A stretch of DNA of 64,000 nucleotides, from NCBI GenBank assembly GCA_002376885.1, contig DFOW01000001.1, forward strand, positions 143,741 to 207,740, read 5' to 3'. Origin of the DNA: Patescibacteria group bacterium UBA3531 (lineage in GTDB: Bacteria > Patescibacteriota > Minisyncoccia > Phycocordibacterales > UBA3531). The notes beneath the pieces were generated by a model. That model was given only the letters and a program-made list of their open reading frames with translations. It ran no database searches and was not told where the DNA came from. Of the stretch, positions 1-64,000 are shown piece by piece (within the stretch, counting starts at the first letter, position 1; every line of letters starts with the position of its first letter). Both the position numbers and the translations under genes were made by a program.

Positions 1-1
1 A

Positions 2-541
2 AAACTTGTTTTTCAAAAGCACCGAAAAAGAATTTTCCCAGAATTATCTGGGAAAATTCTTGAGGTTGGTGTAGGAACAGGAAATAGTCTCGAATACTAT
101 ACAGACAAAGCAGATGTTACGGGGATCGATTTTTCTCCTAAAATGCTCGCACAGGCGCAAAAAAAACTCAACAAGCTCGGCAAACAAAATATTAAACTTA
201 TGGAAGGAGATATTGAAAATCTCCCCTTTCAAGACAATACATTTGATATTGTGGTAACTGCTTGTGTATTTTGTTCAGTACCCAACCCCATAAGAGGGTT
301 TAAAGAAGTTGCGCGAGTCCTAAAACCAAACGGTAAGGCAGTTTTTTTAGAGCATGTAAAAAGTAATAACTGGCTAATTGCCTTTATGCAAAATTTAATG
401 AATCCATTATCTGTACGAATTTTTGGTTTTAATATGAATAGAGATACAAGAAATAATATTGAAAAGGGCTCTCTTGCCGTTCAAAAAGACAAACACCTCG
501 CACTAGGAGATATTGTGAGATTATTTGTGTGCAGTAAATAA
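2..541 (+). CDS. class I SAM-dependent methyltransferase (UbiE/Methyltransf_11-like); 5' end outside window
   Basis: Frame open from window edge: ...ILEVGVGTGNSLEYY...GIDFSPKMLAQAQ...LKPNGKAVFLEHV; glycine-rich SAM motif I and UbiE-like downstream motifs. Confidence 0.7.
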   Translation, partial: KLVFQKHRKRIFPELSGKILEVGVGTGNSLEYYTDKADVTGIDFSPKMLAQAQKKLNKLGKQNIKLMEGDIENLPFQDNTFDIVVTACVFCSVPNPIRGFKEVARVLKPNGKAVFLEHVKSNNWLIAFMQNLMNPLSVRIFGFNMNRDTRNNIEKGSLAVQKDKHLALGDIVRLFVCSK

Positions 542-1134
542 CTTATACTTTCTACTGTAGAACATTTGAATACCCTCGTAAAAGCGGTAATTGGTATCAA
601 GGAAAACATAAACCTATTATTACGAAAGAACTATTTGATGAAGTTCAAAAGCAACTAAAAGGAAATACTCTTACAAGACAAAAAGAAAAAGAATTTGCCT
701 TCACTAAACTAATGAGGTGTGGACTCTGTGGATCGGGAATTACTGCCGATGAGAAGTTTAAGAAATTAAAGAATGGAGGAATAAATAGGCATGTCTATTA
801 TGGATGTACCAAAGTAAGAGATAGAAATTGTAAGGCTGGATATATTAACGAAACTGACCTTGTTAAACAGTTTGAGGGCTTGATAGATAAACTCGACATA
901 CATGAACTTGGTATTAAGGAGAAGATAAAAGAAGAAGTAGCACGATTTAAGAAGTTTCAGATGGCTTTATTAGGCAGAAAAGACCAAATAAAGGTTGAGG
1001 ATATAGATATACGAAATTATGCAAAGTTCATACTACAAGAAGGCAAGGATACAGAAAAAAGAGAACTCCTTAGTTACCTAAAAGGAACTATCGTGCTGAA
1101 ATATAAAATAATCTCCCTACTTACAAGAAAGTAG
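538..1134 (+). pseudogene. C-terminal fragment of a large serine recombinase (recombinase domain + zinc beta-ribbon), N-terminal catalytic domain absent
   Basis: Frame open from 538 with no start codon: ...WYQGKHKPIITKELFDEVQKQLKGN...LMRCGLCGSGITADEKF...YYGC, typical of large serine recombinase C-terminus; begins 3 bp before the upstream gene's stop codon. Confidence 0.55.
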
Positions 1135-1169
1135 TAAGCTCTTAAATTAATTGGAGAAAGTACATCTAC

Positions 1170-2945
1170 CTAGAGAACCGAACGAACATTTGCAATTATA
1201 GTTGCATCTGCTCCCAAGGCTTGGAGGAGATTCACGATGGCATCAACTTGGGACTGTGATAGTCCACTTGATCCTGATGAAGAAGGTGCTGTCGTTTGAC
1301 TGCTTGTATTCCCTGAAGTACCTGTTGATGTATTTCCTCCATTCCCATAAACCTCGTTTAGCTTTGCAATAGTTTGAGGACCAACAAGACCGTAGCCAGT
1401 TGAATCTGAAGTTCCACCGCAGATAATATTGTATTTACATTGAAAGTTTTGTACCGCTGCCTCAGTCAACTTGCCGTAATAACCACTGGTAATTCCCTCT
1501 GGATAGAGTTCAGCATCTCTTGCGAGAAATTCCTGAAGTCTCCTAACATCGTCATTATTCATTCCACGCCACAAATTGCGTGTAAAGGCTGTTCCTGTTG
1601 CCGGAGTAGTTACTATTGGAGTGGGAGTTACTGGTGTTATCGTTCCATTTGTTGAAGACGTTACCGACAAAGAAATAGCATTACTGGTCACACTTTTTTC
1701 TTCTTCTCCGGCGACGAGTCTCTGACGATCAACTACACGAAGGGAGTATAGGCCCGGACCAAAACCCCACTGTGGAACTGTCCACGTGACAGAATTTGAG
1801 GTACTTCTTGCATCATACAAGTTATCCATTCCTACAACCTCTACGTACATGCCCCCTGGGGTAAAATTAGAGCCATAAATTGTTACTGTGTCACCCGGCC
1901 CCACCTGTGATGGACTAACAGAAGTAATATTTGGAATAACTCGTACGCCACCAACGTCTGAAGCAATCATCATATAAACTCTATTACTTTTTGTCTCGGA
2001 TGCTTTCTCACCTATTTGAATCCAGTACGTACCAGCCGTCAAATTAGTAGGAACAATAAAACTTAGGGAAGTAGAGGTCAAAGAAGACGCACCTATTGTT
2101 TGTTGTGCGGTCAATGATGAACTTCCTACAAGTCCAAGTACTTCTACATATGAACCTTGTCCGAAATTATTACCATATAAAGTCATTACTTCGCCTCCCT
2201 TCGCAGAAATAGGAGAAGTTGAGTTTATGTTTGGGACAGATGGTGTGGTAAGTATTGTGAAATTAATAGGAGTACTATCATAATTACTATTCCCTCTGTG
2301 TGTAACCTTAAGCCAATACGAGCCAGAGCTCAAGCTTGATGGCACTGTAAAAGTAAGAGTGGTGTCAGTAATGTTAGTTGGCAGTGCCACCGGGCCGCTC
2401 CCAGAAGCATCGTAGATACTAATAAAGGAATCATTGTTAAACCGAGCTCCGTTAACAACCACTGTTTGACCCACACGCGCCTGGGCAGGCTCAATGGAAT
2501 GTATAAATGGTCTTGATGTCACTGGCAAAGAACCAGCGGTATTCGCTGATACCACTGTAAAAAAGTCGTCAGATTCATCGGTCACAGAACCATATCCAGT
2601 ATCATATCCACGAACACGTATCTTAAACTGTGTATTGATAGTATTTCCAACGTTGACTGTCCAATCATAGTAACCCGTATTGTCTATACTAGACACGATA
2701 GTATTTAGCGAGCCAGGCCCTCTAGACCAATCAAGATTCACCTTATCAATATTTTCACTTGCATCCCAAGTAATCCTGTACGTATCACCGGCAATAAGAG
2801 TTTCCCCACCGTTAGGAGTTTTTATCTCTATGTTTCTTGCACCGCCCTGCGCAAATGCATCCCCAGCAGAAAAAGCAATTGCCAATAAGCCAAAAAGGAG
2901 AACAATAAACGATAATATTAAAAAATGTGGTCTATTTACGATCAT
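1170..2945 (-). CDS. secreted or cell-surface protein: signal/TM anchor, Kre9/KNH-like Ser-Thr-rich module, repeated IPT/TIG-like domains, C-terminal peptidoglycan-binding (PG_binding_1-like) domain
   Basis: N-term hydrophobic segment; repeats PNI(N/T)S(T/V)SP...G..V.I.G.NF; C-term LWRGMNNDDVRRLQEFLARD...GYYGKLTEAAVQNFQ resembles PG_binding_1. Confidence 0.55.
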   Translation of the reverse strand: MIVNRPHFLILSFIVLLFGLLAIAFSAGDAFAQGGARNIEIKTPNGGETLIAGDTYRITWDASENIDKVNLDWSRGPGSLNTIVSSIDNTGYYDWTVNVGNTINTQFKIRVRGYDTGYGSVTDESDDFFTVVSANTAGSLPVTSRPFIHSIEPAQARVGQTVVVNGARFNNDSFISIYDASGSGPVALPTNITDTTLTFTVPSSLSSGSYWLKVTHRGNSNYDSTPINFTILTTPSVPNINSTSPISAKGGEVMTLYGNNFGQGSYVEVLGLVGSSSLTAQQTIGASSLTSTSLSFIVPTNLTAGTYWIQIGEKASETKSNRVYMMIASDVGGVRVIPNITSVSPSQVGPGDTVTIYGSNFTPGGMYVEVVGMDNLYDARSTSNSVTWTVPQWGFGPGLYSLRVVDRQRLVAGEEEKSVTSNAISLSVTSSTNGTITPVTPTPIVTTPATGTAFTRNLWRGMNNDDVRRLQEFLARDAELYPEGITSGYYGKLTEAAVQNFQCKYNIICGGTSDSTGYGLVGPQTIAKLNEVYGNGGNTSTGTSGNTSSQTTAPSSSGSSGLSQSQVDAIVNLLQALGADATIIANVRSVL

Positions 2946-3160
2946 GTTCTATGGACTAAAAAGCTATTAAACAAAATGTCGTCACTTTGTTTATACCATA
3001 TTTTATTGCTAGTGGTAAATAGTTTAGAGTTTAAAACAAAAAACCACCACTTAGGGCAGTTTTTTGTTTTGGCTACGGCACTCAGCCGGTATGCAATTTT
3101 TCAGAATAGTACTCGGCGTTGTTTCGACCCTCCTAGGGCGCTGAAACACCGCGCTCGAGT

Positions 3161-3235
3161 TGGCTGCCGGACTAGGACTCGAACCTAGATACCCAGGACC
3201 AAAACCTGGTGTCCTACCATTAGACGATCCGGCAA
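3161..3235 (-). tRNA. tRNA-Gln (anticodon TTG)
   Basis: Cloverleaf read by eye on minus strand: acceptor TGCCGGA/TCCGGCA, anticodon stem CCAGG/CCTGG with loop TTTTGGT, T-arm CTAGGTTCGAGTCCTAG, ends GCCA. Confidence 0.8.
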
Positions 3236-3245
3236 AATTTTTGGT

Positions 3246-4283
3246 TTATTTATCTTGCCCTATTACATCAACCAAGGCAAGTTCAAGAGGGAGCGAAGAA
3301 ATGTGTGCATACTTAATTTCTTCATATGCTTCAATCAAACGTCTCAACATACGGGGGAGTTCTTTTGCGTGTGGGTGGCTTCCAAGCGCTTCTATTTCTT
3401 TTGCTTGGTCATCTCCTAGTTCTTCCTCTAAACCTTCTTTAATACTGGACGAAAAAGAAACAAGCATGGCGTTTCTCATATAATTCATAATAAGACGAGC
3501 AAACAATTTCATGTCGGTATTTTTATTATTTGCTTTTTTGAGTGCTTCTATTCCCCTCTCTACCTCTTTATCAAGAATACTTTCTATATAATCAATCACC
3601 AGTTTGTGTGATGGTGCCCCTGTTAAGGACTCTACTTCATCACGAGTTATCGACTTGTTTTTTGTGAGACTCAAAACCTGTTCTAAATATCCTTGTGTAT
3701 CTCTAAATGATCCGTCTCCCAAGAATGCAATGAGTGACACTGCATCATCATCTATAGAAGTCTTTTCTGCTTTGGCGATATTCTCGATAGTTTTTTTGAG
3801 GATTTTTTCAGTCGGTTTTTTAAATATAAAACTTTGACACCGAGAGACGATAGTATCGGGAACTTTATGGAGTTCTGTTGTTGCTAAAATAAACACTACA
3901 TACGACGGTGGTTCTTCGAGTGTTTTTAGAAGTGCATTAAATGCTTCTTTCGTAAGCATGTGCACTTCATCTATTACATATACCTTATAAGGACTCGCAA
4001 AAGGAAGTGTGGCAACACCTTCTTTTAAGGATCTGATTTCATCAATCCCACGATTACTTGCTCCATCGATTTCATAAAGATCTTCAGGAGAAGTTTTTAA
4101 TTCACGCGCAAGAATCCGTGCAATGCTTGTTTTGCCTGTACCCCGCGGACCCGAAAAAAGATACGCATGAGAGATAGATTTATTTTTAAGAGAGTGTTTT
4201 AACGCCTCAACAATATGGTCTTGCCCAAGAACGTCATTTAAAGATTGTGGTCTGTATTTTCGATAGAGTGCAACTTGTTCCAT
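3246..4283 (-). CDS. dnaX: DNA polymerase III subunit gamma/tau (short form)
   Basis: MEQVALYRKYRPQSLNDVLGQDHIV...LFSGPRGTGKTSIARILAREL: Walker A and DnaX N-terminal signature; start moved to internal ATG (M21 of track ORF). Confidence 0.85.
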   Translation of the reverse strand: MEQVALYRKYRPQSLNDVLGQDHIVEALKHSLKNKSISHAYLFSGPRGTGKTSIARILARELKTSPEDLYEIDGASNRGIDEIRSLKEGVATLPFASPYKVYVIDEVHMLTKEAFNALLKTLEEPPSYVVFILATTELHKVPDTIVSRCQSFIFKKPTEKILKKTIENIAKAEKTSIDDDAVSLIAFLGDGSFRDTQGYLEQVLSLTKNKSITRDEVESLTGAPSHKLVIDYIESILDKEVERGIEALKKANNKNTDMKLFARLIMNYMRNAMLVSFSSSIKEGLEEELGDDQAKEIEALGSHPHAKELPRMLRRLIEAYEEIKYAHISSLPLELALVDVIGQDK

Positions 4284-4343
4284 GCGCGGATTATAGCACA
4301 AGAAGAAAGGGCCGTCCGAGGTCAACGTATTGCACGGACTCAA

Positions 4344-4531
4344 GGGCGGGTGAAGTTAGTGTAGCGCACGGCGCTAACGCGAGTGAGTGCAAGATGGGAA
4401 ATTGTTTTCGAATCTAATACATGGCACTCAAGGAAGGACTGGTAATGTCTCGCGAAAGATTTCTGTTCTCTGCGACGCGGGGTTGGCTGCACGTCAAACA
4501 GACAGGTTTCTAACACCAGACTCCGCGAGAG
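4344..4531 (-). ncRNA. long structured 5' leader of dnaX / candidate small RNA (possible SRP RNA locus by synteny), unverified
   Basis: About 85-nt hairpin closed by CUCUCGCG...CGCGAGAG downstream of a TTGCCA-16-TAGTAT promoter; SRP domain IV consensus not convincingly matched. Confidence 0.2.
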
Positions 4532-4559
4532 ATACTAGCATCTTTATAATTTATGGCAA
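4532..4559 (-). promoter_or_regulatory. sigma70-like promoter TTGCCA-16-TAGTAT driving dnaX leader
   Basis: Minus-strand TTGCCA (4554-4559) and TAGTAT (4532-4537). Confidence 0.4.
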
Positions 4560-4561
4560 CC

Positions 4562-4598
4562 AAAAACGCCCCCTTAGTTATGGGAGCGTTTTTACTAT
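4562..4598. terminator. bidirectional intrinsic terminator hairpin
   Basis: AAAACGCCCCC..GGGAGCGTTTTT flanked by A/T runs, directly after stop of minus-strand ORF 4595..4966. Confidence 0.5.
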
Positions 4599-4966
4599 TT
4601 TTTCTTTTTTGTTGTCTTTTTTCTAGTGGTTTTCTTTTTAGGAGAAACACGCTTTGCAATTTTTTTGTAGTGACTCTTTAGCTCGCGAGCAAGCACTGCT
4701 AAATCTTTATTATCAACATGCGCAAGTTTTTTATACTTTGTCTCTACTTTGTCGATAATTTTTTGGTAATCTTTTTCATCAAGGTCCTTAGCCTTCTCTA
4801 CTGCTTCAAGTGCTTCTGCTTTTGCTTTTAGCATCCATGCTTTTGCTTTTTTACGATTACTTTTTGCATTGTCTGCGCCGTACAAATAGTAAGCCCCTAA
4901 CGCTGCCGCTCCTACTGCAAGTAATTTTGCTCCTGTATGATGTGATTTCTTTTTTCTTCGTGGCAT
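4595..4966 (-). CDS. hypothetical lysine-rich protein with one N-terminal hydrophobic helix
   Basis: 123-aa ORF, KKK-rich termini, AVGAAALGAYYLY hydrophobic segment; no family recognised. Confidence 0.45.
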   Translation of the reverse strand: MPRRKKKSHHTGAKLLAVGAAALGAYYLYGADNAKSNRKKAKAWMLKAKAEALEAVEKAKDLDEKDYQKIIDKVETKYKKLAHVDNKDLAVLARELKSHYKKIAKRVSPKKKTTRKKTTKKKK

Positions 4967-5058
4967 CCCAATTAAAATTCTTAACTAATAACTTTTGTGG
5001 TGTGTGTTCGTCCCGTGGAATTTTAACGGGACAAGAATTATTTCCAGCCCAAGGCTGG

Positions 5059-5319
5059 TCAGCCTCGGGCTGATTTATTTCCCACAACGGTTTTTACTGC
5101 TTTCTTTACGGTTCGACCTCCTTTTTTAATATTTCTTCGTACAAAACCAATATCTTGTGCCAGATTATCTACTTCCTCACTTGCGCGTCGCGAGATTCGT
5201 TTTACATCTCGAATAATTCTTATGAGATATACAAGAAGCACCACAATCAAAATGGCAATAACCACTACCACAAAGGTTGTCGTGGCAAAAAAGATATCTG
5301 ACTTTAGTAACTCTGTCAT
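5059..5319 (-). CDS. small membrane protein (N-terminal TM + charged coiled-coil tail; DUF948-like architecture)
   Basis: 86 aa, TM FVVVVIAILIVVLLVYLI followed by basic/acidic helix; family not verified. Confidence 0.4.
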   Translation of the reverse strand: MTELLKSDIFFATTTFVVVVIAILIVVLLVYLIRIIRDVKRISRRASEEVDNLAQDIGFVRRNIKKGGRTVKKAVKTVVGNKSARG

Positions 5320-5324
5320 TGAAA

Positions 5325-6308
5325 TTATTGTATCACAGGTGTTTTTGTTGAGGTAAGAAAGTTCTCAATCTTCTCCTCCACCTCTTTTGCACTGTCTGCC
5401 TCCATAAGTTCCATACGTAACTCTTTGGCCCCATCAAAACCATTTACATAGGCCTTAAAGTGTCGCTTCATAACAGCAAAACTCTTTAGGCCTCCCATAA
5501 GTTCATCATAGAGTTTTGTGTGCTCAACAAGGGCACGGAGTATTTCTTCGTGAGAAAGATCCTCTCGATCAATATCTTTACTAAATAACCATGGGTTTCC
5601 GTAAATAGCACGGCCAAGCATAACCCCATCACATCCTGTCTCTTTAACTTTTTGGTGTGCATCTTTGATTGAAAGAGCGTCGCCGTTACCTAAAATAAGC
5701 GTATCCTTGCACGTCCCGTCACGGATTGCGACAATCTCTTTCATCTTCTCCCAATGTGCAGGAACTTTTGACATTTCTTTACGGGTTCGCAAATGCACGG
5801 TAAGAGCTGGGATATTCATTTCTAACAATTTTGGAATCCATGTTTGTATTTCATCGGTATTGTATCCAATGCGGGTTTTAACTGACACCGGCAAATCTCC
5901 TGCCCCCTCCATAGTTTTCTTAATGATCTCTTGTGCGAGTTCTGGATTTTTTATGAGTCCTGCTCCTGCTAATTGTTTTTCAACACTTCTATCAGGGCAT
6001 CCCATGTTGAGATCAATTCCATCAAAACCAAGCTCCTGTGCAAGTTGTGCTGTTTTTTTAAAATTCTCTGGTTTACCACCAAAAATCTGAAGCACTATTG
6101 GTCGCTCTTCTTCGGCGTAAACGATATCTTTTAAAATTCTTTTTTTGCCAACGCTCTGGAGTCCGTCGCACGAGACAAATTCGGTAAACATAACATCGGG
6201 TTTACCGCGCCGCGCAATAATAGCCCGATATGGCGGGTCAGTAACGTCTGCCATAGGTGCAAGCACCATAAGAGGCTTATTTAATTTCTCCCAAAATCCT
6301 TTCTTCAT
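5325..6308 (-). CDS. dus: tRNA-dihydrouridine synthase
   Basis: MVLAPMADVTDPPYRAIIARRG...FTEFVS.DGL and TIM-barrel Dus motifs; start at internal ATG (MKKGFWEKL) leaving a 4-bp gap to upstream gene. Confidence 0.8.
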   Translation of the reverse strand: MKKGFWEKLNKPLMVLAPMADVTDPPYRAIIARRGKPDVMFTEFVSCDGLQSVGKKRILKDIVYAEEERPIVLQIFGGKPENFKKTAQLAQELGFDGIDLNMGCPDRSVEKQLAGAGLIKNPELAQEIIKKTMEGAGDLPVSVKTRIGYNTDEIQTWIPKLLEMNIPALTVHLRTRKEMSKVPAHWEKMKEIVAIRDGTCKDTLILGNGDALSIKDAHQKVKETGCDGVMLGRAIYGNPWLFSKDIDREDLSHEEILRALVEHTKLYDELMGGLKSFAVMKRHFKAYVNGFDGAKELRMELMEADSAKEVEEKIENFLTSTKTPVIQ

Positions 6309-6312
6309 TTGT

Positions 6313-7389
6313 TTAGAATACAATTTCTTTATCCCAAAGAAGAGCTTCGATCTGAAATGTGCCATTCAAAAAGCTTGTACCTGGGGTATATGAGTGTATA
6401 CCAGAAGGGCCAATTTCAACAAGTAGGGTGCGTCCCATCATGGTTTCTGGGGAAAAATACTGGTCAAAAATAAAATTACCCAGACTGTAAGCAATAAGGC
6501 CATCGTTATATTCTTCTATCTCTTGTGTCACATGTGGATGGTGCCCAATAATAAGATCTGCACCGAGATCAATTGAGTTTCTTGCAAGTGTTTGTTGTCG
6601 TTTATTTGATTCAGGCTCGTACTCTTCGCCAAAATGATACGAGACGACAAGAATATCAACTTCTTTTTTAGCTAGTGGGATATACGTCTCAAGATTGCTT
6701 TGTGTTGCTAAATACACTCCCGCTTCATCTTTTTTTGAAGGAAGCCATGCTGGGCCAACGTCACTAAAAGCCAGGTATCCAATACGTATGCCTTCTTTTT
6801 CAATAATCGTTAGAGCGTCATTTAAATCTTCCTTCCCCCACCCAACAGAAGAAAGGCCCACGTCTTTTATATTGTTTACTGACTCATTAGCGGCGGCTGG
6901 CCCCCAATCCCCAATATGATTATTAGCTAAAGACAAAACATTAAACCCGGCCTCTTTGAGAACAGAAAGAGTCATAGGGTGCATACGGAAAGAATACAGA
7001 TTTCCAATCTCTTCTCCACCATAGGCAACAGGACCCTCTAGATTTCCAAACAAGATATCAGTTTTAGGAAATTTAATTTTTTGGAAAAGATATGAGTAAT
7101 CCCCGCCACGTTTGTCGACTGACGAGCGAACTCCTCTATCAAGCATAATGTCTCCCACAAAACCAAGTGTTATGGTTTCTTTTTTGGGCTCCTCTTTTAT
7201 TTCGGGGCGAACCAAAAGCGCTGTCTGACCCTCTTTATACGAAGGATTGTTTATTTGTGGTAATGCTTCTACTAAAGGAGCGAGTCGTGCCCCTGTCGCA
7301 CCATTTGCCTGGTAACTAACCTCAAGAAAAGAAAAAAGACCAAATAATGATATTGATACAACAATAAGTGCTACTTTCCCGGCATTCAT
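6313..7389 (-). CDS. CapA/PGA_cap family metallophosphatase-like protein, membrane-anchored
   Basis: N-term signal/TM; GFVGDIMLDRGV...LSLANNHIGDWG...GHHPHV motifs typical of CapA. Confidence 0.65.
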   Translation of the reverse strand: MNAGKVALIVVSISLFGLFSFLEVSYQANGATGARLAPLVEALPQINNPSYKEGQTALLVRPEIKEEPKKETITLGFVGDIMLDRGVRSSVDKRGGDYSYLFQKIKFPKTDILFGNLEGPVAYGGEEIGNLYSFRMHPMTLSVLKEAGFNVLSLANNHIGDWGPAAANESVNNIKDVGLSSVGWGKEDLNDALTIIEKEGIRIGYLAFSDVGPAWLPSKKDEAGVYLATQSNLETYIPLAKKEVDILVVSYHFGEEYEPESNKRQQTLARNSIDLGADLIIGHHPHVTQEIEEYNDGLIAYSLGNFIFDQYFSPETMMGRTLLVEIGPSGIHSYTPGTSFLNGTFQIEALLWDKEIVF

Positions 7390-8213
7390 TATTCTTTTTC
7401 TTTATAAAAAATCTTTTTACCAAATCGAGCGTCAATGTAATCAATCCCCTCCATCCATTGTGCTACTGTTCCTGTTCCGTTTTGTTTTACAACGTCTGAA
7501 CGAAAAAGGGTAAATAGATTGTCTGCAACAACATTTAAATCGTCGCCTCCATTAAATAACACTTCTGTTCCAACTTCCGTTATAAGCGCATAATCATTAT
7601 CGCTGCGTATATGTCCTTCTTTAAAAGCAATATCTTTTTTCAGCGAGTCTCTGATGGTAAAGAGAGGCAAGAGAGTTTCTGGCATGGCTACCTTCTCTCC
7701 TAAGGGTTTACTAACGGCACCATCTTTTTTAACAATAAAATATTCGTTTGTGCTCGTACCTACACTTCCAAAAATTGTTCCGTCTTCATCAAGCCGGTTG
7801 CACCCTGTATTGGTACACCATACAAGATTAGAGTTTCTTTCGATAAGAGAAACTTCTAAACTGGTTGGAGTTCTTAAGGGTGCGCTGATAGAAATTGATT
7901 CAATATAAGGCTCTTGCTCGATAAGTAGCGCAAGGAGATTTTGTTTTGGATAAATAAAATAATTCTTTTTGGGGAAAATTCCAATATATGAGGAAGAGAG
8001 TTCTTCTTCTATTGTTTCTTCAATGGATTGTGGGTTAATTTTTTCTGCCCCGCTTACTGAAACAGTTTGGATTGAAAGTGACGGCAAATGGGTAACCCAT
8101 ACGATCCCTCCAAATACAAGAACGACTAAAAGCCCCCCTAAAATCTTGAAAATTTTTTTTCTTTGTGAAGCTTTGGGGTCGTTCCGTCTAAATGACCGAT
8201 GAATCCCTGCCAT
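7389..8213 (-). CDS. FtsQ/DivIB-like cell-division protein (cytoplasmic tail, one TM, POTRA-like domain)
   Basis: Basic N-tail, TM LGGLLVVLVFGGIVWV, then IQTVSVSGAEKINPQSIEE POTRA-like segment. Confidence 0.45.
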   Translation of the reverse strand: MAGIHRSFRRNDPKASQRKKIFKILGGLLVVLVFGGIVWVTHLPSLSIQTVSVSGAEKINPQSIEETIEEELSSSYIGIFPKKNYFIYPKQNLLALLIEQEPYIESISISAPLRTPTSLEVSLIERNSNLVWCTNTGCNRLDEDGTIFGSVGTSTNEYFIVKKDGAVSKPLGEKVAMPETLLPLFTIRDSLKKDIAFKEGHIRSDNDYALITEVGTEVLFNGGDDLNVVADNLFTLFRSDVVKQNGTGTVAQWMEGIDYIDARFGKKIFYKEKE

Positions 8214-8215
8214 GG

Positions 8216-9472
8216 TTATTTAATTACGTCCTTTCCTAAATATTTTTGAAGCACCTCGGGCACACGAATGCTTCCATCTTCTTGTTGATTGTTCTCAAGG
8301 AGCGAAACAAGGATCCGTGGAGTTGGGATTGCTGTACTATTTAATGAGTGAGCGTATTGTTTTCCACCTTCGTCGTTATAACGAATATTAAAGCGTCGGG
8401 ATTGGAAGTCATGAAAATAAGACGCAGAGCTAATCTCTCGATATTTTTCTTCGCTTGGGACCCATAGTTCAATGTCATATTTTTTAACCTGACCAAGTCC
8501 CAAGTCTCCACCACAATTAGTGACCACCCTATAAGGAAGCCCAAGTGAGGTAATAAATTCTTCGGTGTTTGCATTCAGCCATTCGTGCCATTTAACTGAC
8601 TCTTCGTGACTGGCCTCACATAACACTACTTGTTCGAGTTTAAAAAATTCATGAACCCGAACAAGTCCTTTTGTATCTTTCCCGTAACTCCCTGCCTCAC
8701 GACGATAACACGGAGAGAATGCCAAGTACTTAAGAGGCAATTGTTTTTTGTCTAACGTTTCCCCTGCATGATATGCCATCATAGGAACCTCTGCTGTTCC
8801 TGAAAGATAATCATCGTCTTGTGTCACGTATAAATCTTCTGCTTCATTAGGAAGATGTCCCGTGCCATAAAAATATTCTTTTTTGACAATCGAAGGTGCG
8901 ATAAAAGGAGTAAACTCTTTTTTTAAGAAAAACTCTTGTGCATAGTTCCAGATCGCCCATGACAAAAGTGCGCCATCGTTCTTTAGGTAATATCCTCGAA
9001 ACCCATGAGCTTTACTCCCCCGTTCAAAATCAGCAAGAGAAAGCTGTGTTGCAAGTTCAATATGATTCTTAGGAGTGAATGAGAATTTAGGAATCTCTCC
9101 TACTTTTTTTAATTCTTTATTTTCTTCATCGGTTTTACCTTCAGGAACCGAGACATCAGGAATGTTAGGAACCTGAAGCATAAGGTCACGCCATTTTCCC
9201 ATAACATTTTTTAGTTTTTCTTCATCTTTTTGAAAGTCGTCTTTAAACGCCTTCATTTCTTTTATTTTCTTTTCTCGTTCCTCACCAGAGAGTTTTGCAA
9301 TCTCTTCAGTAACCTTATTTTGTTCAGCGCGTTTTTCTTCTACTTTTTTTAAAAGTTCTACTCTTTCGTCGTCCACCTTCAAGAGTTCTTTAACATCAAA
9401 TGACAGGTGCTTTTTTTGAGCCCCTGCCTGGACAAGATCTTTATTTTCTCGGATAAACTTAATATCCAACAT
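8216..9472 (-). CDS. serS: seryl-tRNA synthetase
   Basis: MLDIKFIREN... N-terminal coiled-coil arm plus class II core (FSPCYRREAGS, GLG...R...YNDEGGK). Confidence 0.9.
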   Translation of the reverse strand: MLDIKFIRENKDLVQAGAQKKHLSFDVKELLKVDDERVELLKKVEEKRAEQNKVTEEIAKLSGEEREKKIKEMKAFKDDFQKDEEKLKNVMGKWRDLMLQVPNIPDVSVPEGKTDEENKELKKVGEIPKFSFTPKNHIELATQLSLADFERGSKAHGFRGYYLKNDGALLSWAIWNYAQEFFLKKEFTPFIAPSIVKKEYFYGTGHLPNEAEDLYVTQDDDYLSGTAEVPMMAYHAGETLDKKQLPLKYLAFSPCYRREAGSYGKDTKGLVRVHEFFKLEQVVLCEASHEESVKWHEWLNANTEEFITSLGLPYRVVTNCGGDLGLGQVKKYDIELWVPSEEKYREISSASYFHDFQSRRFNIRYNDEGGKQYAHSLNSTAIPTPRILVSLLENNQQEDGSIRVPEVLQKYLGKDVIK

Positions 9473-9507
9473 TTTTTCATTCTAGCAGAAATGCTAGGAT
9501 AGTCACA

Positions 9508-10368
9508 ATGAACCCATTTGGCGATGTTCCGCTTCGCACACTAAAAGGAGACGACATTCCGGAAACTCTACGGGAGATCCCTGACCCTCCTAAAAAACTG
9601 TATGTACAAGGAGACTTACCAAAAGACTCTATTTATTTAACCGTTGTTGGTGCCCGAAAATATTCTGCATACGGAAAAGGCGCTTGTGAAGACATTATCG
9701 AAGGACTTAAAAATTATCCTTTTACTATCGTCTCAGGGCTTGCACTTGGTATTGATGGAATAGCCCATAAAAAAGCACTCGAAGTTGGTTTGCCGACCAT
9801 TGCTGTTCCAGGATCAGGACTTGATCCCTCAGTGATCGCGCCACGCACCAATTATTTTTTGGCACAAGACATTGTAAAAAGTGGTGGAGCGCTGTTGTCT
9901 GAATTTGAGCCAACCATGCCGGCCGCTCCCCGCACTTTTCCAAAACGAAACCGGATCATGGCTGGACTCTCTCAAGGTATTCTTATAATAGAAGCAACAA
10001 AAAAGTCAGGCACGTTAATTACCGCACGTCTTGGGCTCGACTACAATAAAAATATTTTTGCTGTCCCTGGGGCTATAACATCCCCCACAAGCGAAGGACC
10101 AAATTGGTTAATAAAAGAAGGAGCCACACCAGTTACCGACGCTCGTGATATTTTAGAAGTCTTTGGATTTGACACTCAAGATGAACCCAAAAACAAAGAA
10201 CCACTTCAAGGAAAAGAAAAAGAGCTCTTTGAACACATACAAAAATTCCCTAACAAAACAGATCTTTTAGAAAAAACAGGATGGTCAATAACCGACATTA
10301 ATATTGTAGGAACATCGCTTGAATTAAAAGGCTTAGTAAAAGACAACGGAGAAACATTTTCTTTTTAA
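9508..10368 (+). CDS. dprA: DNA-processing protein DprA (Smf)
   Basis: LTVVGARKYSAYG...IVSGLALGIDGIAHK...FPKRNRIMAGLS.GILIIEA Rossmann-like DprA signature. Confidence 0.85.
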   Translation: MNPFGDVPLRTLKGDDIPETLREIPDPPKKLYVQGDLPKDSIYLTVVGARKYSAYGKGACEDIIEGLKNYPFTIVSGLALGIDGIAHKKALEVGLPTIAVPGSGLDPSVIAPRTNYFLAQDIVKSGGALLSEFEPTMPAAPRTFPKRNRIMAGLSQGILIIEATKKSGTLITARLGLDYNKNIFAVPGAITSPTSEGPNWLIKEGATPVTDARDILEVFGFDTQDEPKNKEPLQGKEKELFEHIQKFPNKTDLLEKTGWSITDINIVGTSLELKGLVKDNGETFSF

Positions 10369-10422
10369 AAAAGAACAAAAATTTGCAAAAAAAATTAGAT
10401 TATAGTACTAGTTATAAGCATT

Positions 10423-12585
10423 ATGAAATTGCTGATTGTTGAGTCACCCGCAAAAGCAAAAACAATTACCAAGTATTTAGATAATAAATACAAAGTTCTT
10501 GCTTCGGTGGGCCATATTAGAGACTTGCCAAAAAGTAATAAAAAAGCCATCGACATCGAGGGCGGTTTTGTGCCGCATTATGAGGTGGCAAAAGGTAAAG
10601 AAGCTGTCGTAAAAGACCTAAAGAGCGCCATCAAAAAAGCAGATGAGGTGGTACTTGCTACCGACCCCGACCGTGAGGGAGAAGCTATTGCATGGCATAT
10701 TGAAGAGCTTTCTGGCAAAAAAGACTTAAAACGAATTGCTTTTAACGAAATCACCAAAGAAGCAGTGCAAGAAGCACTCAAACACCCTCGTTCTATAGAT
10801 ACCAATTTAAGGCGTGCGCAAGAGGCACGGCGCGTACTCGACAGACTTGTAGGATACGATCTTTCTGGTCTTATTTGGAAGAAACTGCGTTACGGTCTTT
10901 CTGCAGGGCGCGTGCAATCACCTGCTCTCCGTATTTTAATGGAGCGCGAAAAAGAGATCAGAGCTTTCAAACCGGAAGCATTTTGGGTGATCACTGCAGA
11001 CACACAAACAAAGAAAAAAGAACCTCTTCCTCTTGCTTGCAGCATTGAGCCAAAAACAGAAGAAGAAACTGACTCTATTATAGAAGCCGGCAAAAAAGGA
11101 CCCTGGGTAGTAGATGCAATTGAAGAGCGTGAAGTATCACAATCACCACGAGCGCCGTTTATTACCTCAACACTCCAACAAGCTGCAAACTCTCGTCTTG
11201 GGTTCTCTCCAAGTAAAACTATGGGCGTTGCACAAAAACTCTACGAGGCAGGCCATATTACCTATATGCGAACCGATAGTCCAACACTTTCAGGGGCCGC
11301 CCTTAAAGATGTCACTAGTGTCATTAAAAAAGGATACGGAGACGACAAGGTAGAAGTTCGCGCATTTAAAACACGCAAAAAGAGTGCACAAGAGGCACAC
11401 GAAGCAATCCGTCCAACGAGCGCAAGCAAAAAAGTTTGTGGAACAACTGCCGAACAAAAAAAATTATATTCTCTTATTTGGTCGCGTACGATTGCATCGC
11501 AAATGGTTGCAGCCCGTGTTATGCGAACAAAAGTTATTGTCCAAGTAGGTAACGGGACGACTCCACCATTTCATGTAAATGGATCACGAATCAAATCTCC
11601 GGGATGGCTCCTTGCTGATCCCTATGCACAAAGAGAAGACGTAATCCTTCCCGAGGTTTCTAAGGGGGGCAAGCTGACTCTTGTTTCAATCGAAAAAGAA
11701 GGTAAAGAAACCCAACCACCAAACCGCTACTCTGAAGCCGGTCTTATTAAAGAGCTTGAGAAGCGAGAAATTGGACGCCCTAGCACGTATGCAAGCATCA
11801 TTAAAGTTCTTGTTGATCGTGAGTATGTAGAAAAGCAAGGACGAACCCTTATTCCTACTGATACCGGCGAAGTCGTTAATGACTTTTTGGAGAATCACTT
11901 TACCGAATACATTAGCGATGACTTTACCAGTGAAATGGAAAAAGAACTTGATGAAATTGCTGAAGGTAAAAGAGAGTACGCTTCTACCCTTTCTGATTTC
12001 TATACCCCTTTTCAAAAGCGAGTTGAATCAAAAGAACATCTTGAGAAGATTTCAAACCTAGGTGAAGCAGACAAAAAACATGTATGCCCTGTATGCGGAG
12101 ACAGCATGGTTATTAAACTTGGAAAAACAGGAAAGTTTTTGAGTTGTAAAAAATTCCCCGACTGTACTGGTGCTCGTAAAATCGATGGAACCGAACTTGC
12201 CCAACCAAAAGAAATCGGCGAAGACTGTCCTGATTGTAAGGATGGAAAACTTGTACAAAAAGAAGGGCGTTTTGGAATGTTTATTGCTTGTAGCAATTAC
12301 CCAAAGTGTAAGCATGTAAAACAAGATCCATCATCACTAAAAGGAACCGGTGTTACCTGTCCTGAATGCAAAAAGGGCGAGATGGTTGAACGTCGCGGGC
12401 GATTTGGAATTTTTTATAGTTGTAGTGGTTATCCAAAGTGTAAATACGCCATTAAAGCAAAACCAACCGGAAACACGTGCCCCATGTGTGGCAAACTTAT
12501 GATGGAAGGGACCAAAACCATTCCAGAACGTTGTAGCGACAAAGCTTGCCCAAACCATAACCCTCATAAATTGGACAAAAAATAG
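10423..12585 (+). CDS. topA: DNA topoisomerase I with C-terminal zinc ribbons
   Basis: MKLLIVESPAKAKTI TOPRIM start, active-site ITYMRTDS, multiple C4 zinc ribbons at C-terminus. Confidence 0.9.
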   Translation: MKLLIVESPAKAKTITKYLDNKYKVLASVGHIRDLPKSNKKAIDIEGGFVPHYEVAKGKEAVVKDLKSAIKKADEVVLATDPDREGEAIAWHIEELSGKKDLKRIAFNEITKEAVQEALKHPRSIDTNLRRAQEARRVLDRLVGYDLSGLIWKKLRYGLSAGRVQSPALRILMEREKEIRAFKPEAFWVITADTQTKKKEPLPLACSIEPKTEEETDSIIEAGKKGPWVVDAIEEREVSQSPRAPFITSTLQQAANSRLGFSPSKTMGVAQKLYEAGHITYMRTDSPTLSGAALKDVTSVIKKGYGDDKVEVRAFKTRKKSAQEAHEAIRPTSASKKVCGTTAEQKKLYSLIWSRTIASQMVAARVMRTKVIVQVGNGTTPPFHVNGSRIKSPGWLLADPYAQREDVILPEVSKGGKLTLVSIEKEGKETQPPNRYSEAGLIKELEKREIGRPSTYASIIKVLVDREYVEKQGRTLIPTDTGEVVNDFLENHFTEYISDDFTSEMEKELDEIAEGKREYASTLSDFYTPFQKRVESKEHLEKISNLGEADKKHVCPVCGDSMVIKLGKTGKFLSCKKFPDCTGARKIDGTELAQPKEIGEDCPDCKDGKLVQKEGRFGMFIACSNYPKCKHVKQDPSSLKGTGVTCPECKKGEMVERRGRFGIFYSCSGYPKCKYAIKAKPTGNTCPMCGKLMMEGTKTIPERCSDKACPNHNPHKLDKK

Positions 12586-12587
12586 TA

Positions 12588-12609
12588 GAGGCCCACTTTC
12601 GTGGGCCTC
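12588..12609. terminator. GC hairpin after topA (gaggcccac-tttc-gtgggcctc)
   Basis: Perfect 9-bp stem immediately after topA stop; no strong T-run. Confidence 0.4.
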
Positions 12610-12636
12610 TGAGTTCGTTGTTCTGGAGTTCTGCCT

Positions 12637-12903
12637 CTAGGCCGACTCCGGAATCCCTCCGACCTCCTTGAGACGCCTGTTGGCGCGCTCGAGGAGCTCG
12701 TCCCGATCGTAGCCGGGCCAGACGATCGTACGCGTCCCGGCCAGAAGCGATCGGATGTAACCACCAACACACCTGATACGCCAGGCACCCTGGTTCGCCC
12801 CCCGATCGGTGTGATCACCGAGCTTGTCGATGAAGGCGAGCTCCTGCTGTTGCGTCCACCCGGTGGTCAAAGGCCCCGAAACGGGAACCGATCGACGTGT
12901 CAT
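12637..12903 (-). CDS. G+C-rich ORFan (cassette A), 88 aa
   Basis: GC3-rich frame; AGGAG 6 nt upstream of ATG; own TTGACA-17-TATTTT promoter; no family recognised. Confidence 0.4.
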   Translation of the reverse strand: MTRRSVPVSGPLTTGWTQQQELAFIDKLGDHTDRGANQGAWRIRCVGGYIRSLLAGTRTIVWPGYDRDELLERANRRLKEVGGIPESA

Positions 12904-12942
12904 GTCCTACTCCTTGTTGAAGGGAAAGAATTACTGCCTATG

Positions 12943-12971
12943 AAAATACAAAATAATTTCTTTTTTGTCAA
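12943..12971 (-). promoter_or_regulatory. promoter aTTGACAaaaaag-17-TATTTT for cassette A
   Basis: -35 TTGACA at 12966-12971 (minus), -10 TATTTT at 12943-12948. Confidence 0.45.
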
Positions 12972-13013
12972 TAATACCCTTCCTTTTTCCTTCCGGCTCC
13001 CTATAATCAAGGT

Positions 13014-14450
13014 ATGGCGGATTTACAAGAATTATTTGAGAAAAAGCCCGATCTTAAAAAGAAAGAGAGGGATTTTATAGAAAAAGCATATCGTTTTGCA
13101 CAAGATGCTCACGGCGACCAAAAAAGATACTCGGGTGAGCTGTATTTTAATCATGTGGTTAGGTCAACTATTAATCTTCTTGATTTTAAAGTTGATAAAG
13201 AAACAATTGCGGCCGGACTTCTTCATGATGTCGTAGAAGATTGCGATGTTGAGCTTTCAGTTATTGAAAAAGAATTTGGCAAAGATGTTGCCTCGCTTGT
13301 ATCGGGAGTAAGTAAGCTAGGTACCGTAAAATACCAGGGACGTGAGCGCTATGTCGAGAATATGCGTCACTTATTTTTATCGATTGCAGATGATGTCCGT
13401 ATCCTTTTAATTAAACTTGCTGATCGACTTGATAATGTTCGGACCCTTGAGTTCGTACCAAAACACAAACAAGGGCGAATTGCTCTTGAAACACTTGAGG
13501 TATATGTCCCCCTCGCCAATCGACTTGGTATGGGTAAATTACGTTCTGAACTTGAAGAACCAGCCTTTAAATTTGCCTTTCCAGAAGACTACGCCCAGGT
13601 AAAAACACTTATCACCGAAAAAGGACGGGAGCGAGAAAAATATATTAAAAAAGTATTCAAATCGCTTTCAAAGCAATTAGTAAAAGCTGGTGTTAAAGAT
13701 GCTCACGTAGGATACCGAATTAAAGATACCTACAGTATTTACAAAAAACTCCTCAAAAAAGACATGGATGTTGCAAAAATTTATGACCTATATGCCCTCC
13801 GTGTCATTGTTCCTAAGGTTGAAGACTGCTACCAAGTGCTTGGAATTATTCATAAATTATGGAAGCCTCTCCCTGGCCGAATCAAAGATTACATTGCCAA
13901 CCCTAAAATTAACGGATATCAAAGCCTCCACACAACCGTGTTTACCGGAGATGGCGGTATTGCTGAAATCCAAGTACGGACTGAACAAATGCATACCGAT
14001 GCCGAGTACGGAGTTGCCGCTCATCTTCTTTACAAGGGGTCCCTTGGTAACAAAAAAGAGGAGCGCCTTAAGTGGCTCTCACACATCAGAGAAATTAATG
14101 AAGAAAATACTGGAAGTGAGGACTTTTTGAAAAACCTAAAACTGGATTTGTTTGAAAAACATGTCTTTTTATTTACTCCCCTTGGAGATGTTATTGAGCT
14201 TCCTGAAGGTTCGACAGCGCTTGATTTTGCCTATGCAATCCACTCAGACATCGGAAATCATGCCTCTGGCGTTAGGGTAAACGGAAAATTTGTGTCGCTT
14301 GATACAGAATTAAATAGCGGCGACATTGTTGAGGTCCAAACAAAACAAAATAACAAACCAACAAGAAAGTGGCTTGATTATGCAAAAACAAGTTTTGCAC
14401 AACGCTACATTAGAAACTTTTTAAAACAAGAGAATAAAAAGGAACCCTAG
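13014..14450 (+). CDS. rel: bifunctional (p)ppGpp synthetase/hydrolase, RelA/SpoT family (short)
   Basis: HD domain HGDQKRYSGELYFNHV..HDVVED, RelA_SpoT synthetase core YSIYKKL...LRVIV, TGS-like C-terminus. Confidence 0.85.
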   Translation: MADLQELFEKKPDLKKKERDFIEKAYRFAQDAHGDQKRYSGELYFNHVVRSTINLLDFKVDKETIAAGLLHDVVEDCDVELSVIEKEFGKDVASLVSGVSKLGTVKYQGRERYVENMRHLFLSIADDVRILLIKLADRLDNVRTLEFVPKHKQGRIALETLEVYVPLANRLGMGKLRSELEEPAFKFAFPEDYAQVKTLITEKGREREKYIKKVFKSLSKQLVKAGVKDAHVGYRIKDTYSIYKKLLKKDMDVAKIYDLYALRVIVPKVEDCYQVLGIIHKLWKPLPGRIKDYIANPKINGYQSLHTTVFTGDGGIAEIQVRTEQMHTDAEYGVAAHLLYKGSLGNKKEERLKWLSHIREINEENTGSEDFLKNLKLDLFEKHVFLFTPLGDVIELPEGSTALDFAYAIHSDIGNHASGVRVNGKFVSLDTELNSGDIVEVQTKQNNKPTRKWLDYAKTSFAQRYIRNFLKQENKKEP

Positions 14451-15379
14451 ACTGAGAAGTTACTGATTGAGTACAGGTCTTCCTCTTCTTTTTCCTTAGG
14501 AGGTTCGGGGCTTTCTCTCTCCTCTTTTATTTGATTTTGCTCTTCTTTTTCTTTCTCAATAACTTGCAAAATATTGTCGAGATCGCTCGGAGAGAAGAAT
14601 TCAATCATAATCTTCCCTCCATTTTCTTTTTTCTCAATCCTTACACGTGTACCCAGGCGTTCAGCAAGCTTGTCCTCAAGCTCACTTGTTTCTCTATCAA
14701 AAATTTTGGTTGGCTTTCGAACCTTGTCTTGAGCAATTTTTCGAGCAATTGCCTCTGCGTCACGCACCGTGAGTCGCCTATCAATAATATCTCTAAAAAG
14801 TGTTTGTTGAGCTTCGTCTCGCCCAGAAAGCATAAGAATAGGACGCGTATGACCCTCATTGATTTTTCCTTCCCGTACTGCTTGAAGCATTTCCCCAGGA
14901 AGCATTAAAAGGCGGATACTGTTTGAAACATATTCCCTACTCTTCCCCATCTTTTTTGCAATTTCGTTGTGAGTCAAACTAAATTCATCAGAAAGTTTGG
15001 CAAAGGCTTCTGCACGATCGATAGGATTAAGATCTTCTCGTTGAAGGTTCTCAATAATAGCAAGCTCTAGTTTTACTTTATCGTTATCTTCTTTTGCACG
15101 AATTACTGCTGGAACCTGCGCCAAACCTGCAAGACGTGATGCACGCAACCTGCGTTCTCCTGCAACCAATTCATACTCGACTGCAATTCCACCGTCATCT
15201 TTTGTGATTTCTTTTCTAGTAACAACAAGTGGTTGGAGAACTCCATATTGTCTGATTGAATCAGAAAGACTTTGGAGAGCCTCCTCGTTAAATTCTTTTC
15301 TGGGCTGATGTGGGTTTGGACTAATCTTGTCCGTATCGATAAAAAAAACTGCTTGGCTGTATGGCAATGACTCTGTCAT
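14447..15379 (-). CDS. parB: ParB/Spo0J-like partition protein
   Basis: ISPNPHQPRKEFNEEALQSLSDSIRQYGVLQPLVV ParB box; HTH LTHNEIAKKMGKSREYVSNSIRLL. Confidence 0.8.
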   Translation of the reverse strand: MTESLPYSQAVFFIDTDKISPNPHQPRKEFNEEALQSLSDSIRQYGVLQPLVVTRKEITKDDGGIAVEYELVAGERRLRASRLAGLAQVPAVIRAKEDNDKVKLELAIIENLQREDLNPIDRAEAFAKLSDEFSLTHNEIAKKMGKSREYVSNSIRLLMLPGEMLQAVREGKINEGHTRPILMLSGRDEAQQTLFRDIIDRRLTVRDAEAIARKIAQDKVRKPTKIFDRETSELEDKLAERLGTRVRIEKKENGGKIMIEFFSPSDLDNILQVIEKEKEEQNQIKEERESPEPPKEKEEEDLYSISNFSV

Positions 15380-15439
15380 GATTACTTATACTAAAGCAAA
15401 TTGATTTGCCGAGCAAATTTGAGTACACTGCTTTGGTAC

Positions 15440-15521
15440 GCTGGAGTGGCGGAATTGGTAGACGCGCACGACTCAAAATCGTGTCTCTTCGGAGGTGGGA
15501 GTTCGATTCTCCCCTCCAGCA
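15440..15521 (+). tRNA. tRNA-Leu (anticodon CAA), class II long variable arm
   Basis: GCTGGAG acceptor, D-loop GGAATTGGTAG, anticodon loop CTCAAAA, variable arm TCTCTTCGGAGGTG, T-arm GGGAGTTCGATTCTCCC. Confidence 0.85.
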
Positions 15522-15530
15522 CAATTTAAT

Positions 15531-15653
15531 CCAGGGAAGGAATTGGTAGGTGAAATGTCTGGGAGACATTTCACGACGACTATCTAAATCTTCTCTTCGG
15601 AGGTGGGAGTTCCCTGCCTTGTCGGCAGACAGGGATTCTCCCCCCGGGCACCA
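15531..15653 (+). pseudogene. degenerate tRNA-Leu-derived copy with hairpin insertions (tRNA-like element)
   Basis: Shares D-loop GGAATTGGTAG, variable arm and T-stem with the adjacent tRNA-Leu. Carries a perfect 11-bp hairpin with GGG loop (GTGAAATGTCT-GGG-AGACATTTCAC) and a 21-nt insertion in the T-loop. Anticodon arm destroyed, acceptor ends do not pair, ends GCACCA. Confidence 0.5.
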
Positions 15654-15679
15654 CAGCTCATTGACCAAAGGAACTTCTT

Positions 15680-16090
15680 TTGGTTAAATCAGTAATGGGT
15701 GGCAATGGGTGCCACAAAGCTCATGTACCACTTGTCTTTGGGGAGACAAACGTGAAACAAGGAAGGACGTCCTGTGAAGATCCGTTCGTCAACTTCAACG
15801 ATCACCTCTACAAGCGCCGGGGCATCGGCTCGCTCGAAGAGGGGAAGCTCGAACGGACGGAGGATCGACCCGCCTGGGTGCCGGAGGAAGCGACCGTCGC
15901 TGTACGGACGCGGCGCCTCCACGAACGGAGGGTTCTCGAGGTAACCACGTTCCGCCCGAACGGGAGCGGGTTCATCGAACAGAAGAACATCTTGGGAGGC
16001 GGCCGCGGTAGCATGCCGTCCCCCCAGATCGTGGAGATGCTCCTGAAGGAGGAGTACCCCTCGATCGACGTCCACCTCATCCAGGGCTAG
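15680..16090 (+). CDS. G+C-rich ORFan (cassette B); alternative GTG start at 15752
   Basis: Strong G/C bias at third codon positions in this frame; AGGAAGG just before internal GTG; overlapping minus-strand ORF 15689..16075 treated as GC shadow. Confidence 0.4.
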   Translation: MVKSVMGGNGCHKAHVPLVFGETNVKQGRTSCEDPFVNFNDHLYKRRGIGSLEEGKLERTEDRPAWVPEEATVAVRTRRLHERRVLEVTTFRPNGSGFIEQKNILGGGRGSMPSPQIVEMLLKEEYPSIDVHLIQG

Positions 16091-16111
16091 CGCTTCAGGC
16101 GCACAGCCTTC

Positions 16112-16156
16112 GCGGGGCGTGCGGCACGAAAGTGTCCACGCCCCGCCTTCTTTTTT
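16112..16156 (+). terminator. strong intrinsic terminator (10-bp GC stem + T-run) ending at the miaA ATG
   Basis: GCGGGGCGTG...CACGCCCCGC followed by cttctttttt then ATG of miaA at 16157. Confidence 0.6.
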
Positions 16157-17044
16157 ATGAACAAATCAAAGCTAATCATCATCGGGGGGCCAACAGCAAG
16201 TGGCAAAAGCGACTTAGCAGTTAGTGTGGCAAAAAAATATGGTGGAGAAGTTATTTCAGCAGATTCAAGGCAAGTATATAAGGGTCTTGATATTGGAACA
16301 GGAAAAATAACAAAAAAAGAAATGGGGGGCATTCCTCACCATCTTCTTGATGTAGCAAGCCCTAAAGAGCAATTTACTGCCCAGGACTTTCAAACAAAAG
16401 GAGGCCAAGCTATTAAAAAAATTTTTAAAAAAAATAAACTCCCCATTATTTGCGGCGGCACTGGATTTTATATAGATGCTCTCATATATAAAACTCAATT
16501 TCCAAGCATCCCCCCTAATAAAACCTTGCGCACAAAACTTGAAAAAAAGACACCTGAGGAGCTTTTTAAAATACTTAAGAACAAAGATCCCGAAAGAGCC
16601 ATGGTAATTGATCAGCACAATAAACGAAGATTAATCCGAGCCTTAGAGATTGTAGAAACTTTAGGAAAAGTTCCACAATTACACAAAACATTGCCCTATA
16701 AAATTTTATATATAGCGCTTGATCCAGTTGATCTTGATATAAAAATTCATGCGCGCCTAAAAGCAAGAATCAAACAAGGACTTATAAAAGAGGGGGAAAC
16801 ACTCCATAAAAAAGGTCTTTCGTATAAACGGATGAGAGAGCTGGGGCTTGAGTATAAATATTTAGCAGATTTGCTTCAAGAAAAAATCACTAAAGAAGAA
16901 TTTACTGAACAACTTGAAAAAGAGATCAGGCGTTATGCAAAACGGCAAATGACCTGGTTTAAAAAACAAAAAAATGTTCTTTGGTTTAAACCAAATGAAA
17001 CTAAAAAAATCTCCACAAAAGTAGAGAAATTTTTAGCTCTTTAG
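16157..17044 (+). CDS. miaA: tRNA dimethylallyltransferase
   Basis: N-terminal P-loop IIGGPTASGKS, ADSRQVYKGLDIGTGK, MiaA fold. Confidence 0.85.
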   Translation: MNKSKLIIIGGPTASGKSDLAVSVAKKYGGEVISADSRQVYKGLDIGTGKITKKEMGGIPHHLLDVASPKEQFTAQDFQTKGGQAIKKIFKKNKLPIICGGTGFYIDALIYKTQFPSIPPNKTLRTKLEKKTPEELFKILKNKDPERAMVIDQHNKRRLIRALEIVETLGKVPQLHKTLPYKILYIALDPVDLDIKIHARLKARIKQGLIKEGETLHKKGLSYKRMRELGLEYKYLADLLQEKITKEEFTEQLEKEIRRYAKRQMTWFKKQKNVLWFKPNETKKISTKVEKFLAL

Positions 17045-17045
17045 G

Positions 17046-17117
17046 CGGGTCCACCAGGACTTGAACCTGGAACGGTGGTTTTGGAGACCACTGTTTTACC
17101 AATTAAACTATAGACCC
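17046..17117 (-). tRNA. tRNA-Trp (anticodon CCA)
   Basis: Acceptor GGGTCTA/TGGACCC, anticodon stem GTGGT/ACCAC loop CTCCAAA, T-arm CCAGGTTCAAGTCCTGG. Confidence 0.8.
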
Positions 17118-17183
17118 CTCTCCTGTATGTACAGTGAGGCCATTATAACAGAGAGAGTAGGAAAAGAAATTATTTCTTTACCT

Positions 17184-17210
17184 CGTTATGAATAGTGTGC
17201 TTCCTGCACC
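17184..17210. repeat. 27-bp direct repeat copy of the rpmG 3' end (cgttatgaatagtgtgcttcctgcacc)
   Basis: Matches 17326-17352 (cgttatgCatagtgtgcttcctgcacc) with one mismatch; separated by a GC-rich 105-bp spacer. Confidence 0.7.
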
Positions 17211-17311
17211 TATTACCACTCGGAAACCCACGGTTTTCCGACGGCTTCGCCTGCCTTTCTCCACGGGAAAACTAGAGTTTTCCCGACCCCTTTCCTGCAA
17301 ATGGTACAGGA

Positions 17312-17470
17312 TTACTTTTTTATTTCGTTATGCATAGTGTGCTTCCTGCACCATTTACAGTGCTTTTTGAGTTCAATTTTACGCTCAACAAGCTTCCGAT
17401 TCTTTCGGCTCCAGTAATTAGTGCGCTTACAATCTTTGCACGCAAGTTTTATAAGTTGATCTTGTGACAT
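17312..17470 (-). CDS. rpmG: 50S ribosomal protein L33
   Basis: 52-aa ORF below track cutoff: MSQDQLIKLACKDCKRTNYWSRKNRKLVERKIELKKHCKWCRKHTMHNEIKK, with CxxC...CxxC zinc ribbon and HxxE ending typical of L33. Confidence 0.75.
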   Translation of the reverse strand: MSQDQLIKLACKDCKRTNYWSRKNRKLVERKIELKKHCKWCRKHTMHNEIKK

Positions 17471-17532
17471 ATATTCAAAATTTGAGCTTCATAAAGATAC
17501 CCCATAGACCCTGAAAAATCAAGAGAAAAGGC

Positions 17533-17928
17533 TCACCATGCGGCGAGCCTTCCTTCCCCCGTGCCCTCGGGCTTGGGAGGAATGGCGCTTCTCTGCGGCC
17601 TTCGGAAGAACTGAGATTCCCCCATGGCACGCAACATCTTGACGAAGTCGTCCTCGACACAGAAACCGAGCCTCATGATGCACTCGGGACCATCGCAAAG
17701 GACAACGACAGCGTGACTTCCTTGGGCGCCGTCCTTGGGCTGGAAGACCGAGACCCTTCCTTGGAAGCGCCAAGCAACCAAGCAATCGATGAATCCGATC
17801 TTCGTCCCACAACGAGGACAGACGCGCTTGGGGCACCACACCCCAAACCCAGCACCGGCACTGATACTGTCAGCAACCGAAGACCCCCAGGAAGTGACCC
17901 AATAATCTTCGGGAACAATCTGCGTCAC
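17533..17928 (-). CDS. G+C-rich ORFan with 4-Cys zinc-ribbon-like motif (cassette C), GTG start
   Basis: CPKRVCPRCG...CDGPEC; GC3-rich; AAAGGGGGGG upstream of GTG; no family recognised. Confidence 0.4.
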   Translation of the reverse strand: MTQIVPEDYWVTSWGSSVADSISAGAGFGVWCPKRVCPRCGTKIGFIDCLVAWRFQGRVSVFQPKDGAQGSHAVVVLCDGPECIMRLGFCVEDDFVKMLRAMGESQFFRRPQRSAIPPKPEGTGEGRLAAW

Positions 17929-17961
17929 AGCCCCCCCTTTCTGAAAAACACTTTACCTTTT

Positions 17962-17990
17962 TTGACATAAAAAAGAAAGCATAGTATGGT
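17962..17990 (+). promoter_or_regulatory. promoter TTGACAtaaaaaag-17-TATGGT for cassette C plus-strand gene
   Basis: TTGACA 17962-17967, TATGGT 17985-17990. Confidence 0.45.
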
Positions 17991-18303
17991 TTACGTCTGT
18001 TCTTATTGGGGAAGGAGCCCTATAGACATGCACCATGTTGAAGTGCTAGACATCGATGGATTCCAGAACTTCCGCCTACATGAGGGAGACGAGATCATCC
18101 TCCCTGGCGTTCATCTCGAAGCCTCTCCCGCCCCGGGAGACAAGGTGAAGCTCGCCTTCCGTGACGTGGACTGCGTGACGAAGACGAGAGAAGCACTCAT
18201 CACCGGATCCATCGACCCCGGCGAGCCGAGCAACCCGAGGGAGCCCGTGGCTCCCAAGGACATCCGAGTTCGGTGGAACGATCCCATCGTGCGCTGGTCC
18301 TAA
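17986..18303 (+). CDS. G+C-rich ORFan (cassette C), 105 aa (alternative start 18028)
   Basis: GC3-rich frame, followed by strong terminator; no family recognised. Confidence 0.4.
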   Translation: MVYVCSYWGRSPIDMHHVEVLDIDGFQNFRLHEGDEIILPGVHLEASPAPGDKVKLAFRDVDCVTKTREALITGSIDPGEPSNPREPVAPKDIRVRWNDPIVRWS

Positions 18304-18316
18304 CGGACCAGACAAA

Positions 18317-18352
18317 GACCCCCGCGCATGCGCGGGGGTCTCGTCATTTTTA
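18317..18352 (+). terminator. intrinsic terminator GACCCCCGCGCATGCGCGGGGGTC + T-run
   Basis: 12-bp perfect GC stem followed by tcgtcatttttat. Confidence 0.7.
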
Positions 18353-18485
18353 TACAGTGTGCGCCGGGCAGGATTCGGTCACGAGTTACAAATTCGCTTT
18401 GCTCATAAGTACTCTCGACCCCAGCTCAAAAATAATCTCCCAGATTATTTTTTCCGCTCTTCGAATCCTAATTCCAGTCCAGAAA

Positions 18486-18516
18486 TAAAAAACCCGGCAC
18501 AAGGCCGGGATTTTTG
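18486..18516 (-). terminator. intrinsic terminator after tRNA-Tyr (CCCGGC-loop-GCCGGG flanked by A5/T5)
   Basis: aaaaacccggcacaaggccgggattttt; minus-strand RNA has U-run after stem. Confidence 0.6.
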
Positions 18517-18526
18517 ATCTCTGTGT

Positions 18527-18609
18527 GCGCCGGGCAGGATTCGAACCTGCGTAGGTCTAAGACCGGCGGATTTACAGTCCGCTGCAATTGACCACTCTGC
18601 CACCGACGC
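18527..18609 (-). tRNA. tRNA-Tyr (anticodon GTA), long variable arm
   Basis: Acceptor GCGTCGG/CCGGCGC, anticodon stem GCGGA/TCCGC loop CTGTAAA, T-arm GCAGGTTCGAATCCTGC. Confidence 0.85.
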
Positions 18610-18653
18610 AAAAGCACGAGTAAGTATACACAAAAACTCGTGTCTTTTACAAC

Positions 18654-21335
18654 TTATTTTGAAGCAGTAACTTTTTCTTTTTTAGTTCGCGTGGACGTTC
18701 GTCGTTTCTTTGGAGCTTCAACTTCCATAGAAAGCTCTTTGCCTTTTACATCAAACGTAACTCTTTCTCCATCTTTTACTTTCCCTGTTAAAACAAGCTC
18801 TGCAATAGGATTCAGAATTTTATTTTGAATAACTCGTTTCAATGGACGTGCTCCGTAATGTGGGTCGTACCCCTGCTTTGCCAAGAGCTTCATAGCAAGA
18901 GGACTCACAGAAAGTGTTAAGTTCTTATCTCTCAATCGTTCGCGGACTAAATCGAGTTGGATAGTAACAATGTTGTTAATAACATCTTCAGAAAGCGTTT
19001 CAAAAATGATTATCTCATCAAGACGGTTCAAGAATTCTGGCCTAAAGTGATGCTTGAGACTTTCAAGAATCTTTCCTTTTGCTTTTTTGTATCCTTCTTT
19101 TTCTTTATCGTTTCCAAACCCGATTGCTTCCATTCGGTTTACAAATTCTGATCCAATGTTTGAAGTCAAAATAATTACGGTATTTTTGAAGTTAACGACT
19201 CGCCCCTTTGAGTCAGTAAGTCGTCCACTATCAAGAACCTGAAGGAGTGTGTTAAACACTTCAGGATGCGCTTTTTCTACCTCATCAAAGAGGAGCACCG
19301 AGTACGGACGATGCCTTACAATTTCAGTAAGGTTTCCTCCTTCTTCAAACCCAACATACCCAGGAGGAGGACCAATGAGTTTTGAGACCGCATGTTTTTC
19401 CATGTACTCACTCATATCAATTCGGATAAGTGCTTTGTCATCATTAAACATAAACTGCGCAAGTGTCTTTGCAAGCTCTGTTTTACCAACGCCTGTTGGT
19501 CCCAAAAACATAAATGATCCAATTGGCCGTTCTGGGTCCGCAAGTCCCGCTCGTGATCTTTTAATAGCGTCGCTAATTTTTTTAATAGCATCGTCTTGAC
19601 CAAGCACTCGCTTGTTAAGATCGCGTTCCATTCGTTGCAATTTCTCTCGCTCTTCTTCAAGCATTTTATGTACAGGAATTCCTGTCCACCTAGCCACAAC
19701 GTTTGCTACATCTTCTTCGGTGATTTCTTCTTTCAGCATTCGCCGTGTACTTTGAAGTTTCTTTAAACGATTTTCTTTTCCGGAAAGCGCTTTCTCAAGT
19801 TCTGGGATTTTTCCGTATCTAATTTCTGCTGCTCGTGTTAGATTTGGCTCAAGTTCTGCTTGTTCTGCTTCTACCTTCAAACCTTCTAGTTCTTCTTTAA
19901 TATTTCGGATATCACGAATACTTTCTTTTTCATTTTTCCAACGCAGTTCAAGCTCGTGTGTCTTTTCTTTCAAATTGGCAATCTCTTTATCAATTTTTTT
20001 TGTACGAGCCTTTGCGTCTTTGTCGGTATTAATTTCTTGCTTGAGTGCTTCTTTTTCAACTTCAAGACTCATGATTTGCCTGTGGGTTTCATCCAAAAGA
20101 TCTGGCTTGTTTTCAAGTTGCATACGAAGAGCACTTGCCGCCTCATCAACAAGATCAATTGCCTTGTCCGGTAAAAATCTATCCGTAATGTAGCGAGCAG
20201 AAAGATTTACTGCAGAAACTATTCCGCCATCAGTAATCCGCACACCATGATGTACTTCATATTTCTCTTTTAGGCCTCGCAAAATAGTAATAGCGTCTTC
20301 TGGAGTTGGTTCTTCTACATACACCGGTTGAAAGCGGCGGGTTAATGCCTGATCCTTTTCAATATATTTTTGGTATTCCTTGGTAGTGGTTGCACCAACA
20401 ACACGGAGCTCCCCTCGAGCAAGAGCTGGTTTTAAAATATTTGCTGCATCTACTGCACCTTCTGCAGCGCCCGCTCCAACAAGGGTATGAATCTCATCCA
20501 CAAAAAGAATTACTTCGCCGTCCGCGCGCTCGACTTCTTTCATAATATTCTTCAGGCGTTCCTCAAATTCACCTCGATACTTTGTTCCTGCAATAAGGAA
20601 CCCCATATCAAGTGCATAAATATCTTTACCCTTAAGAGATTCTGGGACATCCCCCTTTGAAACTCGAATAGCGAGTCCTTCTGCAATTGCTGTTTTACCA
20701 ACTCCTGCCTCTCCAATAAGTACTGGATTGTTTTTTGTACGACGAGAAAGAATTTGCATTACTCGTTTAATTTCATCATCGCGCCCAATAACCGGGTCAA
20801 GCTTATCTTGCTTGGCAAGTTGTGTAAGGTTCTTTGTATACTTTTCTAAATTTCTAAATTTCTTTGGAGAGTCGCCCTCTACTACCTGATTGTTTCTTTG
20901 TTCTTCAATAACTCGAAGAACATCGCTTTTATTGATTCGGAATCGCGCAAGGATTTCTTTTGCCTGACTTTGGACTTCAAGAAGCGCCGCAAACAGATGT
21001 TCTGTCGAAATAAAGTCATCTTTCAAGAAGGATGCAACTTTCCCAGCAGCATCAAAAACCTGAACCAAGTCTTGGCTTAGGTAAATTTGATATTGAGGAG
21101 AAACAACAGTATCACCTTGTGCACCTTCGATATTATCAAGAAGATAATCTGTAAGGAGCATGCTATCAATTTCAAGCTTGTCTAAAATCGTCAAAACCAC
21201 TGACTCCTCTTGAAGAAGGAGAGCTGTTAACAAGTGGGTTGGTGTTACCTGATTTTGACCGCGATCAATGGCAAGCTCATGGCTTTTCCTGAGTGCTTCT
21301 TTTGCTTTTGATGTAAAGTTTTGAAATGGTGTCAT
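18654..21335 (-). CDS. clpB: ATP-dependent chaperone ClpB
   Basis: Clp N domain, two AAA+ modules ([16 protein letters not shown]) separated by long coiled-coil M-domain. Confidence 0.9.
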
Positions 21336-21400
21336 GACGTTATATGAGATTACGGGCCCCTCCTCGTTAACGAGTAGGGTGATAGTACACTAGGGTACTC

Positions 21401-22219
21401 TTAGGCGTCAATTTGTGAAGAACTGTCCGCATTTGCTTCCTCTGGGGCGGTGGTTGCGGTAATAAACCGTGCAATGGTTTCTGCTGTTACAAGCTCTCCC
21501 CCTGCCTGTAAAATTCCAATGACATTCTCTTCTACATTTATAACAGGAGCTCCTACGAGATTGTCACTTTCATCAAGGTAGAGCCTGTAATAAGGGTCTC
21601 TTTCTTCATCTTTTACAAGACCTGAAACAAAACTTACTGCTACCGTCCCTGAATTAAGAACAATTGCTGTTTGCCCTACCTGAACATCACTTTTTGCAAG
21701 CGCAAGACTTGGCAAGGTAAGTTTTGGAGTATTGCCGTCTTCATCCTTTTCGAGAGCAAACAATGAGAGCCCGAGTCCTTCGCTTGTTCCTAAATGCTCT
21801 AAGAAGTATTCTCCTCCATCAGAAATAACAAAAAGGTCTTCTTCTGGCGCCCCCATAAAGGATACAAAGAGTCCTTGGTCGTTTATGAAGAATCCTGTAC
21901 TTCTTTCTTTTGGTATGATCTCCCCTTCAACAATTTCTGAAACACTATATGTTCTTACGAGTGCAGGAGACGCTTTCTCTACCGCCGCAACAATCAAGTC
22001 TCCCCCTTTGTCTACTACTACTCGCTCCCTAACAATCGTCTCTTGAGTCGTTGGAATAACCGTCTCAACAGTCCTCTCTACCACCCTATTAATGGTGTTT
22101 GTGACTGAGGGCGGAGCCTGGTCAATCAAGGTCACCGTAAAGATTCCCGTGGCAATTGAGGTCACAAAACTGACCAGAAGAGTAAGCAAAACAAGTTGAT
22201 GATTGTTCAAATTGTTCAT
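21401..22219 (-). CDS. membrane-anchored hypothetical protein with degenerate trypsin/HtrA-like C-terminal region
   Basis: N-terminal TM; GAPVINVEENVIGIL resembles HtrA GxPLxNxxGxVIGI but GNSGG catalytic motif not seen. Confidence 0.35.
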   Translation of the reverse strand: MNNLNNHQLVLLTLLVSFVTSIATGIFTVTLIDQAPPSVTNTINRVVERTVETVIPTTQETIVRERVVVDKGGDLIVAAVEKASPALVRTYSVSEIVEGEIIPKERSTGFFINDQGLFVSFMGAPEEDLFVISDGGEYFLEHLGTSEGLGLSLFALEKDEDGNTPKLTLPSLALAKSDVQVGQTAIVLNSGTVAVSFVSGLVKDEERDPYYRLYLDESDNLVGAPVINVEENVIGILQAGGELVTAETIARFITATTAPEEANADSSSQIDA

Positions 22220-22244
22220 TAGCGCTATCGTAGCATAAATAAGG

Positions 22245-23414
22245 CTATTTTTCTAGTGTGGAAAGCACTTTTACTACGTAATCGATATCGGCTTTTTTGG
22301 TCTCTCTCCCGAGACTAAAACGGACGGAACTCATCGCCTCTTTTGGATTCCTTCCAAGAGACGCAATAACGTGAGATGGATCACCACCGCCGTTACTACA
22401 AGCACTTGAGGTGGTTGTATAGACACCATGTCCTTCAAGGAATATCACAATGCGCTCGCCATCGTGGCCATAAAATAAAACATTTACAATCCCTGGAACA
22501 GAATTCTCTGGGTCTCCGTTAATTTCAATATCAAATATTTGTTTTTGTAACGAATCAATAAAATAGTGTTTTAATTTTTCCAGGTGCTCATTGTCTTTTG
22601 TACGCTGTGTATGAGAGATGGTGAGTGCCTCTGCCATTCCAACAATGCCGGGGACGTTTTCTGTCCCTGGCCGCAAAACATTTTCTTGTCCTCCACCCCA
22701 CATAAGAGGCAGGAGTGGAACATCCTCTTTTTTGTACAAAACTCCCACACTTTTAGGACCATATATTTTTGCTCCATCGAGTGTCATTAAATCAATACCA
22801 AGTGCTGCAACGACTGTTGAAAGGTATCGCGGTGCTTGAGAGGCGTCGGTGTGAAAGTACGGATACACTGATGCATTTTTTGTTCTGTGTTCTTTAATGA
22901 TATTTCCAATTTCTCTAACTGGTTGGGTGGTTCCTATCTCATTATTTACCATCATTACTGACACAAGTACCGTATTTTTGGTAAGTGCTTTTTTAAGGGC
23001 ATCAATATTCACTACCCCAGCTTCGGTAACAGGAATACTTGTAACCAAACACCCTTCTCGTTCAAGTTCTTTAGGAAGCTCCCGAACCGACGAATGCTCG
23101 AATTCCGTTGTAATAACATGAGGGTTTTTAACCTTTCCCTCTTTTTTAATGGCACGAACCACTCCCAAAAGAGCCATATTGTTTGCCTCGGTTCCGCCAC
23201 TTGTAAAAATGATTCCTTTTGACCTGATACCAAGCACGCCCGCAATTTCTTTCCTGGCCTCCTCAACAGACTCTTTTGCCTCTTTACCCATTGCGTGTAT
23301 TGAGTGCGGATTTCCAAAAGTATCACTAAAAAAAGGCCGCATTCTCTTCATAACGCGGGGGTCTACAGGGGTTGCTGCAGCGTAATCTAGGTAGACGTTC
23401 CTTCTTTTTTTCAT
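22245..23414 (-). CDS. cysteine desulfurase (NifS/IscS family, class V aminotransferase)
   Basis: YLDYAAATP...IIFTSGGTEANN...SACSNG motifs. Confidence 0.85.
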   Translation of the reverse strand: MKKRRNVYLDYAAATPVDPRVMKRMRPFFSDTFGNPHSIHAMGKEAKESVEEARKEIAGVLGIRSKGIIFTSGGTEANNMALLGVVRAIKKEGKVKNPHVITTEFEHSSVRELPKELEREGCLVTSIPVTEAGVVNIDALKKALTKNTVLVSVMMVNNEIGTTQPVREIGNIIKEHRTKNASVYPYFHTDASQAPRYLSTVVAALGIDLMTLDGAKIYGPKSVGVLYKKEDVPLLPLMWGGGQENVLRPGTENVPGIVGMAEALTISHTQRTKDNEHLEKLKHYFIDSLQKQIFDIEINGDPENSVPGIVNVLFYGHDGERIVIFLEGHGVYTTTSSACSNGGGDPSHVIASLGRNPKEAMSSVRFSLGRETKKADIDYVVKVLSTLEK

Positions 23415-23480
23415 ACCGAGCTATTCTATACAAACACTCTCATTTTGCAAAAGGATTACTTTTGCCTATAATTTAAAACC

Positions 23481-23936
23481 ATGACGATTGATCTACTCGC
23501 TCTCTCATACAGTATAACCTTCTTGGTGATTGTTTTGCTCATTTGGGTAGCAGTTCTTGAGATGCGTCTTAAAAAATTCTTGCGTGGAAATGATGGAAAA
23601 AGTTTAGAAGGACTCATTACACGAGTAAAAAACCGAGAAGAGGAACTCACCCACGGACTCACAGAACTCACCAAAGCCCTTAAACGGCTCGAGAAGACCA
23701 ATCAGAAGGACTTAAATAAAGTGGGAGTCGTTAAATTTAATGCATTTACTGAAACCGGAGGAGAACAAAGCTTTGCTGTTGCCATCCTAGACAGAGAGGG
23801 TACCGGTGTGTTACTTTCAAACCTCTACACACGAGAGCGCACCAGCGTCTATGCAAAAGAGATTACCCGCTGGAGCACTACGGTTAAGCTTCTCCCTGAG
23901 GAGCGACAAGCAATTGAGCTTGCAAAACAACAATAA
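23481..23936 (+). CDS. hypothetical membrane-anchored protein
   Basis: 151 aa, N-terminal TM LVIVLLIWVAVL then coiled-coil; family not recognised. Confidence 0.4.
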   Translation: MTIDLLALSYSITFLVIVLLIWVAVLEMRLKKFLRGNDGKSLEGLITRVKNREEELTHGLTELTKALKRLEKTNQKDLNKVGVVKFNAFTETGGEQSFAVAILDREGTGVLLSNLYTRERTSVYAKEITRWSTTVKLLPEERQAIELAKQQ

Positions 23937-23970
23937 TGAACCTGAATTTATTTAATTACAAACAATTACC

Positions 23971-25479
23971 ATGGCAGAAAAACGCGAACAAAAAGAAAGA
24001 CCGCCTATTGTTGCCATCATGGGACACATTGACCATGGTAAATCTACCCTGCTTGATTACATCAGAGAATCAAACGTAGTAGAGGGAGAGGCTGGAGGAA
24101 TCACTCAGCACGTAAACGCCTACGAAATCACTCATAAAAATAAAGAAGGAGAGCGTCGAATTACCTTTATCGACACTCCCGGACACGAGGCATTTACTGG
24201 TTCTCGAAAAACAGGAGCCCGCATTGCTGACATTGCTCTTTTAATTGTTTCTGCAGAAGAGGGAGTAAAGGAGCAAACAAAGGAATCTCTTAAAATGATT
24301 ACCGAGGCAAAAGCTCCCTACATTGTAGTCATTAATAAAATTGATAAACCAAACGCAAATCCCGACAAAGCAAAGCAAGACTTAGCAGAAATCGATGTAT
24401 TTGTTGAGGGCTATGGAGGACATATTCCTTGTGCGCTTGTGTCGTCAAAAACAGGAGAAGGAATTGATGACCTTCTTGATGTCATTCTTTTGTCTGCAGA
24501 CTTGGAGGAGCTGAAAGGAACACCTGATGTGCCCGCAACGGGATTTGTTCTTGAGTCACACGTTGATAAAAAAGTGGGTGTGACTGGAACACTCATTATT
24601 AAAGATGGAACCCTTAAAACAGGAATGTTTTTATGTATCGATGGGATTGTTTCAAAAATAAAACGACTCGAAGACTTTACCGGAAAACAAATTAAAGAAG
24701 CATCATTTTCAAGTCCTATTCGAATTGCCGGCCTTTCAGAGGTTCCTCCTGCTGACACTCCATTTGAATCATTTGAAAATAAAAAAGACGCAGAAGAACA
24801 TGCAAAAGTCTTTGCACAAGAAAAACACAGAGCCCCCGACAAAGAAGTAAACGGCGACGAAGACGCTCGCCTTATGATCCCTCTTGTTATAAAAGCAGAT
24901 GTATTGGGAACACTTGAAGCCATTGAGAAAGAAGTGAATAAATTAGACATTCCAGAAGACCGAGCGTATATAAAAATTCTTGCAAAAGGAATCGGAGATG
25001 TGAGCGAAAACGATCTTAAAGTAGCAGCGAGTGCACAAGATCCCATTGTGATTGGGTTTAACGTTAAGGTAGACAAAGCGGCTAAAGATTTTGCAGATAA
25101 TGCAGGGATCACTCCCCAACTCTTCTCTATTATTTATAAGATTAATGAATATCTTCAGCCCGAAATCACTAATCGCATCCCTAAAATAAAAGTTGAGGAA
25201 GTTGCTGGTTCTGCAAAAATCATCAAGCTCTTTAGCCAGGTAAAAAATAAACAGCTCGTGGGGATGAAAGTAAACGACGGTACTATCGCGCTCGCTAAAC
25301 CAATTCGAGTGATACGAAACGACGCTGAAGTTGGACGAGCACGCGCTCACGAAATGCAAATTCAAAACATAAAAATCACCGAGGGAAATAAAGGAGATCA
25401 AATTGGTGCCCAAGTAGAATCAAAACTGACGCTTGCTCTTGGAGATGTTTTGGAATTCGTAGATGAAGTTGAAAAATAA
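23971..25479 (+). CDS. infB: translation initiation factor IF-2 (short N-terminus)
   Basis: G-domain IVAIMGHIDHGKSTLLD...DTPGHEAF...NKID, IF-2 C-terminal beta-barrels. Confidence 0.9.
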   Translation: MAEKREQKERPPIVAIMGHIDHGKSTLLDYIRESNVVEGEAGGITQHVNAYEITHKNKEGERRITFIDTPGHEAFTGSRKTGARIADIALLIVSAEEGVKEQTKESLKMITEAKAPYIVVINKIDKPNANPDKAKQDLAEIDVFVEGYGGHIPCALVSSKTGEGIDDLLDVILLSADLEELKGTPDVPATGFVLESHVDKKVGVTGTLIIKDGTLKTGMFLCIDGIVSKIKRLEDFTGKQIKEASFSSPIRIAGLSEVPPADTPFESFENKKDAEEHAKVFAQEKHRAPDKEVNGDEDARLMIPLVIKADVLGTLEAIEKEVNKLDIPEDRAYIKILAKGIGDVSENDLKVAASAQDPIVIGFNVKVDKAAKDFADNAGITPQLFSIIYKINEYLQPEITNRIPKIKVEEVAGSAKIIKLFSQVKNKQLVGMKVNDGTIALAKPIRVIRNDAEVGRARAHEMQIQNIKITEGNKGDQIGAQVESKLTLALGDVLEFVDEVEK

Positions 25480-25480
25480 T

Positions 25481-25816
25481 ATGGAATTTACTCGCAAAGA
25501 CAGAGTGCTTTCTACGCTAAAAAAAGTAGTGGCCGACTTTTTAAAAGAAGAAGCTGGTCCATCGCTTTTAATTACGGTTACTAATATTTCTATCTCGAAA
25601 GACTACAAATACTGTACGGTGTATGTCTCAGTCTTTCCAGAAAAAGAAGAAAGGGGTGTTTTAGAAAACCTTGAAAAAAGGAAGAAAGACCTGCGGAATT
25701 TTGTTAAAATACATACGCGTCTTAAGCGTCTTCCCTTCTTTGACGTTAAGGTAGACAAAGGAGAGAAGAGTCGTCAAAAAATTGACGCAATCGCACAAAA
25801 CGATAAGCTAGAATAA
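25481..25816 (+). CDS. rbfA: ribosome-binding factor A
   Basis: Immediately after infB (classic infB-rbfA order); MEFTRKDRVLSTLKK...KH fold-like; start at internal ATG. Confidence 0.75.
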   Translation: MEFTRKDRVLSTLKKVVADFLKEEAGPSLLITVTNISISKDYKYCTVYVSVFPEKEERGVLENLEKRKKDLRNFVKIHTRLKRLPFFDVKVDKGEKSRQKIDAIAQNDKLE

Positions 25817-25883
25817 CTCTTGGACCAGCAAACTAATAATTTCACAATACTACAAGGGAACTCAAACCCTTGTAATTATTTTT

Positions 25884-26630
25884 ATGCAGTATATAATATT
25901 ATCACCTTGTATGGGTATAAAATATTTAATAGACGAGCAATACTTTGAGAGCTGGTCCCCTGAAATGGCATACATTCTTGGATTTTTATATGCAGACGGA
26001 AGTTTGGAAAACGCTCCTAAACTGCGAGGAAAATATGTCAGAGCAACAAGCACCGATCTTGAAGTAATAAAACATATAAAAAAATCTTTACGTTCTGAAC
26101 ACAGAATAATCATAATACCCTCTTTTAGAAAGAGAAAAGAGAGATACTTGTTCAGAGCTGGAAGCCATGTTCTTTTTGATTCATTGACACAACATGGCCT
26201 TTTTCCAAATAAGTCTTTATCAATGAAGTTCCCCAAAAACATCCCTTCAAACTACCTAAGTCATTTTATAAGGGGATATTTTGATGGTGATGGATGTGTT
26301 CACTTGTCACAGGCCCGCAACCGAGAAGGTGCTCTACTGGTTAAAAGATTGGGCGTTGTCTTTACAAGCGGAAGTGAGTTATTTTTAAAAGAATTAGAAC
26401 GAGAAATCAGAAATGTCTTAAATATCAAAAAAAGAAATATCTATAAGAGTCGTCGTTCATTCCAGTTACGATATAGCACGACTGACAGTATAGAACTATT
26501 TACATTGATATATGCAAATACAAAAAATTTATTTTATTTAGGTAGAAAAAAAGAGATTTTCCTTCGATATTTTAAGTTGCGACCTCAGAGAATTAATACT
26601 AATATTGGTAAAATGTTAAAAAATATGTAA
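25884..26630 (+). CDS. free-standing LAGLIDADG homing endonuclease (two LAGLIDADG motifs)
   Basis: LGFLYADGS and IRGYFDGDGCV motifs about 100 aa apart; basic C-terminus. Confidence 0.75.
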   Translation: MQYIILSPCMGIKYLIDEQYFESWSPEMAYILGFLYADGSLENAPKLRGKYVRATSTDLEVIKHIKKSLRSEHRIIIIPSFRKRKERYLFRAGSHVLFDSLTQHGLFPNKSLSMKFPKNIPSNYLSHFIRGYFDGDGCVHLSQARNREGALLVKRLGVVFTSGSELFLKELEREIRNVLNIKKRNIYKSRRSFQLRYSTTDSIELFTLIYANTKNLFYLGRKKEIFLRYFKLRPQRINTNIGKMLKNM

Positions 26631-26635
26631 CCATG

Positions 26636-26709
26636 GCCCAGTGGCGAAGTTGGTTAACGCGACGGTCTGCAAAACCGTTATGCACCGGTTCGAATCCGGT
26701 CTGGGCCTT
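26636..26709 (+). tRNA. tRNA-Cys (anticodon GCA)
   Basis: Acceptor GGCCCAG/CTGGGCC, anticodon loop CTGCAAA, T-arm ACCGGTTCGAATCCGGT. Confidence 0.8.
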
Positions 26710-26726
26710 ACGCAGCTATAGTCATG

Positions 26727-26808
26727 GGCTAGTGGCGGAACCGGTATACGCGCAACACTTAAAATGTTGTCCCGATTCGGGATGTGGGTTCGAGTCCCAC
26801 CTAGCCCA
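26727..26808 (+). tRNA. tRNA-Leu (anticodon TAA)
   Basis: Acceptor GGGCTAG/CTAGCCC, anticodon stem CAACA/TGTTG loop CTTAAAA, long variable arm, T-arm GTGGGTTCGAGTCCCAC. Confidence 0.85.
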
Positions 26809-26835
26809 CAAGAAGAAATTTCAAATAATATTAAA

Positions 26836-26848
26836 TAACCGCCCATAG
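26836..26848. repeat. 13-bp duplicate of the tRNA-Lys 5' end (taaccgcccatag)
   Basis: Exact copy of 26916-26928, about 80 bp upstream of the tRNA. Confidence 0.6.
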
Positions 26849-26918
26849 TTGATAGAGATTGAAAGCGTGGGACGCTTTAAATGCGATAAACGGTAAGGTA
26901 ATATAGGAAAAAATTTAA

Positions 26919-26991
26919 CCGCCCATAGCTCAGCTGGTAGAGCAGACGGCTCTTAACCGTAAGGTCCTAGGTTCGAATCCTAGTGGGCGGA
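26919..26991 (+). tRNA. tRNA-Lys (anticodon CTT)
   Basis: Acceptor CCGCCCA/TGGGCGG, D-arm GCTCAGCTGGTAGAGC, anticodon loop CTCTTAA, T-arm CTAGGTTCGAATCCTAG. Confidence 0.75.
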
Positions 26992-27010
26992 CAAGCAATA
27001 AAATTGCTTT

Positions 27011-27093
27011 GGGCGAGTGGCGGAATTGGTAGACGCGCTGGTCTTAGGAACCAGTCTGCTTTGCAGGTGGAGGTTCGAGTCCTCTCTCGCCCA
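27011..27093 (+). tRNA. tRNA-Leu (anticodon TAG)
   Basis: Acceptor GGGCGAG/CTCGCCC, anticodon stem CTGGT/ACCAG loop CTTAGGA, long variable arm. Confidence 0.85.
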
Positions 27094-27101
27094 CAAGAAA
27101 A

Positions 27102-27136
27102 ACACCACACGGCTTACGGCTTTGCGGTGTTTTTGT
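27102..27136 (+). terminator. imperfect hairpin + TTTTTG after tRNA cluster
   Basis: caccacacggcttacggctttgcggtgtttttg. Confidence 0.45.
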
Positions 27137-27149
27137 TATCATTTTTTGT

Positions 27150-28133
27150 ATGGTTATAGAAGCACTCTTTTGGAGCGTTGTTTTTATTGTGGCACTTTAC
27201 GTCCTCGTAAAAGGATCTGATTATTTTATTCACCAAGCAGAGATTATTGGTGTCTCGTTTAAGCTTTCGCCTTTTGTTATTGGAATTTTGATTATTGGAA
27301 TCGGAACTTCTCTGCCAGAACTCACTACTGCAATCGTTGCTGTCATAAAAGGCACTACCGAGATTGTGACCGCAAATGCCGTCGGTTCAAATATTGCCAA
27401 TACTTTATTTATTTTAGGACTCGCAGCTATCATTACGCGCAACTTAACGGTTCAAAAAAACTTAATTTATTTAGATCTCCCACTTCTTACTGCCGTAACT
27501 CTTTTATTCCTTGGTGTTGCTGTTGATGGAAATATTATTCTTGATAACTCTATTCCCAGTATCGTCACACGGCCTGAAGCAATCTTTTTGATACTTACCT
27601 ATTTTGTCTATCTGGGTTATTCGCTTTTTTATAAAGACGATTATACAAAAAAAATTGATGATCTTTTAAATGGCCGAGAAGATCATTCCGACTGGAGGAA
27701 TTGGCTTCTTATGTTGTTTGGGCTTGCAGGTGTCATTATTGGCGCAAAGTATGTTGTTGATGCAACACTCGAGCTCTCTGTTATTTTTGGAATTGGAGTA
27801 AGTGTCATCTCTTTGTTTGCTATTGCGCTTGGAACGTCCTTGCCCGAGCTTTTTGTTTCTGTTCGCGCTATTCGAATTGGAAAACCAGAGATTGCTATCG
27901 GGAATATTTTTGGTTCCAATATGTTTAACTTGCTCCTCTTAATTGGAATCCCTGGACTCTTTACAAACCTTGTAATTGACCCTGTGACGCTCACCATTGG
28001 ATTGCCATTTTTGGCAGTAGCAACAGTCCTCTTTGTGGTCTCTGGAATCAGCAATAAGGTCCACTTTTGGGATGGGGCCATGTTTGTGCTCATGTATGCC
28101 CTTTTTGTGGCTAAACTGCTGGGTTTTTTCTAG
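27150..28133 (+). CDS. Ca2+/Na+ antiporter (CaCA family, YrbG-like)
   Basis: Two Na_Ca_ex repeats: GTSLPELTTAIVAV and GTSLPELFVSVRAIRIG...GNIFGSN. Confidence 0.8.
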   Translation: MVIEALFWSVVFIVALYVLVKGSDYFIHQAEIIGVSFKLSPFVIGILIIGIGTSLPELTTAIVAVIKGTTEIVTANAVGSNIANTLFILGLAAIITRNLTVQKNLIYLDLPLLTAVTLLFLGVAVDGNIILDNSIPSIVTRPEAIFLILTYFVYLGYSLFYKDDYTKKIDDLLNGREDHSDWRNWLLMLFGLAGVIIGAKYVVDATLELSVIFGIGVSVISLFAIALGTSLPELFVSVRAIRIGKPEIAIGNIFGSNMFNLLLLIGIPGLFTNLVIDPVTLTIGLPFLAVATVLFVVSGISNKVHFWDGAMFVLMYALFVAKLLGFF

Positions 28134-28163
28134 ATCCCCCTCCCTTGCGCGTCCCATTTTTAT

Positions 28164-28192
28164 ACTTGACAAAAGCACGATTTTATGCTAAT
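28164..28192 (+). promoter_or_regulatory. promoter cTTGACAaaag-17-TAATTT for cassette D
   Basis: TTGACA 28164-28169; AT-rich -10; AAAGAGG RBS before ATG at 28297. Confidence 0.4.
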
Positions 28193-28296
28193 TTTGATGC
28201 AGGTTAGATAGCACCGCGGTGGTGCACCAGACTGTACGTCGCAGTGCGACAGTTCATCGTCAACTCACTTTCTAGCGAAGAAAAGAGGTAATATTC

Positions 28297-29475
28297 ATGT
28301 CAATCATAACCCTGACGTTGATCGTCTTCGTCACGCTCCTTGTTCTGAGTGTGCCGTTGTTCGTCCTCGTTGCGTGGCTCCTGGCCTACCTGGATATCTT
28401 TTTTGGATTCCTCCAGGAGAATACGGGCTTCGCCAAGATCGTTGGAGACAACCAACTTCAAAGCATGCAAATCGCTTCGAAGAGTCAGCACCTCAAAAGG
28501 AAGGTGGTCCAACACCCTGAGGCGGGCGCAATCGAGACGTGGGTTCTGGAACAAGGAGCAGATCCCAACCCTGCCTTCGGCCTTATTGGTTGGATGGAGC
28601 GCAAGCTTGGTGTCTACTGGATTGGTGTTTGGCCGTTCCAAAGGCGCTACCGGTACGAGATGTTCCGAACCGTCTTCGATCGGAGTGCTGACGCAGACGA
28701 GAACACGATCCTCCGGAAGAATGACCAGAGCAAGTTCTTCTACGTTCAGCCGGTGGAGTACGCCTTCTCTCTCCTCGGAGCAGAGACAGGCAGTGCCTTC
28801 GCTGGCGACACAGAAGATACGGACACTTCGTCTCGGGGTGGCAACATCCCGGTGAACGTGAAGTTCTCCGTGTTCCTCTTGATCACAAGACCCGAGATTG
28901 CCCTCTTCAAGAACCCTGTATGGTTCGAGCGAGCAAGCTCGATCCTTCTGTCCGCAGCGAAGAACTACGTCGGCACTCGTGCGTATGAGGCGCTCCGTGG
29001 CGAAAGCCGATCGGACACCGCAGACGTCGAGACCGATGATGCCTTCGCGGGCTACATGCGGGATCTGAACGAAGCGATTCCGGGAACCGGTCACGGCTTC
29101 GAATCCGAGATCGGTGCCAAGATCGTCGGAGCGGCCATCAGAGCCGTCGACATCACGGCGGAGGGCGAAGAGGCCCGAAGCGCAACGCTGCTCCTCTACG
29201 GAGAAGAGCAGCGCGCCAAGGGAATCCGAGCCGTCGCTGATGCGCGTCGCTACGAGCTCGAACAGGAGCTCGATGCAGTCGATGGATCCCCCAACGGGGG
29301 GCACGTCCGTCGGATGCGCGCGATCGAGCGTGCAGGTGAGCGTGGTAACACAATCATCTTCACGAGCGGCGGCGACGAAAAGGAGGATCGTGTCGCAGCG
29401 AACCTTCTGGCTGGCCGCAAGGGTGAAGACCCCTCAAGCGAAGGCACCGATGACTCCACCGAGAAGGAGGAGTAG
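28297..29475 (+). CDS. G+C-rich SPFH/band-7-like membrane protein (cassette D)
   Basis: N-terminal TM, beta-rich core with ...ASSILLSAAKNYVGTRAYEAL..., EIGAKIVGAAIRAVDI, then A/E/R-rich coiled-coil AEGEEARSA...RAKGIRAVADARRYE as in HflK/C-flotillin. Confidence 0.5.
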   Translation: MSIITLTLIVFVTLLVLSVPLFVLVAWLLAYLDIFFGFLQENTGFAKIVGDNQLQSMQIASKSQHLKRKVVQHPEAGAIETWVLEQGADPNPAFGLIGWMERKLGVYWIGVWPFQRRYRYEMFRTVFDRSADADENTILRKNDQSKFFYVQPVEYAFSLLGAETGSAFAGDTEDTDTSSRGGNIPVNVKFSVFLLITRPEIALFKNPVWFERASSILLSAAKNYVGTRAYEALRGESRSDTADVETDDAFAGYMRDLNEAIPGTGHGFESEIGAKIVGAAIRAVDITAEGEEARSATLLLYGEEQRAKGIRAVADARRYELEQELDAVDGSPNGGHVRRMRAIERAGERGNTIIFTSGGDEKEDRVAANLLAGRKGEDPSSEGTDDSTEKEE

Positions 29476-30252
29476 ATGAAGATGCCTGACTCGATAAGGG
29501 GGCTTGGGTGGAAGCGGTTCTCCGCAACTGCCCTTACCTCGTTCATCCTCGTCATTGTCTCGTTCATGATCGTGAACGCAGGCGAGGGCGAGGCAGAGAA
29601 GGTCTTCAAGACTCTCTCTGTGATTGCGACCGGGATTGGAGCACTCCTCGTTCTCCTGCTTCTTCTCGTGATCGTGTCGTCTCTTGCTCGTAGGCGTCGG
29701 TCTCTCAAAAAAGAGACTCCCGTCGTCGACAAGCCGACCAAACCAGGAAGATGGCAGAAGTTCAGGGCCACTCCCTTCTTCTGGACACTCTTCAAGGTCT
29801 CCGCCTTCGTAGTGGCAGTAGTCATTGCAATAAGCGGATTCCCTCTGTTGCGTGACGCCATGAACATCCCCGACGTGGGGCCCAGGAATGGAGATCTCAA
29901 GTTCTCCAAGTGGACGCTCTCCAGTACACCACTGTCGTACAACCTGAATCGAACGACACGTGGTACGGTCAAGATCTGGAAGAAAGAGCGTCGCTTTGAG
30001 CTTCCGTTCTTCTTGAACATGAAGCTCATGGGCGAGGATGGAGTTCTCGTGGGGCAAATCACCTCGAGTGACTTTGCCATGGGCGAGACCTTCCCCGTCA
30101 CCTGGGAGATGACCTGGCGAGACCATATGACCGGAGACGGAGCCCTCGAGTGTCACTACAACAAACACCACAGCGTGATTGCTTGTAACGGCACCATCTG
30201 CGGCGAAGATTCCGAAGGTCGGAGGTGTCGTCGAGTGAACTTTAGCGGCTAG
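29476..30252 (+). CDS. G+C-rich membrane protein (3 TM + Cys-containing soluble C-domain), start abuts upstream stop; possible NfeD-like partner
   Basis: TAG-ATG junction at 29473-29478; three hydrophobic helices; no family recognised. Confidence 0.4.
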   Translation: MKMPDSIRGLGWKRFSATALTSFILVIVSFMIVNAGEGEAEKVFKTLSVIATGIGALLVLLLLLVIVSSLARRRRSLKKETPVVDKPTKPGRWQKFRATPFFWTLFKVSAFVVAVVIAISGFPLLRDAMNIPDVGPRNGDLKFSKWTLSSTPLSYNLNRTTRGTVKIWKKERRFELPFFLNMKLMGEDGVLVGQITSSDFAMGETFPVTWEMTWRDHMTGDGALECHYNKHHSVIACNGTICGEDSEGRRCRRVNFSG

Positions 30253-30267
30253 AAAGGAGAAGACATC

Positions 30268-30339
30268 CTCACATCTAAATATATAGATGTGAGAAAATGG
30301 GCCCTGTCCGCCATATGCGGATAGGGCCTGTTTCTTTGT
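30268..30339. terminator. tandem hairpins between convergent cassette D and pilin array
   Basis: CTCACATCTA-aatatat-AGATGTGAG and GGGCCCTGTCCGC-cata-TGCGGATAGGGCC + tgtttcttt. Confidence 0.55.
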
Positions 30340-30360
30340 CTGCCACCTTCGTAAAATTCT

Positions 30361-30825
30361 CTATGGCAATATATTACAAAAAGGAGAATCTGCTGGAATA
30401 CAAAGTTCACGACCCTGATTACCAGAATTTCCTGTTGGCTGATTTGGAACCAAATTTCCAGGGTCGCTAATAGGTTGTGGTGGCTCGGTAAAAAATGGGC
30501 TTTCTCCCGGAACACCACCAAAAAAGATTGTTAAAATAATGGTCACAATCCCCCACAACGAAACAAGAACAAAAATTCCTACAACACCAATCACCAAAAT
30601 CCTTCGGGCTCCTTCTTTTTTTGTTGGGTCCTCACTCGAAGACAAATATTTAATAACACCCCAAATAAATACAACTACTGCCACCCCAACCAAAAGTGGA
30701 ACAACGTCACGAAGTGGAATAATTAAATTGTATACATAGACATCAAACGAGGTTTGCGCCGAGACAATAAATGGCACAAACAATAAAGAAAGGGTTGTAC
30801 TGATTCCAAAAAATTTCTTTAACAT
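30361..30825 (-). CDS. pilin-like paralog P1 (Sec signal + 2 TM, VirB2/TrbC-like T4SS-pilin architecture) with Pro-rich C-tail
   Basis: MLKKFFGISTTLSLLFVPFIVSAQ signal; LVGVAVVVFIWGVIKYLSSSEDPTKK...ILVIGVVGIFVLVSLWGI; start at internal ATG. Confidence 0.5.
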   Translation of the reverse strand: MLKKFFGISTTLSLLFVPFIVSAQTSFDVYVYNLIIPLRDVVPLLVGVAVVVFIWGVIKYLSSSEDPTKKEGARRILVIGVVGIFVLVSLWGIVTIILTIFFGGVPGESPFFTEPPQPISDPGNLVPNQPTGNSGNQGRELCIPADSPFCNILP

Positions 30826-31139
30826 GCTCCTATAAATACACAAAGTGTGTTTAATATTGCCCACACCCCTGCCATAATTACAAATCCAATAATCCCATAA
30901 ATTGCATTACGTTTTCCTCTCGCTACCTTGTCTTCGCTGTCTGCTCCGTAAATCCATTCAATAACTCCCCACGCAAATACAATCATGGCAACAACAAACA
31001 TAAGGCCAATCAAAGGACGCAAAATAAACAGTTGGATATTAAAAAGAATTTCTTCAAGTCTGCTTGTTTGGGCAAGCGCCACAAGTGGAATAAATAAAAA
31101 AGAAGTGACAATACCCAAAGCCTGTATGTGTCGTTTCAT
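30819..31139 (-). CDS. pilin-like paralog P2
   Basis: MKRHIQALGIVTSFLFIPLVALAQ signal; MFVVAMIVFAWGVIEWIYGADSEDK...IYGIIGFVIMAGVWAIL; start at internal ATG 31139. Confidence 0.5.
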   Translation of the reverse strand: MKRHIQALGIVTSFLFIPLVALAQTSRLEEILFNIQLFILRPLIGLMFVVAMIVFAWGVIEWIYGADSEDKVARGKRNAIYGIIGFVIMAGVWAILNTLCVFIGAC

Positions 31140-31219
31140 AATTACAGTATACCCACAAAACCTAAAAGGAGCACCATAGGTGCTCCTTTTAGTGTATATA
31201 AGTTTACCGAAGTAATTTC

Positions 31220-31582
31220 TTACGGAATTGGTGGAGTTTGTGCTGATCCTGTTCCTGCTCCAGTCAAGTTTTGCAAGATCGCAACAAGTCCCCAGATAGA
31301 CACGATTACAAAGATCGCAATAATGCCGTAAATCATAAGGTTTCGTCCTGCTGCTCGTTTTTCTTCGCTTTCTCCGGCAGTAACGTATCGGATAACTCCC
31401 CAAATGAATACCACAACAGCAACCGCTACAAGAAATGGAATCAAGTTTCCAATAATTCCTCGAGCTTGAGACAAAAGACTGCTGATGTATCCTGTGTTAG
31501 GAGATTGAGCAAGCGCCATCAAAGGAAGGAGTACTGCACTCGCTCCTGTTGCTGCACCTGCTAATTTTGCCGTATATTTCAT
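31220..31582 (-). CDS. pilin-like paralog P3
   Basis: Signal ...LLPLMALAQ; LVAVAVVVFIWGVIRYVTAGESEEK...IYGIIAIFVIVSIWGLV. Confidence 0.5.
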   Translation of the reverse strand: MKYTAKLAGAATGASAVLLPLMALAQSPNTGYISSLLSQARGIIGNLIPFLVAVAVVVFIWGVIRYVTAGESEEKRAAGRNLMIYGIIAIFVIVSIWGLVAILQNLTGAGTGSAQTPPIP

Positions 31583-31647
31583 ACTAGTATGATAAATCGT
31601 ACTTATAATTTTACTAATCGACCTTTGTTAAATGCTTAACAACTATT

Positions 31648-31935
31648 TTATAACGTCTCAATCGTCTCAGCAATAACGGTCACTATCACCCACGCTCCAA
31701 GCAAGACCGATGCACCGATAATGGTGTATAGAAACGTTTTTTTGGCACTTTTAATCTTGTCTTCACTCCCTCGTGCTGTTACAAATAAAAATCCAGAGTA
31801 AATGATAAAAAAAACTGCAATCACTACTCCGTACTGAATTAAAACATCCACCAGACGCTGCAACAGTCCTAAAAGATTGTCTGCAGCTATTGGATTTTGT
31901 AGCTGTGCGTGAGCTGTTTTTACAAGCTTAATCAT
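31648..31935 (-). CDS. pilin-like paralog P4, apparently lacking a signal peptide (possibly decaying copy)
   Basis: IAVFFIIYSGFLFVTARGSEDK...LYTIIGASVLLGAWVIV; in-frame TAA 4 codons upstream of ATG prevents N-extension. Confidence 0.4.
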   Translation of the reverse strand: MIKLVKTAHAQLQNPIAADNLLGLLQRLVDVLIQYGVVIAVFFIIYSGFLFVTARGSEDKIKSAKKTFLYTIIGASVLLGAWVIVTVIAETIETL

Positions 31936-32010
31936 AGTGCCTCTTGTTTAGTATAACGAATACGTTTACTTATGGTCTCCTCTTGAATAATTCTTGTGGA
32001 AATCCATTAT

Positions 32011-32415
32011 TTATACTCCCGGACAATTAGGAAATTGGTTCCAGTTCGTAAACGAACCATTCGCAAGCACTGAAATAATGGTATTGATAATAAGCCAAGC
32101 AGCAAAGGCAATAATAATACCGTACACACCATTTTTAATAGTACTTTGCGCTTTTCCGGTACTCCCCACATTCCCTGCAGCAAGCATGTATTGAATCCCA
32201 CCCCAGGCAATAACAAGTGCCGCAACCGGAATAATGATAATCAAAAGAAAATCAATAATAGTATCAGCAAGAATATATAAATGACACACGCGACAAGGTT
32301 CAAGATCACCTTGCCCACACACAATCAGACTCGGGAGTTGTGCATTAGCAACAAGCGGAAGCGCCGCGATCACAACAAGAAATAAGAATGATGAAATGTG
32401 TGCAATTTTTTTCAT
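32011..32415 (-). CDS. pilin-like paralog P5 (Cys-containing N- and C-extensions)
   Basis: Signal MKKIAHISSFLFLVVIAALPLVANAQ; VAALVIAWGGIQYMLAAGN...VYGIIIAFAAWLII. Confidence 0.5.
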   Translation of the reverse strand: MKKIAHISSFLFLVVIAALPLVANAQLPSLIVCGQGDLEPCRVCHLYILADTIIDFLLIIIIPVAALVIAWGGIQYMLAAGNVGSTGKAQSTIKNGVYGIIIAFAAWLIINTIISVLANGSFTNWNQFPNCPGV

Positions 32416-32416
32416 A

Positions 32417-33736
32417 CTATTGAGCTTGGTTTACAAGAGAACGAAGGGCATTTTTTGCAGTCACAATTGCTTGTCCCGCGTCAGTTACATTAATAGAAAC
32501 ATCTCGGACCATTTTTCTAAACACGTTTTCTGTGGCACCAGGATTAGGGTCAAGCCACGTGCGCGTTATGATCGCCCCATCGTAAAATACCGACATAACC
32601 GGATCTGTTGAACCACCCGACAAAAGATCTCTTCGCGCGCTTGGCAAAAAGAAGATATCTTCTAAAAGTCTTTGGTTTTCTTGTGAGGCAAATGAAAGGA
32701 AGAAAGCTGCAGGGAACGCCTGGTTAAAGTTTGGAGAGTTCTTAACAATTCCAACGGCATAAATAGTTCCATAGTTTGCGTCGGTTCCAACTTCCAATTG
32801 TGGTACTGGTGCAACGTCATAATTTAAAAGAGGATTCCTTGATTTTATATTTTCGTATTCACTTGCAGGTGCCAAATAAAGAGCCAAATCACCAAGAGAA
32901 AATGCATTAGCAGATGGTTGAAGCGAAGTGTTCCACGAGTAATGCCTTTTTACTGGGTCAGAAAACCCAGAGTAAAACGAGAGTGCAGACTCTGCAGGTG
33001 GTTGCCCACTTGCTTGCCCAGGAATATTGTTACCCAAAACCACTTGTGGTGTTCCATTTGCATCACGCGCTACTACATCATCCCCTGCTTGAAGTAATAA
33101 AAGAGAGAGGATATTTTTAAAATAATTTATGTTGTCTGCCTCACCAAGAGCAATAGCACTTTCAAGAATCTTTCCTCGAGAATCTCGCTTGGTAACTTGA
33201 TTAGAAAAATCAATAACGTTTGTCCATGTATCAGGGACTTGTGTGATTCGTTCATTGTTAAAGGTATCACGGTTCCAATACATAACCATCGGATCAACAA
33301 GGAGCGGGAGTGCAGAAATCGCTGTCCCTTCAACAAAAATCTCTGCGCCTTCTATATAGGTGTTTCTAAAGTCTCGGGTATCAAACCCTTCGCTTTCTTC
33401 TATGGGAAAAAGGCTGTCTTTAAGCGTTACTAGTTGTTCGTGTGGGAAAATAACAAGATCGGGCTGACTGTTGCTTGCAATTGCGCGGAGCAAATCAATT
33501 TCCAAATCACTTTCTTGTTTTTGTGTGTACCTGAGCGTTACCTTGTCTCCTACTTCAAATGCATCTAACTGAGAAGTAATTTTATTTGATGGAAGCGTAC
33601 CCCACACTTGAAGCGTTACCGGATTTGCTCGAGAACTCCCACCACCAGGAGAGGGAATATACCCCGCAAACATAAGCGTTCCAATAACGCCCAGCGCGAT
33701 AAAAATTCCGATAAGTGTGATTTGAAACGCTTTCAT
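32417..33736 (-). CDS. secreted extracellular solute-binding-protein-like (ABC SBP family 1-like) protein, no permease genes nearby
   Basis: Signal/TM then VTLQVWGTLP..., PDLVIFPHEQLV, LPLLVDPMVMYWNRDTF, PDTWTNVIDF motifs reminiscent of MalE-type SBPs. Confidence 0.45.
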   Translation of the reverse strand: MKAFQITLIGIFIALGVIGTLMFAGYIPSPGGGSSRANPVTLQVWGTLPSNKITSQLDAFEVGDKVTLRYTQKQESDLEIDLLRAIASNSQPDLVIFPHEQLVTLKDSLFPIEESEGFDTRDFRNTYIEGAEIFVEGTAISALPLLVDPMVMYWNRDTFNNERITQVPDTWTNVIDFSNQVTKRDSRGKILESAIALGEADNINYFKNILSLLLLQAGDDVVARDANGTPQVVLGNNIPGQASGQPPAESALSFYSGFSDPVKRHYSWNTSLQPSANAFSLGDLALYLAPASEYENIKSRNPLLNYDVAPVPQLEVGTDANYGTIYAVGIVKNSPNFNQAFPAAFFLSFASQENQRLLEDIFFLPSARRDLLSGGSTDPVMSVFYDGAIITRTWLDPNPGATENVFRKMVRDVSINVTDAGQAIVTAKNALRSLVNQAQ

Positions 33737-33741
33737 TATTC

Positions 33742-34272
33742 TTATTCCTTTTCAAATATTATCGCATAATGGTGTTCGCCTGTCTCAAAACTCTCAAGCT
33801 CTCGAAACCCATGACGAGAAAATAAATCGTGTGTCATGTCTTTTGTCATAACCATTTCGGGTGTCGGCCCCAAATGTCCATGCGAATCTGTCCAATCAAC
33901 TACAAGTACGCGACCACCATGCTTTAAGACTCTATTTGCCTCTCCTACTAAAACATCTTTATGTTCTACTTGGAAAACAAGATTTGAAATAATCACTGCA
34001 TCGCATAAACCATCTTTTAAACCAGCGCCCCCTTCTTCTTCAATATCGCCCCAGAGCGTTTCTATATTGTGTGCACCGGCCTCTTGTGCCCTATTTTTAA
34101 GAGTCGGAAAAAGATCTTTTTGAATATCGATTGCATATACCTTTCCACTCGTACCAACACGAGGACTTGCGGCCAAGGCATATTCACCTGTCCCGGTACC
34201 AAAATCAGCGAGGATCATTCCCTCGCGCAGGCCAAGCCGTGCCACAACATCTCGTGGATTTAAAAAAGCCAT
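33742..34272 (-). CDS. class I SAM-dependent methyltransferase
   Basis: ILADFGTGTGEYAL motif I, ...VLKHGGRVLVVDW. Confidence 0.75.
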   Translation of the reverse strand: MAFLNPRDVVARLGLREGMILADFGTGTGEYALAASPRVGTSGKVYAIDIQKDLFPTLKNRAQEAGAHNIETLWGDIEEEGGAGLKDGLCDAVIISNLVFQVEHKDVLVGEANRVLKHGGRVLVVDWTDSHGHLGPTPEMVMTKDMTHDLFSRHGFRELESFETGEHHYAIIFEKE

Positions 34273-34332
34273 ATATACATTATTGTATCGGTTTTAAAAT
34301 CACCGAGCAAAAGAGTTATCCAAATTAAATGT

Positions 34333-36801
34333 TTAGAGACACGTGAGTGATGCAAGTGAGTCTGATGCTTTAAGCTTCATCAATCTCACTCCTTGAGTTT
34401 GCCGTCCGAGCGTTGGAACATCTTCAAGTCCCATTCGAATAATTTGACCATGTTTTGAGATCGCCAAAATTTCTTTATCATCTTCGGTTACAATCTTTGC
34501 TCCAATTATGTCTCCTGTTTTTGACGTCACCTTTGCAGTTTTCACACCTCCCCCACCTCGTTTTTGTACTTTGTATTCTTTAAGAGATGTTTTTTTACCA
34601 AATCCCTTCTCTCCCACCACAAGAAGTGTGTTAGTATTGTCTCCTTTTTTGGTAGCTGATGCGGAAACTACTTTGTCTCCACTCTTAAGCGTGATTCCAC
34701 GAACACCGGCTGCTGCTCGTCCCATTTCTCGAACGTCGCTTTCGGTAAATCTAATTGATTGTCCTTTTTTAGTAATGAGTGATACTGTATCTCCCTTTTC
34801 TACAAAACCAGAGAAGAGTAGGCTGTCTCCCTTTCCAAGTTTAATGGCAATGATTCCGCTTCGTCTTACATCGTGGAAGCTTTCTGCTTTTACCTTTTTA
34901 ACCATTCCACCCTCGGTAACCATGACAAGCGAAAGCTCTTTGCCTTTTACTTCCTTTGGCATGGCAAGAACAGAGGTAATCACTTCTCCTTCTTCAATCT
35001 GTAAGTAATTCATTACTGACTTACCTTTTGTTGCACGCTTTCCTTCTGGAAGGTCATACATTTTAATTTGATACGCCTTTCCTTTGTCAGTAAAGAAGAG
35101 AAGATCGCTGTGAGTGCTTGCCGTTAAGAACGTCGTTACAAAATCTTCATCTTTAGTATTTAAATCAATAACACCCGAGCCACCTCGTTTTTGTTTTCGA
35201 TATTCCCCTGGGTCGGTTCGTTTAATGTAGCCACCATGAGTAAGTGCTACTACTTGTTCAACTTCTGGCACCAAGTCCTCGACACTAATATTTTTTACAC
35301 CACCTGCAACAACTTTGGTCCGCCTATCATCTCCATACTTTTCTTTAATCTCTTTAAATTCATCGATAACAATTTTAAGAACCTTCTTTTTGTCGGCAAG
35401 AATTGCTTTGAGCTCTTTAATAAGAACCTTTAAGTCTTTAAGTTCGTCTTCAATCTTTTTGCGCTCAAGCCCTGCAAGTTTTTGCAAACGCATATCAAGG
35501 ATTGCTGTTGCTTGAACATCCGTCAACTTAAACTTCTTCATTAAGTTTGCGTGTGCCGTTGGAGTATCTTTTGAAGACTTGATAGTTTTAATGACGGCAT
35601 CGATGTTATCGAGCGCTTTTTTGAGCCCTTCTAAAATATGCGCACGTTCTTCTGCCTTACGTAAGTCATATGCTGTTCGCCTGGTAACAATTTCGTTCCT
35701 ATGAATAATAAATGCATCCAAAATATCTTTAAGACTCAAAAGTTCTGGAACACCTTCGCGGAGCGCAAGCATATTGTAGTGATAGGTTGTTTCAAGATCG
35801 GTGTGTTTGTAGAGAGCATTTACTACCTTTTGTGGGTGCCCACCACCCTTCAGGTCAATAACAATCCGCGTGTCATCGGTTGATTCGTCACGAATATCTT
35901 TTACTCCTTCAATTTTTTTATCGCGCACAAGATCTGCGATTTTAATAATGAGCTCTGCTCGGTTTACTTGATACGGAATAGAACTTACGACAATTTGAAA
36001 CTGCCCACTTTTTGTTTCGGTAATATCGGTCTCGCCACGCACCACAACTCCACCCTTACCATTTGCATAAGCGTGATGAATATCTTTTTTATTAAATACA
36101 ATTCCCCCTGTTGGGAAGTCAGGACCCTTAATGAATTGCATAAGGTCTTCGGTTGTTGCCTTTTCATTCTCTGCAACATGCATGAGTGCATCCATAACCT
36201 CTCCTAAGTTGTGTGGTGGCATTTTTGTCGCCATACCAACCGCAATACCAAGGGTTCCGTTTAAAAGAAGATTTGGTGTTCGTGCCGGAAGCACTACGGG
36301 TTCTTTTGCTGTGTTATCAAAGTTTGGTCGAAACTCTACCGTTTCTTTTTCAATATCGCGAAGCATTTCAGCTGCAATTTTAGACATTTTTGCCTCGGTG
36401 TATCGGTATGCAGCAGGAGGGTCGCCATCGATAGAACCAAAGTTACCTTGTGGCATAACCATGGGGTACCGAGTTGAGAAGTCTTGCGCTAGTTTTACCA
36501 TGGCATCGTACACTGACGAATCACCATGTGGGTGGTATTTTGCAAGTACCGTCCCTACCACGTTTGCTGACTTTCTAAATTTACTTGAGGATGTGAGTCC
36601 CATTTCATGCATCGTAAACAAAATACGTCGGTGTACTGGTTTTAAACCATCACGAACATCGGGAAGCGCACGAGACACAATCACACTCATGGCATAGTCC
36701 AAATATGACTCCTTCATTTCTGGAACAATATCCATAGGAATCACGTTTGATGACGCTTTTGTATTTTCTTCTTTAGGTTGTTCGTCTTTCTTTTTTGGCA
36801 T
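34333..36801 (-). CDS. gyrA: DNA gyrase subunit A
   Basis: [40 protein letters not shown], active-site Tyr region, GyrA-box QKRGGGG in C-terminal beta-pinwheel. Confidence 0.9.
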
Positions 36802-36802
36802 A

Positions 36803-37039
36803 TTAGTTAACTCCTACGAGCGATAGCAGGCTATTTTTGATTTCACTAAATCCTACACGTACTGTTTCAAAAAATGAAGGATTTGCGGGCGATGCAGTGT
36901 TTTCTGCAACTGCGCCCTCTTCTATTGGTGGGATATCAAACGTAACTGCCCATGCAACAACGATAAGAAGCGTTAGACCAATACTCATTATTAAAACTTT
37001 CCTTCGCTTTTCTTCTATTGTTCCTGATGCTTCGTTCAT
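36803..37039 (-). CDS. small hypothetical membrane protein
   Basis: 78 aa, one TM; stop-start adjacency with gyrA. Confidence 0.35.
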
Positions 37040-37040
37040 A

Positions 37041-37682
37041 TTATTGTGGGAGCAATACCATCACTTCTCCTTCCTTTCCGTCAACGTCCTTCTTTTTAAG
37101 AACAGCTTTTACTTCTCCTTTCACACTCTCTTCTCCCAATTCTTTTAGAAATGTTTTGAGTTCTTTATCTTTGTCTCCTTCGTGGTTGACAGGAATCACA
37201 ATACTTGGCTCAAGTGCTGTTGCCAGTTTATGGGCATCTTTTGCAGACACAGCGTCTTTACCACTGATAGGAACAAATAAAATATCTACTTCTCCAAGAG
37301 CCTCTTTTACTTTTGGATCAAGCTCTCCTTTTTGGATAGCCCCTAAGTGACATACATGCATTCCTTCTATTAATACATTGTAGGCGGTATTAATGTGGTC
37401 TTTATCTTTAATTGATTCTCCTTCTGGTTCGGTCAACACTCCTTTTATATAGACACCAGCGATATCATATTCGCCAGGGCCAAGTGCCACAAATGGCACC
37501 TTGTTGCCATAGGTCATATTATCGGTTGCGCCATAATCAGCGGTTTGGTTCCCCGCAAGGACAATATCCGCGCCAAACTTAGGGCCCTTCTTCGTGCCGT
37601 CTTTTTCGTAGGGATTTACGGCGACCACGAGGTCGCCAACTTGGATCTTTATAAGTGATTTTCCGAGGTATGTAATTACCAT
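37041..37682 (-). CDS. metal-dependent hydrolase, beta-lactamase fold (UPF0173-like)
   Basis: MVITYLG.S...GDLVVAVNPY...VLAGNQTADYG...HVCHLG MBL-fold signature positions. Confidence 0.55.
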   Translation of the reverse strand: MVITYLGKSLIKIQVGDLVVAVNPYEKDGTKKGPKFGADIVLAGNQTADYGATDNMTYGNKVPFVALGPGEYDIAGVYIKGVLTEPEGESIKDKDHINTAYNVLIEGMHVCHLGAIQKGELDPKVKEALGEVDILFVPISGKDAVSAKDAHKLATALEPSIVIPVNHEGDKDKELKTFLKELGEESVKGEVKAVLKKKDVDGKEGEVMVLLPQ

Positions 37683-37801
37683 TTCGCGTCTTTATTAACC
37701 CTTCTGAACCCCCCTAGTATAGCAGAAATCCGCCTAAAAACAAAGCTTTTTCTGGTTTTTAGCCTAAAAATAATTTCAAGCTATTGAATCATTAAACGTA
37801 C

Positions 37802-37830
37802 TTGACAAATATATATAAATATGATATTAT
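37802..37830 (+). promoter_or_regulatory. promoter cTTGACAaat-17-TATTAT for cassette E
   Basis: TTGACA 37802-37807, TATTAT 37825-37830. Confidence 0.5.
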
Positions 37831-37889
37831 AAGAATAGAAACATAGGGAAAGGCATTGTGCCCCTACTGCTCACCACAAGGAGAATACC

Positions 37890-38249
37890 GTGTATACCGC
37901 AGCATCTCTTTTTCTGATCATCTTCTGCGTGGCATGCTCCCCTGTGGAGGAGGCAAGCCCCAGAGAGAAAGTGAATGAAATCCGGCAGGGTTTCGTGAAT
38001 GACATCGGAGATGAGGGCCTAGAGAAGGCTCTTGAGAACCTCTCGCAGGAATGCGAGAAGCTCGAAGGCTACGGCTTCAGTGTCAAGACCCTCAACAGGA
38101 CTCGAGGCGTCTACAAGATCAAGATCACTGGGCCCAACGTGGCAACCCAGGTGATCTTTCAGACCTCTGAGTCAGTCGACGAGCAATCCTCTGCAGAGCG
38201 CCTGGACGCTCCTACACTCAAGGGGTTTGAGGCTCCCATTCTCCAGTAG
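37890..38249 (+). CDS. G+C-rich putative lipoprotein ORFan (cassette E)
   Basis: Signal LFLIIFCVACSP with lipobox-like Cys; GC3-rich; GAGAATACC-GTG/ATG context; terminator follows. Confidence 0.4.
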   Translation: MYTAASLFLIIFCVACSPVEEASPREKVNEIRQGFVNDIGDEGLEKALENLSQECEKLEGYGFSVKTLNRTRGVYKIKITGPNVATQVIFQTSESVDEQSSAERLDAPTLKGFEAPILQ

Positions 38250-38288
38250 TACCAAGGCTTCGCCTGACAGCCTAAAAGGACTCGGGCA

Positions 38289-38322
38289 ACACACCATCTT
38301 GGAAGCAAGGTGGTGTTTTTGT
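38289..38322 (+). terminator. intrinsic terminator ACACCATCTTGG-aagc-AAGGTGGTGT + TTTTTG
   Basis: 11-bp stem (1 mismatch) plus T-run. Confidence 0.6.
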
Positions 38323-38505
38323 ATTTGTACAATTAATTGTACAAATAATTCTGTATTGTTACGCAGCATGTTACGTAACACCTTACGTAAATAAAAACTT
38401 CCCAAGAAACCACATTTGGAAATGGTACCCTCCTGTCGGGCACGTTTGGAACTTTGGATTGGAGTAGAATAAGGTGAGATTTGATGGAGTTCGGATTTGT
38501 ATAGC

Positions 38506-38778
38506 CTAGAGTGTATTAAAAAGATATACGATTATAGCAAAGCCAACCACAACGATTAGGGCGTAAAATGATTTTTTATTTAAGAACGTGTCGCCATCAT
38601 CTATAAATTTGCCGACAAAGTAAAAGAGGAGAAGGGTTATTATAGGGAAAATTTGTTGTTCAGCTTGTAGAATAAAAATATTATCTGTTGGTGGATAATC
38701 AGTAAGGATGCGTGTGTACAGCAAATAAAGCACATACAGAATTCCCCAAATAATTATTCCTAGATATTGCTTTTTCAT
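38506..38778 (-). CDS. small hypothetical membrane protein (2-3 TM)
   Basis: 90 aa, hydrophobic; no family recognised. Confidence 0.35.
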   Translation of the reverse strand: MKKQYLGIIIWGILYVLYLLYTRILTDYPPTDNIFILQAEQQIFPIITLLLFYFVGKFIDDGDTFLNKKSFYALIVVVGFAIIVYLFNTL

Positions 38779-38849
38779 AATAAAAGTATATCAAAAGTTC
38801 TATATCCTTTTGTTGGGATATCGAAATTTAATGTGAATAAATAAGGCTC

Positions 38850-39075
38850 AAAAATTTGCCCCCAGAAACACGGTTTGAAATTCTACCATGGGAATATTTC
38901 TTATCCTAGCACGACTTTTGAAAGGACTCTCGGAAATAAAGTTCCCCAGGGAAGTATGTTTGAGAGCGTCCGCAGGCGATACTGCTTGGTTTTGCCGTAG
39001 GCAAAAGTATCGCCGAGGATAGAGCGAGTCTCCGCTGGAGAGACGAGCGTCTGCCCAAATGTGGTTTCTTAAAGC
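38850..39075. ncRNA. candidate structured RNA upstream of rpsA promoter (identity and strand unresolved)
   Basis: Moderate-GC segment with nested long-range pairings (GGGAATATTTC/GAAATAAAGTTCCC; GGCGATACT/AGTATCGCC with inner TTTTGCC-GTAG-GGCAAAA); RNase P and tmRNA motifs not found. Confidence 0.2.
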
Positions 39076-39080
39076 TCCAC

Positions 39081-39109
39081 TTGCCAAAAAACGAGTTAAA
39101 CACTATACT
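39081..39109 (+). promoter_or_regulatory. promoter TTGCCA-17-TATACT for rpsA (about 125-nt leader with perfect 10-bp hairpin ACACAAGAAC/GTTCTTGTGT)
   Basis: TTGCCA 39081-39086, TATACT 39104-39109. Confidence 0.55.
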
Positions 39110-39234
39110 ACACCAGTCCCGTTTTTTCATTTCTAAGCGATGAAAGAACGTCTTTTTTTATTAGCGACGTAGTGTGAGAGACACAAGAACAAGTTCTTGT
39201 GTACGAACCGAGGAGCTAATATACCAAAACGTAT

Positions 39235-40362
39235 ATGTTAATGACCGAAGAAAAACCAGAAACAATCAAAGATACTGAAAAAGTTGATTCCCTTCCCGGA
39301 GAAAAGGGTGTTATGGACACTGTAGTTGCAAAAACTCCCTTCCCTCCAAGCACTGGAGACATTGTTGAGGGTGTCGTAATTGCAAAAGAAGGAACAGCGG
39401 CCTACATTGATCTTGGTATTTTTGGTGTTGGAATCATTTACGGACGAGAATACTTGAATGCCCGAGACATTATTAAAAAGACTCAAATTGGAGACTCGAT
39501 TGCCGCAAAAGTAGTTGATGCAGAAAATGAAGGTGGTTACGTAGAGCTTTCACTCCGCGAGGCAAAGCAAGCAGCATTCTGGAACGAAGCAGAGGCAGCT
39601 ATCAAAACCAAAACTCCTTACGAACTTGTTGTCCGCGACGCAAACAAAGGAGGACTCATGCTTGAATGGAAGGGTCTTACTGGTTTCTTGCCAGCAAGTC
39701 AGCTTAAGCCAGAACACTACCCACGAGTAGAAGACGGAGACAAAGATAAAATTGCTCTTGAACTTAAAAAACTTATTGGAGAAAAACTTGAAGTGTCGGT
39801 TATTGCTGCAGACGCAGAAGAAAACAAACTTATCTTTTCAGAAAAGCCAGCATCGAGTCCTGAACGAGAAAAGATCGTTTCAAAATACGAAGTTGGTGAT
39901 GTAGTAGAAGGAGAAGTTACAGGCGGCGTAGACTTTGGAATCTTTGTAAAAATTGAAGAGGGGCTCGAAGGACTTATTCATATTTCAGAAATTGACTGGG
40001 CACTTGTAGAGAATCCAAAAGAACTTTACCCACAAGGAACAAAAGTACAAGCAAAGATTATTGAAATTAAAGACGACAAAATTTCTCTTTCAATCAAGGC
40101 ACTTAAAGAAAACCCCTGGAAGAAAGTTGAAGAGAAATATAAAAAGGGCGACACCGTACAAGGAGTGGTTATCAAATTTAACCGATACGGAGCACTCATT
40201 AGTATCGAAGAAGGTGTTGCAGGACTCATTCATGTAAGCGAGTTCGAAAATTCAAGCGACAAGCTCCAAGAAGCGCTTGAATTAGGAAAAACCTACGATT
40301 TTGAAATCACCCTCTTTGAACCAAACGAACAAAAAATGACTTTGGTTCTTGCGAAGAAATAA
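39235..40362 (+). CDS. rpsA: 30S ribosomal protein S1 (four S1 domains)
   Basis: Repeated S1 OB-fold modules (GDIVEGVV...; GEKLEVSVI...; GDVVEGEV...; GDTVQGVV...). Confidence 0.85.
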   Translation: MLMTEEKPETIKDTEKVDSLPGEKGVMDTVVAKTPFPPSTGDIVEGVVIAKEGTAAYIDLGIFGVGIIYGREYLNARDIIKKTQIGDSIAAKVVDAENEGGYVELSLREAKQAAFWNEAEAAIKTKTPYELVVRDANKGGLMLEWKGLTGFLPASQLKPEHYPRVEDGDKDKIALELKKLIGEKLEVSVIAADAEENKLIFSEKPASSPEREKIVSKYEVGDVVEGEVTGGVDFGIFVKIEEGLEGLIHISEIDWALVENPKELYPQGTKVQAKIIEIKDDKISLSIKALKENPWKKVEEKYKKGDTVQGVVIKFNRYGALISIEEGVAGLIHVSEFENSSDKLQEALELGKTYDFEITLFEPNEQKMTLVLAKK

Positions 40363-40370
40363 AAACAAAG

Positions 40371-40400
40371 AAAAACCCCGGTACACACCGGGATTTTTCT
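40371..40400. terminator. bidirectional intrinsic terminator AAAAACCCCGG-tacaca-CCGGGATTTTT
   Basis: Between convergent rpsA and 40414..40965. Confidence 0.65.
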
Positions 40401-40413
40401 TTAACATCCAAAA

Positions 40414-40965
40414 TTAAACCTTTACTGTTAATTTGGACCACTTTGCTTTCCATTTCTTAGTCCTCACTCTTTCTTTCACTATTTCTACCGCATTAGGATT
40501 AGGAAACTTAGGGCTTATCCTTACAACTAAATCCACTAAATCTTCTATTCCGTGAGGTGCTATTAATTTTAAGTCTCCATTTTCTAACCTCACTCCTATG
40601 CCTGTCGCAGTTTCTGGCCACTGAGAAATTGCATCTTCCACTGATGAATAAGGGGGTATTTTGTTCCATACATGCGCATACACCTCATTTACGACTTCCC
40701 ATTGGATATTTGTTTCCCTTATCAACTTTTGTGACAATTCCTCATCAGCTTTTTCATCATTTCCGTCAGGATCGTAATAGACTAAATCAATGTCAGGAGT
40801 GTTGACTTCTTTTTTATTATATCCATGTAAATAATCCCAAACCTTGTTTCTTACAAAACCTGCTCCAATGACCCAGTTGGGTAAATTCAATTTTTCAGCA
40901 ATATGTAAAACATCCATCATCCATTTGTCTTCACGAATTAGATTAAGGATATCTTTTTCTGTCAT
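40414..40965 (-). CDS. nucleotidyltransferase-family protein (NTP_transf_6-like)
   Basis: VIGAGFVRNKVWDYLHG...DIDLVYYD motif. Confidence 0.5.
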   Translation of the reverse strand: MTEKDILNLIREDKWMMDVLHIAEKLNLPNWVIGAGFVRNKVWDYLHGYNKKEVNTPDIDLVYYDPDGNDEKADEELSQKLIRETNIQWEVVNEVYAHVWNKIPPYSSVEDAISQWPETATGIGVRLENGDLKLIAPHGIEDLVDLVVRISPKFPNPNAVEIVKERVRTKKWKAKWSKLTVKV

Positions 40966-41547
40966 CTACTTCTTCGGAGGCTTAGTCTTTCCCGTCACAA
41001 TATCTTCAATTCGTTCAAAAACTTCTGGGAAAATTTCTTTTTCTAAAAGTTCTTTATCTTTTTTTGAGAATGTTTTTAGAACGTGATCTTTTACTTTGCC
41101 GTGGTCATTAATCTTCCGAATCTTTCCACTTGCTGTTTTTGGGGAGATTCCCACACGCACTCGCCAAAAGTTTTTTGTTTTTAAATTTTTTATAAGTGAT
41201 TCAACTCCTTTGTGTCCTCCAGAACCCCGTCCGTACGAAACTTTAAAACTCCCCATCGGTAAATCTAGGTCATCGTGAACCACAATCGCACGTTTAGGGA
41301 CACCCGCTTTAATTGCAGGACCACCAGAGCGCCCAGAAGTATTCATAAACTCTTCAAGTTTAATAAGGTTTACAGAAACATCTGCAATCTCCCCTTTTGC
41401 TGTTTCTGTTTTTTTATTTTTGTACGCTTTCCAATCAGAAAATTCGTATTCACGAGCAATTACATCAACAATCATACGCCCCACACTGTGACGCGTTTCT
41501 TCGTACTCTTCCCCTGGATTTCCGAGCGCTAAAATATAAAATGGCAT
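40966..41547 (-). CDS. pth: peptidyl-tRNA hydrolase
   Basis: MPFYILALGNPGEEYEETRHSVG...HNG..S Pth signature. Confidence 0.85.
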   Translation of the reverse strand: MPFYILALGNPGEEYEETRHSVGRMIVDVIAREYEFSDWKAYKNKKTETAKGEIADVSVNLIKLEEFMNTSGRSGGPAIKAGVPKRAIVVHDDLDLPMGSFKVSYGRGSGGHKGVESLIKNLKTKNFWRVRVGISPKTASGKIRKINDHGKVKDHVLKTFSKKDKELLEKEIFPEVFERIEDIVTGKTKPPKK

Positions 41548-41637
41548 GTTGTACTAACTCTAATCGTAAAGTTGCATAGGGTCAATTTTTATACTACTAT
41601 ACCCCCAACGTGCCCCGTTAGAAGTCCTACAAAACCT

Positions 41638-42294
41638 ATGCATGATTCATTCAAAAAAAAGAAATCATTACACTACATGAACGAACAAAAAACAGACGAC
41701 GTAAGACTTTCTAATGGGGTGAATGACGTTCCGGTGGAAATCGATCCACAAAAAAGCGTAGAAAAACAAGATGATGCCGGAGGATTTTTAAAAGTCTTTC
41801 TTATCACGGTCTCCATTGCGCTTGTTATACGAATTTTTATTGCTCAACCGTTTGTAGTAAACGGCGAGTCCATGGTTCCCACCTTTGAGAACGGTGATTA
41901 TTTAATTGTTGACGAACTCTCATACCATTTACGAGAGCCCGTGCGTGGTGAAGTAGTCGTGTTCCGATTCCCTCAAAACCCTTCAAAGTTTTTTATTAAA
42001 CGAATTGTAGGATTGCCTGGAGAAACACTCGAAATTAAAAATAACTCTGTGTTTATAACCCGCAATGACGTACGCGTAGAACTTAACGAAAACTTTTTAG
42101 AACCTTACTCAACACGCGACAGAATTATTACGTTAGATGAAGGAGAATATTTTGTGATGGGCGACAACCGAGAGCAAAGTAGCGATTCCAGAACCTGGGG
42201 CCCTGTGACCAAAGACCTTTTAATTGGCCGAGCATTTTTTAGATTTTTACCAATAACCCAAATAGATGTCCTCCCCGGAGAATTTCTTTATTAG
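41638..42294 (+). CDS. lepB: signal peptidase I
   Basis: TM then GESMVPTF..GD (Ser box), KRIVGLPGE (Lys box), GDNREQSSDSRTWG; start set to internal ATG to leave room for divergent promoters. Confidence 0.8.
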   Translation: MHDSFKKKKSLHYMNEQKTDDVRLSNGVNDVPVEIDPQKSVEKQDDAGGFLKVFLITVSIALVIRIFIAQPFVVNGESMVPTFENGDYLIVDELSYHLREPVRGEVVVFRFPQNPSKFFIKRIVGLPGETLEIKNNSVFITRNDVRVELNENFLEPYSTRDRIITLDEGEYFVMGDNREQSSDSRTWGPVTKDLLIGRAFFRFLPITQIDVLPGEFLY

Positions 42295-42315
42295 TCACAG
42301 GATTAATACACAACC

Positions 42316-43644
42316 ATGCCAGCAAAAAAACCAGACAATAGTATAAAGACACCAAAAGGAATGCGAGACTTGCTAGGAGAAGAATATTTTACCTATCAAG
42401 GATTTTTTGAAAAAGCAGCAGAGATTGCTCTTTATTACGGATTCAAACCAATTGAGACTCCTATTATGGAGCGCGAAGAACTGTTCCACAGTGTTGGCGA
42501 GCACACAGACGTGGTTACCAAAGAAATGTATGCACTCAAAGCAAAAGGTTCAAACAAGTTTGCTTTGCGTCCAGAAGGAACCGCCCCTGTAATGCGTGCC
42601 TATATAGAACACGGCATGCAAACCTGGCCACAACCAGTCATGCTGTATTACGGTGGACGATTTTTCCGTCACGACAATCCTCAACGAGGACGCTTTAGAG
42701 AATTCCGACAATTTGGACTCGAAGTTATTGGTACCGACAAAAGCATTGCCGATGCCATGACCATTAAAGTAATGGCAACAGTACTAGAAGAAGTCGGGAT
42801 TGAAAACATTGTAGTAGACATTAACAGCTTAGGAGACAAAGAATGTCGAACCGCCTACAAGCGAGCCCTTGTTAATTACTTTAAAAAGCACTCTGGCAAA
42901 TTAAATGCACACGAAAAAGATTTACTAAAGAACAATCCACTTCGTCTTTTGGATTCAAAAAATCCAGAACTTGAGAAACTTAAGGAAGACGCACCAACAT
43001 CAATGGAATTTTTGACAGGTGAATCTAAAAAGCACTTTAAAGAAGTCCTTGAATATTTGGATGCACTCGATATTACGTATCAAATTAACAATACCTTGGT
43101 ACGAGGTCTTGATTATTACTCTCGAACCGTCTTTGAATTTATTGAACAACCAAAAGAGGCTCCAGAAGGAGAAGGTGGCGATAAAAAAGAAGAAGCAAGC
43201 GCTCCCCTCTCTCTCGGAGGCGGTGGACGATACAATTACCTTGGTAAGGCACTCGGAGCAAAACAAGATGTTCCGGGAGTGGGTGCCGCACTTGGCGTTG
43301 ATAGAATCCTTATGGATGAAAGCGTTAAAAACCTTACCCCACGAATTGTTAAAAAACCAAAAGTATACTTTATTCAACTTGGTTTTGAAGCAAAGCTAAA
43401 AAGCTTGGGTGTTATTGAGATCTTGCGTAAAGCACGACTCCCTATACGGCAATCGCTTTCAAAAGACGGACTCTCTGCACAGCTAGGCACCGCAGAGAAG
43501 TTGAGGATCCCATGGGTGGTGATCATGGGCCAAAAAGAGGTGCTTGAGAACTGCGTTATTGTACGCAACATGGAGGACCGATCTCAAACCAATGTCCCTA
43601 TTGAAGAACTCGCTGACTATATTAAAAAAGTCATTGCCAAATAA
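42316..43644 (+). CDS. hisS: histidyl-tRNA synthetase
   Basis: Class II motifs (FRHDNPQRGRFREF.Q, GGGRY), anticodon-binding C-domain. Confidence 0.9.
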   Translation: MPAKKPDNSIKTPKGMRDLLGEEYFTYQGFFEKAAEIALYYGFKPIETPIMEREELFHSVGEHTDVVTKEMYALKAKGSNKFALRPEGTAPVMRAYIEHGMQTWPQPVMLYYGGRFFRHDNPQRGRFREFRQFGLEVIGTDKSIADAMTIKVMATVLEEVGIENIVVDINSLGDKECRTAYKRALVNYFKKHSGKLNAHEKDLLKNNPLRLLDSKNPELEKLKEDAPTSMEFLTGESKKHFKEVLEYLDALDITYQINNTLVRGLDYYSRTVFEFIEQPKEAPEGEGGDKKEEASAPLSLGGGGRYNYLGKALGAKQDVPGVGAALGVDRILMDESVKNLTPRIVKKPKVYFIQLGFEAKLKSLGVIEILRKARLPIRQSLSKDGLSAQLGTAEKLRIPWVVIMGQKEVLENCVIVRNMEDRSQTNVPIEELADYIKKVIAK

Positions 43645-43665
43645 GGCTCCCTGTGGTATTCTCCT

Positions 43666-43917
43666 ATGGCTATGATTCAAATAGAAGTTACGAAAAATAA
43701 AACTGAATCGACTTCAAGCCTCGTAAGACGCTTTACGAAGAAGAGTAAAAACTCAGGCCTGGTTAAAAAGGCCAAGTCTCTTCGATTTAACGAACGAGCA
43801 AAATCAACCTTTGTAAAAAAGAAGGAGGCACTCAAAAAGCTAAAGAAGCAAAAAGAGATGGAACGTCTCTACAAGCTCGGAAAAGTGAGCAATGTTTACG
43901 GTAGAAAAACTCGTTAA
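43666..43917 (+). CDS. rpsU: 30S ribosomal protein S21
   Basis: IEVTKNKTESTSSLVRRFTKKSKNSGLV...basic tail, pattern of S21. Confidence 0.65.
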   Translation: MAMIQIEVTKNKTESTSSLVRRFTKKSKNSGLVKKAKSLRFNERAKSTFVKKKEALKKLKKQKEMERLYKLGKVSNVYGRKTR

Positions 43918-44272
43918 GAGTACTCGTCCTCGCGTACCGTTTGAGAAGATTAAGAATAGCGTTTTAGGAAGACGCTATTCTTTGAGTTTGGTTTTATGCG
44001 GCAATACCCTTACTCATAAATTCAATAAACAATACCGAAAAAAAGACAAGCCAACCAATGTCCTCTCGTTTCCTCTTGAGGAAAACGAAGGAGAAATTTT
44101 TCTCAACCTTCCCTTAATTAAAAAAGAAGCACAAGAACTTGATCAAACCGTAAGTGCTCGCACTGGATATTTGTTTATCCACGGATTACTTCATTTGAAA
44201 GGATACCAGCACGGTAGTACAATGGAGAAAGAAGAAGAAGCGCTTCTTCGTCGTTTTGGACTACGTCTTTAA
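43892..44272 (+). CDS. ybeY: rRNA maturation RNase YbeY
   Basis: H..HGLLHLKGYQH zinc-binding motif at C-terminus. Confidence 0.8.
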   Translation: MFTVEKLVKSTRPRVPFEKIKNSVLGRRYSLSLVLCGNTLTHKFNKQYRKKDKPTNVLSFPLEENEGEIFLNLPLIKKEAQELDQTVSARTGYLFIHGLLHLKGYQHGSTMEKEEEALLRRFGLRL

Positions 44273-44400
44273 TAACTTTACTCCTCGTTATATTTAGAGA
44301 CCTGTCCCGTGAGAAATTTACGAAACAGGCTTGAATGTTCTGTCCTTGAGACACCAAAACGAGTCCTAAAAACCTCTTTACTAAAATAATTTCTATTGGG

Positions 44401-45603
44401 ATGGCACGTAATATCGTTACCGGTATTGATTTGGGCGACTATGCAATTAAGATTGTGGTTGCCGAGCACGACAAAAGAGAGCCCTTGCCTCGTATTTTGG
44501 CGGTCGTAAAACGAGAGTCGGAAGGGTTTAGACGTGGCATTGTAACCGATAAAGAAGAAGCTACTCGGAGCGTTAGGCGCGCACTTATGGCTGCAGAAAA
44601 GGCTGTGGGGCAACGTATTAAAAAAGTATATCTCTCTGTTGGAGGAGCAGGGCTTTCGTCTCATATAACTGACGGGTCCGTTATGATTGCTGGTGGAGAC
44701 CAAGAAGTCTCTGATTTAGATATTAGACAAGCACTCGAGAACGCAGAGCAAAGAATCCCAAGCCGCTCAAACCTAACGATTCATTCAGTTTACCCTCTTG
44801 TTCATAAGTTAGATGGTGCGCGTATTCAAGGAACCCCCAAAGGAATGAAAGGTACCAAGCTTGAAGTGCAAGCGCTTTTTATAACAAGCATTTCCCAAAG
44901 CTTTGAAGAAATGATTTCTGCTGTTGAGAACGCTGGAGTTACAGTGCTTCAGGTTCATCCAGCACCTTTGGCAGCAAGTTTGGTTACCCTTTCAAAAACA
45001 CAACGAGTTGCAGGATGTGTTTTGGCAGATATTGGGGGCGAAACCACTACTATTGGGGTCTTTGAAGAAGGAAAGCCCTACTTAATAGAAAACATTGAAC
45101 TTGGGAGTCAAGATGTTACCAACGACCTAGCGCTTGGTCTTAAAATTGACCTTGAAGACGCCGAAAAGGTAAAGCGCGGTGCAGATTCGCACATGTTTGC
45201 GCAAAAAAAATTGATGGACATTATCGGTGCACGAATGTCTGACATCTTTGAATTGATTGAAAATGAACTTAAGACGATTGGACGGAATGAATTGTTACCT
45301 GCAGGAATTGTAATTGTCGGTGGCGGAGCGTACGTGCCACAAGTAGAAACACTCGCGACAGGGTCCCTCAACTTACCAGCACGAATCGCCTCCCCCCTGT
45401 ACCCTCACCATATAAAAATAGATGAACTCTCTGATAAAGAAGCTGCGTCTATTATTATAAAAGATCCATCATATGCTGTTGCCTATGGCTTAACCATTTT
45501 TGGAATGGACCCCGGAAAAGATGATAGAGCATGGGGCGGAGATTCGCTCGGTCGCGACACCTTCGGGAAAGCCGGCCAATGGTTCAAAAACTTCCTCCCG
45601 TAA
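44401..45603 (+). CDS. ftsA: cell division protein FtsA
   Basis: Actin-fold motifs IVTGIDLGDYAIKIVV..., DIGGETTTIGVF, VGGGA. Confidence 0.85.
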   Translation: MARNIVTGIDLGDYAIKIVVAEHDKREPLPRILAVVKRESEGFRRGIVTDKEEATRSVRRALMAAEKAVGQRIKKVYLSVGGAGLSSHITDGSVMIAGGDQEVSDLDIRQALENAEQRIPSRSNLTIHSVYPLVHKLDGARIQGTPKGMKGTKLEVQALFITSISQSFEEMISAVENAGVTVLQVHPAPLAASLVTLSKTQRVAGCVLADIGGETTTIGVFEEGKPYLIENIELGSQDVTNDLALGLKIDLEDAEKVKRGADSHMFAQKKLMDIIGARMSDIFELIENELKTIGRNELLPAGIVIVGGGAYVPQVETLATGSLNLPARIASPLYPHHIKIDELSDKEAASIIIKDPSYAVAYGLTIFGMDPGKDDRAWGGDSLGRDTFGKAGQWFKNFLP

Positions 45604-45645
45604 ATGTCTTATGTATCTTTTCTCTAAGTTGGTTATACTTCTGAT

Positions 45646-45852
45646 ATGAAAATTTTTGACATTAAGCCAAGTAACTTGTTAGTGCTTTGGATTGCTTTGT
45701 TCATTATTAACATAGTTTTAGTTTTTCAATCAGGAATACTTTCGGCAAAAATAGAATGGTATGTCTATTTGATAGCACCCCTCTATGTACTACTAATCTT
45801 ATACAGCGTGATATATATCATTTATCATATTTTACGAAACAGAAAGAAATAA
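45646..45852 (+). CDS. small membrane protein between ftsA and ftsZ
   Basis: 68 aa, two hydrophobic helices. Confidence 0.3.
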   Translation: MKIFDIKPSNLLVLWIALFIINIVLVFQSGILSAKIEWYVYLIAPLYVLLILYSVIYIIYHILRNRKK

Positions 45853-46002
45853 CATCATTCAACACCTTTCAACGGAAGACCCTCCTTAAAAAGACAAAAA
45901 TCCCTAAAAAGTCATTTACTTGCCAGATATATTCTATCTGGTAATCTATAGGTCACATTGTCCTGTCTGCCGACAGGCAGGAAGGTAAATACGAGCAATG
46001 AT

Positions 46003-47262
46003 ATGCCAAAAATAGACCCAGAAATCGAGACATTTGCTAGAATCCGCGTCGTTGGTGTGGGTGGATCTGGTAACAATGCGGTGGCCCACATGGTCAACCA
46101 GAAGGTTAAGGGGGTTGAATTTATTGCTGTAAATACCGACGCTCAAGCGCTCCACCATGGAAGCGCCTCAAAAAAGATCCATATTGGAAAGACCCTTACT
46201 CGAGGACTCGGCACGGGAATGAATCCAGAGATTGGAAAGCGTGCTGCTGAAGAAACTATTGAAGAAATCCAACAAGCCGTAAAAGGTGCAGACATGATTT
46301 TTGTTACCTGCGGACTGGGAGGAGGAACCGGAACAGGGGCTGCTCCTGTTGTTGCGCGCGTTGCAAAAGAACAAGGAATTTTGACGGTTGGAGTCGTTAC
46401 CAAGCCGTTCTTCTTTGAAGGAAACCAACGAATGCGACTTGCAGAAGAAGGACTTGAAGAATTAAAAAAAGACGTTGACGCACTTATCGTGATTCCAAAC
46501 GACAGACTCTTGGGAGTTGTCGACAAGGACACTTCGTTTGCAAATGCCTTTGCAATGTGTGACGAAATATTAAAACAAGCGGTTCAAGGAATCTCTGACC
46601 TTATTACCACTCCTGGAATTATTAACCTGGACTTCGCAGACATCCGAAGCGTTATGGAAAACGCAGGAAGCGCACTTATGGGAATCGGTTTGGCAACAGG
46701 AGAAAAGCGAGCAGAAGAAGCTGCAACTCTTGCCATTAACTCTCCCCTCCTTGATATCTCAATCGAAGGCGCACAAGGAGTACTCTTTGCAATTGCTGGA
46801 GGAGACGACCTTACCATGCTTGAAATCCAAGACGCAGCTAAAGTTATTACCGAATCTATCGACAAAGATGCAAAAGTTATCTTTGGTGCCATTAATGACG
46901 AAAAACTTAAAAAGAACCAGGTTAAAGTTACGGTTATTGCAACCGGCTTCCCTGACGGAGCTTTTAAAAAATCACTCTTTGGAGATGATTCCGGAAAACC
47001 TCCACAAACAAGCTCATTTAGCTTCTTAGGCAAAGGAGACGAGGAGAAAAAGCCAGAACCTAAAAAAGAAGAAGAGAAGCCCAAGAAAGTAGAGAAAAAG
47101 GAAATTAAAAAAGAGACACCAAAGGGAGCAATCTACAATGAGCTTAGCGAGTCAAACGTTAAAAAAGTAGACCTCACGAAAACGGGAGATGATAAGAAGG
47201 ACGACAAAAAAGAGGAAGACGACTGGTCTTCAATCCCCGCCTTCTTAAGAAGGAAGAAGTAA
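46003..47262 (+). CDS. ftsZ: cell division protein FtsZ
   Basis: [10 protein letters not shown], tubulin signature [13 protein letters not shown], Lys/Glu-rich C-tail; start at internal ATG. Confidence 0.9.
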
Positions 47263-47269
47263 GCATAAG

Positions 47270-47312
47270 AAAACCACCCAAGAGGACTGGAACCTTTTTT
47301 GGGTGGCCTTAA
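47270..47312. terminator. bidirectional terminator CCACCCAA...TTGGGTGG with T-runs on both strands
   Basis: After ftsZ stop and after minus-strand cassette F gene. Confidence 0.6.
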
Positions 47313-47902
47313 GTGTGTCGAGTGATGTAGATCACGCGACGACACCCAATTACGAACTCTTTTTGGAGGAGGTCTAGGAGTTCTGGATAGTTTCTCCTTT
47401 CTCTAAGCCATGCGTACGAGAAGGCGTCACACACTCTTTCACATTCCCTGTATTCCTCACCGAACATTCCCGACAGAACATCCTGCAGATCTTCGCTCAC
47501 GCCCCTTACGAGTGAAAAGACGTGGGCTAGTTCGTGGCCGACACCAACAATCCATTCCTCGAGCGTCTCGTGCGCAGCGAGCACAATGTGAAGAGGAGGA
47601 GTGCCCAGAGCAATACTTGCCCCAGGTCTCCACGAAACTTCCCAGGGTGTTTCTCCTGGAATGTCATCAAATCGTGTCACCGTAATTGACTCTATATGAA
47701 ATGCCTCGAGTTGTTCTGTCACAGTTCCCGGAGGAATCATGGCAAGCATCTCTTCAACGAATCGATTATGATTCCCCACAATTCCTCCTTTCGAAGAACA
47801 ATTTATCCTAGTATACACTATGCGGAACATCATACGAAAAAGTTGGAACCGCCTTGAGGAGTATGTATTTGAGTCTTTTGAACTTCTCCAAAACAAAAAC
47901 AA
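47309..47902 (-). CDS. G+C-rich HExxH-motif protein, putative ImmA/IrrE-like zinc metallopeptidase (cassette F); alternative start 47749
   Basis: IVGVGHELAHVFSLV motif; GC3-rich; N-terminal 51 residues may be non-coding. Confidence 0.4.
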   Translation of the reverse strand: MFLFWRSSKDSNTYSSRRFQLFRMMFRIVYTRINCSSKGGIVGNHNRFVEEMLAMIPPGTVTEQLEAFHIESITVTRFDDIPGETPWEVSWRPGASIALGTPPLHIVLAAHETLEEWIVGVGHELAHVFSLVRGVSEDLQDVLSGMFGEEYRECERVCDAFSYAWLRERRNYPELLDLLQKEFVIGCRRVIYITRHT

Positions 47903-48037
47903 CCCTGATTTCTCAAGGAAATTGAGTGGGTAGTGGTCACATGGTGTTAGTAGAACATATACACAAAAGAGAACACCCCGCCGAGAGCCTGCGAGGGTTC
48001 TCGGCGGGGTGATGAAGTATCGCTTTTGGGTCAGTAG

Positions 48038-48373
48038 CTAGCTAGACCAGGTCTCCATCCCGACCAGCACAGAAATGATGGTCAGGACAATGAAGATGGG
48101 AATTCCGACTGCTCGCCCAAACCTTGCGTAAAGGTAGAGCGTGATGGAGTTGCGAATGACACCCTCGGGGTCGTGCTTGCGAAAGCAGAAGTTGGCGAAC
48201 ACCGACAGGGGGCACCACAGAAAGATGACTTGACCAATTACGGTCAACAGGATTGCCAACCTTGTGATGTGATTCGGCAACCACAGCTCTCCGAAGATGA
48301 GAACTGCAACAATGAAGACTGCGTGGAATGCCTCAGTTGCGATACCGAGGCAGAGCCATCCTTTTTTGGACAT
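48038..48373 (-). CDS. G+C-rich small membrane protein (cassette F)
   Basis: Track ORF 48038..48541 trimmed because its 5' end runs through tRNA-Ser; start at MSKKGW; 3 TM. Confidence 0.4.
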   Translation of the reverse strand: MSKKGWLCLGIATEAFHAVFIVAVLIFGELWLPNHITRLAILLTVIGQVIFLWCPLSVFANFCFRKHDPEGVIRNSITLYLYARFGRAVGIPIFIVLTIISVLVGMETWSS

Positions 48374-48468
48374 TACTTTACCTCGGTTGGGGGAACTACA
48401 AGACGAAGGATTTCGTCCTGTCTTAACCACAAATAGCCTACCACAAGATAGGCTATTTGTCAATACTA

Positions 48469-48555
48469 TGGAGAGGGTGGGATTTGAACCCACGTGAGGA
48501 TTGCTCCTCCGATCGATTTCGAGTCGACGCCGTTTAACCACTCCGGCACCTCTCC
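48469..48555 (-). tRNA. tRNA-Ser (anticodon CGA), long variable arm
   Basis: Acceptor GGAGAGG/CCTCTCC, D-loop GTGGTTAAAC, anticodon loop CTCGAAA, variable hairpin, T-arm GTGGGTTCAAATCCCAC. Confidence 0.8.
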
Positions 48556-48647
48556 AGTAGCTTTGTAATGCTAGCAGAATTTACTTTGGCAAACAAAGGT
48601 GGTATAGTATTTCCGAAATCAGCGAATGCTGATTTTTTTAAACCAAT

Positions 48648-48722
48648 GGCCCTATCGTCTAGCCTGGTCCAGGACGCTAGGTTTTCATCCTAGAAACCCG
48701 GGTTCAAATCCCGGTAGGGTCA
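48648..48722 (+). tRNA. tRNA-Glu (anticodon TTC)
   Basis: Acceptor GGCCCTA/TAGGGTC, anticodon stem CTAGG/CCTAG loop TTTTCAT, T-arm CCGGGTTCAAATCCCGG. Confidence 0.85.
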
Positions 48723-48731
48723 CCCAGAGAC

Positions 48732-48786
48732 GGGGCGATTAGCTCAGCTGGCTAGCAGATAAAACGATACCCCGTATCATTTTATC
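48732..48786 (+). pseudogene. tRNA 5'-half-like fragment (GGGGCGATTAGCTCAGCTGGCTAGCAG) followed by 12-bp-stem hairpin
   Basis: Resembles acceptor + D-arm of the downstream tRNA-Val but has no 3' half; then GATAAAACGATA-ccccg-TATCATTTTATC. Confidence 0.4.
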
Positions 48787-48827
48787 GTTGACATCTTTTA
48801 TTGCTGTGCGCTACCGTTACATTACAA

Positions 48828-48901
48828 GCGCGCGTAGCTCAGCTGGTTAGAGCGTTGCATTGACATTGCAGAGGTCCCTGGTTCGAATCCAGGCGTGCGC
48901 A
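48828..48901 (+). tRNA. tRNA-Val (anticodon GAC)
   Basis: Acceptor GCGCGCG/CGTGCGC, D-arm GCTCAGCTGGTTAGAGC, anticodon loop TTGACAT, T-arm CCTGGTTCGAATCCAGG. Confidence 0.85.
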
Positions 48902-48926
48902 CACAATAAACCGGTCACAAGACACA

Positions 48927-50090
48927 ATGAAGATTTTAGCCATCGAAACAAGCTGTGATGAAACAGCAGTAAGTATTATAGAGGCCCATGAGAATCAGAG
49001 AGAGAAAAACTCCCCTACTTTTAGTGTGCTTGCCGACAGTATATATTCCCAAATTGATATTCATAAAGAATTTGGTGGGGTTGTTCCCAATTTGGCAAAA
49101 CGAGCACATGCACAAAACCTCCTCCCTCTTTTGGTCAGGTCTCTTAAGAATGCAGGCCTCTTAGAAAAAGGGTCAAACAATATTAAAAACTCTGACAAAA
49201 TTTTAAAACTCCTAGAGCGAGAAGAAAGTTTAGGACAAGAGCTTATTGATTTTGTAAAAGGTCATGCAATTCCCGACATTGACATGATTGCAGTAACGTA
49301 TGGCCCCGGACTTGAACCAGCATTGTGGGTTGGTATTAATTTTGTAAAAGCATTAGGAGAGCTATGGAATAAACCCATCGTCCCCGTAAACCATATGGAA
49401 GGTCACATTTTGTCTGTTTTGTTGCAAGAGCAAGATGAAGCCTACACCACACGCCACATAAACTATCCAACACTTTCTCTTTTGATTAGTGGTGGCCATA
49501 CCGAGCTTGTACTTTCAGAAAAACCACTCGAATATAACATTATAGGTTCGACACGAGATGACGCCGTGGGCGAGGCGTTCGATAAGGTTGCTCGTATTCT
49601 AGATCTTCCGTATCCAGGAGGACCAGAGATTTCAAAACTTGCAGAAACTGCCACTGGTAAAAATACCTTTGGTCTTCCTCACCCCATGATTGATTCAGGG
49701 GATTTTGATTTTTCTTTTTCTGGATTAAAAACAGCAGTACTCTACAAAACAAAAGAGTTGGGTGAATTATCGCAAGAACAAAAAGCTGATTTAGCACATG
49801 AGTTTGAAGAAGTAGTTACGCATGTCCTTACTAAAAAAACTTTGGGAGCAATTAAGGAGCACAACGTAGAATCACTCATTATTGGTGGCGGAGTTTCGGC
49901 AAACAAAAGAATCCGGCAAGCATTTACCGAACTCGCGGAAAAAGAAGGATTTACTCTTTACCTTCCCACTCCAAAACTCTCAACCGACAATGCCATTATG
50001 ATTGCCATTGCAGGCTATATGAGACACACACAAAACCCAGAATCTACCCCTCAAGATTTTGTTGCAACCGGCAATTTAGCTTTAAAATAG
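48927..50090 (+). CDS. tsaD: tRNA N6-adenosine threonylcarbamoyltransferase
   Basis: MKILAIETSCDETAVSII..., Kae1/TsaD fold motifs; contains an insertion. Confidence 0.85.
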   Translation: MKILAIETSCDETAVSIIEAHENQREKNSPTFSVLADSIYSQIDIHKEFGGVVPNLAKRAHAQNLLPLLVRSLKNAGLLEKGSNNIKNSDKILKLLEREESLGQELIDFVKGHAIPDIDMIAVTYGPGLEPALWVGINFVKALGELWNKPIVPVNHMEGHILSVLLQEQDEAYTTRHINYPTLSLLISGGHTELVLSEKPLEYNIIGSTRDDAVGEAFDKVARILDLPYPGGPEISKLAETATGKNTFGLPHPMIDSGDFDFSFSGLKTAVLYKTKELGELSQEQKADLAHEFEEVVTHVLTKKTLGAIKEHNVESLIIGGGVSANKRIRQAFTELAEKEGFTLYLPTPKLSTDNAIMIAIAGYMRHTQNPESTPQDFVATGNLALK

Positions 50091-50116
50091 GGGCTTTTTT
50101 TGCTAGTATAGCTCTA

Positions 50117-52273
50117 ATGAGTGACAAGCTAGAAAAGCCATATAATCCACAAGAAACCGAGGATCGAATCTATGCCGCCTGGGAAGAGGGTGGCCATTTT
50201 AAACCCGAAAACGGTCCCAATACGACCGGCGAAACCTTCTCTATGGTTCTCCCCCCTCCTAACGTAACAGGAGTGCTTCATACCGGGCACGCTGCCATGC
50301 TTGCGATTCAAGACATTTTGACTCGTTATCATAGAATGAAGGGCGATAAAACCCTGTGGCTTCCCGGAACCGACCATGCAGCCATTGCAACCCAAGCACG
50401 TGTTGAAAAAGATTTATATAAAGTGGAGAAAAAAACTCGACACGATTTAGGACGAGAGGAATTTTTGCGTCGTGTAGAAGCCTTTGCACAAGAATCTCAT
50501 GACACCATAACCGGACAAATTAGGAAAATGGGTTCGAGTGTTGATTGGTCTCGCGAAGCATATACCCTGGACGAAAAAAGAGAGCAAGCGGTACGAGAAG
50601 CCTTCAAGCGAATGTACGACGCTGAACTTATTTACAAAGGTTCACGTATTGTTAACTGGGACCCGCGACTCCAAACAACCGTTTCAGATGATGAGGTTGA
50701 ACGAAAAGAAGAGAAAGGAACGTTTTATTATTTAAAATATGGACCCTTTACGATTGGTACCGCACGACCAGAAACAAAATTTGGTGATAAGTATGTGGTA
50801 ATGCACCCACAAGACGATCGCTACAAAGAATATAAACACAAACAAGAAATAGAACTTGAATGGATCAATGGTCCCATTACCGCAACCATTATTAAAGACG
50901 AAGCTGTTGATATGGATTTTGGAACCGGTGTTATGACCATCACTCCATGGCACGACGCAACCGACTTTGAGATTGCAGAACGACACGGACTCGATAAAGA
51001 ACAAGTTATTGATTTTAACGGAAAACTTTTATCTATCGCAGGAGAAGAGTTTGAAGGCCTCCATATTAAAAAGGCTCGCCCTTTGATTGTTGAAAAGCTG
51101 AAAGAAAAGGGACTCGTTGAAAAAGTTGACGAAAACTATACTCACAACATTGCTGTAAACTCTCGAGGTGGTGAGCTGATTGAGCCACAAATAAAAGAGC
51201 AGTGGTTTGTAAATGTAAACAAGCCGTTTGTCCCTCCCAACAGTGATACCGAAGTTACCCTAAAGCAATGGATGCGAAATGTAGTAGAAAATGGCCTTAT
51301 TCAAATTATTCCGGACCGCTACGAGAAAGTATATTTTCACTGGATTGATAACCTTCGCGATTGGTGTATTTCTCGCCAAATTTGGTACGGACACCAAATT
51401 CCTGTTTGGTACAAAGATGGCGAGATTTATTGTGGCGTAGAGGCCCCAGAAGGAGGTGGTTGGGAGCAAGATCCAGACACCCTAGACACTTGGTTTTCAA
51501 GCGGTCTTTGGACTTTCTCAACGCTTGGATGGCCAGAGGAAACAGAAGACCTAAACCTCTATCATCCAACCAATGTACTTGAGACAGGATACGACATTCT
51601 TTTCTTTTGGATTGCTCGTATGATTTTAATGACAGGATTTTTGCTTGGGGACATCCCTTTCAGAACCGTCTACCTTCACGGAATGGTGCGGGACGAAAAA
51701 GGACGAAAAATGAGTAAATCACTTGGTAATGCAACTGATCCACTTGACCTTATAGAAAAGTACGGAGCCGATGCGCTACGTTTTGAACTTATTGTTGGCT
51801 CTCCTCCTGGTAACGATCTTAACCTGACGGAATCACGCATTAAAGGGTACAAACATTTTGCAAACAAGGTCTGGAATGCAAGCAGGTTCGTACACATGAA
51901 TACAAAATACACTGATCTTAAAACAGAACCAAAGCTTCTCCCGCAAGACAAAACCTACTTAAAAGAATTAGATGAACTCACAAAAGATGTTACAAGTGAA
52001 ATTGAAAAGTTTAATTTATATTTAGCAAGCGAAAAACTCTATCATTATTTTTGGCATACCTTTGCGGATAACATAATAGAAGAAACAAAAGAAAGACTCT
52101 ATAATGGAACTGATGAAGAAAAGTTAAGTGCACAATGGACACTTAACAAAATCCTAACAACAAATCTTATACTTCTTCATCCATTTATGCCGTTTGTTAC
52201 CGAGGAGGTGTGGGGATTGCTCCCCAACACAGATGGAATGCTTATCCATACTCCTTGGCCAGACGCTCGCTAA
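50117..52273 (+). CDS. valS: valyl-tRNA synthetase (lacks C-terminal coiled-coil)
   Basis: PPPNVTGVLHTGHA (HIGH), TDHAAIATQ, KMSKSLGN. Confidence 0.85.
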   Translation: MSDKLEKPYNPQETEDRIYAAWEEGGHFKPENGPNTTGETFSMVLPPPNVTGVLHTGHAAMLAIQDILTRYHRMKGDKTLWLPGTDHAAIATQARVEKDLYKVEKKTRHDLGREEFLRRVEAFAQESHDTITGQIRKMGSSVDWSREAYTLDEKREQAVREAFKRMYDAELIYKGSRIVNWDPRLQTTVSDDEVERKEEKGTFYYLKYGPFTIGTARPETKFGDKYVVMHPQDDRYKEYKHKQEIELEWINGPITATIIKDEAVDMDFGTGVMTITPWHDATDFEIAERHGLDKEQVIDFNGKLLSIAGEEFEGLHIKKARPLIVEKLKEKGLVEKVDENYTHNIAVNSRGGELIEPQIKEQWFVNVNKPFVPPNSDTEVTLKQWMRNVVENGLIQIIPDRYEKVYFHWIDNLRDWCISRQIWYGHQIPVWYKDGEIYCGVEAPEGGGWEQDPDTLDTWFSSGLWTFSTLGWPEETEDLNLYHPTNVLETGYDILFFWIARMILMTGFLLGDIPFRTVYLHGMVRDEKGRKMSKSLGNATDPLDLIEKYGADALRFELIVGSPPGNDLNLTESRIKGYKHFANKVWNASRFVHMNTKYTDLKTEPKLLPQDKTYLKELDELTKDVTSEIEKFNLYLASEKLYHYFWHTFADNIIEETKERLYNGTDEEKLSAQWTLNKILTTNLILLHPFMPFVTEEVWGLLPNTDGMLIHTPWPDAR

Positions 52274-52275
52274 GC

Positions 52276-53022
52276 ATGGACATAAACCAATTCTTAACAC
52301 TCTTTTTTGCCCTCTTGGGAGGAGGTATCCCCCCTCTTATATGGTTATGGTTTTGGATAAAAGAAGATAAAAATCACCCCGAACCAAAACCACTCATTAT
52401 TGCAACATTTGTAGGAGGAATGATTGCTGTGCCCATTGCTTTTGTTCTTGAAAAAAAGGCAGCGTCTCTTGGACTTGATGGATTTTTATTAGGGACACCA
52501 GGGAAGCTATTTGCAGCTCTTGTTGTCCTTGTTTTGATTGAAGAGATAGTAAAGTACCTTGCCGCACAAGGCATCGCCTTCCCTAACAAACACTTTGATG
52601 AACCCGTAGATGCAATAATTTACATGATTAGTGCTGCGCTCGGTTTTGCAGCCCTTGAAAACACTCTCTTTTTGATTGACGGATTGTCTAGTGCCGGGCT
52701 CATCTCTCAAGGGTTCTTTGCAACGGTGGGGTTAAATGAAGTTTTGATTAATAATAATCTGCGGTTTATAGGGGCTAATGTTCTGCATGTTGTGGCCTCT
52801 GGCCTTATAGGTGTCTTTATTGGATTTTCGTTCTACAAACATTGGTTTGCAAAAATTCTCTACTTTTTAGTGGGCCTTGGGTTGGCAACATTCTTGCACG
52901 CCATCTTCAATTTTTCTATAATTACTTATAGTGATAAGCCGCTTGTGGTGTTCTCGCACCTCTGGCTCATGGCTATACTACTTATCTTTTTATTCGAGCG
53001 TGTTAAACGAGTACGACCATAA
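52276..53022 (+). CDS. prsW: PrsW-family intramembrane metalloprotease
   Basis: Multi-TM with EEIVKYL (EExxK), GFAALEN, HVVASG motifs; start at ATG after valS stop. Confidence 0.65.
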   Translation: MDINQFLTLFFALLGGGIPPLIWLWFWIKEDKNHPEPKPLIIATFVGGMIAVPIAFVLEKKAASLGLDGFLLGTPGKLFAALVVLVLIEEIVKYLAAQGIAFPNKHFDEPVDAIIYMISAALGFAALENTLFLIDGLSSAGLISQGFFATVGLNEVLINNNLRFIGANVLHVVASGLIGVFIGFSFYKHWFAKILYFLVGLGLATFLHAIFNFSIITYSDKPLVVFSHLWLMAILLIFLFERVKRVRP

Positions 53023-53024
53023 CT

Positions 53025-53501
53025 ATGTTACGAAAACAATCATTTTTGGATAAATTAACCGGCGGAATTCCTCTTGATGAAGAAGAACCTCTTATGCGAG
53101 ACGACCATAAAGAGCCCATTATTTCAGAAGAAGAAACAAATGACGATGAGTGGATTGAAGAGGATGCAGAAGAAGGACAATTGACCGTTGATGTTTTTCA
53201 AAATCCAAATGAGATTGTTATTAAAACAATGGTAGCTGGTGTTAAGCCAGAAGACATTGATGTTTCTATAAATCGAGAGATGGTTACCATTAAGGGGCGG
53301 AGGCACCAAGAAGACGTCATTGAAGACAAGGACTTTTATTTTAAAGAATTATATTGGGGAGGATTTTCTCGAACTATTTTACTTCCAGAAGAAGTTGACC
53401 CCGACGGCGCCCAAGCAACAGAAACAAATGGCCTTTTAACAATCAGACTTCCAAAACACGACAAAGCCCATACAAAAAATATTAAGGTGAAGAGTCGGTA
53501 G
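53025..53501 (+). CDS. Hsp20/alpha-crystallin small heat-shock protein
   Basis: ACD core ...VDVFQNPNEIVIKTMVAGVKPEDIDVSI...G.F.R...LP. Confidence 0.8.
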   Translation: MLRKQSFLDKLTGGIPLDEEEPLMRDDHKEPIISEEETNDDEWIEEDAEEGQLTVDVFQNPNEIVIKTMVAGVKPEDIDVSINREMVTIKGRRHQEDVIEDKDFYFKELYWGGFSRTILLPEEVDPDGAQATETNGLLTIRLPKHDKAHTKNIKVKSR

Positions 53502-53510
53502 GCTTTTTAT

Positions 53511-53622
53511 TTAGGGTCGGGCTCGAACCGACGGTCTCCCTCGCTTCGTTCGGATGAAAAGTAATCCCATTACTTTTCATCCCTTCGCCATCCGGCGAAG
53601 GATCATTTAAACTAACCCTGCC
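53511..53622 (-). pseudogene. degenerate tRNA-Phe-derived copy with hairpin insertions (tRNA-like element)
   Basis: T-arm GTCGGTTCGAGCCCGAC identical to adjacent tRNA-Phe; anticodon arm replaced by TTCGCC-GGAT-GGCGAA tetraloop hairpin; inserted perfect 14-bp hairpin GGATGAAAAGTAAT-GGG-ATTACTTTTCATCC; acceptor does not pair. Confidence 0.45.
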
Positions 53623-53658
53623 AAAAATAAAATCCCACACGCGGTGGAATTTTATTTT

Positions 53659-53735
53659 TGGTGCCCAGGGTCGGGCTCGAACCGACGACCCTTCGCTCTT
53701 CAGGCGAATGCTCTAGCCAACTGAGCTACCTGGGC
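53659..53735 (-). tRNA. tRNA-Phe (anticodon GAA), CCA encoded
   Basis: Acceptor GCCCAGG/CCTGGGC, anticodon stem TTCGC/GCGAA loop CTGAAGA, ends CACCA. Confidence 0.85.
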
Positions 53736-53751
53736 ATATACGCAGAGGTAA

Positions 53752-54012
53752 TTATTGTCCAACGTTTTGAATTGCCTCTCGCGCCGCTTGATACGTATCC
53801 AGCAACTGGTTCACATATGGTTCAAGGAAGAAGAGAAGTCCTGAAACCGCCCCAATAATGAGTATCCAATAGAGAGCCGTAAATACGCGTCTCCATTTTA
53901 TGTATGAATACACCTTCTTCAAAAGCTCATTGTTTTTCTGAATGAGCTCATTATTCTCTTTAACGAGTTTTTCTAATTGATCTCCTTCCATAACCAGTCG
54001 CCATTCTAGCAA
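53752..54012 (-). CDS. small membrane protein (coiled-coil N-term + TM)
   Basis: 86 aa between tRNA-Phe and tRNA-Arg. Confidence 0.3.
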   Translation of the reverse strand: MLEWRLVMEGDQLEKLVKENNELIQKNNELLKKVYSYIKWRRVFTALYWILIIGAVSGLLFFLEPYVNQLLDTYQAAREAIQNVGQ

Positions 54013-54040
54013 GGATACCCCTAAAAATCAACGTATTTTG

Positions 54041-54112
54041 TGCCCCTGGTAGGAGTCGAACCCACATCTACCCCTTAGGACGGGGTTGTTCTATCCATTG
54101 AACTACAAGGGC
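54041..54112 (-). tRNA. tRNA-Arg (anticodon CCT)
   Basis: Acceptor GCCCTTG/CAGGGGC, D-arm GTTCAATGGATAGAAC, anticodon stem ACCCC/GGGGT loop GTCCTAA, T-arm GTGGGTTCGACTCCTAC. Confidence 0.7.
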
Positions 54113-54124
54113 AATTAATATCAA

Positions 54125-54640
54125 CTAAACAATAGTACTAATAAACTGCCCAATTGAGAAGGCTATTGCCGCTGCCACTCCCCCAATCACCACCATCTTG
54201 ATTCCACCCACAAAAAAGGGCTTGTCGGTAACCATATTACGAAGTGATCCCACAACAAAAAGAGCAAGGAGAGTTGCAATGATTGTATACACAAACACCT
54301 CTCCACTTCCTCCTAAAACAATATAGGGAATAAGCGGGACAGATCCCGCAACAATAAACGAACTAAACGTTGCAAATGCACTCGATGCAGGGCTTGTATT
54401 AACAAAAAAAGGATCTTCTGTATCCCCTGCATCTTGCAGCAAATGATCTTTTGACTCAGTCGCCAAATAGTTTGATGACGCCATAGAAAATGCATCAGCA
54501 AAAAGTGATGCCAACCCAATAATGATAACCGTTTGGGGGGCCAGGCTTGCTCCAACCACACCAGCAACAATCGCAAAGGTAGTAATAATGCCGTCATTGG
54601 CACCATACACCATATCAGGAACAAAGTATTTTAATTTCAT
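54125..54640 (-). CDS. VIT1/CCC1-family iron/manganese transporter
   Basis: YGANDGIITTFAIVAGV motif plus multiple TM. Confidence 0.65.
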   Translation of the reverse strand: MKLKYFVPDMVYGANDGIITTFAIVAGVVGASLAPQTVIIIGLASLFADAFSMASSNYLATESKDHLLQDAGDTEDPFFVNTSPASSAFATFSSFIVAGSVPLIPYIVLGGSGEVFVYTIIATLLALFVVGSLRNMVTDKPFFVGGIKMVVIGGVAAAIAFSIGQFISTIV

Positions 54641-54647
54641 ACAGAGC

Positions 54648-54941
54648 TTATTGTATCACACCAAGTACTGCCTCGAAGTCGTCTCCTTTTTGCATTTTAT
54701 TTCGTTTTGTATGACCACAAATAAGGCATTTATGTGTCACGCTGTATTCCCCATGTTCCTGATCCAAAAAGATTGGTTCCATAAGCCCTTCACAATCTGA
54801 TGCCCTGTCTCCCGGATGGTTATCGACATGCTTACTGTATAAACATTTTGGACAATGATTGGTATAGCCATCTCCTTTTACCTGACGCCCACAATGTTCA
54901 CACTCAAAATCTTCTGTTACTTTTTTAAAATTTTCTGCCAT
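54648..54941 (-). CDS. RNHCP-domain zinc-ribbon protein
   Basis: CEHCG...TNHCPKCL...CLICGH. Confidence 0.55.
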   Translation of the reverse strand: MAENFKKVTEDFECEHCGRQVKGDGYTNHCPKCLYSKHVDNHPGDRASDCEGLMEPIFLDQEHGEYSVTHKCLICGHTKRNKMQKGDDFEAVLGVIQ

Positions 54942-55316
54942 TTAGAATCCAAAAAATGCTTTTATACTTCCCCAAAAACCTTTTGTGTCTCCCTCTCCTG
55001 TATCTGAATCTTTAGCGTCAACAATAACAACTGTCTTTTCTCCTGGTTTTGCAATATGAAATTTTGTTCGAAGTTCCTCTTCAACACCACGCGCATTTCC
55101 CAAACGATCAAGCTCTTCTTGTAATTCTTTTTCCCGCTCAAGCAGAGCTGTTAGCTCAAGGTTTGCCTCGGTATATACTTCATCAACTAAACGATTTTTT
55201 TTATATTGACCCCATACTCCCTCTCCAGCCCAAAAAATGAGTGCCAAAAGTACCACCACCCAAAAAAGTTGTTTTAAATTCTTCCTTCGTCTTACTCCCT
55301 GAAAACCATGGAACAT
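54942..55316 (-). CDS. FtsB/DivIC-like septum-formation initiator (TM + coiled coil)
   Basis: TM LFWVVVLLALIFWAG followed by heptad-rich ELTALLEREKELQEELDRL. Confidence 0.45.
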   Translation of the reverse strand: MFHGFQGVRRRKNLKQLFWVVVLLALIFWAGEGVWGQYKKNRLVDEVYTEANLELTALLEREKELQEELDRLGNARGVEEELRTKFHIAKPGEKTVVIVDAKDSDTGEGDTKGFWGSIKAFFGF

Positions 55317-55486
55317 AACGACAAGACACCCTTTTTAGCTTATAATGGCAACACTATTAGTATAACCGGATACCCTATGCTCTTCCAAAAAAAGCATAAA
55401 AAGAAGATTCGTATTATATGGAGCATCCTTGCTGTGCTTATCACCCTTAGCATGCTCCTCTTCTATAGCCCCCTCCATTTGGCCTT

Positions 55487-57274
55487 TTAGCCACGCATTA
55501 CCTTCAAAAATACATCTTGTGGAATAGAAACTTTTCCTCCTTCTTTCATCTTTTTCTTTCCCTTTTTTTGCTTTTCTCTGAGTTTCATCTTCCGAGTAAT
55601 GTCCCCACCGTAAAGCTTTGCTGTAACATCTTTACGGAGCGCCTTTAGGGTTTTTGAGGCAATAATGCGCCCTTTTGCTTGTGCTTGAATTTTAATAACA
55701 AATTGCTGGCGCGGAAGAACATCATGGAGTTTTTCTACCACATCTCGCGCTTCTTCTTCTGCTCGACGTTCAGCAATAATCCGAGAAAATGCAGGAACTA
55801 TTTCCTCTGCAATCAAAACATCAAGTCGTGTTACCTGCGCTTCTCGCATATCACCCATCTCATATGAAAGAGAGGCATACCCACTGGTTGCGCTTTTTAT
55901 TTCATCAAAAAAGTTTCGCATAAGCTCGCGCAAAGGCATTTCAAGATCAAGTGCCATGCGATTGTCTCCGAATGAATTAGTGTTACCAACAATGGCTTCG
56001 TGTTCATAAAGGAGCGTCATAACATTTCCCAAATAATCACCAGGGACAATAAGAGTAACCTTAATCCATGGTTCTAAAACTTTTTCGTAACTTCCATGAT
56101 CAGGAAACTTTACGGGAGAATAAATAATTTCTTCCTTCCCACCCTTAGAAAATACTTTATAGGTAATAGTAGGGCTTGTAATAATAAGATTCAAATTAAA
56201 CTCTCGTTTTAATCGTTCGGTAATAATTTCAAGATGAAGCATTCCCAAAAAACCACAGCGGAATCCTCGCCCAAGCGACACTGACGCCTCCTCTTCAAAC
56301 GAAAGAGATGAATCGGTTAAAAGAAGTTTGCCAAGCGCTTGACGCAATACATCAAAATCATCTTGGCTTTCAGGGTAGAGCGATGCCCACACTACTGGCT
56401 TTGGTTTTTCAAATCCTGTCACGGGAGCGCTTTGTGATTTAAAAAGTGTTACGGTGTCACCCACTTGTGTTACTCCCGGGCGTTTAATACCTGTTACAAT
56501 GTATCCAATTTCACCCTCTTTCAAAGAATCTTTTTTTGTTCGAAGAGGAGAAAACACTCCAACCTCTTGAGCAATAAACCGTTCTTTTGCCCCAACAAAC
56601 AATAGTTCGTCTCCTTTTTTAACCTCTCCTCCATAGACACGAGTGTAGACAATAACTCCTTGATGGTTTGAATATTCAAAATCAAAAATAAGTGACTGAA
56701 GAGAGTTTGCCTTAGTTTTTTTAGGAGAAGGAACCTTATCGACAATACGATCAAGAAGCGCCTCTACTCCTTCTCCTGTTTTTGCAGAAACACATAAAAT
56801 TTCATCGGGAGAACAACCCACCACATTTACTACTTGCTGTTTTACCTCTTCTGTTTGAGCTCCAGCAAGATCAATCTTATTGAGGACTGGAATAATGGGA
56901 AGATTAAGCTCTTTTGCCATATCAAGAACCGTAAGCGTCTGTGCCTGAACCCCTTGTGTGGCATCAACAAGTAAAATGGTTCCTTCGATAGATTTAAGGG
57001 CTCGAGATACTTCGTATGAAAAGTCTATGTGCCCGGGTGTATCGATAAGATTCAAAACATAGTCTGTTCCTTCTTTTTGATACCCCATTCGAACAGGCTG
57101 CATTTTAATGGTAATCCCACGTTCTCGTTCGAGCTCCATTTGATCGAGAAGCTGATCCTTCATTTCACGTTCTGAGATTGTTTTAGTCACCTCTAACATG
57201 CGGTCGGCAAGAGTCGACTTTCCATGATCAATATGCGCAATGATTGAAAAATTTCGTATGGTATTGGTATCCAT
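55487..57274 (-). CDS. lepA: elongation factor 4
   Basis: IRNFSIIAHIDHGKSTLADR G-domain, LepA C-terminal domain. Confidence 0.9.
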   Translation of the reverse strand: MDTNTIRNFSIIAHIDHGKSTLADRMLEVTKTISEREMKDQLLDQMELERERGITIKMQPVRMGYQKEGTDYVLNLIDTPGHIDFSYEVSRALKSIEGTILLVDATQGVQAQTLTVLDMAKELNLPIIPVLNKIDLAGAQTEEVKQQVVNVVGCSPDEILCVSAKTGEGVEALLDRIVDKVPSPKKTKANSLQSLIFDFEYSNHQGVIVYTRVYGGEVKKGDELLFVGAKERFIAQEVGVFSPLRTKKDSLKEGEIGYIVTGIKRPGVTQVGDTVTLFKSQSAPVTGFEKPKPVVWASLYPESQDDFDVLRQALGKLLLTDSSLSFEEEASVSLGRGFRCGFLGMLHLEIITERLKREFNLNLIITSPTITYKVFSKGGKEEIIYSPVKFPDHGSYEKVLEPWIKVTLIVPGDYLGNVMTLLYEHEAIVGNTNSFGDNRMALDLEMPLRELMRNFFDEIKSATSGYASLSYEMGDMREAQVTRLDVLIAEEIVPAFSRIIAERRAEEEARDVVEKLHDVLPRQQFVIKIQAQAKGRIIASKTLKALRKDVTAKLYGGDITRKMKLREKQKKGKKKMKEGGKVSIPQDVFLKVMRG

Positions 57275-57300
57275 AGCACTACTATACTAAAGTATTTCTC

Positions 57301-57347
57301 TTAAAAAGAAAGCCGCCTCGAGTCCACAATGGGTACCCGGGCGGCGG
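57301..57347 (-). terminator. GC hairpin + U-run ending the cassette G transcript just upstream of lepA start
   Basis: Minus RNA ...CUCCGCCGCCCGGGUACCCAUUGUGGACUCGAGGCGGCUUUCUUUUU. Confidence 0.45.
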
Positions 57348-57453
57348 AGTGGACGGCACCTGGGTGCGTCCATGGTTTTCTAGTGCGCAAGGCGCACCTT
57401 GGTGGAAGGTCCCAGCTCAAGGGGTGAGCCTCGAGTCTGGGCGGAAGGCGGAT

Positions 57454-57648
57454 CTAGCCGAAGAGGGGCGCACCGAGCGAGACGACCCCGCCGGGCAGGA
57501 TCACGTGACCCCGACCATCCGAACCGAGCGGCGGACCGCTGAGCTCGGAGAACGGGATCTCGCTCTCGCGACGGAGCCGGCGAACCGAGCCACGCGTCCG
57601 GGTGCTCTCCTTGGTGCGTACCGTGCCTTCGCCTTCCTGTTTCTTCAT
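57454..57648 (-). CDS. very G+C-rich small basic ORF (cassette G), 64 aa; coding status uncertain
   Basis: AGGAAGGGAAGGAAT-cccg-ATG context; track ORF begins at TTG inside the -35 box so trimmed to internal ATG. Confidence 0.3.
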   Translation of the reverse strand: MKKQEGEGTVRTKESTRTRGSVRRLRRESEIPFSELSGPPLGSDGRGHVILPGGVVSLGAPLFG

Positions 57649-57715
57649 CGGGATTCCTTCCCTTCCTGAAGTTCTCTTTCGAGCGCGGCCCCCAGCCACG
57701 CTACGTCCACTATCC

Positions 57716-57744
57716 AAACTACTATAATAAAAGTCTTTTGTCAA
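57716..57744 (-). promoter_or_regulatory. promoter cTTGACAaaag-17-TAGTTT for cassette G
   Basis: -35 TTGACA at 57739-57744 (minus); near-identical to cassette D promoter over 20 nt. Confidence 0.4.
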
Positions 57745-57750
57745 GCCCCC

Positions 57751-59430
57751 CTAAAGTTCTTCCTGGTCTGGCAATACAGGCCTTGTTTTACTCACCCGAG
57801 CAACAAGCGCCCGCCTAATATCCTTAATTTCTTGATTACCCAGCGTCTCAAGAAACAAAATACCAACAACAATACCGGCAATGCCAGACAAGAACCCCTG
57901 CAAAAAGATTCCCCAAAAGGTATTGATATCAAATACATCATCAAACACTTGAAGAAGATAATACGCCACAATTCCCATCAAAAGCGCTGCAGCAAGCGAT
58001 TGGAATACACTTTTTCGTATAGAAACATAATATTCTCTAAATTCTTTTTTAAATAAAAGCCAAATAAGAGAAAGATTAAGAAGCGCCCCAACCGAGAACG
58101 CGAGAGGCAACATAAGGACACTGGTACCAGGAATACCCTCAACACGGAAAAGGTTTTCAAAAAAGTCTCTGAATCCTGGGACGCTTGAGAAAATAGAAAG
58201 AAATACAAACCCCAAGACAACACTCACAAGACCCGAAACAAGGTTTACATAAAGCGGCTTTTTTGTATTTCCTGCTGCGTAGTAACCACGCACAAACAAA
58301 TTAATAAGCCCTTGCGCAACCACAGAGAATGAAAAGAGAGCAAGCGCTGCTGCGGTGAGTCTGGTGTCGGTCCACGTAAATTCCCCTGCCCCTAAAATGG
58401 TTCTAACGATTTGCGCACGAAGCACAACAAACAAAGACAGCACGGGCAACGACCAGAAAATAATGTGTTTCCCTGCCGCAACAATGTACTGAACAAAGTG
58501 CGACTTATCGCCATTTGAAAAGAGTCGCGAAAGCGTTGGGAATGCCGCAACCGAATAACTCATACCAATAATGGCAAGAGGGACCGACTGAAGATTATAC
58601 GAGAGATTAAAGATTGCAATTGACCCCTCCTCAATACGCGAAGCAAGCGCCACAAAGACAATAATAAGAATGTGATTCACACTCAAAGTAAGGGTTCGTG
58701 GCAAAGAAAGTGTTACTACTTTTTTAATAGAAGAAAAATCTGGAACAAATGTTATGCGAGGGAAGATTCCTGAACGTACAACTGTTGGGATTTGAATAAT
58801 AAAATGAAAGAGTGCACCAAGAATAACTCCGTACACCAGCCCCTTGATTCCAAATGGTTCGTATAAAAAAAGAAGCCCAAAAATGATTGCAAGGTTGTAA
58901 ACAATCGGGGTAAGAGCGTAGACAAAAAAGCGTCTCATGGTTTGAACCACGCTTCCAAATAAGTTAGAGAGCCCAAGTAAAAATGGGGAGAGCAACAACA
59001 ACCGAGACAACTCTATAAACGTTTCTTTATTTTCATCACTAAACCCTGGGACCACAATATCTGCAAGGGTTGGCATTAATACATACGCAACCAAAGAAAC
59101 AATAATCATTAAAAGAAGGAAGAAGGTAAGGATACTTGAAAGGAAGTTGTTGAGTTCTTGCCTTCTTTCTTCCCCCAACTTTTCAGTAATAAAAGGAATA
59201 AGGACCGTTGCTGCAACAAGCGAAGCAACCAAGACATAGATGATGTCGGGTACCCTAAATGAGGCGTAATAGACATCGAGTGTTGTCCCTGCCCCAAAAG
59301 TGCTCGCAAAAAGACGGTCACGAACAAGGGCAAGAATTTGAGACCCAAAAGCAGAGATTCCCAAGAGAAACGCGGCCTCGTGAAGGCCGCCAAAATCCTT
59401 ATTAAAAAGCCGTACAATACCGTTTACCAT
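57751..59430 (-). CDS. murJ: lipid II flippase MurJ (MviN)
   Basis: 14-TM MOP family, N-terminal ...LGISAFGSQILALVRDRL.A..FGAG...D. Confidence 0.85.
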   Translation of the reverse strand: MVNGIVRLFNKDFGGLHEAAFLLGISAFGSQILALVRDRLFASTFGAGTTLDVYYASFRVPDIIYVLVASLVAATVLIPFITEKLGEERRQELNNFLSSILTFFLLLMIIVSLVAYVLMPTLADIVVPGFSDENKETFIELSRLLLLSPFLLGLSNLFGSVVQTMRRFFVYALTPIVYNLAIIFGLLFLYEPFGIKGLVYGVILGALFHFIIQIPTVVRSGIFPRITFVPDFSSIKKVVTLSLPRTLTLSVNHILIIVFVALASRIEEGSIAIFNLSYNLQSVPLAIIGMSYSVAAFPTLSRLFSNGDKSHFVQYIVAAGKHIIFWSLPVLSLFVVLRAQIVRTILGAGEFTWTDTRLTAAALALFSFSVVAQGLINLFVRGYYAAGNTKKPLYVNLVSGLVSVVLGFVFLSIFSSVPGFRDFFENLFRVEGIPGTSVLMLPLAFSVGALLNLSLIWLLFKKEFREYYVSIRKSVFQSLAAALLMGIVAYYLLQVFDDVFDINTFWGIFLQGFLSGIAGIVVGILFLETLGNQEIKDIRRALVARVSKTRPVLPDQEEL

Positions 59431-59481
59431 GCTGATTTTTAGTAATTATAGGTAACAGGTATAATAAAGCAATAATAACCT

Positions 59482-59673
59482 ATGGAGAAAAAAGGAGTCA
59501 CGGTAAAAATAGCAGCAGAGGTTCTGGGAGTGTCAGTAAACACCCTGCGGAAGTGGGACAAAGAAGGAGTGCTTAAAGCCCAAAGGAAAGACAATGGCTA
59601 TCGCTATTACCATATTCGAGAGCTTGAGAAGTTTGCTAAAACCCACAAACTAAGACGAAAAAAGAGATTATAA
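59482..59673 (+). CDS. small MerR/excisionase-type HTH DNA-binding protein (HTH_17-like)
   Basis: VTVKIAAEVLGVSVNTLRKWDKEGVL...YRYY. Confidence 0.55.
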   Translation: MEKKGVTVKIAAEVLGVSVNTLRKWDKEGVLKAQRKDNGYRYYHIRELEKFAKTHKLRRKKRL

Positions 59674-59680
59674 CAATCAA

Positions 59681-59716
59681 AAATCCCGGGATTAACCGGG
59701 ATTTTTGATATAGATT
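59681..59716. terminator. bidirectional terminator AAAAATCCCGG-gattaa-CCGGGATTTTT shared by HTH gene and rnpB
   Basis: Perfect palindrome with A/T runs both sides. Confidence 0.7.
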
Positions 59717-60050
59717 GCCTTGTGCTTATAAGCCGGATTCTGTACTACGCAAAGCGTAGCGATAGCCATTTATCTGTCGTGTTTGTTACCAAACAGATCA
59801 AGCGGCACTCTCACACATGGTGAGCACGACCTTGCACCCAGGTAAGGATTTAGCCGTTTCACCTCTTATATTTCTATAAGAGCTTACCCCGAGGGGTATT
59901 GAGCCTATTTCTAAACTCAACGTCTCTGCTCGCACCTCTCGTATTGCTACGGACGGGCGTTACCCGCTACCCTGCTCCTTGTTTACACAAGGGAGTGTCC
60001 GGACTTTCCTCTCCTAAAAATAGGAGCGACTACCCAACACAAGGCGAGAT
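59712..60050 (-). ncRNA. rnpB: RNase P RNA (bacterial type A-like)
   Basis: Minus strand: P4 strands GAGAGGAAAGTCCGGACACTCCC and GTACAGAATCCGGCTTA; GGGTAACGCC P8/P9-like motif; P1 pairing between ATCTCGCCTTGTGTT (5') and AGCACAAGGCAATCT (3'). Confidence 0.8.
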
Positions 60051-60051
60051 T

Positions 60052-60080
60052 AGTATACGAAAGGCCGTATTATTTTGCAA
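60052..60080 (-). promoter_or_regulatory. promoter TTGCAA-17-TATACT for rnpB, -35 overlapping RNR stop
   Basis: Minus-strand TTGCAA 60075-60080, TATACT 60052-60057. Confidence 0.55.
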
Positions 60081-62442
60081 CCTTCTTTTTACTCTTTGAG
60101 GCTTTCTTGATTGTTTCAATTTTTGGAGTCGGAGCTGGAATATCTACTTCACAACTTCCTGCTGAACAGGCGAGCTCTTTTGCTCCTTGTGTTTGATCTT
60201 CCCCTTCGTACAGAACAAGCTTTGAGAAATCAATGTCAGGAAATGCTGCTGCTCGTTTTTCGTACTCACCCTTGGTAATAGATTCGTAAGGAGCTAGTTT
60301 GTAAACATGGTCGCTCCGTGGAAGGAATGAAAGTCCACCAACAATATCCCAGTTTTTGTACACCCACTGCCCTACCTCAAGCCACTCATCTTCTCCGATA
60401 GAAATTGTTGCAGAAGGATTATGCTCGGTATAACTTTCTTTCAACATTTTCCAATACTCAAGCATTTCAAACGCACCAACATCATCTTTAAATCGAGTAG
60501 ATGTTTCTGGAGCCTTCATAGGGAATTCCAAAACAAAAGTAGTTGCTGTTTCTTTGTCGTATCCTACCTCAGGATGATACGGCACGCCAATATCTTTCAA
60601 CATAGTAAAGATTGGGTTGTGTGACTCAATTCGTACTCGTCTAATATAATACTTTGAATGTCGAGGATGAAGACCACTTGCTGAGTCAAAAAGTTGTGAT
60701 CCGTTTCCTGATGGCTTCACACAGGTAATTGCAGTCGAAGGATTAATACCAAATCGTTGTGCATACTTTCGGTTAGTCTCAATTGCAACCTCTTTCATCT
60801 TTCGCAAAGTATTTGGATTTTGTACTGCCGGGCAATCCCATTGTCCGGTAATAGAAACTCCAAGTAATCGTTCTGCTTCACAATTTTCCTTCCATTCTTT
60901 TTTAATATACGGGAATTTGGTAAGAGTTGATTGATAGGTTCCCAAAATAGTTGCAACTCGTACTTTTTCGAGGAGATCTTCTTCAGTGTCTTCTGACCGG
61001 GCAACCACCTCTGAAAGGTTACAGAATTGCCGTGAGCGCAAAATAATCTCGCCACAAGGATTGAGTCCAGAATTACCCATAAATGGTGCAAACACCTTCC
61101 ACCTACGCACAGGAAGCTGTTTTTTAAGGGCTCCACGGTTAAAGATTCCTCGTTCTCCTGACCCTGCCTTTACGAGGTTTTGCCATTCATCAAGGAACTC
61201 TCGTACCGTTGGCTTCTCGTTGTAAACCGCACTATTGTTGGCCATGCTTCGTTGCGGATTATTAAGCCAAAACTGCCCATTTTTTGCCTCTCGCATTACA
61301 ATGTCATCCAAATCAGAGACAGAAATAAGGGCACTACGCCTTACCCCACCCGCAACAACAACGGATCCAATCTTACAAATAATGTCGTGCACATCGATGG
61401 TTGAAAGTCTCCTGTTTTGACGCGCAAACATCTTCTCTCGCGTAAAGTTTAAAAGAGATCGCAATGGTTCAGGACCACTTGCTCGTCCTCCCATGGTATT
61501 AAGCCTGGCACCTTCTGGTCTAATTTTTGAATAATCAAAATCAATGTCTTGTCCGTGCTCCCATGCGGTCATTCCAGCAACAAGTGCATCACACCATCCT
61601 TCTTTACTGTCATCAATAACAAATGTTTTTAATTTTTCTCCTGTTTGTCGTTGAATTAAAGGAAGTCGTTCAACATTTTGATGTTCTACCGAATACCCAA
61701 CACCAGAACCTGACATTGAAAGATACATAATATCTGCAAAATCTTTCCATTCGGTTGGTGCAACGAATGCACAGTTGTATGCGGTAATATTATTTTTTCG
61801 TGCAGCTTTTCCTGCTCCCCACAAAAGCCTCATTGAACCCATTGCACTCATTGAAAGCATGTACTCTCTAATTTCTGTATACTCTTCGTCTGTTAACTTG
61901 TCTCCAATGTTTTCTTTCATGAAGTCAACGTATCGATCGATTGCTTCAATCCATGATTCACGTCGTCCTTCTTCGTCTATCCAACGAGAATAAAACGTGT
62001 AGAACGCATACTCTGCCATTGCGCTTCTAAAATATTTTTTACTTTCAGTAACAAGATTGCGAACATTCTCTGGAACTGGTCGTCGTAATTTTCGAAGTTC
62101 TGATCGTTTATCTCGATACAAAATATATGCCTTTGCTGCTTGTGCGTACCGATGCAAAATAAGTTGCCGCTCTACCAAGTCTTGTACTTCTTCAACTGTT
62201 GGGATGTAAAAGTCGTTTGTTTTCTTGATTGAAGAGAGATCTTTCATAACAGCATCGGCAACAGCCTTTGGAGACTTTTCTCCATTCTCTCCCGATGCCT
62301 TCATAGCTTTTCCAACCGCAACTTCAATGCGTTTTGGATCAAATTCGACAATAGAACCGTCACGTTTTCTGATTTTGGTAACAAGTGCTGATGTTTTTTC
62401 CGTCTTCTTCTTCGCGACAGACGTTCGTTTTGTCTTTGGCAT
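60070..62442 (-). CDS. ribonucleotide reductase with N-terminal ATP-cone (probably class II, cobalamin-dependent NrdJ-like)
   Basis: ATP-cone VTKIRKRDGSIVEFDPKRIEVAV; 10-stranded barrel motifs; C-terminal Cys pair CSAGSC; no glycyl-radical motif. Confidence 0.8.
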   Translation of the reverse strand: MPKTKRTSVAKKKTEKTSALVTKIRKRDGSIVEFDPKRIEVAVGKAMKASGENGEKSPKAVADAVMKDLSSIKKTNDFYIPTVEEVQDLVERQLILHRYAQAAKAYILYRDKRSELRKLRRPVPENVRNLVTESKKYFRSAMAEYAFYTFYSRWIDEEGRRESWIEAIDRYVDFMKENIGDKLTDEEYTEIREYMLSMSAMGSMRLLWGAGKAARKNNITAYNCAFVAPTEWKDFADIMYLSMSGSGVGYSVEHQNVERLPLIQRQTGEKLKTFVIDDSKEGWCDALVAGMTAWEHGQDIDFDYSKIRPEGARLNTMGGRASGPEPLRSLLNFTREKMFARQNRRLSTIDVHDIICKIGSVVVAGGVRRSALISVSDLDDIVMREAKNGQFWLNNPQRSMANNSAVYNEKPTVREFLDEWQNLVKAGSGERGIFNRGALKKQLPVRRWKVFAPFMGNSGLNPCGEIILRSRQFCNLSEVVARSEDTEEDLLEKVRVATILGTYQSTLTKFPYIKKEWKENCEAERLLGVSITGQWDCPAVQNPNTLRKMKEVAIETNRKYAQRFGINPSTAITCVKPSGNGSQLFDSASGLHPRHSKYYIRRVRIESHNPIFTMLKDIGVPYHPEVGYDKETATTFVLEFPMKAPETSTRFKDDVGAFEMLEYWKMLKESYTEHNPSATISIGEDEWLEVGQWVYKNWDIVGGLSFLPRSDHVYKLAPYESITKGEYEKRAAAFPDIDFSKLVLYEGEDQTQGAKELACSAGSCEVDIPAPTPKIETIKKASKSKKKVAK

Positions 62443-62597
62443 AGGGCTTTTAAAATTAATAGGATTTCTTATAAGGTCACCCTATTGTACTAATCAGCCC
62501 CCTTAAAAAAAAGTGGATAAGTGGCCATTTTCACAAGAAGAAAATAAAAAGTCAGGGGTGTAAATATCAATTTTGGACGACACAAAAAATAGCCCGA

Positions 62598-62645
62598 GAT
62601 TACGGAAGGCACTCGGGACGATTTTTTTGGAAATTTTTATTTTTT
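62598..62645. terminator. terminator CCCGAG...CTCGGG with flanking A/T runs (after NUDIX gene)
   Basis: aaaaatagcccgagattacggaaggcactcgggacgattttttt. Confidence 0.5.
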
Positions 62646-62666
62646 GAGAAAAGAGAGACCTATTTA

Positions 62667-63161
62667 TTACGAAGACCTATTCCATTCGCTCTTGGTTCCC
62701 TTTCTTTGACTCTCTGCCATGACAAGCTCGTCATAGATGCCATCGATAAGGTCATAGTCTTTTGCTTCTTCAAGCGATACCCATTCAAACTTGTCGGTCT
62801 CGTCTTCTTTTAAAGTAATTTCGCCAGCCTCATAGTCTGCAAGGCATGAGATAACAAGAGACGGTGCTCCATCTGCATGCACTGTGGCCAAACTCGTTAC
62901 ATACTCAATGTTTTTAATATCAATTCCTACTTCTTCTTTAACTTCGCGCCTCAAAACCTTTTCAAGTACGTTATACCAATAATCCGTAGTATCTTTTGGT
63001 AAATCAATATAATCAGAAACCTCTAACTTCCCGCCCGGAACTGTCCACATTCCCGGGAATCGTCTTTTTTCTTTTGAGCGGCGTGTAATTAAATACTTAT
63101 CGTCTTTTACCACGATTGCTGTAATCGCCACCTCATGTAAGTAATCATTTTTATCTGCCAT
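62667..63161 (-). CDS. NUDIX hydrolase
   Basis: Nudix box GGKLEVSDY...E.LRREVKEEVGI. Confidence 0.8.
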   Translation of the reverse strand: MADKNDYLHEVAITAIVVKDDKYLITRRSKEKRRFPGMWTVPGGKLEVSDYIDLPKDTTDYWYNVLEKVLRREVKEEVGIDIKNIEYVTSLATVHADGAPSLVISCLADYEAGEITLKEDETDKFEWVSLEEAKDYDLIDGIYDELVMAESQRKGTKSEWNRSS

Positions 63162-63170
63162 AGCTTTATT

Positions 63171-64000
63171 TTACCAAATTTCTGCTCTTTGTTTTTTATT
63201 TCGATACAACTTGTTCTTTGGTGTAACGCCAAAGACTTCATAAAAAGATTCCATATTTGAAAACGGGATATTAATACGAAACTCAGGAGGAGAGTGGGGG
63301 TCTGTAATTAATCTTTGACGAATACTTTCTTTTTGGACATGCCCTCTTTCTATGACAGCAAGCCCAATAAAAAATAATTGTTCGTCGTCAAATCCTGAAA
63401 TAGTGTAATCTTTTATTTTGTTTCTTTTTTTAAAACGCTTATATGCATCATAAGCAATTACTGCCCCGCCTAAATCTGCAATATTCTCTCCCAATGTCAT
63501 TTTTCCATTTACATGCAAACCATCAAACAACTTCGCATTATTAAATTGACTGACAAGTGTACTTGTCCGTTTTTCAAATTTTTTTCTATCTTCTCTTGTC
63601 CACCAGTTTTTTAAGTTTCCATACGCATCAAACTTACTTCCTGAATCATCAAAACCATGAGTTAACTCATGACCAATCACTGAGCCGATAGCTCCGTAGT
63701 TAATTGCATCTGGAGCATTAACATCAAAAAAGGGAGGTTGCAAAATTCCAGCGGGGAATGTTATGTCGTTAAGGCCCGGGTCGTAACAAGCATTAACCGT
63801 TGCAGGAGAAAAGTGCCATTTCGTTCGATCTACTTTTTTGCCTGCTTTTTGTAGATTCCGCCTGTAATGAAACTCGCTCAAAGCGATAAGATTGTGGACA
63901 AAGGAATCTGAAGAAAGCCGGAGGCCCTTATACCCCTCCCATTTTTCTGGATATCCTATTTTTCTCCTTATAGTTCCAAGCTTTTTTAGAGCTTTCTTCT
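63171..64000 (-). CDS. M13-family zinc metallopeptidase (PepO/neprilysin-like), N-terminal part outside window
   Basis: VIGHELTHGFDD (HExxH), ENIADLGG, W.SPATVNACY; frame stays open upstream of the track start (TTG) to the window edge. Confidence 0.8.
   Translation of the reverse strand, partial: KKALKKLGTIRRKIGYPEKWEGYKGLRLSSDSFVHNLIALSEFHYRRNLQKAGKKVDRTKWHFSPATVNACYDPGLNDITFPAGILQPPFFDVNAPDAINYGAIGSVIGHELTHGFDDSGSKFDAYGNLKNWWTREDRKKFEKRTSTLVSQFNNAKLFDGLHVNGKMTLGENIADLGGAVIAYDAYKRFKKRNKIKDYTISGFDDEQLFFIGLAVIERGHVQKESIRQRLITDPHSPPEFRINIPFSNMESFYEVFGVTPKNKLYRNKKQRAEIW

Follow-up and report, generated by a model that had tools for sequence, protein, structure and literature searches.

Co-transcription of tRNA genes with an mRNA is exemplified in Escherichia coli by the thrU-tyrU-glyT-thrT-tufB unit. 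Accessory genes which travel as autonomous transcription units are known from prophages as morons, each with its own promoter and stem-loop terminator and recognizable as "more DNA" in comparison with related genomes (PMC3594210). The genomic islands reported for Patescibacteria, predicted with IslandViewer, are larger than the cassette described here (PMC12455944). This cassette lies in a 64,000-nt stretch of contig DFOW01000001.1 of the Patescibacteria group bacterium UBA3531 (hereafter the window), between the genes of tRNA-Leu(CAA) and the tRNA-modifying enzyme MiaA. The preferred reading, to which we give a probability of roughly 0.65, is that it would be a self-contained accessory unit lodged, in a marine lineage of the Parcubacteria (Patescibacteria), where tRNA-Leu(CAA) and miaA once formed a co-transcription unit.

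Upstream of the cassette, a functional tRNA-Leu(CAA) gene (15440–15522, plus strand; ARAGORN call, Rfam tRNA score of 59.7 bits) is followed by the pseudo-tRNA that the earlier note had already pointed out (15530–15653, plus strand). By its repeats and alignment, the latter is a degenerate full-length tandem copy of the tRNA-Leu, ending in GCACCA and sharing with it an exact 21-nt repeat and an 18-nt repeat at 83%. It contains two hairpin insertions of about 21–25 nt (15550–15574 and 15612–15634), each unique in the window. Only 5 of 7 acceptor pairs are left in the broken acceptor stem, the anticodon arm is destroyed, and the sequence folds into two long hairpins with no cloverleaf. It did not pass as a functional tRNA, with no ARAGORN call and no Rfam tRNA match even at E ≤ 10; at gathering thresholds and at E ≤ 10, Rfam had no match at all in the cassette or the pseudo-tRNA.

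The G+C content reaches 0.57–0.63 over 15600–16200 (about 60% in 15700–16150) compared to 0.42 in the whole window, and the cassette with 0.63 is set between genes with 0.35–0.41. The strong third-position bias of the plus frame, claimed from the letters alone, was borne out: the G+C content at the three codon positions (GC1/2/3) was 0.64/0.42/0.77 for the whole plus-frame ORF and 0.64/0.42/0.82 counted from GTG 15752. Judged by this pattern and by its orthologues in two relatives (L041 and L046), ORF B (15752–16090, plus strand, 112 aa and a TAG stop at 16088–16090) is a real protein-coding gene read in the plus frame. The frame is open over 112–127 codons in three lineages behind a correctly spaced Shine-Dalgarno-like site, and the plus-0 frame had the best cross-species score in every orthologue pair. 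GTG 15752 is the likely start, rather than TTG 15680 or ATG 15695, because the equivalent upstream region has an in-frame stop in L046 and no start codon in L041. The product is predicted to be a small alpha+beta protein (single-sequence AlphaFold2, pLDDT 58, pTM 0.52). The opposite strand is also open over 128 aa (15689–16075, minus strand), and the source JGI record calls a gene in this frame (gene list of L048). Since its codon-position pattern of 0.76/0.42/0.64 is the mirror image of that of the plus frame, it is a shadow and not a gene, in agreement with the earlier note and with its lower cross-species scores. An independent 851-bp ENA contig (L025) runs from the 3' part of the pseudo-tRNA through the ORF and its hairpin into the start of miaA; because this separate assembly agrees apart from a single SNP, the cassette junctions are no assembly artefact.

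ORF B is flanked by signals which all appear to serve the plus strand. The predicted cassette promoter, TTGACC-17 nt-TTAAAT (15661–15689, plus strand), keeps its layout in L041 (TTGACT-17-TTGAAT) and L046 (TTGACG-17-TTAAAT), while the spacer sequences differ. Its −10 box TTAAAT is non-canonical, and the consensus promoter scan omits it owing to the T at position 2. This AT-rich promoter resembles those of the host. At the predicted 5' end of the transcript lies a conserved inverted repeat, GTGGCA-N5-TGCCAC (15699–15715, plus strand), which in folding forms a 6-bp hairpin in the window and L046 and might be either an RNA hairpin or an operator; GGTGGCAA is invariant across the window, L041 and L046. 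TGGCA-N5-TGCCA was rejected as a sigma-54 site, since by eye the GG-to-GC spacing is two bases shorter than in the sigma-54 consensus. The 5' motif GGTGGCAANGGGTGCCAC has a single IMG/VR match, which falls within coding sequence of an unrelated GC-rich phage and was attributed to chance. The Shine-Dalgarno-like GGGGAG (15740–15745, plus strand) is placed 6 nt ahead of GTG 15752, with counterparts AGGAG (L046 and L047), GGGGA (L041) and GGGGGA (L052) in relatives.

Downstream, a hairpin of 15 bp (16112–16146, plus strand) begins 21 nt past the stop codon. Its outer 10-bp stem GCGGGGCGTG/CACGCCCCGC is continued past a 1-nt bulge by 5 further pairs and closed by a GAAA loop. The 76-nt hairpin stretch folds at −37 kcal/mol (z = −5.9), which was matched by none of 200 shuffles, and the hairpin is highly stable in the window, L041 and L046 (z from −5.0 to −5.9). 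The base of the stem, GCGGGGCG / CGCCC(C/T)GC, is kept in both relatives, and the upper stem shows compensatory changes. The U-rich tract CTTCTTTTTT (16147–16156, plus strand; 8 T in 10 nt) follows directly and serves both as the putative terminator tail and as the sole "leader" of miaA; L041, L046 and L047 have counterparts of 14–18 nt. A GC-rich stem-loop and a U-tract behind a stop codon make this element a candidate intrinsic terminator. The hairpin and T-run had been described as abutting the miaA start codon, correctly except that the 10-bp stem extends to 15 bp; the simple terminator scan overlooked it, being limited to loops of 3–8 nt and stems without bulges. Overall, the invariant blocks of the three-way DNA alignment are TTGAC, TTRAAT, GGTGGCAA, GCGGGGCG, CGCCC.GC and a U-rich run before the ATG.

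The miaA gene itself (16157–17044, plus strand) encodes a tRNA dimethylallyltransferase of 295 aa (Pfam IPPT, 7.8e-67). By comparison with homologues, ATG 16157 is the true start: the P-loop GPTASGKS falls at residues 11–18, matching theirs, and the source annotation starts miaA 23 codons late (P0004, 272 aa). Neither a Shine-Dalgarno site nor a −10 or promoter-like box precedes it. The absence of a leader and ribosome-binding site, taken earlier as a mark of disruption, is real, but it does not support a disruption and is normal here: about 39 of the 44 window ORFs of at least 150 aa have no Shine-Dalgarno match; many window ORFs carry a TAnAAT box 5–10 nt ahead of the ATG.

Relatives were obtained through MiaA protein matches and look-up of their contigs, whereas MiaA scans of GTDB and JGI gave only relatives with identities of ≤57% and no synteny. 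The comparison of tRNA-Leu-to-miaA spacing proposed in the earlier note identified the cassette as extra DNA: in the empty sites, the tRNA-Leu(CAA) ends 5 nt (L055) or 17 nt (L042/L043) before the miaA ATG. Several database MiaA proteins (e.g., P0039, P0052, P0067 and P0042) even have N-terminal extensions that are translated tRNA-Leu. Since 5–17 nt leave no room for a promoter before the ancestral miaA, the idea of an insertion into a former promoter region had to be given up; with such spacing, miaA in these relatives must share a transcript with the tRNA, from which tRNA 3' processing frees it, and co-transcription with tRNA-Leu was most likely also the ancestral state.

Positional orthologues of ORF B stand ahead of miaA in L041 (BLASTP identity of 37%, E 2e-13) and L046 (28% over 75 aa, E 5e-5; hhalign E 1.4e-4). 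They share with the window the promoter layout, the 5' hairpin, the Shine-Dalgarno site and the hairpin base. The homology of the L046 protein is weak and confined to the C-terminal half, and three orthologues are known in all. In L041 no pseudo-tRNA is recognizable; in L046 the tRNA-Leu is absent upstream, yet the cassette is still linked to miaA. Identities of 61–67% for MiaA and 83% for ParB argue that the two are not the window's species. The term "ORFan" is thus valid for protein databases but not for this position in relatives. The gene does occur in this position in relatives, which goes part of the way to the refuting observation named in the earlier note (the same G+C-rich gene as a conserved syntenic core gene), but ORF B is an accessory gene, clade-restricted and replaceable, not a core gene: L052 and L047 have unrelated GC-enriched small ORFs with a like layout in the same slot, for which hhalign gave no homology to ORF B (probability below 1%).

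The identities of ParB/RelA to those of the window are 83/84% in L041, 66/64% in L055 and 55/52% in L042, with 78% for ParB of L052. As the cassette is common to L041, with ParB and RelA 83–84% identical, its insertion into this variable slot can be regarded as old and not recent. When the window is compared with L041, conserved residues have the identical codon in 21/41 cases for ORF B, 90/190 for miaA and 121/253 for parB; since the synonymous divergence of the cassette matches that of its neighbors, it fits co-descent with them since the window-L041 split. Synonymous sites are nearly saturated over this distance, and the cassette GC3 is still at 0.7–0.8 versus 0.27 in the host; in all three orthologues it is 0.82/0.71/0.60 as opposed to 0.23–0.27 in host genes. 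In relatives, the surroundings of this slot are a hot spot that harbors LAGLIDADG-like, DUF1653 and redoxin genes as well as a serine recombinase element.

Profile and structure searches gave no significant match of ORF B to any described protein family or fold. Outside the positional orthologues, the family was absent from 5.8 billion clustered and 1.84 billion representative proteins and from phage, plasmid and IMG/VR sets, a negative result weakened by wrong-strand gene calls; phage and plasmid tblastn gave no match to ORF B, and neither a profile search with the two-orthologue alignment nor an IMG/VR scan added a new member. The orthologues are missing from protein databases since gene calling had either chosen the opposite strand or given no gene at all. 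Two additional hits of an exhaustive phmmer search, P0002 and P0003, were statistical artefacts, in which translated tandem repeats were matched 10 and 5 times with about 8–9 bits per copy. The cassette has parB, relA, tRNA genes, miaA, rpmG and clpB as neighbors, and Pfam detected no integrase, transposase or phage genes among the ORFs of ≥150 aa scanned within 1–40 kb. The window contains at least four further ORFan islands that are GC-rich and have Shine-Dalgarno sites; the island ORFs are not paralogues of one another. It also contains target 3' end duplications at tRNA-Tyr (beside island C) and rpmG, and the dprA gene.

In the preferred reading of a self-contained accessory unit, the cassette transcript would start from the sigma-70-type promoter with a 5' UTR of about 55 nt, opening with the conserved 6-bp inverted repeat, and the Shine-Dalgarno site and GTG start would direct the synthesis of a fast-evolving 112-aa protein. 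The 15-bp GC hairpin and U-tract would end most of these transcripts. As miaA follows the U-tract directly and lacks a promoter, its expression would depend on transcripts from either the cassette promoter or the tRNA-Leu promoter, by read-through of the hairpin or by processing there, and its translation would start without a Shine-Dalgarno site, as in most genes of this genome. The slot itself probably turns over, with the unrelated but similarly built ORFs of L052 and L047 as its other known occupants. Besides the non-canonical −10 box, the small number of orthologues and the weak L046 homology, further points speak against this explanation: vertical descent at near-saturation would need a locus-specific force to keep the GC3 of the orthologues so far above the host level, and by E. 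coli rules a strong hairpin with 8 U in 10 nt should terminate efficiently, leaving little read-through for miaA. Given the very rapid divergence in a hypervariable slot, a conflict-type role of ORF B (phage, immunity or toxin-related) might be guessed. A bolder and rather improbable extension would make the tRNA-Leu/miaA junction a dedicated slot for small GC-rich, Shine-Dalgarno-led genes, either swapped or held GC-rich by a locus-specific force, in which the hairpin is more a structural stand-in for the tRNA 3' end than a mere terminator, a processing or insulation signal giving miaA the short-leader 5' end required in a genome adapted to leaderless translation, and the hidden family serves in conflict, for instance in phage defence or immunity.

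The strongest competitor, although doubtful, is repeated horizontal delivery: a mobile or exchangeable module from a GC-rich pool, bringing its promoter and hairpin along, would have entered the slot several times, integrating site-specifically at the tRNA or, once DNA had been taken up, recombining homologously through the conserved flanks. The window, L041 and L046 would then have acquired diverged alleles independently of each other and not by vertical descent. The GC3 staying at 0.6–0.8 despite near-saturated synonymous sites favors it, as do the Shine-Dalgarno site and GTG start, both unusual for the genome, the non-homologous slot ORFs in L047 and in L052, which is close by ParB, the further islands and duplicated target 3' ends in the window, a serine recombinase element adjoining miaA in L042, and dprA, whose presence makes DNA uptake plausible. 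However, the cassette and the host genes on its flanks are equally diverged at synonymous sites, the cassette promoter looks host-like, no integrase or bracketing direct repeats accompany it, and the family is found nowhere else in the sets searched, as far as wrong-strand calls allow. Far less credible is that an integrative element targeting the tRNA inserted recently and in this lineage alone, destroying the miaA promoter and leaving the pseudo-tRNA as an attachment-site scar. The position of the pseudo-tRNA directly 5' of the cassette, the atypical composition and the duplicated tRNA-Tyr 3' end beside island C are in line with it, but the orthologous cassettes in L041 and L046 largely refute it. 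Moreover, L041 has no recognizable pseudo-tRNA; in the window, tRNA and pseudo-tRNA both precede the cassette, the latter next to it, and thus do not bracket it like attL/attR, and no tRNA fragment occurs at the miaA-proximal end. The missing integrase and the empty sites, too tight for a promoter, add to these objections.

The GC-rich segment might also act mainly as RNA, a structured leader or attenuator controlling miaA, with the open frame incidental or secondary. The best-conserved blocks are indeed non-coding (the 5' inverted repeat and the hairpin base) while the protein drops to 28–37% identity, the L046 cassette is linked to miaA even without the tRNA-Leu, and a high G+C content held against mutation pressure would suit a structural RNA. 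This seems quite unlikely, if slightly less so than a recent insertion, in view of the strong three-base periodicity (GC2 0.42 versus GC3 0.82), amino-acid conservation across species that is best in one frame, the long frames open in three lineages behind a well-placed Shine-Dalgarno site, and the absence of an Rfam family even at E ≤ 10; the unrelated slot sequences of L047 and L052 imply that miaA requires no common RNA. There is hardly any chance that the gene is the minus-strand ORF instead, which the source JGI record annotates, as does the Logan assembly for the orthologue. Gene callers chose this frame twice and it is open in all three orthologues, but antisense frames of GC3-rich genes are open by default, its codon-position G+C mirrors the coding pattern, and its cross-species scores are 60–73 versus 117 for the plus frame between the window and L041, and 35–44 versus 66 between the window and L046. 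The promoter, Shine-Dalgarno site and terminator, as predicted, all face the plus strand.

Known biology is not overturned by this locus: it is a case of accessory-gene turnover with one odd compositional feature, namely a GC3 near 0.8 kept after synonymous saturation in a genome with an equilibrium near 0.27, which is a puzzle. What it adds is a small variable slot that separates a tRNA from the enzyme modifying that tRNA class, in an uncultured streamlined phylum, and the question of how a gene with no promoter and no Shine-Dalgarno site is expressed right behind a strong predicted terminator. It also demonstrates that "ORFan" status can be an annotation artefact, as the antisense shadow was annotated in the source record and in one relative, and because the shadow was annotated instead, the gene family became invisible to protein searches of 15 billion sequences.

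Compared to the described systems, the cassette is like a moron in being a single small gene with its own predicted promoter and terminator and a G+C content unlike that of its neighbors. As opposed to morons, it lies outside any prophage, among housekeeping genes and with no phage or integrase genes detected within 40 kb; its position is conserved across species, and the downstream housekeeping gene appears transcriptionally dependent on it. With tRNA-adjacent islands it shares the place just 3' of a tRNA gene, the atypical composition, the ORFan content and a duplicated tRNA sequence alongside, but it has only about 0.5 kb, one gene and no integrase, and the tRNA copies are tandem and upstream instead of bracketing it, with none at the miaA end. 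Integron cassettes likewise consist of one small ORF, mostly an ORFan, with a hairpin-forming element behind it, and the ORF in a given slot varies between genomes. Here, however, direct reading of 16090–16156 found no GTT or AAC core of the attC consensus GTTRRRY/RYYYAAC, the cassette carries its own predicted promoter, there is no array, and no intI occurs among the scanned ORFs. The cassette-free relatives, in which the tRNA-Leu(CAA) directly precedes the miaA ATG, resemble a tRNA-mRNA transcription unit, whereas in the window the cassette splits tRNA-Leu from miaA and places a hairpin and U-tract where the relatives have the tRNA 3' end.

The window is contained in a JGI marine metagenome contig (135 kb; 3300020447, Ga0211691_10000017) from a Parcubacteria/Patescibacteria bacterium; the named sequences closest to its MiaA come from Paceibacterota, Zambryskibacteria and 'Parcubacteria group' MAGs. 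Genes in this region are ordered topA, relA/spoT, parB (minus), tRNA-Leu(CAA), the GC-rich cassette, miaA, tRNA-Trp (minus), rpmG (minus), tRNA-Tyr (minus) and clpB (minus). The whole-window GC is 0.42, and it climbs to 0.57-0.63 at 15600-16200. The mechanical ORF at 15680-16090 has a coding-type pattern (GC1/2/3 = 0.64/0.42/0.77), and the third-position GC of the 112-aa plus-strand gene of the cassette, ORF B (15752-16090), reaches 0.82 if counted from GTG 15752. As the earlier note had proposed, the plus frame is coding and the opposite ORF, 128 aa on the minus strand, is a shadow with the expected mirror pattern (0.76/0.42/0.64). Moreover, the plus-0 frame scored highest in every pairing among the window and the orthologues found before miaA in two Parcubacteria contigs, L041 and L046: 117 vs. 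at most 101 in the other frames for window-L041, 66 vs. at most 44 for window-L046 and 54 vs. at most 42 for L041-L046. The cassette is not a chimeric assembly, because an independently assembled 851-bp ENA contig reproduced both of its junctions with one SNP.

The ORFan status claimed for ORF B holds for protein databases only. A search of 5.8 billion protein clusters gave the near-identical ENA copy as the sole match, and nothing was found in Pfam, PHROGs, NCBIfam, PADLOC or PDB, nor by tblastn against phages and plasmids; two further matches from exhaustive phmmer were tandem-repeat artefacts. Relatives were reached through the closest MiaA proteins, whose contigs were retrieved. L041 (identity of MiaA 67%, ParB 83%, RelA 84%) has the same order as the window, i.e., parB, tRNA-Leu(CAA), a segment of 0.61-0.65 GC and miaA, and its plus strand encodes a 116-aa protein with 37% identity to ORF B (E 2e-13). 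In L046 (MiaA 61%), a 127-aa plus-strand ORF precedes miaA, whose C-terminal half resembles ORF B (28% over 75 aa, E 5e-5; hhalign E 1.4e-4). The protein searches came up empty because the gene callers of L041 and JGI took the antisense shadow; in L046, gene calling left this place empty. The source JGI annotation has the 128-aa antisense ORF at window 15689-16075 (minus), and the miaA start is placed 23 codons too far downstream (272 aa; window 16226-17044), whereby the P-loop is lost. The Logan assembly of L041 likewise has the antisense ORF called.

The invariant blocks in the three-way comparison of the window, L041 and L046 are signals rather than protein. All three have a -35/-10 pair, TTGAC and TT(A/G)AAT, around a 17-nt spacer of unrelated sequence; 6-8 nt past the -10, GGTGGCAA opens a 5' inverted repeat of 5-6 bp (GTGGCA-N5-TGCCAC in the window and L046), and a purine-rich Shine-Dalgarno site (GGGGAG, GGGGA or AGGAG) is followed by the GTG or ATG start of the ORF. 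Further downstream come a hairpin with the base GCGGGGCG...CGCCC(C/T)GC, whose upper stem varies with compensatory changes, and a U-rich run, followed by the ATGAA of miaA. The window hairpin (16112-16146) has an uninterrupted GC-rich stem of 10 pairs, then a bulge of one base and 5 further pairs closed by GAAA; for the 76 nt around it the folding energy is -37 kcal/mol (z = -5.9), equalled by none of 200 shuffles. Hairpin and T-run do abut the miaA start, as had been noticed: CTTCTTTTTT follows the hairpin, and the miaA ATG at 16157 stands directly next. The ENA gene call took in 15695-15751 as coding. Since the counterpart of this stretch has an in-frame stop in L046 and no start codon in L041, the start of ORF B is probably GTG 15752, with a 5' UTR of about 55 nt. 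From sequence and conservation we infer the function of the promoter, transcription start and terminator.

Judged by gene layout, the cassette is a derived state and the tRNA-Leu/miaA adjacency is widespread, since only 5 nt (L055) or 17 nt (L042, L043) separate the end of tRNA-Leu(CAA) from the miaA ATG in cassette-less relatives, and several database MiaA proteins start with translated tRNA-Leu (VDAHDSKSC... in P0039, RRARLKIV... in P0052). These empty-site genomes are more distant from the window (ParB/RelA identity 66/64% for L055 and 55/52% for L042); the closer group comprises the window, L041 and L052 (ParB 78%). Many relatives repeat both the tRNA-Leu/miaA and the miaA/tRNA-Trp adjacency. 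With a gap of 5-17 nt there was never a promoter to destroy, so the proposed insertion into a former miaA promoter region finds no support; ancestral miaA was evidently co-transcribed with tRNA-Leu. Of the missing miaA leader and ribosome-binding site, the lack of a Shine-Dalgarno site was confirmed, but it is nothing special, being shared by about 39 of 44 window ORFs of at least 150 aa. In many window ORFs the ATG is preceded at 5-10 nt by a TAnAAT box (for example, 13002-13016, 15380-15400 and 57275-57300), a hallmark of leaderless mRNAs, and the two features together suggest a largely leaderless transcriptome. What is odd about miaA is that it has neither signal, the hairpin and U-tract being its sole upstream sequence, as also in L041, L046 and L047, a contig with another small ORF in the slot. 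In the simplest reading, miaA mRNA would derive from transcripts reading past the hairpin or processed at it. The expression of miaA behind the hairpin poses a testable mechanistic question.

The tRNA-Leu/miaA slot is variable. In L052, tRNA-Leu is followed by a different segment of 0.58-0.60 GC. There, a 95-aa ORF (780-1067) starts with GTG, 8 nt downstream of GGGGGA, and a 12-bp hairpin lies 19 nt upstream of the miaA ATG. The L047 slot runs from tRNA-Leu through TTGAAA-17-TATAAA, a GC hairpin, AGGAG, GTG, a 97-aa ORF and a hairpin with T-run to miaA. Homology of these two ORFs to ORF B was undetectable. More distant genomes have LAGLIDADG-like, DUF1653, redoxin or unknown genes there, and in some the tRNA is inverted. 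ORF B represents a family of small genes that is new and has been mis-annotated, and the accessory-gene hot spot it occupies is of an ordinary kind. The neighbouring slot of L042, between miaA and tRNA-Trp, harbors an integrated element (5110-7669) with a large serine recombinase (443 aa, with Resolvase and Recombinase domains) and an ORFan of 403 aa.

The pseudo-tRNA (15530-15653) is alignable to the full length of tRNA-Leu; two hairpins are inserted into it, its acceptor stem is damaged and its anticodon arm destroyed. It went unrecognised by both ARAGORN and the Rfam tRNA model, and its predicted fold is two long hairpins. Its 3' end, GCACCA (15648-15653), is an encoded CCA, and the functional tRNA-Leu has none in the window, L041, L042 and L055; this may be chance or a sign of origin from a mature or foreign tRNA. 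In the window, miaA is surrounded by tRNA-Leu(CAA) (15440-15522), tRNA-Trp(CCA) (17044-17117) and tRNA-Tyr(GTA) (18525-18609), likewise seen in L042, L044, L046, L047, L050 and L055. UNN codons are read by all three tRNAs, and MiaA modifies A37 in tRNAs of this class. The 3' end of rpmG (L33; 17312-17470, minus) is duplicated in a 48-nt direct repeat (17169-17216 and 17311-17358, 85% identity), the two copies of which flank a GC-rich insert of ~95 nt (17217-17310). An exact duplicate of the final 21 nt of tRNA-Tyr lies 166 nt downstream of the tRNA (18357-18377 vs. 18523-18543). Beyond this copy comes GC-rich island C (17475-18350), where a TTGACA-17-TATGGT promoter is flanked by a pair of divergent ORFans (17533-17928, minus; 18028-18303, plus, Shine-Dalgarno GGAAGGAG). 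A LAGLIDADG-type endonuclease gene (25884-26630) stands directly upstream of a tRNA-Cys/Leu/Lys/Leu cluster, and dprA (DNA-processing protein A, 9508-10368) fits a capacity for DNA uptake.

Among the residues that the window and L041 have in common, the same codon was used at 21/41 for ORF B, 90/190 for miaA and 121/253 for parB, barely above the 17.5, 82 and 105, respectively, expected at full saturation from codon usage alone. The cassette therefore looks as old as its flanking genes, with synonymous sites largely turned over. The one real remaining oddity is its persistent GC3, 0.82/0.71/0.60 in the window/L041/L046 vs. 0.27/0.26/0.23 in their own miaA. Either some force keeps ORF B GC-rich (codon selection, selection for an mRNA structure, or biased conversion, for instance), as favoured by a synonymous divergence equal to that of the neighbours and by strict slot fidelity, or related alleles were delivered again from a GC-rich pool, as favoured by the L052 and L047 occupants, GC-enriched yet non-homologous, and by four or more further GC-rich ORFan islands in the window. 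A TTGACA-type promoter is found in most of these islands, a hairpin terminator in all of them and a Shine-Dalgarno site in every island gene, in contrast to most long ORFs of the window. Three of them, of 0.55-0.69 GC and each with a Shine-Dalgarno site and GC hairpin terminator, encode an 88-aa ORFan (12590-12910, minus; TTGACA-type promoter), membrane-like ORFans of 392 and 258 aa (28297-30252, plus) and a 64-aa ORFan (57300-57745, minus; TTGACA-type promoter). These ORFans are not paralogous mutually or to ORF B, and the family search gave nothing significant, the 258-aa protein alone having an MFS_1 match, below threshold.

The ORF B proteins of the window and L041 share 37% identity, as against 83-84% for ParB and RelA. 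From this divergence rate and the slot turnover, a gene under conflict-driven selection appears the most likely role class, albeit very tentatively. Overall, the observation in the earlier note stands and its interpretation is partly supported. Horizontal transfer and islands are documented for Patescibacteria in general (PMC12455944). The likeness of the cassette to an integron cassette is superficial, as it has no attC core and no intI was found. It is similar to a tRNA-linked genomic islet, but bracketing repeats are lacking and a scan of ORFs of at least 150 aa at 1-40 kb gave no integrase. Although it lies outside any prophage, the closest architecture is the phage moron, with its own promoter, its own terminator and deviant GC, as in the cassette (PMC3594210).

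Follow-up and report, generated by a model that had tools for sequence, protein, structure and literature searches.

A divergent pair of G+C-rich genes between rpmG and tRNA-Tyr in a Patescibacteria genome: a probable lineage-restricted accessory islet

Introduction

Small, horizontally acquired islets of ORFan genes with atypical composition are known in bacterial genomes, often near tRNA genes, and acquired DNA is usually AT-richer than its host. G+C-rich DNA is poor in stop codons and gives rise to long chance ORFs. Small four-cysteine proteins of zinc-ribbon type (Pfam clan Zn_Beta_Ribbon) are likewise familiar and include proteins of the L33 and L36 type, the MqsA N-terminal domain, YacG, and the DksA/TraR fingers.

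Here we analyze cassette C, positions 17480-18352 of the window (the whole 64-kb stretch of DNA that was analyzed). A sequence-only reading of this DNA had described two GC3-rich genes of no recognized family, transcribed divergently between rpmG and tRNA-Tyr, and had thought a regulator-effector or toxin/antitoxin-like module conceivable. We propose that the two genes are real and monocistronic and that together they form an accessory islet restricted to one lineage, of foreign composition and horizontal origin, whose products may be functionally linked. We put the probability of this whole statement at about 0.6, with its structural and evolutionary core on firmer ground than the rest.

Results

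The locus and its composition

The backbone around cassette C in this marine genome is conserved and comprises clpB, tRNA-Tyr with a tRNA-linked structured element (TLE), rpmG, tRNA-Trp, miaA, and tRNA-Leu. Within it, two ORFs do lie on opposite strands where they had been reported, with rpmG and tRNA-Tyr as their neighbors. The features are listed below by window position, with the basis of each in parentheses; L031 is the comparator locus described further on, and P0019 is the C1 homologue that it encodes.

17312-17470, minus strand: rpmG, encoding ribosomal protein L33, a boundary feature that is not part of cassette C (ORF list; Pfam Ribosomal_L33 recorded on the NCBI gene call)
17526-17553, minus strand: predicted intrinsic terminator of C1 (terminator scan; conserved in L031)
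17533-17928, minus strand: C1, 131 aa, GTG start, G-run ribosome-binding site (ORF list, GC3, homologue P0019)
17929-18027, no strand: divergent control region between the two start codons (promoter scan; conserved core in L031)
17957-17975: A/T palindrome CTTTTTTGACATAAAAAAG, overlapping the −35 element of the C2 promoter
17962-17990, plus strand: predicted C2 promoter, with −35 TTGACA at 17962-17967, a 17-bp spacer, and −10 TATGGT at 17985-17990 (10 of 12 consensus matches)
18010-18017, plus strand: C2 ribosome-binding site GGAAGGAG, preceding the ATG at 18028
18028-18303, plus strand: C2, a 91-aa acidic protein (cluster representative, GC3, alignment with its L031 counterpart); the longer form starts at 17986
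18316-18341, plus strand: G+C-rich palindromic hairpin, the predicted C2 terminator (terminator scan: 11 pairs, 9 of them G-C, with a T-run after the stem)
18356-18478, minus strand: TLE, a boundary feature outside cassette C (nhmmer and covariance model R1)
18525-18609, minus strand: tRNA-Tyr, which bounds cassette C on the side opposite rpmG

The segment 17486-18630 is 54% G+C, versus 42% for the whole window. GC3 is 0.66 in C1 and 0.73 in C2, in each case highest in the called frame, which bears out the G+C richness noted earlier; in miaA, clpB, and topA it is 0.27-0.33. The amino-acid composition of C1 and C2 is rich in Gly, Ala, Arg, and Pro. The composition of cassette C is thus foreign relative to host genes (GC3 of about 0.7 versus about 0.3). 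A promoter motif common to the window's G+C-rich cassettes was looked for and none was found; in one of these, the neighboring cassette B, gene callers disagree on the strand of a gene.

The cassette C locus is 100% identical in six independent assemblies (JGI, ENA, NCBI, Logan), which derive from different samples and different assemblers. Three short contigs among them span cassette C, and contigs of 1.3-2.4 kb cover the cassette together with miaA. Because the six assemblies are identical, cassette C is not an assembly chimera; for the same reason, dN/dS at the strain level is impossible.

C1 and its homologue

When 1.84 billion cluster representatives were searched exhaustively with HMMER, P0019 proved to be the sole C1 homologue among about 15 billion proteins (47% identity, E = 4e-15). 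C1 is therefore not an ORFan in the strict sense. P0019 sits just upstream of rpmG in L031, syntenic with C1. When C1 is searched against L031 by tblastn, a single frame matches (E = 1e-20); nucleotide identity between C1 and P0019 is 0.65/0.67/0.40 at the three codon positions, the alignment scores 34 sd above shuffles, and the two starts align (MTQ/MTK). The coding potential of C1, which the sequence-only reading had left to a comparative check, is upheld by this one comparator: C1 diverges as a coding sequence would and is a genuine protein gene.

C1 contains seven cysteines rather than the four previously counted, but two cysteine pairs, C37/C40 (CPRC) and C78/C83 (CDGPEC), are invariant in P0019; the other three cysteines are not kept. 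C1 is under purifying selection and has kept its two knuckles of two cysteines each, with a conserved helix towards the C terminus; a C-terminal motif, D-x-F-V-x-x-L-R-x-M-G-E-S-x-F-F-R-x-P, is shared with P0019. The last 20 residues of C1 form a Pro/Gly-rich tail that is missing from P0019. A zinc-binding site in C1 is probable, and the cysteine spacing by itself suggests a zinc-ribbon fold. The AlphaFold prediction recommended for both proteins was run, but the AlphaFold2 models, made without an alignment, are poor: that of C1 has a pLDDT of 43 and is unreliable, and that of C2 (pLDDT 49) is predicted with low confidence to be mostly beta-strand.

The hairpin of the C1 terminator shares bases with the TGA stop codon; a T-rich tract comes next, and then a short AT-rich region upstream of rpmG, which lies downstream of C1 on the same strand. 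For C1 itself, the promoter scan of the minus strand gave no convincing or consensus sigma-70-type candidate.

C2 and the control region

C2 had been read as a 105-aa protein, the form recorded under NCBI accession MAZ40822.1, separated from C1 by a 57-bp spacer. Both figures need correction. The 105-aa start is incompatible with the promoter because the −10 hexamer TATGGT (17985-17990) contains the ATG at 17986, and it is the start, ribosome-binding site, and 5′UTR of the 91-aa form that align with L031; the 105-aa form is probably an over-extension. The 91-aa form is the representative of a 90%-identity cluster with records from NCBI, JGI, Logan, ENA, and GEM. Since C2 starts at the ATG at 18028, the gap between the start codons is 99 bp, not 57 bp. 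The TTGACA-17-TATGGT promoter was correctly reported, and C2 is, as claimed, followed by a G+C-rich terminator hairpin; the same hairpin could also terminate the converging, minus-strand TLE. From the C2 promoter and the two scanned terminators, C1 and C2 are predicted to be separately transcribed, monocistronic genes.

Comparison with the L031 locus

Our sole comparator, L031, is a 1.8-kb contig seen once, from a different but related organism (co-occurrence, n = 2). Its order is TLE, terminator, an 88-aa ORF, the divergent spacer, an extra 156-aa ORF, P0019, terminator, rpmG, and tRNA-Trp; the extra ORF is inserted between the divergent spacer with its promoter and the C1 homologue. The L031 ORFs are singletons in the collection. 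The 88-aa counterpart of C2 has the same promoter, 5′UTR, ribosome-binding site, start, and terminator, and is of near-equal length. BLASTP aligns it with the N-terminal 43 residues of C2 (E = 5e-5), and a global alignment gives 23% identity, 6.5 sd above shuffles, none of 500 shuffles scoring as well; identity by codon position is 0.38/0.45/0.32, near saturation. The case that the two are orthologues draws on the flanks together with this 23% identity, a similarity that is weak but non-random.

The noncoding DNA is better conserved. A 60-bp core of the control region is 78% identical in L031, which carries TTGACA-17-TATTTT and has GGAGGTG before the ATG. Between the C1 stop and the rpmG start, identity with L031 is 81%, and the C2 terminator hairpin is 83% identical to L031 positions 214-255, with two stem pairs that, by eye, are changed on both sides. 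The L33 proteins encoded by the two rpmG genes share 87% amino-acid identity. The coding DNA of the pair has diverged more than this flanking noncoding DNA, and C1 synonymous sites are near saturation; C1 and C2 evolve much faster than their surroundings. GC3 in the L031 copies is intermediate (0.54-0.60). The sequence-only reading had proposed to look for homologues of the two genes as neighbors, and in this one comparator a C1 homologue and a positional C2 counterpart do flank the same divergent control region. The comparison indicates that both genes, as a divergent pair around a shared control region, already existed before this organism and the L031 organism parted from their common ancestor.

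Database and genome searches

Neither C1 and C2 nor P0019, the ORFs of L031, or other island proteins had a significant match in Pfam, PHROG, PADLOC, or NCBIfam; the best match among the PADLOC-DB 2.0 defense profiles was to an "unknown effector" model (E = 0.055, 10.9 bits). Neither single-sequence nor profile searches of the PDB gave a match. In an index of 5.8 billion proteins the only matches were the proteins themselves, and a profile built from C1 and P0019 recovered those two only. Nothing in IMG/VR, the GenBank phages, or the PLSDB plasmids matched the pair. The earlier statement that no family could be recognized is borne out by these searches. A metagenome scan with L33 yielded 80 other rpmG loci (L33 75-87% identical); C1 and C2 occur in none of them, and tRNA-Tyr and rpmG there stand directly side by side. 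A scan of GTDB genomes with MiaA found no close relative, the best match being 43% identical.

Paralogy, a retroelement target, and internal repeats were considered and rejected. As to paralogy among the island proteins, the sole match was weak (E of about 0.03-0.08) and to an antisense frame of cassette B. As to the target of a diversity-generating retroelement, 17480-18352 has no repeat elsewhere in the window beyond chance 12-24-mers. Internal repeats in cassette C were sought without success. An integron cassette is argued against by the islands being dispersed singly between core genes, each with its own promoter.

The tRNA-linked element

The TLE next to cassette C scores 102 bits with covariance model R1, which finds 40 further copies in 85 loci. 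The element shows covariation and lies downstream of tRNA genes in Patescibacteria-like rpmG loci, with a tail that copies the upstream tRNA; here the copied part is the tRNA-Tyr 3′ end, reproduced in the final 19-21 nt of the element. It is found also in lineages without cassette C. The TLE is a separate, widespread structured element, of RNA or DNA. It is absent from Rfam, and we found no description in the published literature of the TLE or of G+C-rich islets in Patescibacteria. An insert at rpmG was considered as a member of the TLE family and rejected, the covariance model giving it only 5 bits.

The two copies of the 21-bp tRNA-Tyr 3′-end repeat (18523-18543 and 18357-18377) bracket only 145 bp, and cassette C lies outside them. 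The repeat is the TLE tail and is neither an integration scar nor a cassette boundary. Reading the position of the locus 3′ of tRNA-Tyr as that of an integrated element is therefore misleading, since the repeat resembling the tRNA is part of a conserved element in its own right. In other lineages the slot just 3′ of the TLE holds different accessory genes (GIY-YIG, a nucleotidyltransferase-like ORF, a T4SS pilin). The G+C-rich cassette B, which like cassette C adjoins the TLE, abuts a copy of the tRNA-Leu 3′ half; in relatives, miaA follows the TLE within 14-21 nt.

Discussion

What kind of locus is cassette C? We propose that the pair is fast-evolving and lineage-restricted and does not constitute a recognizable system. 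Before the two lineages separated, the islet would have arrived by horizontal transfer from a source richer in G+C, and it would now be drifting towards host composition; the intermediate GC3 of the L031 copies is as expected if the genes drift in this way. Since G+C reaches 55-60% in other Patescibacteria-like loci, the donor may have belonged to the same group. C1 may be a small cytoplasmic protein of zinc-ribbon type that binds a nucleic acid or a protein partner. For the functional link, the likeliest form, though one to which we give a low probability, would be C1 acting at the shared control region, where the conserved palindrome covers the C2 −35 element, or binding C2 directly.

Some observations sit uneasily with the proposed islet. 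The comparator is a single one, no promoter was found for C1, and the structure models have pLDDT values of only 43 and 49. At this divergence the G+C bias of a resident gene would be expected to have eroded further. The coding DNA is more diverged than the noncoding flanks, which simple vertical inheritance does not explain.

Could the cassette instead be what remains of the cargo of an integrative element that inserted at the 3′ end of tRNA-Tyr, or at the TLE tail in the role of a pseudo-attachment site, and whose integrase has since been lost? The foreign composition would fit, as would the position of cassette C, which begins within about 15 bp of the 21-bp tRNA-Tyr 3′-end copy; cassette B is likewise placed at its tRNA-Leu 3′-half copy, and variable accessory genes occur 3′ of the TLE elsewhere. 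However, there is no integrase or recombinase in or beside the islet, which contains no genes besides C1 and C2, other G+C-rich island proteins also lack a recombinase match, and the repeat belongs to an element found in cassette-free lineages as well. Neither cassette C nor cassette B has a further copy of a tRNA 3′ end at its far side, scores there being at the level of shuffles. In addition, both lineages have kept the pair stably, under AT-rich promoters of host type, and the IMG/VR, phage, and plasmid collections contain no relatives of it. We regard such an origin as unlikely. The idea that foreign G+C-rich reads were joined into an AT-rich contig during assembly or binning, which the sharp G+C shifts at several small islands in the window might suggest, is effectively refuted by finding the same junctions in six independent assemblies, a syntenic copy in a different organism, and AT-rich host-type promoters abutting the G+C-rich coding DNA.

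A toxin-antitoxin pair, or an anti-phage defense or counter-defense pair whose rapid divergence reflects an arms race, would also consist of small, co-inherited proteins with fast sequence turnover in a conserved regulatory frame, and would be at home in a variable slot adjoining a tRNA. The toxin/antitoxin-like module suggested by the sequence-only reading nevertheless finds no support here: the genes are divergent and apparently monocistronic rather than a co-directional operon, with starts 99 bp apart and a terminator each; no toxin, antitoxin, or defense profile in PADLOC, Pfam, NCBIfam, or PHROG matches significantly; and in L031 a third ORF stands between the promoter and the C1 homologue. 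We judge this reading distinctly improbable. A comparably small chance attaches to one or both ORFs not being translated, C2 in particular being a noncoding or decaying segment flanked by promoter and terminator sequences that are conserved. Other frames of the same DNA contain several overlapping ORFs (80-106 aa), the similarity of C2 to its counterpart is low at the protein level and at every codon position, and both the strand disagreement in cassette B and the poor AlphaFold2 models could be read this way. For C1, frame-specific conservation excludes it. For C2, the ORF has stayed open at near-equal length (91 versus 88 aa) in both lineages despite saturation, the ribosome-binding site and start are strong and aligned, GC3 is highest in the called frame, and the alignment score lies well above shuffles.

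The pair adds one tiny new protein family, with two known members, and one near-singleton to the uncharacterized accessory genes of Patescibacteria. The interest of the pair itself is modest and its consequence slight until a function is found; the TLE is the more interesting by-product. That the coding DNA has diverged beyond a neutral-looking backbone while expression signals are kept suggests either that selection favors diversity in these genes or that alleles are replaced within an expression slot that stays fixed. On a speculative view to which we give little weight, cassettes C and B are hypervariable cargo that lands, in Patescibacteria, at the 3′ end of the TLE, a tRNA mimic not described before; the tRNA copy in the TLE would then be a landing pad or a processing or punctuation signal for foreign genes, and the pair a diversifying locus for host interaction or immunity, in which coding DNA would turn over more quickly than the conserved promoter and terminator frame. 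Were the TLE to organize the landing or processing of accessory genes, it would represent an architectural feature new to the genomes of reduced, symbiotic bacteria.

How, finally, does cassette C compare with known systems? In contrast to type II toxin-antitoxin loci, C1 and C2 are not co-directional and bicistronic and have no recognizable toxin or antitoxin domain, and in contrast to tRNA-targeting integrative islands, the cassette has no integrase and is not flanked by attL/attR repeats of a tRNA 3′ end. Residues 5-40 of C1 share 30-41% identity with SLH repeats (PF00395; VPxDYW...GITxGCGxGxYCP type) of large surface proteins, but C1 has no TRAE part and no signal peptide, the motif is lost in P0019, and Pfam SLH gives no match at E up to 10; we rejected C1 as an SLH-domain protein and take the resemblance as a weak lead or a chance match. 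Like divergent regulator-target pairs, C1 and C2 flank one short intergenic region, conserved and with a palindrome lying across the −35 element, and have been retained together, whereas neither has a recognizable DNA-binding domain (HTH, wHTH, RHH) and L031 has an extra ORF. Like zinc-ribbon proteins, C1 is small and probably cytoplasmic and has CxxC and Cx4C pairs, each at a predicted beta-hairpin turn and conserved in P0019; unlike them, it has no profile or solved-structure match even at E = 10, its knuckles are 37 residues apart, and its C-terminal helix is the best-kept part. With ORFan islets, cassette C shares a foreign base and amino-acid composition, short genes, the absence of a family, a narrow lineage, a position adjoining a tRNA, and the interruption of an otherwise conserved gene order. 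It differs from them in lacking an integrase, flanking direct repeats, and mobility genes, in being G+C-richer than its host with promoters that are host-like, and in having been kept through speciation with a regulatory frame better conserved than the coding DNA that it serves.

Cassette C encodes two divergent genes

What does the G+C-rich interval between rpmG and tRNA-Tyr encode? The ORF list contains two G+C-rich genes on opposite strands that point apart, as the sequence-only reading had stated, and G+C at third codon positions (GC3) is maximal in both called frames (0.66 in C1 and 0.73 in C2, compared with 0.27-0.33 in miaA, clpB, and topA). Gly, Ala, Arg, and Pro together make up 0.30-0.34 of the residues in C1 and C2 and 0.23 in host proteins, and the G+C content is 54% across 17486-18630 versus a window mean of 42%.

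Genes and expression signals of cassette C
17533-17928, minus: C1, GTG start, 131 aa (ORF list)
17553-17526, minus: C1 hairpin terminator (terminator scan)
17962-17990, plus: C2 promoter, TTGACA-17-TATGGT (promoter scan)
18028-18303, plus: C2, ATG start at 18028, 91 aa, with GGAAGGAG upstream of the start
18316-18341, plus: C2 hairpin terminator (terminator scan)

The promoter and the terminator previously described for the plus gene are both present, but its length of 105 aa was over-read: ATG 17986 sits inside the proposed −10 hexamer, and C2 is consequently assigned the start at ATG 18028. The observation as a whole is real. The 91-aa form of C2 is the representative of a 90%-identity cluster with records from NCBI, JGI, Logan, ENA, and GEM. 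No sigma-70-like promoter was found for C1 in the promoter scan.

The sharp shifts in G+C content do not represent chimeric joins, because the 20 kb around cassette C are base-for-base identical across the JGI, ENA, NCBI, and Logan assemblies, with 1 mismatch in the NCBI copy. These independent assemblies include three contigs, 1.3-2.4 kb long, that cover the cassette, which leaves an assembly artefact with hardly any chance of accounting for it. The window corresponds to contig PAMJ01000009.1 of the Tara Oceans MAG GCA_002708165.1. The nearest match of the MiaA protein encoded in the window is from a Patescibacteria-group MAG (43% identity), and the L33 protein of the window shares 75-87% identity with its counterparts in 80 metagenome rpmG loci, many of which come from groundwater. 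We accordingly regard the organism as belonging to a marine Patescibacteria (CPR) lineage.

A related organism carries counterparts of both genes

In a word-indexed search of 5.8 billion proteins, C1 and C2 matched only themselves. Exhaustive HMMER searching of 1.84 billion cluster representatives returned one true relative of C1, P0019 (113 aa, 47% identity, E 4e-15). It is encoded on L031, a 1.8-kb Logan contig that represents the equivalent locus in a related organism (rpmG identity is 80% at the nucleotide level and 87% at the amino-acid level). The match between C1 and P0019 is confined to a single reading frame. The two proteins begin alike (MTQ and MTK), and their genes share nucleotide identities of 0.65/0.67/0.40 at the three codon positions, with an alignment score 34 sd over shuffles. 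Taken together, these comparisons argue for coding potential and indicate that C1 is a translated gene under purifying selection. Invariant in both proteins are C37/C40 (CPxC), C78/C83, and the C-terminal motif D-x-F-V-x-x-L-R-x-M-G-E-S-x-F-F-R-x-P.

C1 residues 5-40 (VPEDYWVTSW...AGAGFGVWCPKR) align at 30-41% identity with the SLH repeats of large surface proteins, and their E-values across the whole library (7e-7 to 8e-4) are too low in effect, inflated by three repeats per protein matching one C1 stretch. We rejected C1 as an SLH protein: it has no Pfam SLH match and the motif is lost in P0019. The likeness is at most a weak lead, and could reflect either a trace of a donor gene or a chance match.

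In L031 the C2 slot is occupied by an ORF of 88 aa that is oriented like C2. The two can be aligned at the promoter (TTGACA-17-TATTTT in L031), 5'UTR, ribosome-binding site, start codon, and terminator, and BLASTP matches the N-terminal 43 residues at E 5e-5. Overall identity is just 23%, and the coding DNA is near saturation at its codon positions, as might be expected if C2 were not translated; however, the overall alignment scores 6.5 sd over shuffles and was equalled by 0 of 500 of them, and this agreement together with the aligned expression signals makes an untranslated C2 improbable. We read the two ORFs as highly diverged orthologues. The homologue of C1 and the ORF in the C2 slot thus occur together in L031, the only comparator, so that co-occurrence holds in a sample of only two loci. 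L031 also carries an additional 156-aa ORF without a family (626-1096), which separates the divergent spacer from the C1 homologue and lies 29 nt upstream of the latter; gene content at this slot has therefore changed, by gain or by loss, since the lineages diverged.

When the window is compared with L031, conservation is higher in the non-coding frame than in the coding DNA. Non-coding identity is 81% from the C1 stop to the rpmG start, 80% in the C2 terminator region, 78% in the spacer core, and 79-97% in the adjoining tRNA-linked element (TLE), whereas third-position identity at conserved residues is 40% (20/50) in C1 and 64% (27/42) in rpmG. Possible causes of the contrast are faster substitution of G+C-rich genes under AT-biased mutation, diversifying selection, and replacement by divergent alleles. 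At 0.54-0.60, GC3 in the L031 copies takes an intermediate value, which fits genes drifting towards host composition.

A recurrent structured element follows tRNA genes

18356-18478, minus: TLE, ~120 nt, its tail a 21-bp copy of the tRNA-Tyr 3' end at 18357-18377

A 63-bp stretch of the TLE is 97% identical between the window and L031. Further Patescibacteria-like rpmG loci also carry the element, among them some in which tRNA-Tyr directly adjoins rpmG and the cassette is absent; copies lie at L031 8-124 and L059 931-1065, and in L056, L053, L058, L048, L061 (tandem copies), L085, L107, L110, and others. A covariance model built on 13 copies (R1) matches 1 copy in the window and 40 copies in 85 related rpmG loci (485 kb total). 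In miaA loci from outside the Patescibacteria (318 kb), R1 found no copy, and IMG/VR yielded no match to a strict consensus pattern.

The element is roughly 95-140 nt long and is usually preceded by a terminator-like hairpin. Among the retrieved loci, 37 of the 41 copies, the window copy included, have a tRNA upstream on the same strand (Trp, Tyr, Leu(CAA), or Lys(CTT)) at a distance of 22-292 nt, typically 35-80 nt, the longer distances belonging to second tandem copies. The TLE 3' end repeats the last ~19 nt of the upstream tRNA, from T loop to discriminator base, exactly in 13 of the 40 related-locus copies. The fold is a three-way junction whose closing helix pairs the 5' arm with the copied T-loop/T-stem segment; 89.7% of cells form standard pairs, compared with ~40% after the partners are shifted by 1-3 columns, and compensatory changes occur in 27 of the 28 pairs. 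The TLE has no match in Rfam 15, and we found no description of it in the literature. One possibility is that it mimics a tRNA minihelix and is processed by RNase P or RNase Z; another is that it is a small mobile or landing-pad element. It merits a separate follow-up.

A similar architecture is seen in rpmG itself. At 17169-17358 (minus), the final 48 nt of the gene are duplicated at 85% identity around a 94-bp G+C-rich insert (17217-17310) that is absent from L031 (empty site 1694-1760). The distal copy (17169-17216), which encodes CNRC instead of CKWC, keeps collinearity with L031 and has the look of a decaying ancestral end; the working rpmG therefore ends in the copy that arrived with the insert. 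The insert has the architecture of the TLE: it folds into a three-way junction, closed by a helix between its 5' arm and the beginning of the displaced rpmG copy. With R1, however, it scores just 5 bits.

The position 3' of the element looks variable

Relatives share a backbone of clpB, tRNA-Tyr/TLE, rpmG, tRNA-Trp(/TLE), miaA, and (TLE/)tRNA-Leu(CAA). Cassette C lies directly 3' of the tRNA-Tyr-linked TLE. This position looks like a variable slot, because other lineages carry different genes there.

Genes directly 3' of a TLE in other loci
L053 4608-4844: GIY-YIG domain, E 5e-16
L043 4666-5169: nucleotidyltransferase-like ORF, weak match
L058 3504-3944: T4SS pilin, E 1e-6

Similarly, cassette B, the neighbouring G+C-rich islet, is placed between a degenerate tRNA-Leu 3'-half copy and miaA. 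It is an insertion, since miaA in relatives starts 14-21 nt past the tRNA-Leu-linked TLE (L107, L110).

15650-16150: cassette B, 136-aa ORF at 15680-16090 (plus), with its own TTGACC-17-TTAAAT and terminator

NCBI places the cassette B gene on the plus strand, JGI and ENA on the minus strand; GC3 favours plus. At 15523-15651, a hairpin comes after tRNA-Leu(CAA), and beyond it the variable arm, T arm, and acceptor 3' strand of that tRNA are repeated. This repeat differs from the real gene by a 21-nt hairpin inserted in the T loop, by three changes in the acceptor strand, and by an encoded CCA.

The window holds at least four further G+C-rich islands of unassigned ORFs flanked by AT-rich core genes. 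The four listed here have 57-62% G+C, GC3 of 0.66-0.74, AT-rich host-type promoters, and G+C-rich hairpin terminators.

Further G+C-rich islands (no family in any)
12590-12930: 88-aa protein
28297-30252: 392- and 258-aa proteins, probably membrane proteins
37890-38249: 119-aa protein
57300-57725: 106-aa protein

A distant relative of the 392-aa protein (23% identity) is encoded on the rpmG-anchored metagenome contig L065. Elsewhere, a free-standing LAGLIDADG endonuclease-like ORF (25884-26630, plus, 248 aa, PF14528 E 6e-12) stops 4 bp upstream of tRNA-Cys, which heads a four-tRNA cluster.

Origin and nature of cassette C

The 21-bp repeat of the tRNA-Tyr 3' end resembled an integration scar, the mark that a remnant of an integrative element might leave. 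That interpretation finds no support, because the repeat is the tail of a separate, recurrent TLE and neither cassette C nor B has an additional tRNA-end copy at its distal end. The TLE is also present where the cassette is absent and the cassette has no recombinase gene, so we consider an integrative remnant unlikely. No relatives were found in phage, plasmid, or IMG/VR collections. The earlier statement that no family is recognisable stands for Pfam, PHROG, PADLOC, NCBIfam, and PDB; AlphaFold2 models built without alignments are unreliable (pLDDT 43 and 49 for C1 and C2). A toxin-antitoxin, defence, or immunity pair, the first of which had been entertained for this small module, is in our judgement very unlikely: the two divergent genes are monocistronic units with separate terminators, which is not the layout of a toxin-antitoxin operon, and Pfam, PHROG, PADLOC, and NCBIfam give no significant matches.

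We propose instead that cassette C is a two-gene accessory islet that was acquired horizontally and is now inherited vertically, with host-type expression signals. C1 would be a small protein of predicted zinc-ribbon type whose C-terminal helix is conserved; C2 is small and acidic. The idea of a linked two-gene module is partly supported, in that both genes are real and kept as a pair. A conserved A/T palindrome (17957-17975) overlaps the C2 −35 in the shared control region; our best functional guess, held with low confidence, is that C1 might act on this region or bind C2. Finally, the pair adds a very small new family to a known kind of feature, the lineage-specific ORFan islets.

Follow-up and report, generated by a model that had tools for sequence, protein, structure and literature searches.

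Positions 25884-26708 of the 64-kb stretch of DNA analysed here (the window) probably constitute a mobile cassette of the Patescibacteria (CPR), whose endonuclease would target tRNA-Cys genes, spread by co-conversion and act at an operator in front of its own gene; we put the probability of this reading, all three parts included, at about two in three. The cassette would consist of a 26-bp promoter-overlapping element, a gene for a monomeric double-motif LAGLIDADG enzyme and the tRNA-Cys(GCA) gene (Table 1). What argues for a site-specific mobile element under purifying selection is the existence of empty sites, the gap between endonuclease and host protein identity, the dN/dS ratios and the invariance of the catalytic aspartates. 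Judged from the genomes sampled, the endonuclease family is spread among hundreds of ultra-small Patescibacteria species, and the loci compared below show the place of the predicted cassette to be constant: it takes in tRNA-Cys and the DNA immediately 5' of it, inside an infB-rbfA-tRNA-Cys-tRNA-Leu(UAA) gene order older than itself.

Table 1. Features of the endonuclease-tRNA locus (positions in the window)
Feature	Position	Strand	Basis or remark
rbfA stop codon	25814-25816	+	upstream gene
Hairpin then T-run, terminator-like, 3' of rbfA	25851..25874	+	terminator-like site prediction
Promoter-like site TTGTAA, 16 nt, TATAAT	25870..25897	+	10/12 matches
Conserved 26-bp element ATGCAGTATATAATATTATCACCTTG	25884..25909	+	family consensus TTGCAGTATATATCATTACCACCTAT
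LAGLIDADG homing endonuclease gene, free-standing, double-motif	25911..26630	+	239 aa
tRNA-Cys(GCA)	26635-26708	+	ARAGORN + Rfam
tRNA-Cys segment (about nt 12-38) matching the element	26646..26672	+	tRNA alignment, PWM scores
tRNA-Leu(UAA), conserved right-hand neighbour of cassette	26726-26809	+	ARAGORN + Rfam
Two 13-bp direct repeats and the 67 bp between them	26836..26928	+	copies 26836-26848, 26916-26928
tRNA-Lys(CUU)	26919-26992	+	ARAGORN + Rfam
tRNA-Leu(UAG)	27011-27094	+	ARAGORN + Rfam
Inverted repeat then T-rich sequence	27095..27137	+	15-nt arms, 87% complementary, 13 nt apart

The endonuclease gene and its product

The first-pass annotation had placed a double-motif LAGLIDADG enzyme between rbfA and tRNA-Cys, outside any intron or intein, and had named an HMM search as the check. 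When this was run against Pfam the ORF (25884-26630 on the + strand and 248 aa in its longest form) matched LAGLIDADG_3 (PF14528) with E=5.8e-12 and 46.1 bits against a cut-off of 22.5, its score for LAGLIDADG_1 (PF00961) being slightly under the cut-off (21.7 vs 23.1), and both motifs were found (..ILGFLYADGS.. and ..IRGYFDGDGC..), which bears the identification out. As all homologues begin at MGIKY and gene callers take Met10, the true start is probably 25911, giving a protein of 239 aa; the ATG at 25884 falls within the conserved non-coding element. Counted from Met10 the catalytic aspartates are D29 (YADG) and D127 (GYFDGDG), and both are unchanged in 78/78 members of the family. The window copy is undamaged, and it is probably active or was so until recently.

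LAGLIDADG was the sole domain that Pfam found in the protein, with no extra DNA-binding domain; NCBIfam gave no name for it and a PDB sequence search returned marginal matches only. The AlphaFold model (pLDDT 91.9, pTM 0.89) has the predicted fold of two tandem alpha-beta-beta-alpha-beta-beta-alpha domains forming a DNA-binding saddle. Its best Foldseek matches in the PDB were 2dch (I-Tsp061I), 4lq0 (I-LtrWI), 1p8k (I-AniI) and I-OnuI (E around 1e-9 to 1e-10), and the top matches were all LAGLIDADG homing endonucleases or maturases. Enzymes of this superfamily cleave double-strand DNA site-specifically, leaving 4-nt 3' overhangs. The window protein is like enzymes of the I-Tsp061I, I-AniI, I-LtrWI, I-OnuI and I-DmoI type in its predicted fold, with a catalytic Asp at the end of each of the two LAGLIDADG helices, in its size (about 240 aa) and in the length of DNA site to be expected (about 20-26 bp), but the solved monomeric enzymes are only 12-17% identical to it, and their genes lie within introns (of rRNA genes or of organelle protein genes) rather than standing free.

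Rfam searches at the gathering threshold gave no group I or group II intron, and relaxing the limit to E<=10 over 25300-27400 gave none either. All four tRNAs of the cluster are intact and uninterrupted, and the ORF has the rbfA stop codon on one side and nucleotide 1 of tRNA-Cys on the other, with no host reading frame for an intein. The endonuclease gene is genuine, intact and free-standing, outside any intron or intein, as first proposed. The GC content of the ORF (0.33-0.36) is under that of its flanks (0.40-0.45). The terminator-like hairpin would divide the infB-rbfA unit from the endonuclease unit, and the site that follows it may well function as a promoter; the end of its -10 hexamer lies 13 nt before the ATG at 25911, so that the endonuclease leader would be very short or absent. 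Downstream, tRNA-Cys begins 4 nt past the endonuclease stop codon, and the inverted repeat beyond the last tRNA is probably the terminator of an endonuclease-tRNA transcription unit.

Occupied, empty and decayed sites

In GTDB species-representative genomes a relative of the endonuclease is encoded in at least 529 of 600 candidate stretches. The comparison set comprised the 80 best-matching species representatives, of which 79 loci were informative, and in 79/79 of these tRNA-Cys(GCA) lies 3' of the ORF on the same strand. At 68 loci the ORF stop codon falls somewhere from 23 nt within tRNA-Cys to 24 nt before it; at 10 loci the ORF reads through the tRNA gene. This linkage holds even where infB-rbfA synteny is broken (the position 3' of infB-rbfA is kept in about half of the endonuclease loci). 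The intron-borne homologue in rRNA or tRNA genes that the first-pass annotation had suggested looking for did not turn up, none of the 80 loci having its ORF inside such an intron.

Loci bearing the endonuclease were picked by endonuclease similarity and those lacking it by IF2 similarity. The IF2-seeded metagenome scan returned mostly non-CPR bacteria, because the back-translated patterns are generic, and 16 loci were informative. These 16 CPR loci keep the order infB-(rbfA)-tRNA-Cys-tRNA-Leu(UAA) and have no intact endonuclease gene: 15 are empty and one is decayed (vs 79 occupied), all on the 5' side of tRNA-Cys. At the decayed site (L133) only a 48-aa C-terminal remnant is left, abutting tRNA-Cys (E=7.5e-9). 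Since infB-rbfA-tRNA-Cys synteny is present without the gene at the 15 empty sites, it is a property of the tRNA rather than of the ORF; tRNA-Leu(UAA) likewise comes after tRNA-Cys in most loci, whether the endonuclease is present or absent. Sequences 5' of empty-site tRNA-Cys genes are not conserved, which argues that no recognition site lies there. In the window's own population all of the contigs with exactly its RbfA (8/8) also carry the endonuclease, with no polymorphism among these eight. Phages were considered as carriers of the cassette and rejected: relatives on viral contigs are at most 36% identical, and only 1 of 80 adjoins a tRNA.

Horizontal transfer and selection

Endonuclease proteins are 67-83% identical across hosts whose IF2, RbfA and NifS are only 42-55% identical. 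The pair L034 and L041 illustrates this (endonuclease 83%, IF2 54%, RbfA 55%, NifS 55%): identity of their DNA rises from about 45-60% to 80-93% at the start of the element, reaches 100% in tRNA-Cys and drops past the tRNA 3' end. The cassette has evidently passed between lineages that share only about 50% identity in the housekeeping genes flanking it, and with left flanks at that level ordinary homologous repair would be impossible on that side. The Mantel correlation of endonuclease with IF2 is 0.47, compared with 0.8 between housekeeping genes; the correlation of the endonuclease with host divergence (r 0.47-0.63) is significant. Mean pairwise identity of the endonuclease (49-51%) is above that of IF2 (44%), RbfA and NifS, although in close host pairs it is the faster-evolving protein (61-66% vs 81-83% for IF2). 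A dN/dS of 0.05-0.16 (10 pairs) shows what must be strong purifying selection on the endonuclease.

The 26-bp element and the tRNA-Cys allele

The 26-bp element upstream of the gene mimics tRNA-Cys nt 11-36 in inverted orientation. At the window locus it overlaps the predicted endonuclease promoter, and in relatives, too, it overlaps a promoter of this kind, the layout being one of three. Of the 81 endonuclease-bearing loci scanned, about 58 have it 5' of the ORF (inverted in L043, L067 and L074), and in about 20/78 none is recognisable. A PWM was built from the upstream element; in the 64-kb window the element itself was the sole match of at least 12 bits (23.4 bits). The same PWM was used to scan loci lacking the endonuclease, and in 80 of these 6 of the 8 matches of at least 12 bits were antisense tRNA-Cys nt 11-36, always in one register, other tRNAs scoring 5 bits at most. 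The element keeps exactly the positions that code for the tRNA loops, with the same 9-nt spacing, in both orientations and in all three promoter layouts, while its 9-bp centre is AT-rich where tRNA-Cys has GC-rich stem-coding DNA. We propose that the endonuclease may bind it as an operator. A reading of the element as an ordinary promoter or RNA leader was rejected, the sequence being kept across the three layouts and in inverted orientation; in one class, moreover, the element lies upstream of the likely transcription start, which makes a purely RNA-level or purely promoter role unlikely.

In the tRNA-Cys gene of the window the D-loop (AAGTTGGTTAA) is two nt longer than the canonical AAGTGGTAA, so that the TTACCAC half-site is shifted and disrupted, and this variant would make the allele resistant to cleavage. 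The canonical D-loop was present at 8/16 loci lacking the endonuclease vs 3/79 bearing it (Fisher p=1.3e-5), and the median PWM score of tRNA-Cys was 8.9 in the former vs 3.0 in the latter (Mann-Whitney p=4.6e-4), although both p-values overstate the significance because the two sets were sampled differently and the loci are not phylogenetically independent. A near-canonical D-loop is retained in the endonuclease-bearing loci L004, L042 and L086, and variant D-loops occur in several loci without the gene. Division by tRNA-Cys class (G18/U55 vs A18/G55) was tried and dropped, as the classes showed no association with endonuclease status (p=0.59) and only the exact D-loop differs.

The closest comparison is a trio of loci. 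L117 is empty and L053 and L027 are occupied, IF2 of L117 and L053 being 80% identical; the IF2 stop codon of L117 lies 3 nt from tRNA-Cys, and in L053 the element and ORF come directly after the IF2 stop. The tRNA-Cys genes of L053 and L027 are 98.6% identical but either is only 69-70% identical to that of L117, whereas tRNA-Arg is 89% identical in all three pairs. By this comparison the tRNA-Cys allele is replaced along with the endonuclease and, in relatives, belongs to what we take to be the mobile cassette. The endonuclease apparently travels with its own copy of tRNA-Cys.

Proposed mechanism

We suggest that the enzyme recognises the part of the tRNA-Cys gene that codes for nt 11-36, from the D-loop to the anticodon loop, with the recognition consensus TTGCAG-N9-TTACCACTT on the antisense strand. 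In genomes without the cassette, sensitive tRNA-Cys alleles would be cut, and repair from a cassette-bearing donor would copy in both the endonuclease gene and a D-loop-variant, resistant tRNA-Cys. The process would amount to intronless homing with co-conversion; in effect, an essential single-copy gene would be cleaved and a rescue copy supplied. The element at the endonuclease promoter, with its loop-coding contacts kept and its centre AT-rich, would be the operator: by acting there the enzyme would repress transcription of its own gene, in the manner of I-TevI. The endonuclease gene and the four tRNAs probably share one transcript, from which RNase P would free tRNA-Cys 4 nt past the endonuclease stop codon.

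In synthetic 'cleave and rescue' drives a nuclease destroys an essential gene and is linked to a recoded, resistant copy of it. A bolder reading, which we offer tentatively as possible rather than probable, is that the cassette is a natural drive of this kind, an endonuclease that cuts the essential tRNA-Cys gene, carries a resistant copy, throttles itself and has shaped tRNA-Cys diversity. The 5' end of the recoded tRNA-Cys would then supply the last codons and the stop codon of the endonuclease gene, self-throttling would act via the target-mimic operator in its leaderless promoter, and repeated sweeps through the phylum would have shaped the D-loop variants, perhaps including the A18/G55 tertiary-pair alleles. 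The synthetic drives are engineered, Cas9-based and eukaryotic, whereas the arrangement in the window is natural and is read from sequence alone.

Alternative readings

We at first favoured domestication, on the infB-rbfA-LAGLIDADG synteny seen in P0016 and P0035 and on conservation above that of IF2. The protein would then be a vertically inherited, WhiA-like host protein with a LAGLIDADG fold, ancestral to Patescibacteria and lost many times. It would either regulate transcription of the tRNA-Cys operon by binding the 26-bp element or, tied to infB-rbfA, act in RNA maturation or processing. The position 3' of infB-rbfA in about half of the loci, the mean pairwise identity, the low dN/dS, the conserved promoter-overlapping DNA element, the significant correlation with host divergence and fixation in the window's own population all speak for it, and a function beneficial to the host would also account for the high conservation and for nearly all sampled copies being intact. 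The idea was dropped on account of the empty sites, where the synteny is present without the gene, the existence of a decayed remnant, and horizontal transfer, to which the high endonuclease identity between diverged hosts and the sharp DNA-identity boundaries point. The faster divergence of the endonuclease in close pairs also counts against it. Domesticated proteins of the WhiA kind have lost the catalytic residues, gained a helix-turn-helix and are inherited vertically, and the window family differs on all three points: both aspartates are invariant, Pfam finds no added DNA-binding domain, and inheritance appears to be horizontal. We now regard domestication as unlikely. A selfish homing endonuclease with its target outside tRNA-Cys, either at the junction upstream of the tRNA or at an unrelated site, seems to us less likely again. 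The element would then be the remnant of an ancient inverted duplication of tRNA-Cys, kept as a promoter, and it is true that TTGCAG and TATAAT in or next to it are promoter-like and that tRNA-Cys allele types overlap between genomes with and without the endonuclease. Against this, the element keeps the loop-coding positions and 9-nt spacing in three layouts and both orientations; the lack of conserved sequence 5' of empty-site tRNA-Cys genes and the depletion of the canonical D-loop in endonuclease-bearing genomes also favour a target within tRNA-Cys.

Very little weight can be given to the remaining alternative, that the ORF lies in an overlooked group I intron or intein or that the 13-bp repeat at tRNA-Lys is a scar of homing. 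Group I introns are indeed numerous in the rRNA and tRNA genes of Patescibacteria, and some of them contain an endonuclease gene (PMC11270868, PMC13011429); moreover, the repeat is no chance match. A hidden group I or II intron or intein was nevertheless rejected, with no Rfam match at any threshold, uninterrupted tRNAs and no host reading frame between the rbfA stop and tRNA-Cys. The repeat lies 200 bp from the endonuclease ORF, past two other tRNAs, and in other loci both the distance and the strand of tRNA-Lys vary. Nothing was found to tie the repeat to the ORF, and the scar interpretation was discarded.

Relation to known systems

The individual features of the tRNA-Cys cassette that we favour have precedents in the operator and autorepression of I-TevI, in free-standing endonucleases and intronless homing, and in SegB of the T4 tRNA region (PMC2988022, PMC3984707). 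The Seg and Mob proteins of T-even phages are likewise encoded by intergenic genes outside introns and inteins and cleave in a conserved neighbouring gene, as we suggest for the window family; flanking DNA is co-converted, and the donor's copy of the target differs in sequence, which keeps the donor safe. SegB is encoded within a cluster of tRNA genes and acts there (PMC2988022), and the window family is similarly tRNA-linked. The Seg and Mob proteins are, however, GIY-YIG or HNH enzymes of phage genomes that spread in mixed infections, whereas the window family is LAGLIDADG_3 and resides in Patescibacteria chromosomes; and, unlike theirs, its ORF abuts or overlaps the presumed target tRNA gene and appears to carry a whole replacement tRNA allele. 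The I-TevI operator resembles the homing site at 15 of 20 nt (PMC2988022), and in the window, too, a sequence resembling the presumed target (the 26-bp mimic of tRNA-Cys nt 11-36) overlaps the endonuclease's own promoter. I-TevI is an intron-encoded GIY-YIG enzyme, whereas repression in the window family is inferred and its putative operator differs from the target mainly in the central 9 bp. The LAGLIDADG enzymes of CPR rRNA insertions (e.g. I-ShaI) share phylum and superfamily with the window family and are likewise patchy and horizontally influenced (PMC11270868), but most of them have a single domain (LAGLIDADG_1 or _2), measure about 180-210 aa and are encoded in 16S or 23S group I introns; LAGLIDADG_3 has been reported only in a few 16S insertions (PMC11270868).

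In the literature searched we found no description of a free-standing LAGLIDADG family next to tRNA-Cys. The homing endonucleases so far described in Patescibacteria lie inside rRNA or tRNA introns, whereas the window family is free-standing and occurs in at least several hundred of the species-level genomes that were scanned. It is locked to one essential tRNA gene, which it seemingly both targets and replaces. If the proposed mechanism is correct, the family would be the chromosomal equivalent, in cells, of intronless homing in phages, and would parallel in nature the engineered cleave-and-rescue drives. DNA exchange and recombination between distant Patescibacteria would have to be frequent enough to sustain a selfish element, and a selfish nuclease could drive the evolution of a tRNA sequence. 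The family would also be a source of small monomeric meganucleases (about 240 aa), every one of which comes with a natural target/operator pair for studies of specificity. For annotation, it explains the ORF that runs into tRNA-Cys in many assemblies.

The 13-bp repeat at tRNA-Lys

The exact 13-bp copy of the tRNA-Lys 5' end that the first-pass annotation had reported 80 bp upstream of that tRNA is real: TAACCGCCCATAG occurs exactly twice in the 64 kb, 80 bp apart, against a chance expectation of 0.02 matches, and two or more copies were seen in 0/100 shuffles. The annotation's suggestion of past homing or recombination at the tRNA locus holds as regards site-specific mobility, to which the empty, occupied and decayed sites, the horizontal transfer and the co-varying tRNA allele all point, but the tRNA concerned would be tRNA-Cys and not tRNA-Lys, nothing having been found that links the repeat to the endonuclease. 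The final 10 bases of the repeat are nt 1-10 of tRNA-Lys. As the repeat is followed by a second colinear match (AACGGTAAGGT / AACCGTAAGGT, shuffle p about 0.02), the region is probably, on this slender evidence, a decayed partial tandem duplicate of tRNA-Lys.

The LAGLIDADG gene and its product

The longest reading frame between rbfA and tRNA-Cys encodes a free-standing, double-motif LAGLIDADG enzyme (homing endonuclease gene, HEG) outside introns, as the first-pass annotation had read it. The HMM search proposed there gave a Pfam LAGLIDADG_3 match of 46.1 bits (curated cut-off 22.5), both motifs (..GFLYADGS.. and ..RGYFDGDGC..) are present, and the overlooked intron that the annotation had allowed for was not detected by Rfam, either at the gathering threshold or at E ≤ 10 over 25300-27400. 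The GC content of the ORF (0.33–0.36) is below that of its flanks, and four tRNA genes, each uninterrupted according to ARAGORN and Rfam, follow just 3′. As every homologue has MGIKY as its N-terminus and gene callers choose the same Met, translation likely begins at 25911 (239 aa); the upstream ATG, 25884, falls within a conserved non-coding element. The AlphaFold model (24-sequence alignment; pLDDT 91.9, pTM 0.89) has I-Tsp061I, I-LtrWI, I-AniI and I-OnuI as best PDB matches, all of them monomeric LAGLIDADG homing endonucleases or maturases, and the catalytic residues D29 and D127 (numbered from Met10) are invariant in 78 family members. The protein is under purifying selection (dN/dS 0.05–0.16 across ten pairs), and some 74 clusters (50% identity, E ≤ 1e-30) make up the family core within the far larger LAGLIDADG_3 superfamily. 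Upstream, IF2 is short (502 aa), without the extended N-terminal part usual in bacteria, and its last codons overlap the rbfA start (25463).

Features of the window discussed in the text
Feature	Position	Strand	Remark
IF2 gene	23971-25479
LAGLIDADG ORF	25884-26630	+	longest reading frame; likely start 25911
tRNA Cys-GCA	26635-26708		ARAGORN and Rfam concordant
tRNA Leu-UAA	26726-26809		ARAGORN and Rfam concordant
tRNA Lys-CUU	26919-26992		ARAGORN and Rfam concordant
tRNA Leu-UAG	27011-27094		ARAGORN and Rfam concordant
ORF in high-GC island	28297-29475		392 aa
ORF in high-GC island	29476-30252		258 aa
RNase P RNA, bacterial class A	59713-60045	-	122 bits

Linkage to tRNA-Cys

The HEG is strictly site-specific for the 5′ side of tRNA-Cys. 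A GTDB scan with one genome per species listed 600 candidate stretches, at least 529 of which encode a relative. The best 80 of these are from Patescibacteria (CPR) MAGs throughout, and wherever the contig continues (79/79 loci) tRNA-Cys(GCA) lies 3′ of the ORF on the same strand, usually followed by tRNA-Leu(UAA). In 68 of these loci the position of the HEG stop codon ranges from 23 nt inside tRNA-Cys to 24 nt ahead of it; the overlap is exactly 18 nt in 22 of the 68, so that the stop is a TAG in the D-loop and tRNA nt 1–15 form the last five HEG codons (G-H-V-V/A-K). The overlap is 21 nt in nine loci, and in 10 the HEG frame reads through the whole tRNA. The 5′ synteny (nifS, DUF4446, infB, rbfA) is kept in about half of the HEG-bearing loci, and the ORF–tRNA-Cys pair stays intact where it is broken. 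A stop (TAG or TAA) within the D-loop occurs in 31 relatives (e.g. loci L009, L016, L020 and L030), whose last 5–6 HEG codons are tRNA-Cys nt 1–18; RNase P processing of such overlapping transcripts would give an mRNA without a stop codon.

Mobility of the HEG

The first two homologues inspected also lay 3′ of infB-rbfA, and mean identity over the same loci is higher for the HEG (49–51%) than for IF2 (44%), RbfA (37%) or NifS (42%), which together raised an initial suspicion of a domesticated, vertically inherited host protein. This is countered by an IF2-seeded scan of metagenome contigs, which yielded 16 CPR-type loci with the order infB-(rbfA)-tRNA-Cys-tRNA-Leu(UAA), none (0/16) with an intact HEG and several with only 3–110 nt between the preceding gene and tRNA-Cys. 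One of them (L133) retains a decayed copy, a 48-aa C-terminal HEG fragment at 6098-6241 (HMM positions 197–236, E = 7.5e-9) which directly abuts tRNA-Cys (6248), the rest being missing. The synteny therefore belongs to tRNA-Cys and not to the ORF, which is an insertion that may be present, absent or decayed, and all three states of the site exist. We put the probability that the HEG is a mobile homing-type element at about 0.85. The L133 locus also carries a different, weakly related LAGLIDADG-like ORF (2889-3899, minus strand).

The unit that differs between empty and occupied sites can be seen in a trio of related hosts, where IF2 is 80% identical between the empty locus L117 and the occupied L053, and 81% between L053 and the occupied L027. 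At L117 TCT alone separates the IF2 stop codon from tRNA-Cys; at L053 the conserved element stands directly at the IF2 stop, followed by the ORF and tRNA-Cys. The tRNA-Cys genes of L053 and L027 are 98.6% identical and either is 69–70% identical to that of L117, whereas for tRNA-Arg(CCG), the next gene but one, every pair of the trio shares 89% identity; what differs is thus element, ORF and the whole tRNA-Cys allele. In the empty sites (L087-L124) a TATAAT-like hexamer often lies a few to about 20 nt 5′ of tRNA-Cys nt 1 (e.g. L097, L098 and L117), and transcription there probably starts at or just 5′ of the mature end.

The HEG has been transferred horizontally together with its tRNA-Cys allele. 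Three host groups defined by IF2, RbfA and NifS ({L019, L029, L030, L034}, {L020, L048} and {L041}) are 42–55% identical to one another in these proteins, but their HEG proteins are 67–83% identical; for L034 and L041 the values are 83% (HEG), 54% (IF2), 55% (RbfA) and 55% (NifS). Along the DNA of this pair, identity is ∼45–60% in rbfA, rises to 80–93% about 35 bp before the start codon, continues high through the ORF, is complete over tRNA-Cys (100%, a rare A2:U71 pair included) and falls 3′ of the tRNA end. Close host pairs have IF2 81–83% identical and HEGs just 61–66% identical, so the HEG outpaces IF2 when inherited vertically, yet between distant hosts it looks ‘younger’ than they are. 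HEG and IF2 show a Mantel correlation of 0.47, housekeeping genes among themselves one of ∼0.8.

A tRNA-Cys mimic at the HEG promoter

A mimic of tRNA-Cys sits at the HEG promoter. Of 81 scanned loci with the HEG, about 58 have the element, TTGCAGTATATATCATTACCAC(C/T)TAT, immediately 5′ of the start codon. The reverse complement of the element (AAGTGGTAA, 9 nt, CTGCAA) equals the two tRNA-Cys loops, D-loop and anticodon loop, correctly spaced and with AT-rich sequence in place of the stem-coding bases. A PWM derived from it was scanned over all loci. Six of eight hits of ≥12 bits in the HEG-less set were antisense tRNA-Cys nt 11–36, always in one register; no other tRNA species exceeded 5 bits, and the sole hit in the 64-kb window was 25884-25909 (23.4 bits). 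The element lies either between −35 TTGCAG and −10 TATAAT, the latter ending 6–7 nt before GTG/ATG (as at 5966-6003 of L019), or directly 3′ of TATAAT with the ATG at its 3′ edge, or inverted between −35 and −10 (L043, L067, L074). The window spacing resembles the second layout, but the predicted −10 (25892-25897) is inside the element. Orientation independence and constant promoter overlap argue for a protein-binding DNA site. The window −10 ends 13 nt before start 25911 (6–7 nt in many relatives), with no Shine-Dalgarno sequence, and the arrangement suggests leaderless or near-leaderless HEG mRNAs.

Resistant tRNA-Cys alleles in HEG-bearing loci are suggested by two tests that ignore kinship and compare differently sampled sets: the median PWM score of tRNA-Cys is 8.9 bits in HEG-less against 3.0 in HEG-linked genes (Mann–Whitney p = 4.6e-4), and 8 of 16 loci without the HEG have the exact D-loop AAGTGGTAA, compared with 3 of 79 that bear it (Fisher p = 1.3e-5). 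HEG-linked variants include AAGTAGCTAA, AAGAGGTAA and AAATGGTAA; the window allele, AAGTTGGTTAA, is 2 nt longer. The tRNA-Cys genes of L001-L166 form two classes, G18/U55 (..TGG.., TTCGA; n = 46) and A18/G55 (..TAG.., TGCAA; n = 44), in which D-loop position 18 and T-loop position 55 change together almost without exception (p = 1.5e-22). There are no G18/G55 mixtures, and the pattern looks like compensated change of the conserved 18–55 tertiary contact. Class and HEG status show no association (p = 0.59).

Proposed mechanism and known systems

In our model the enzyme would recognize nt 11–36 of tRNA-Cys (∼26 bp) in the gene and cut sensitive alleles, and donor-templated repair would bring in the HEG with the donor's variant tRNA. 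Such intronless homing, with co-conversion, is known from the Seg and Mob enzymes of phage T4, among them SegB, which acts in the T4 tRNA region (PMC2988022; PMC3984707). The mimic would be an operator for HEG autorepression, like the I-TevI operator, whose sequence resembles the I-TevI homing site (PMC2988022). The chances that nt 11–36 are the target and the element the operator are about even. Between hosts with ∼50% identical flanks, the left junction could possibly form by tRNA-side homology and an illegitimate join opposite. Window transcription would run from a promoter-like site (25870-25897) through the ORF and four tRNAs to an inverted repeat (27095-27137), and RNase P, whose RNA is encoded in the window, would cut 4 nt past the HEG stop codon.

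Free-standing homing endonucleases are an already known kind of element. New here are the host setting (cellular chromosomes across a phylum), the putative tRNA target, the physical fusion of ORF and tRNA gene, the tRNA allele travelling along and the putative target-mimic operator. The searchable literature has no mention of a free-standing LAGLIDADG family adjoining tRNA-Cys, and CPR LAGLIDADG enzymes appear there only in rRNA insertions. The latter are mostly single-domain LAGLIDADG_1 or _2, with LAGLIDADG_3 rare and confined to 16S (PMC11270868), whereas the window HEG is a free-standing, double-motif LAGLIDADG_3 gene. HNH enzymes are known in tRNA-Asn introns (PMC13011429), and phage relatives of the HEG are distant and without tRNA linkage.

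The tRNA-Lys repeat and other window features

The 13-bp repeat of the tRNA-Lys 5′ end, from which homing or recombination at the tRNA locus had been proposed, is real: TAACCGCCCATAG occurs within the 64 kb only at 26836 and 26916 (chance expectation 0.02). The spacer 3′ of it contains a second colinear tRNA-Lys match, AACGGTAAGGT against AACCGTAAGGT (shuffle p ∼0.02), which would fit a partial tandem duplication of tRNA-Lys, covering its 5′ two-thirds and since decayed. Two other tRNAs separate the repeat from the ORF, in relatives tRNA-Lys lies at variable distance on either strand, and no link to the endonuclease was found; mobility at this locus thus stands for tRNA-Cys but not by way of the tRNA-Lys repeat. 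tRNA-Lys(CUU) itself starts with C1:G72 and not the usual G1:C72.

Further 3′, neither of the two ORFs in a high-GC island (28200-30400, GC 0.52–0.64 against ∼0.40 in the surroundings) has a Pfam or NCBIfam match above cut-off. The island adjoins a weak T4SS-pilin-like gene and may be foreign DNA.
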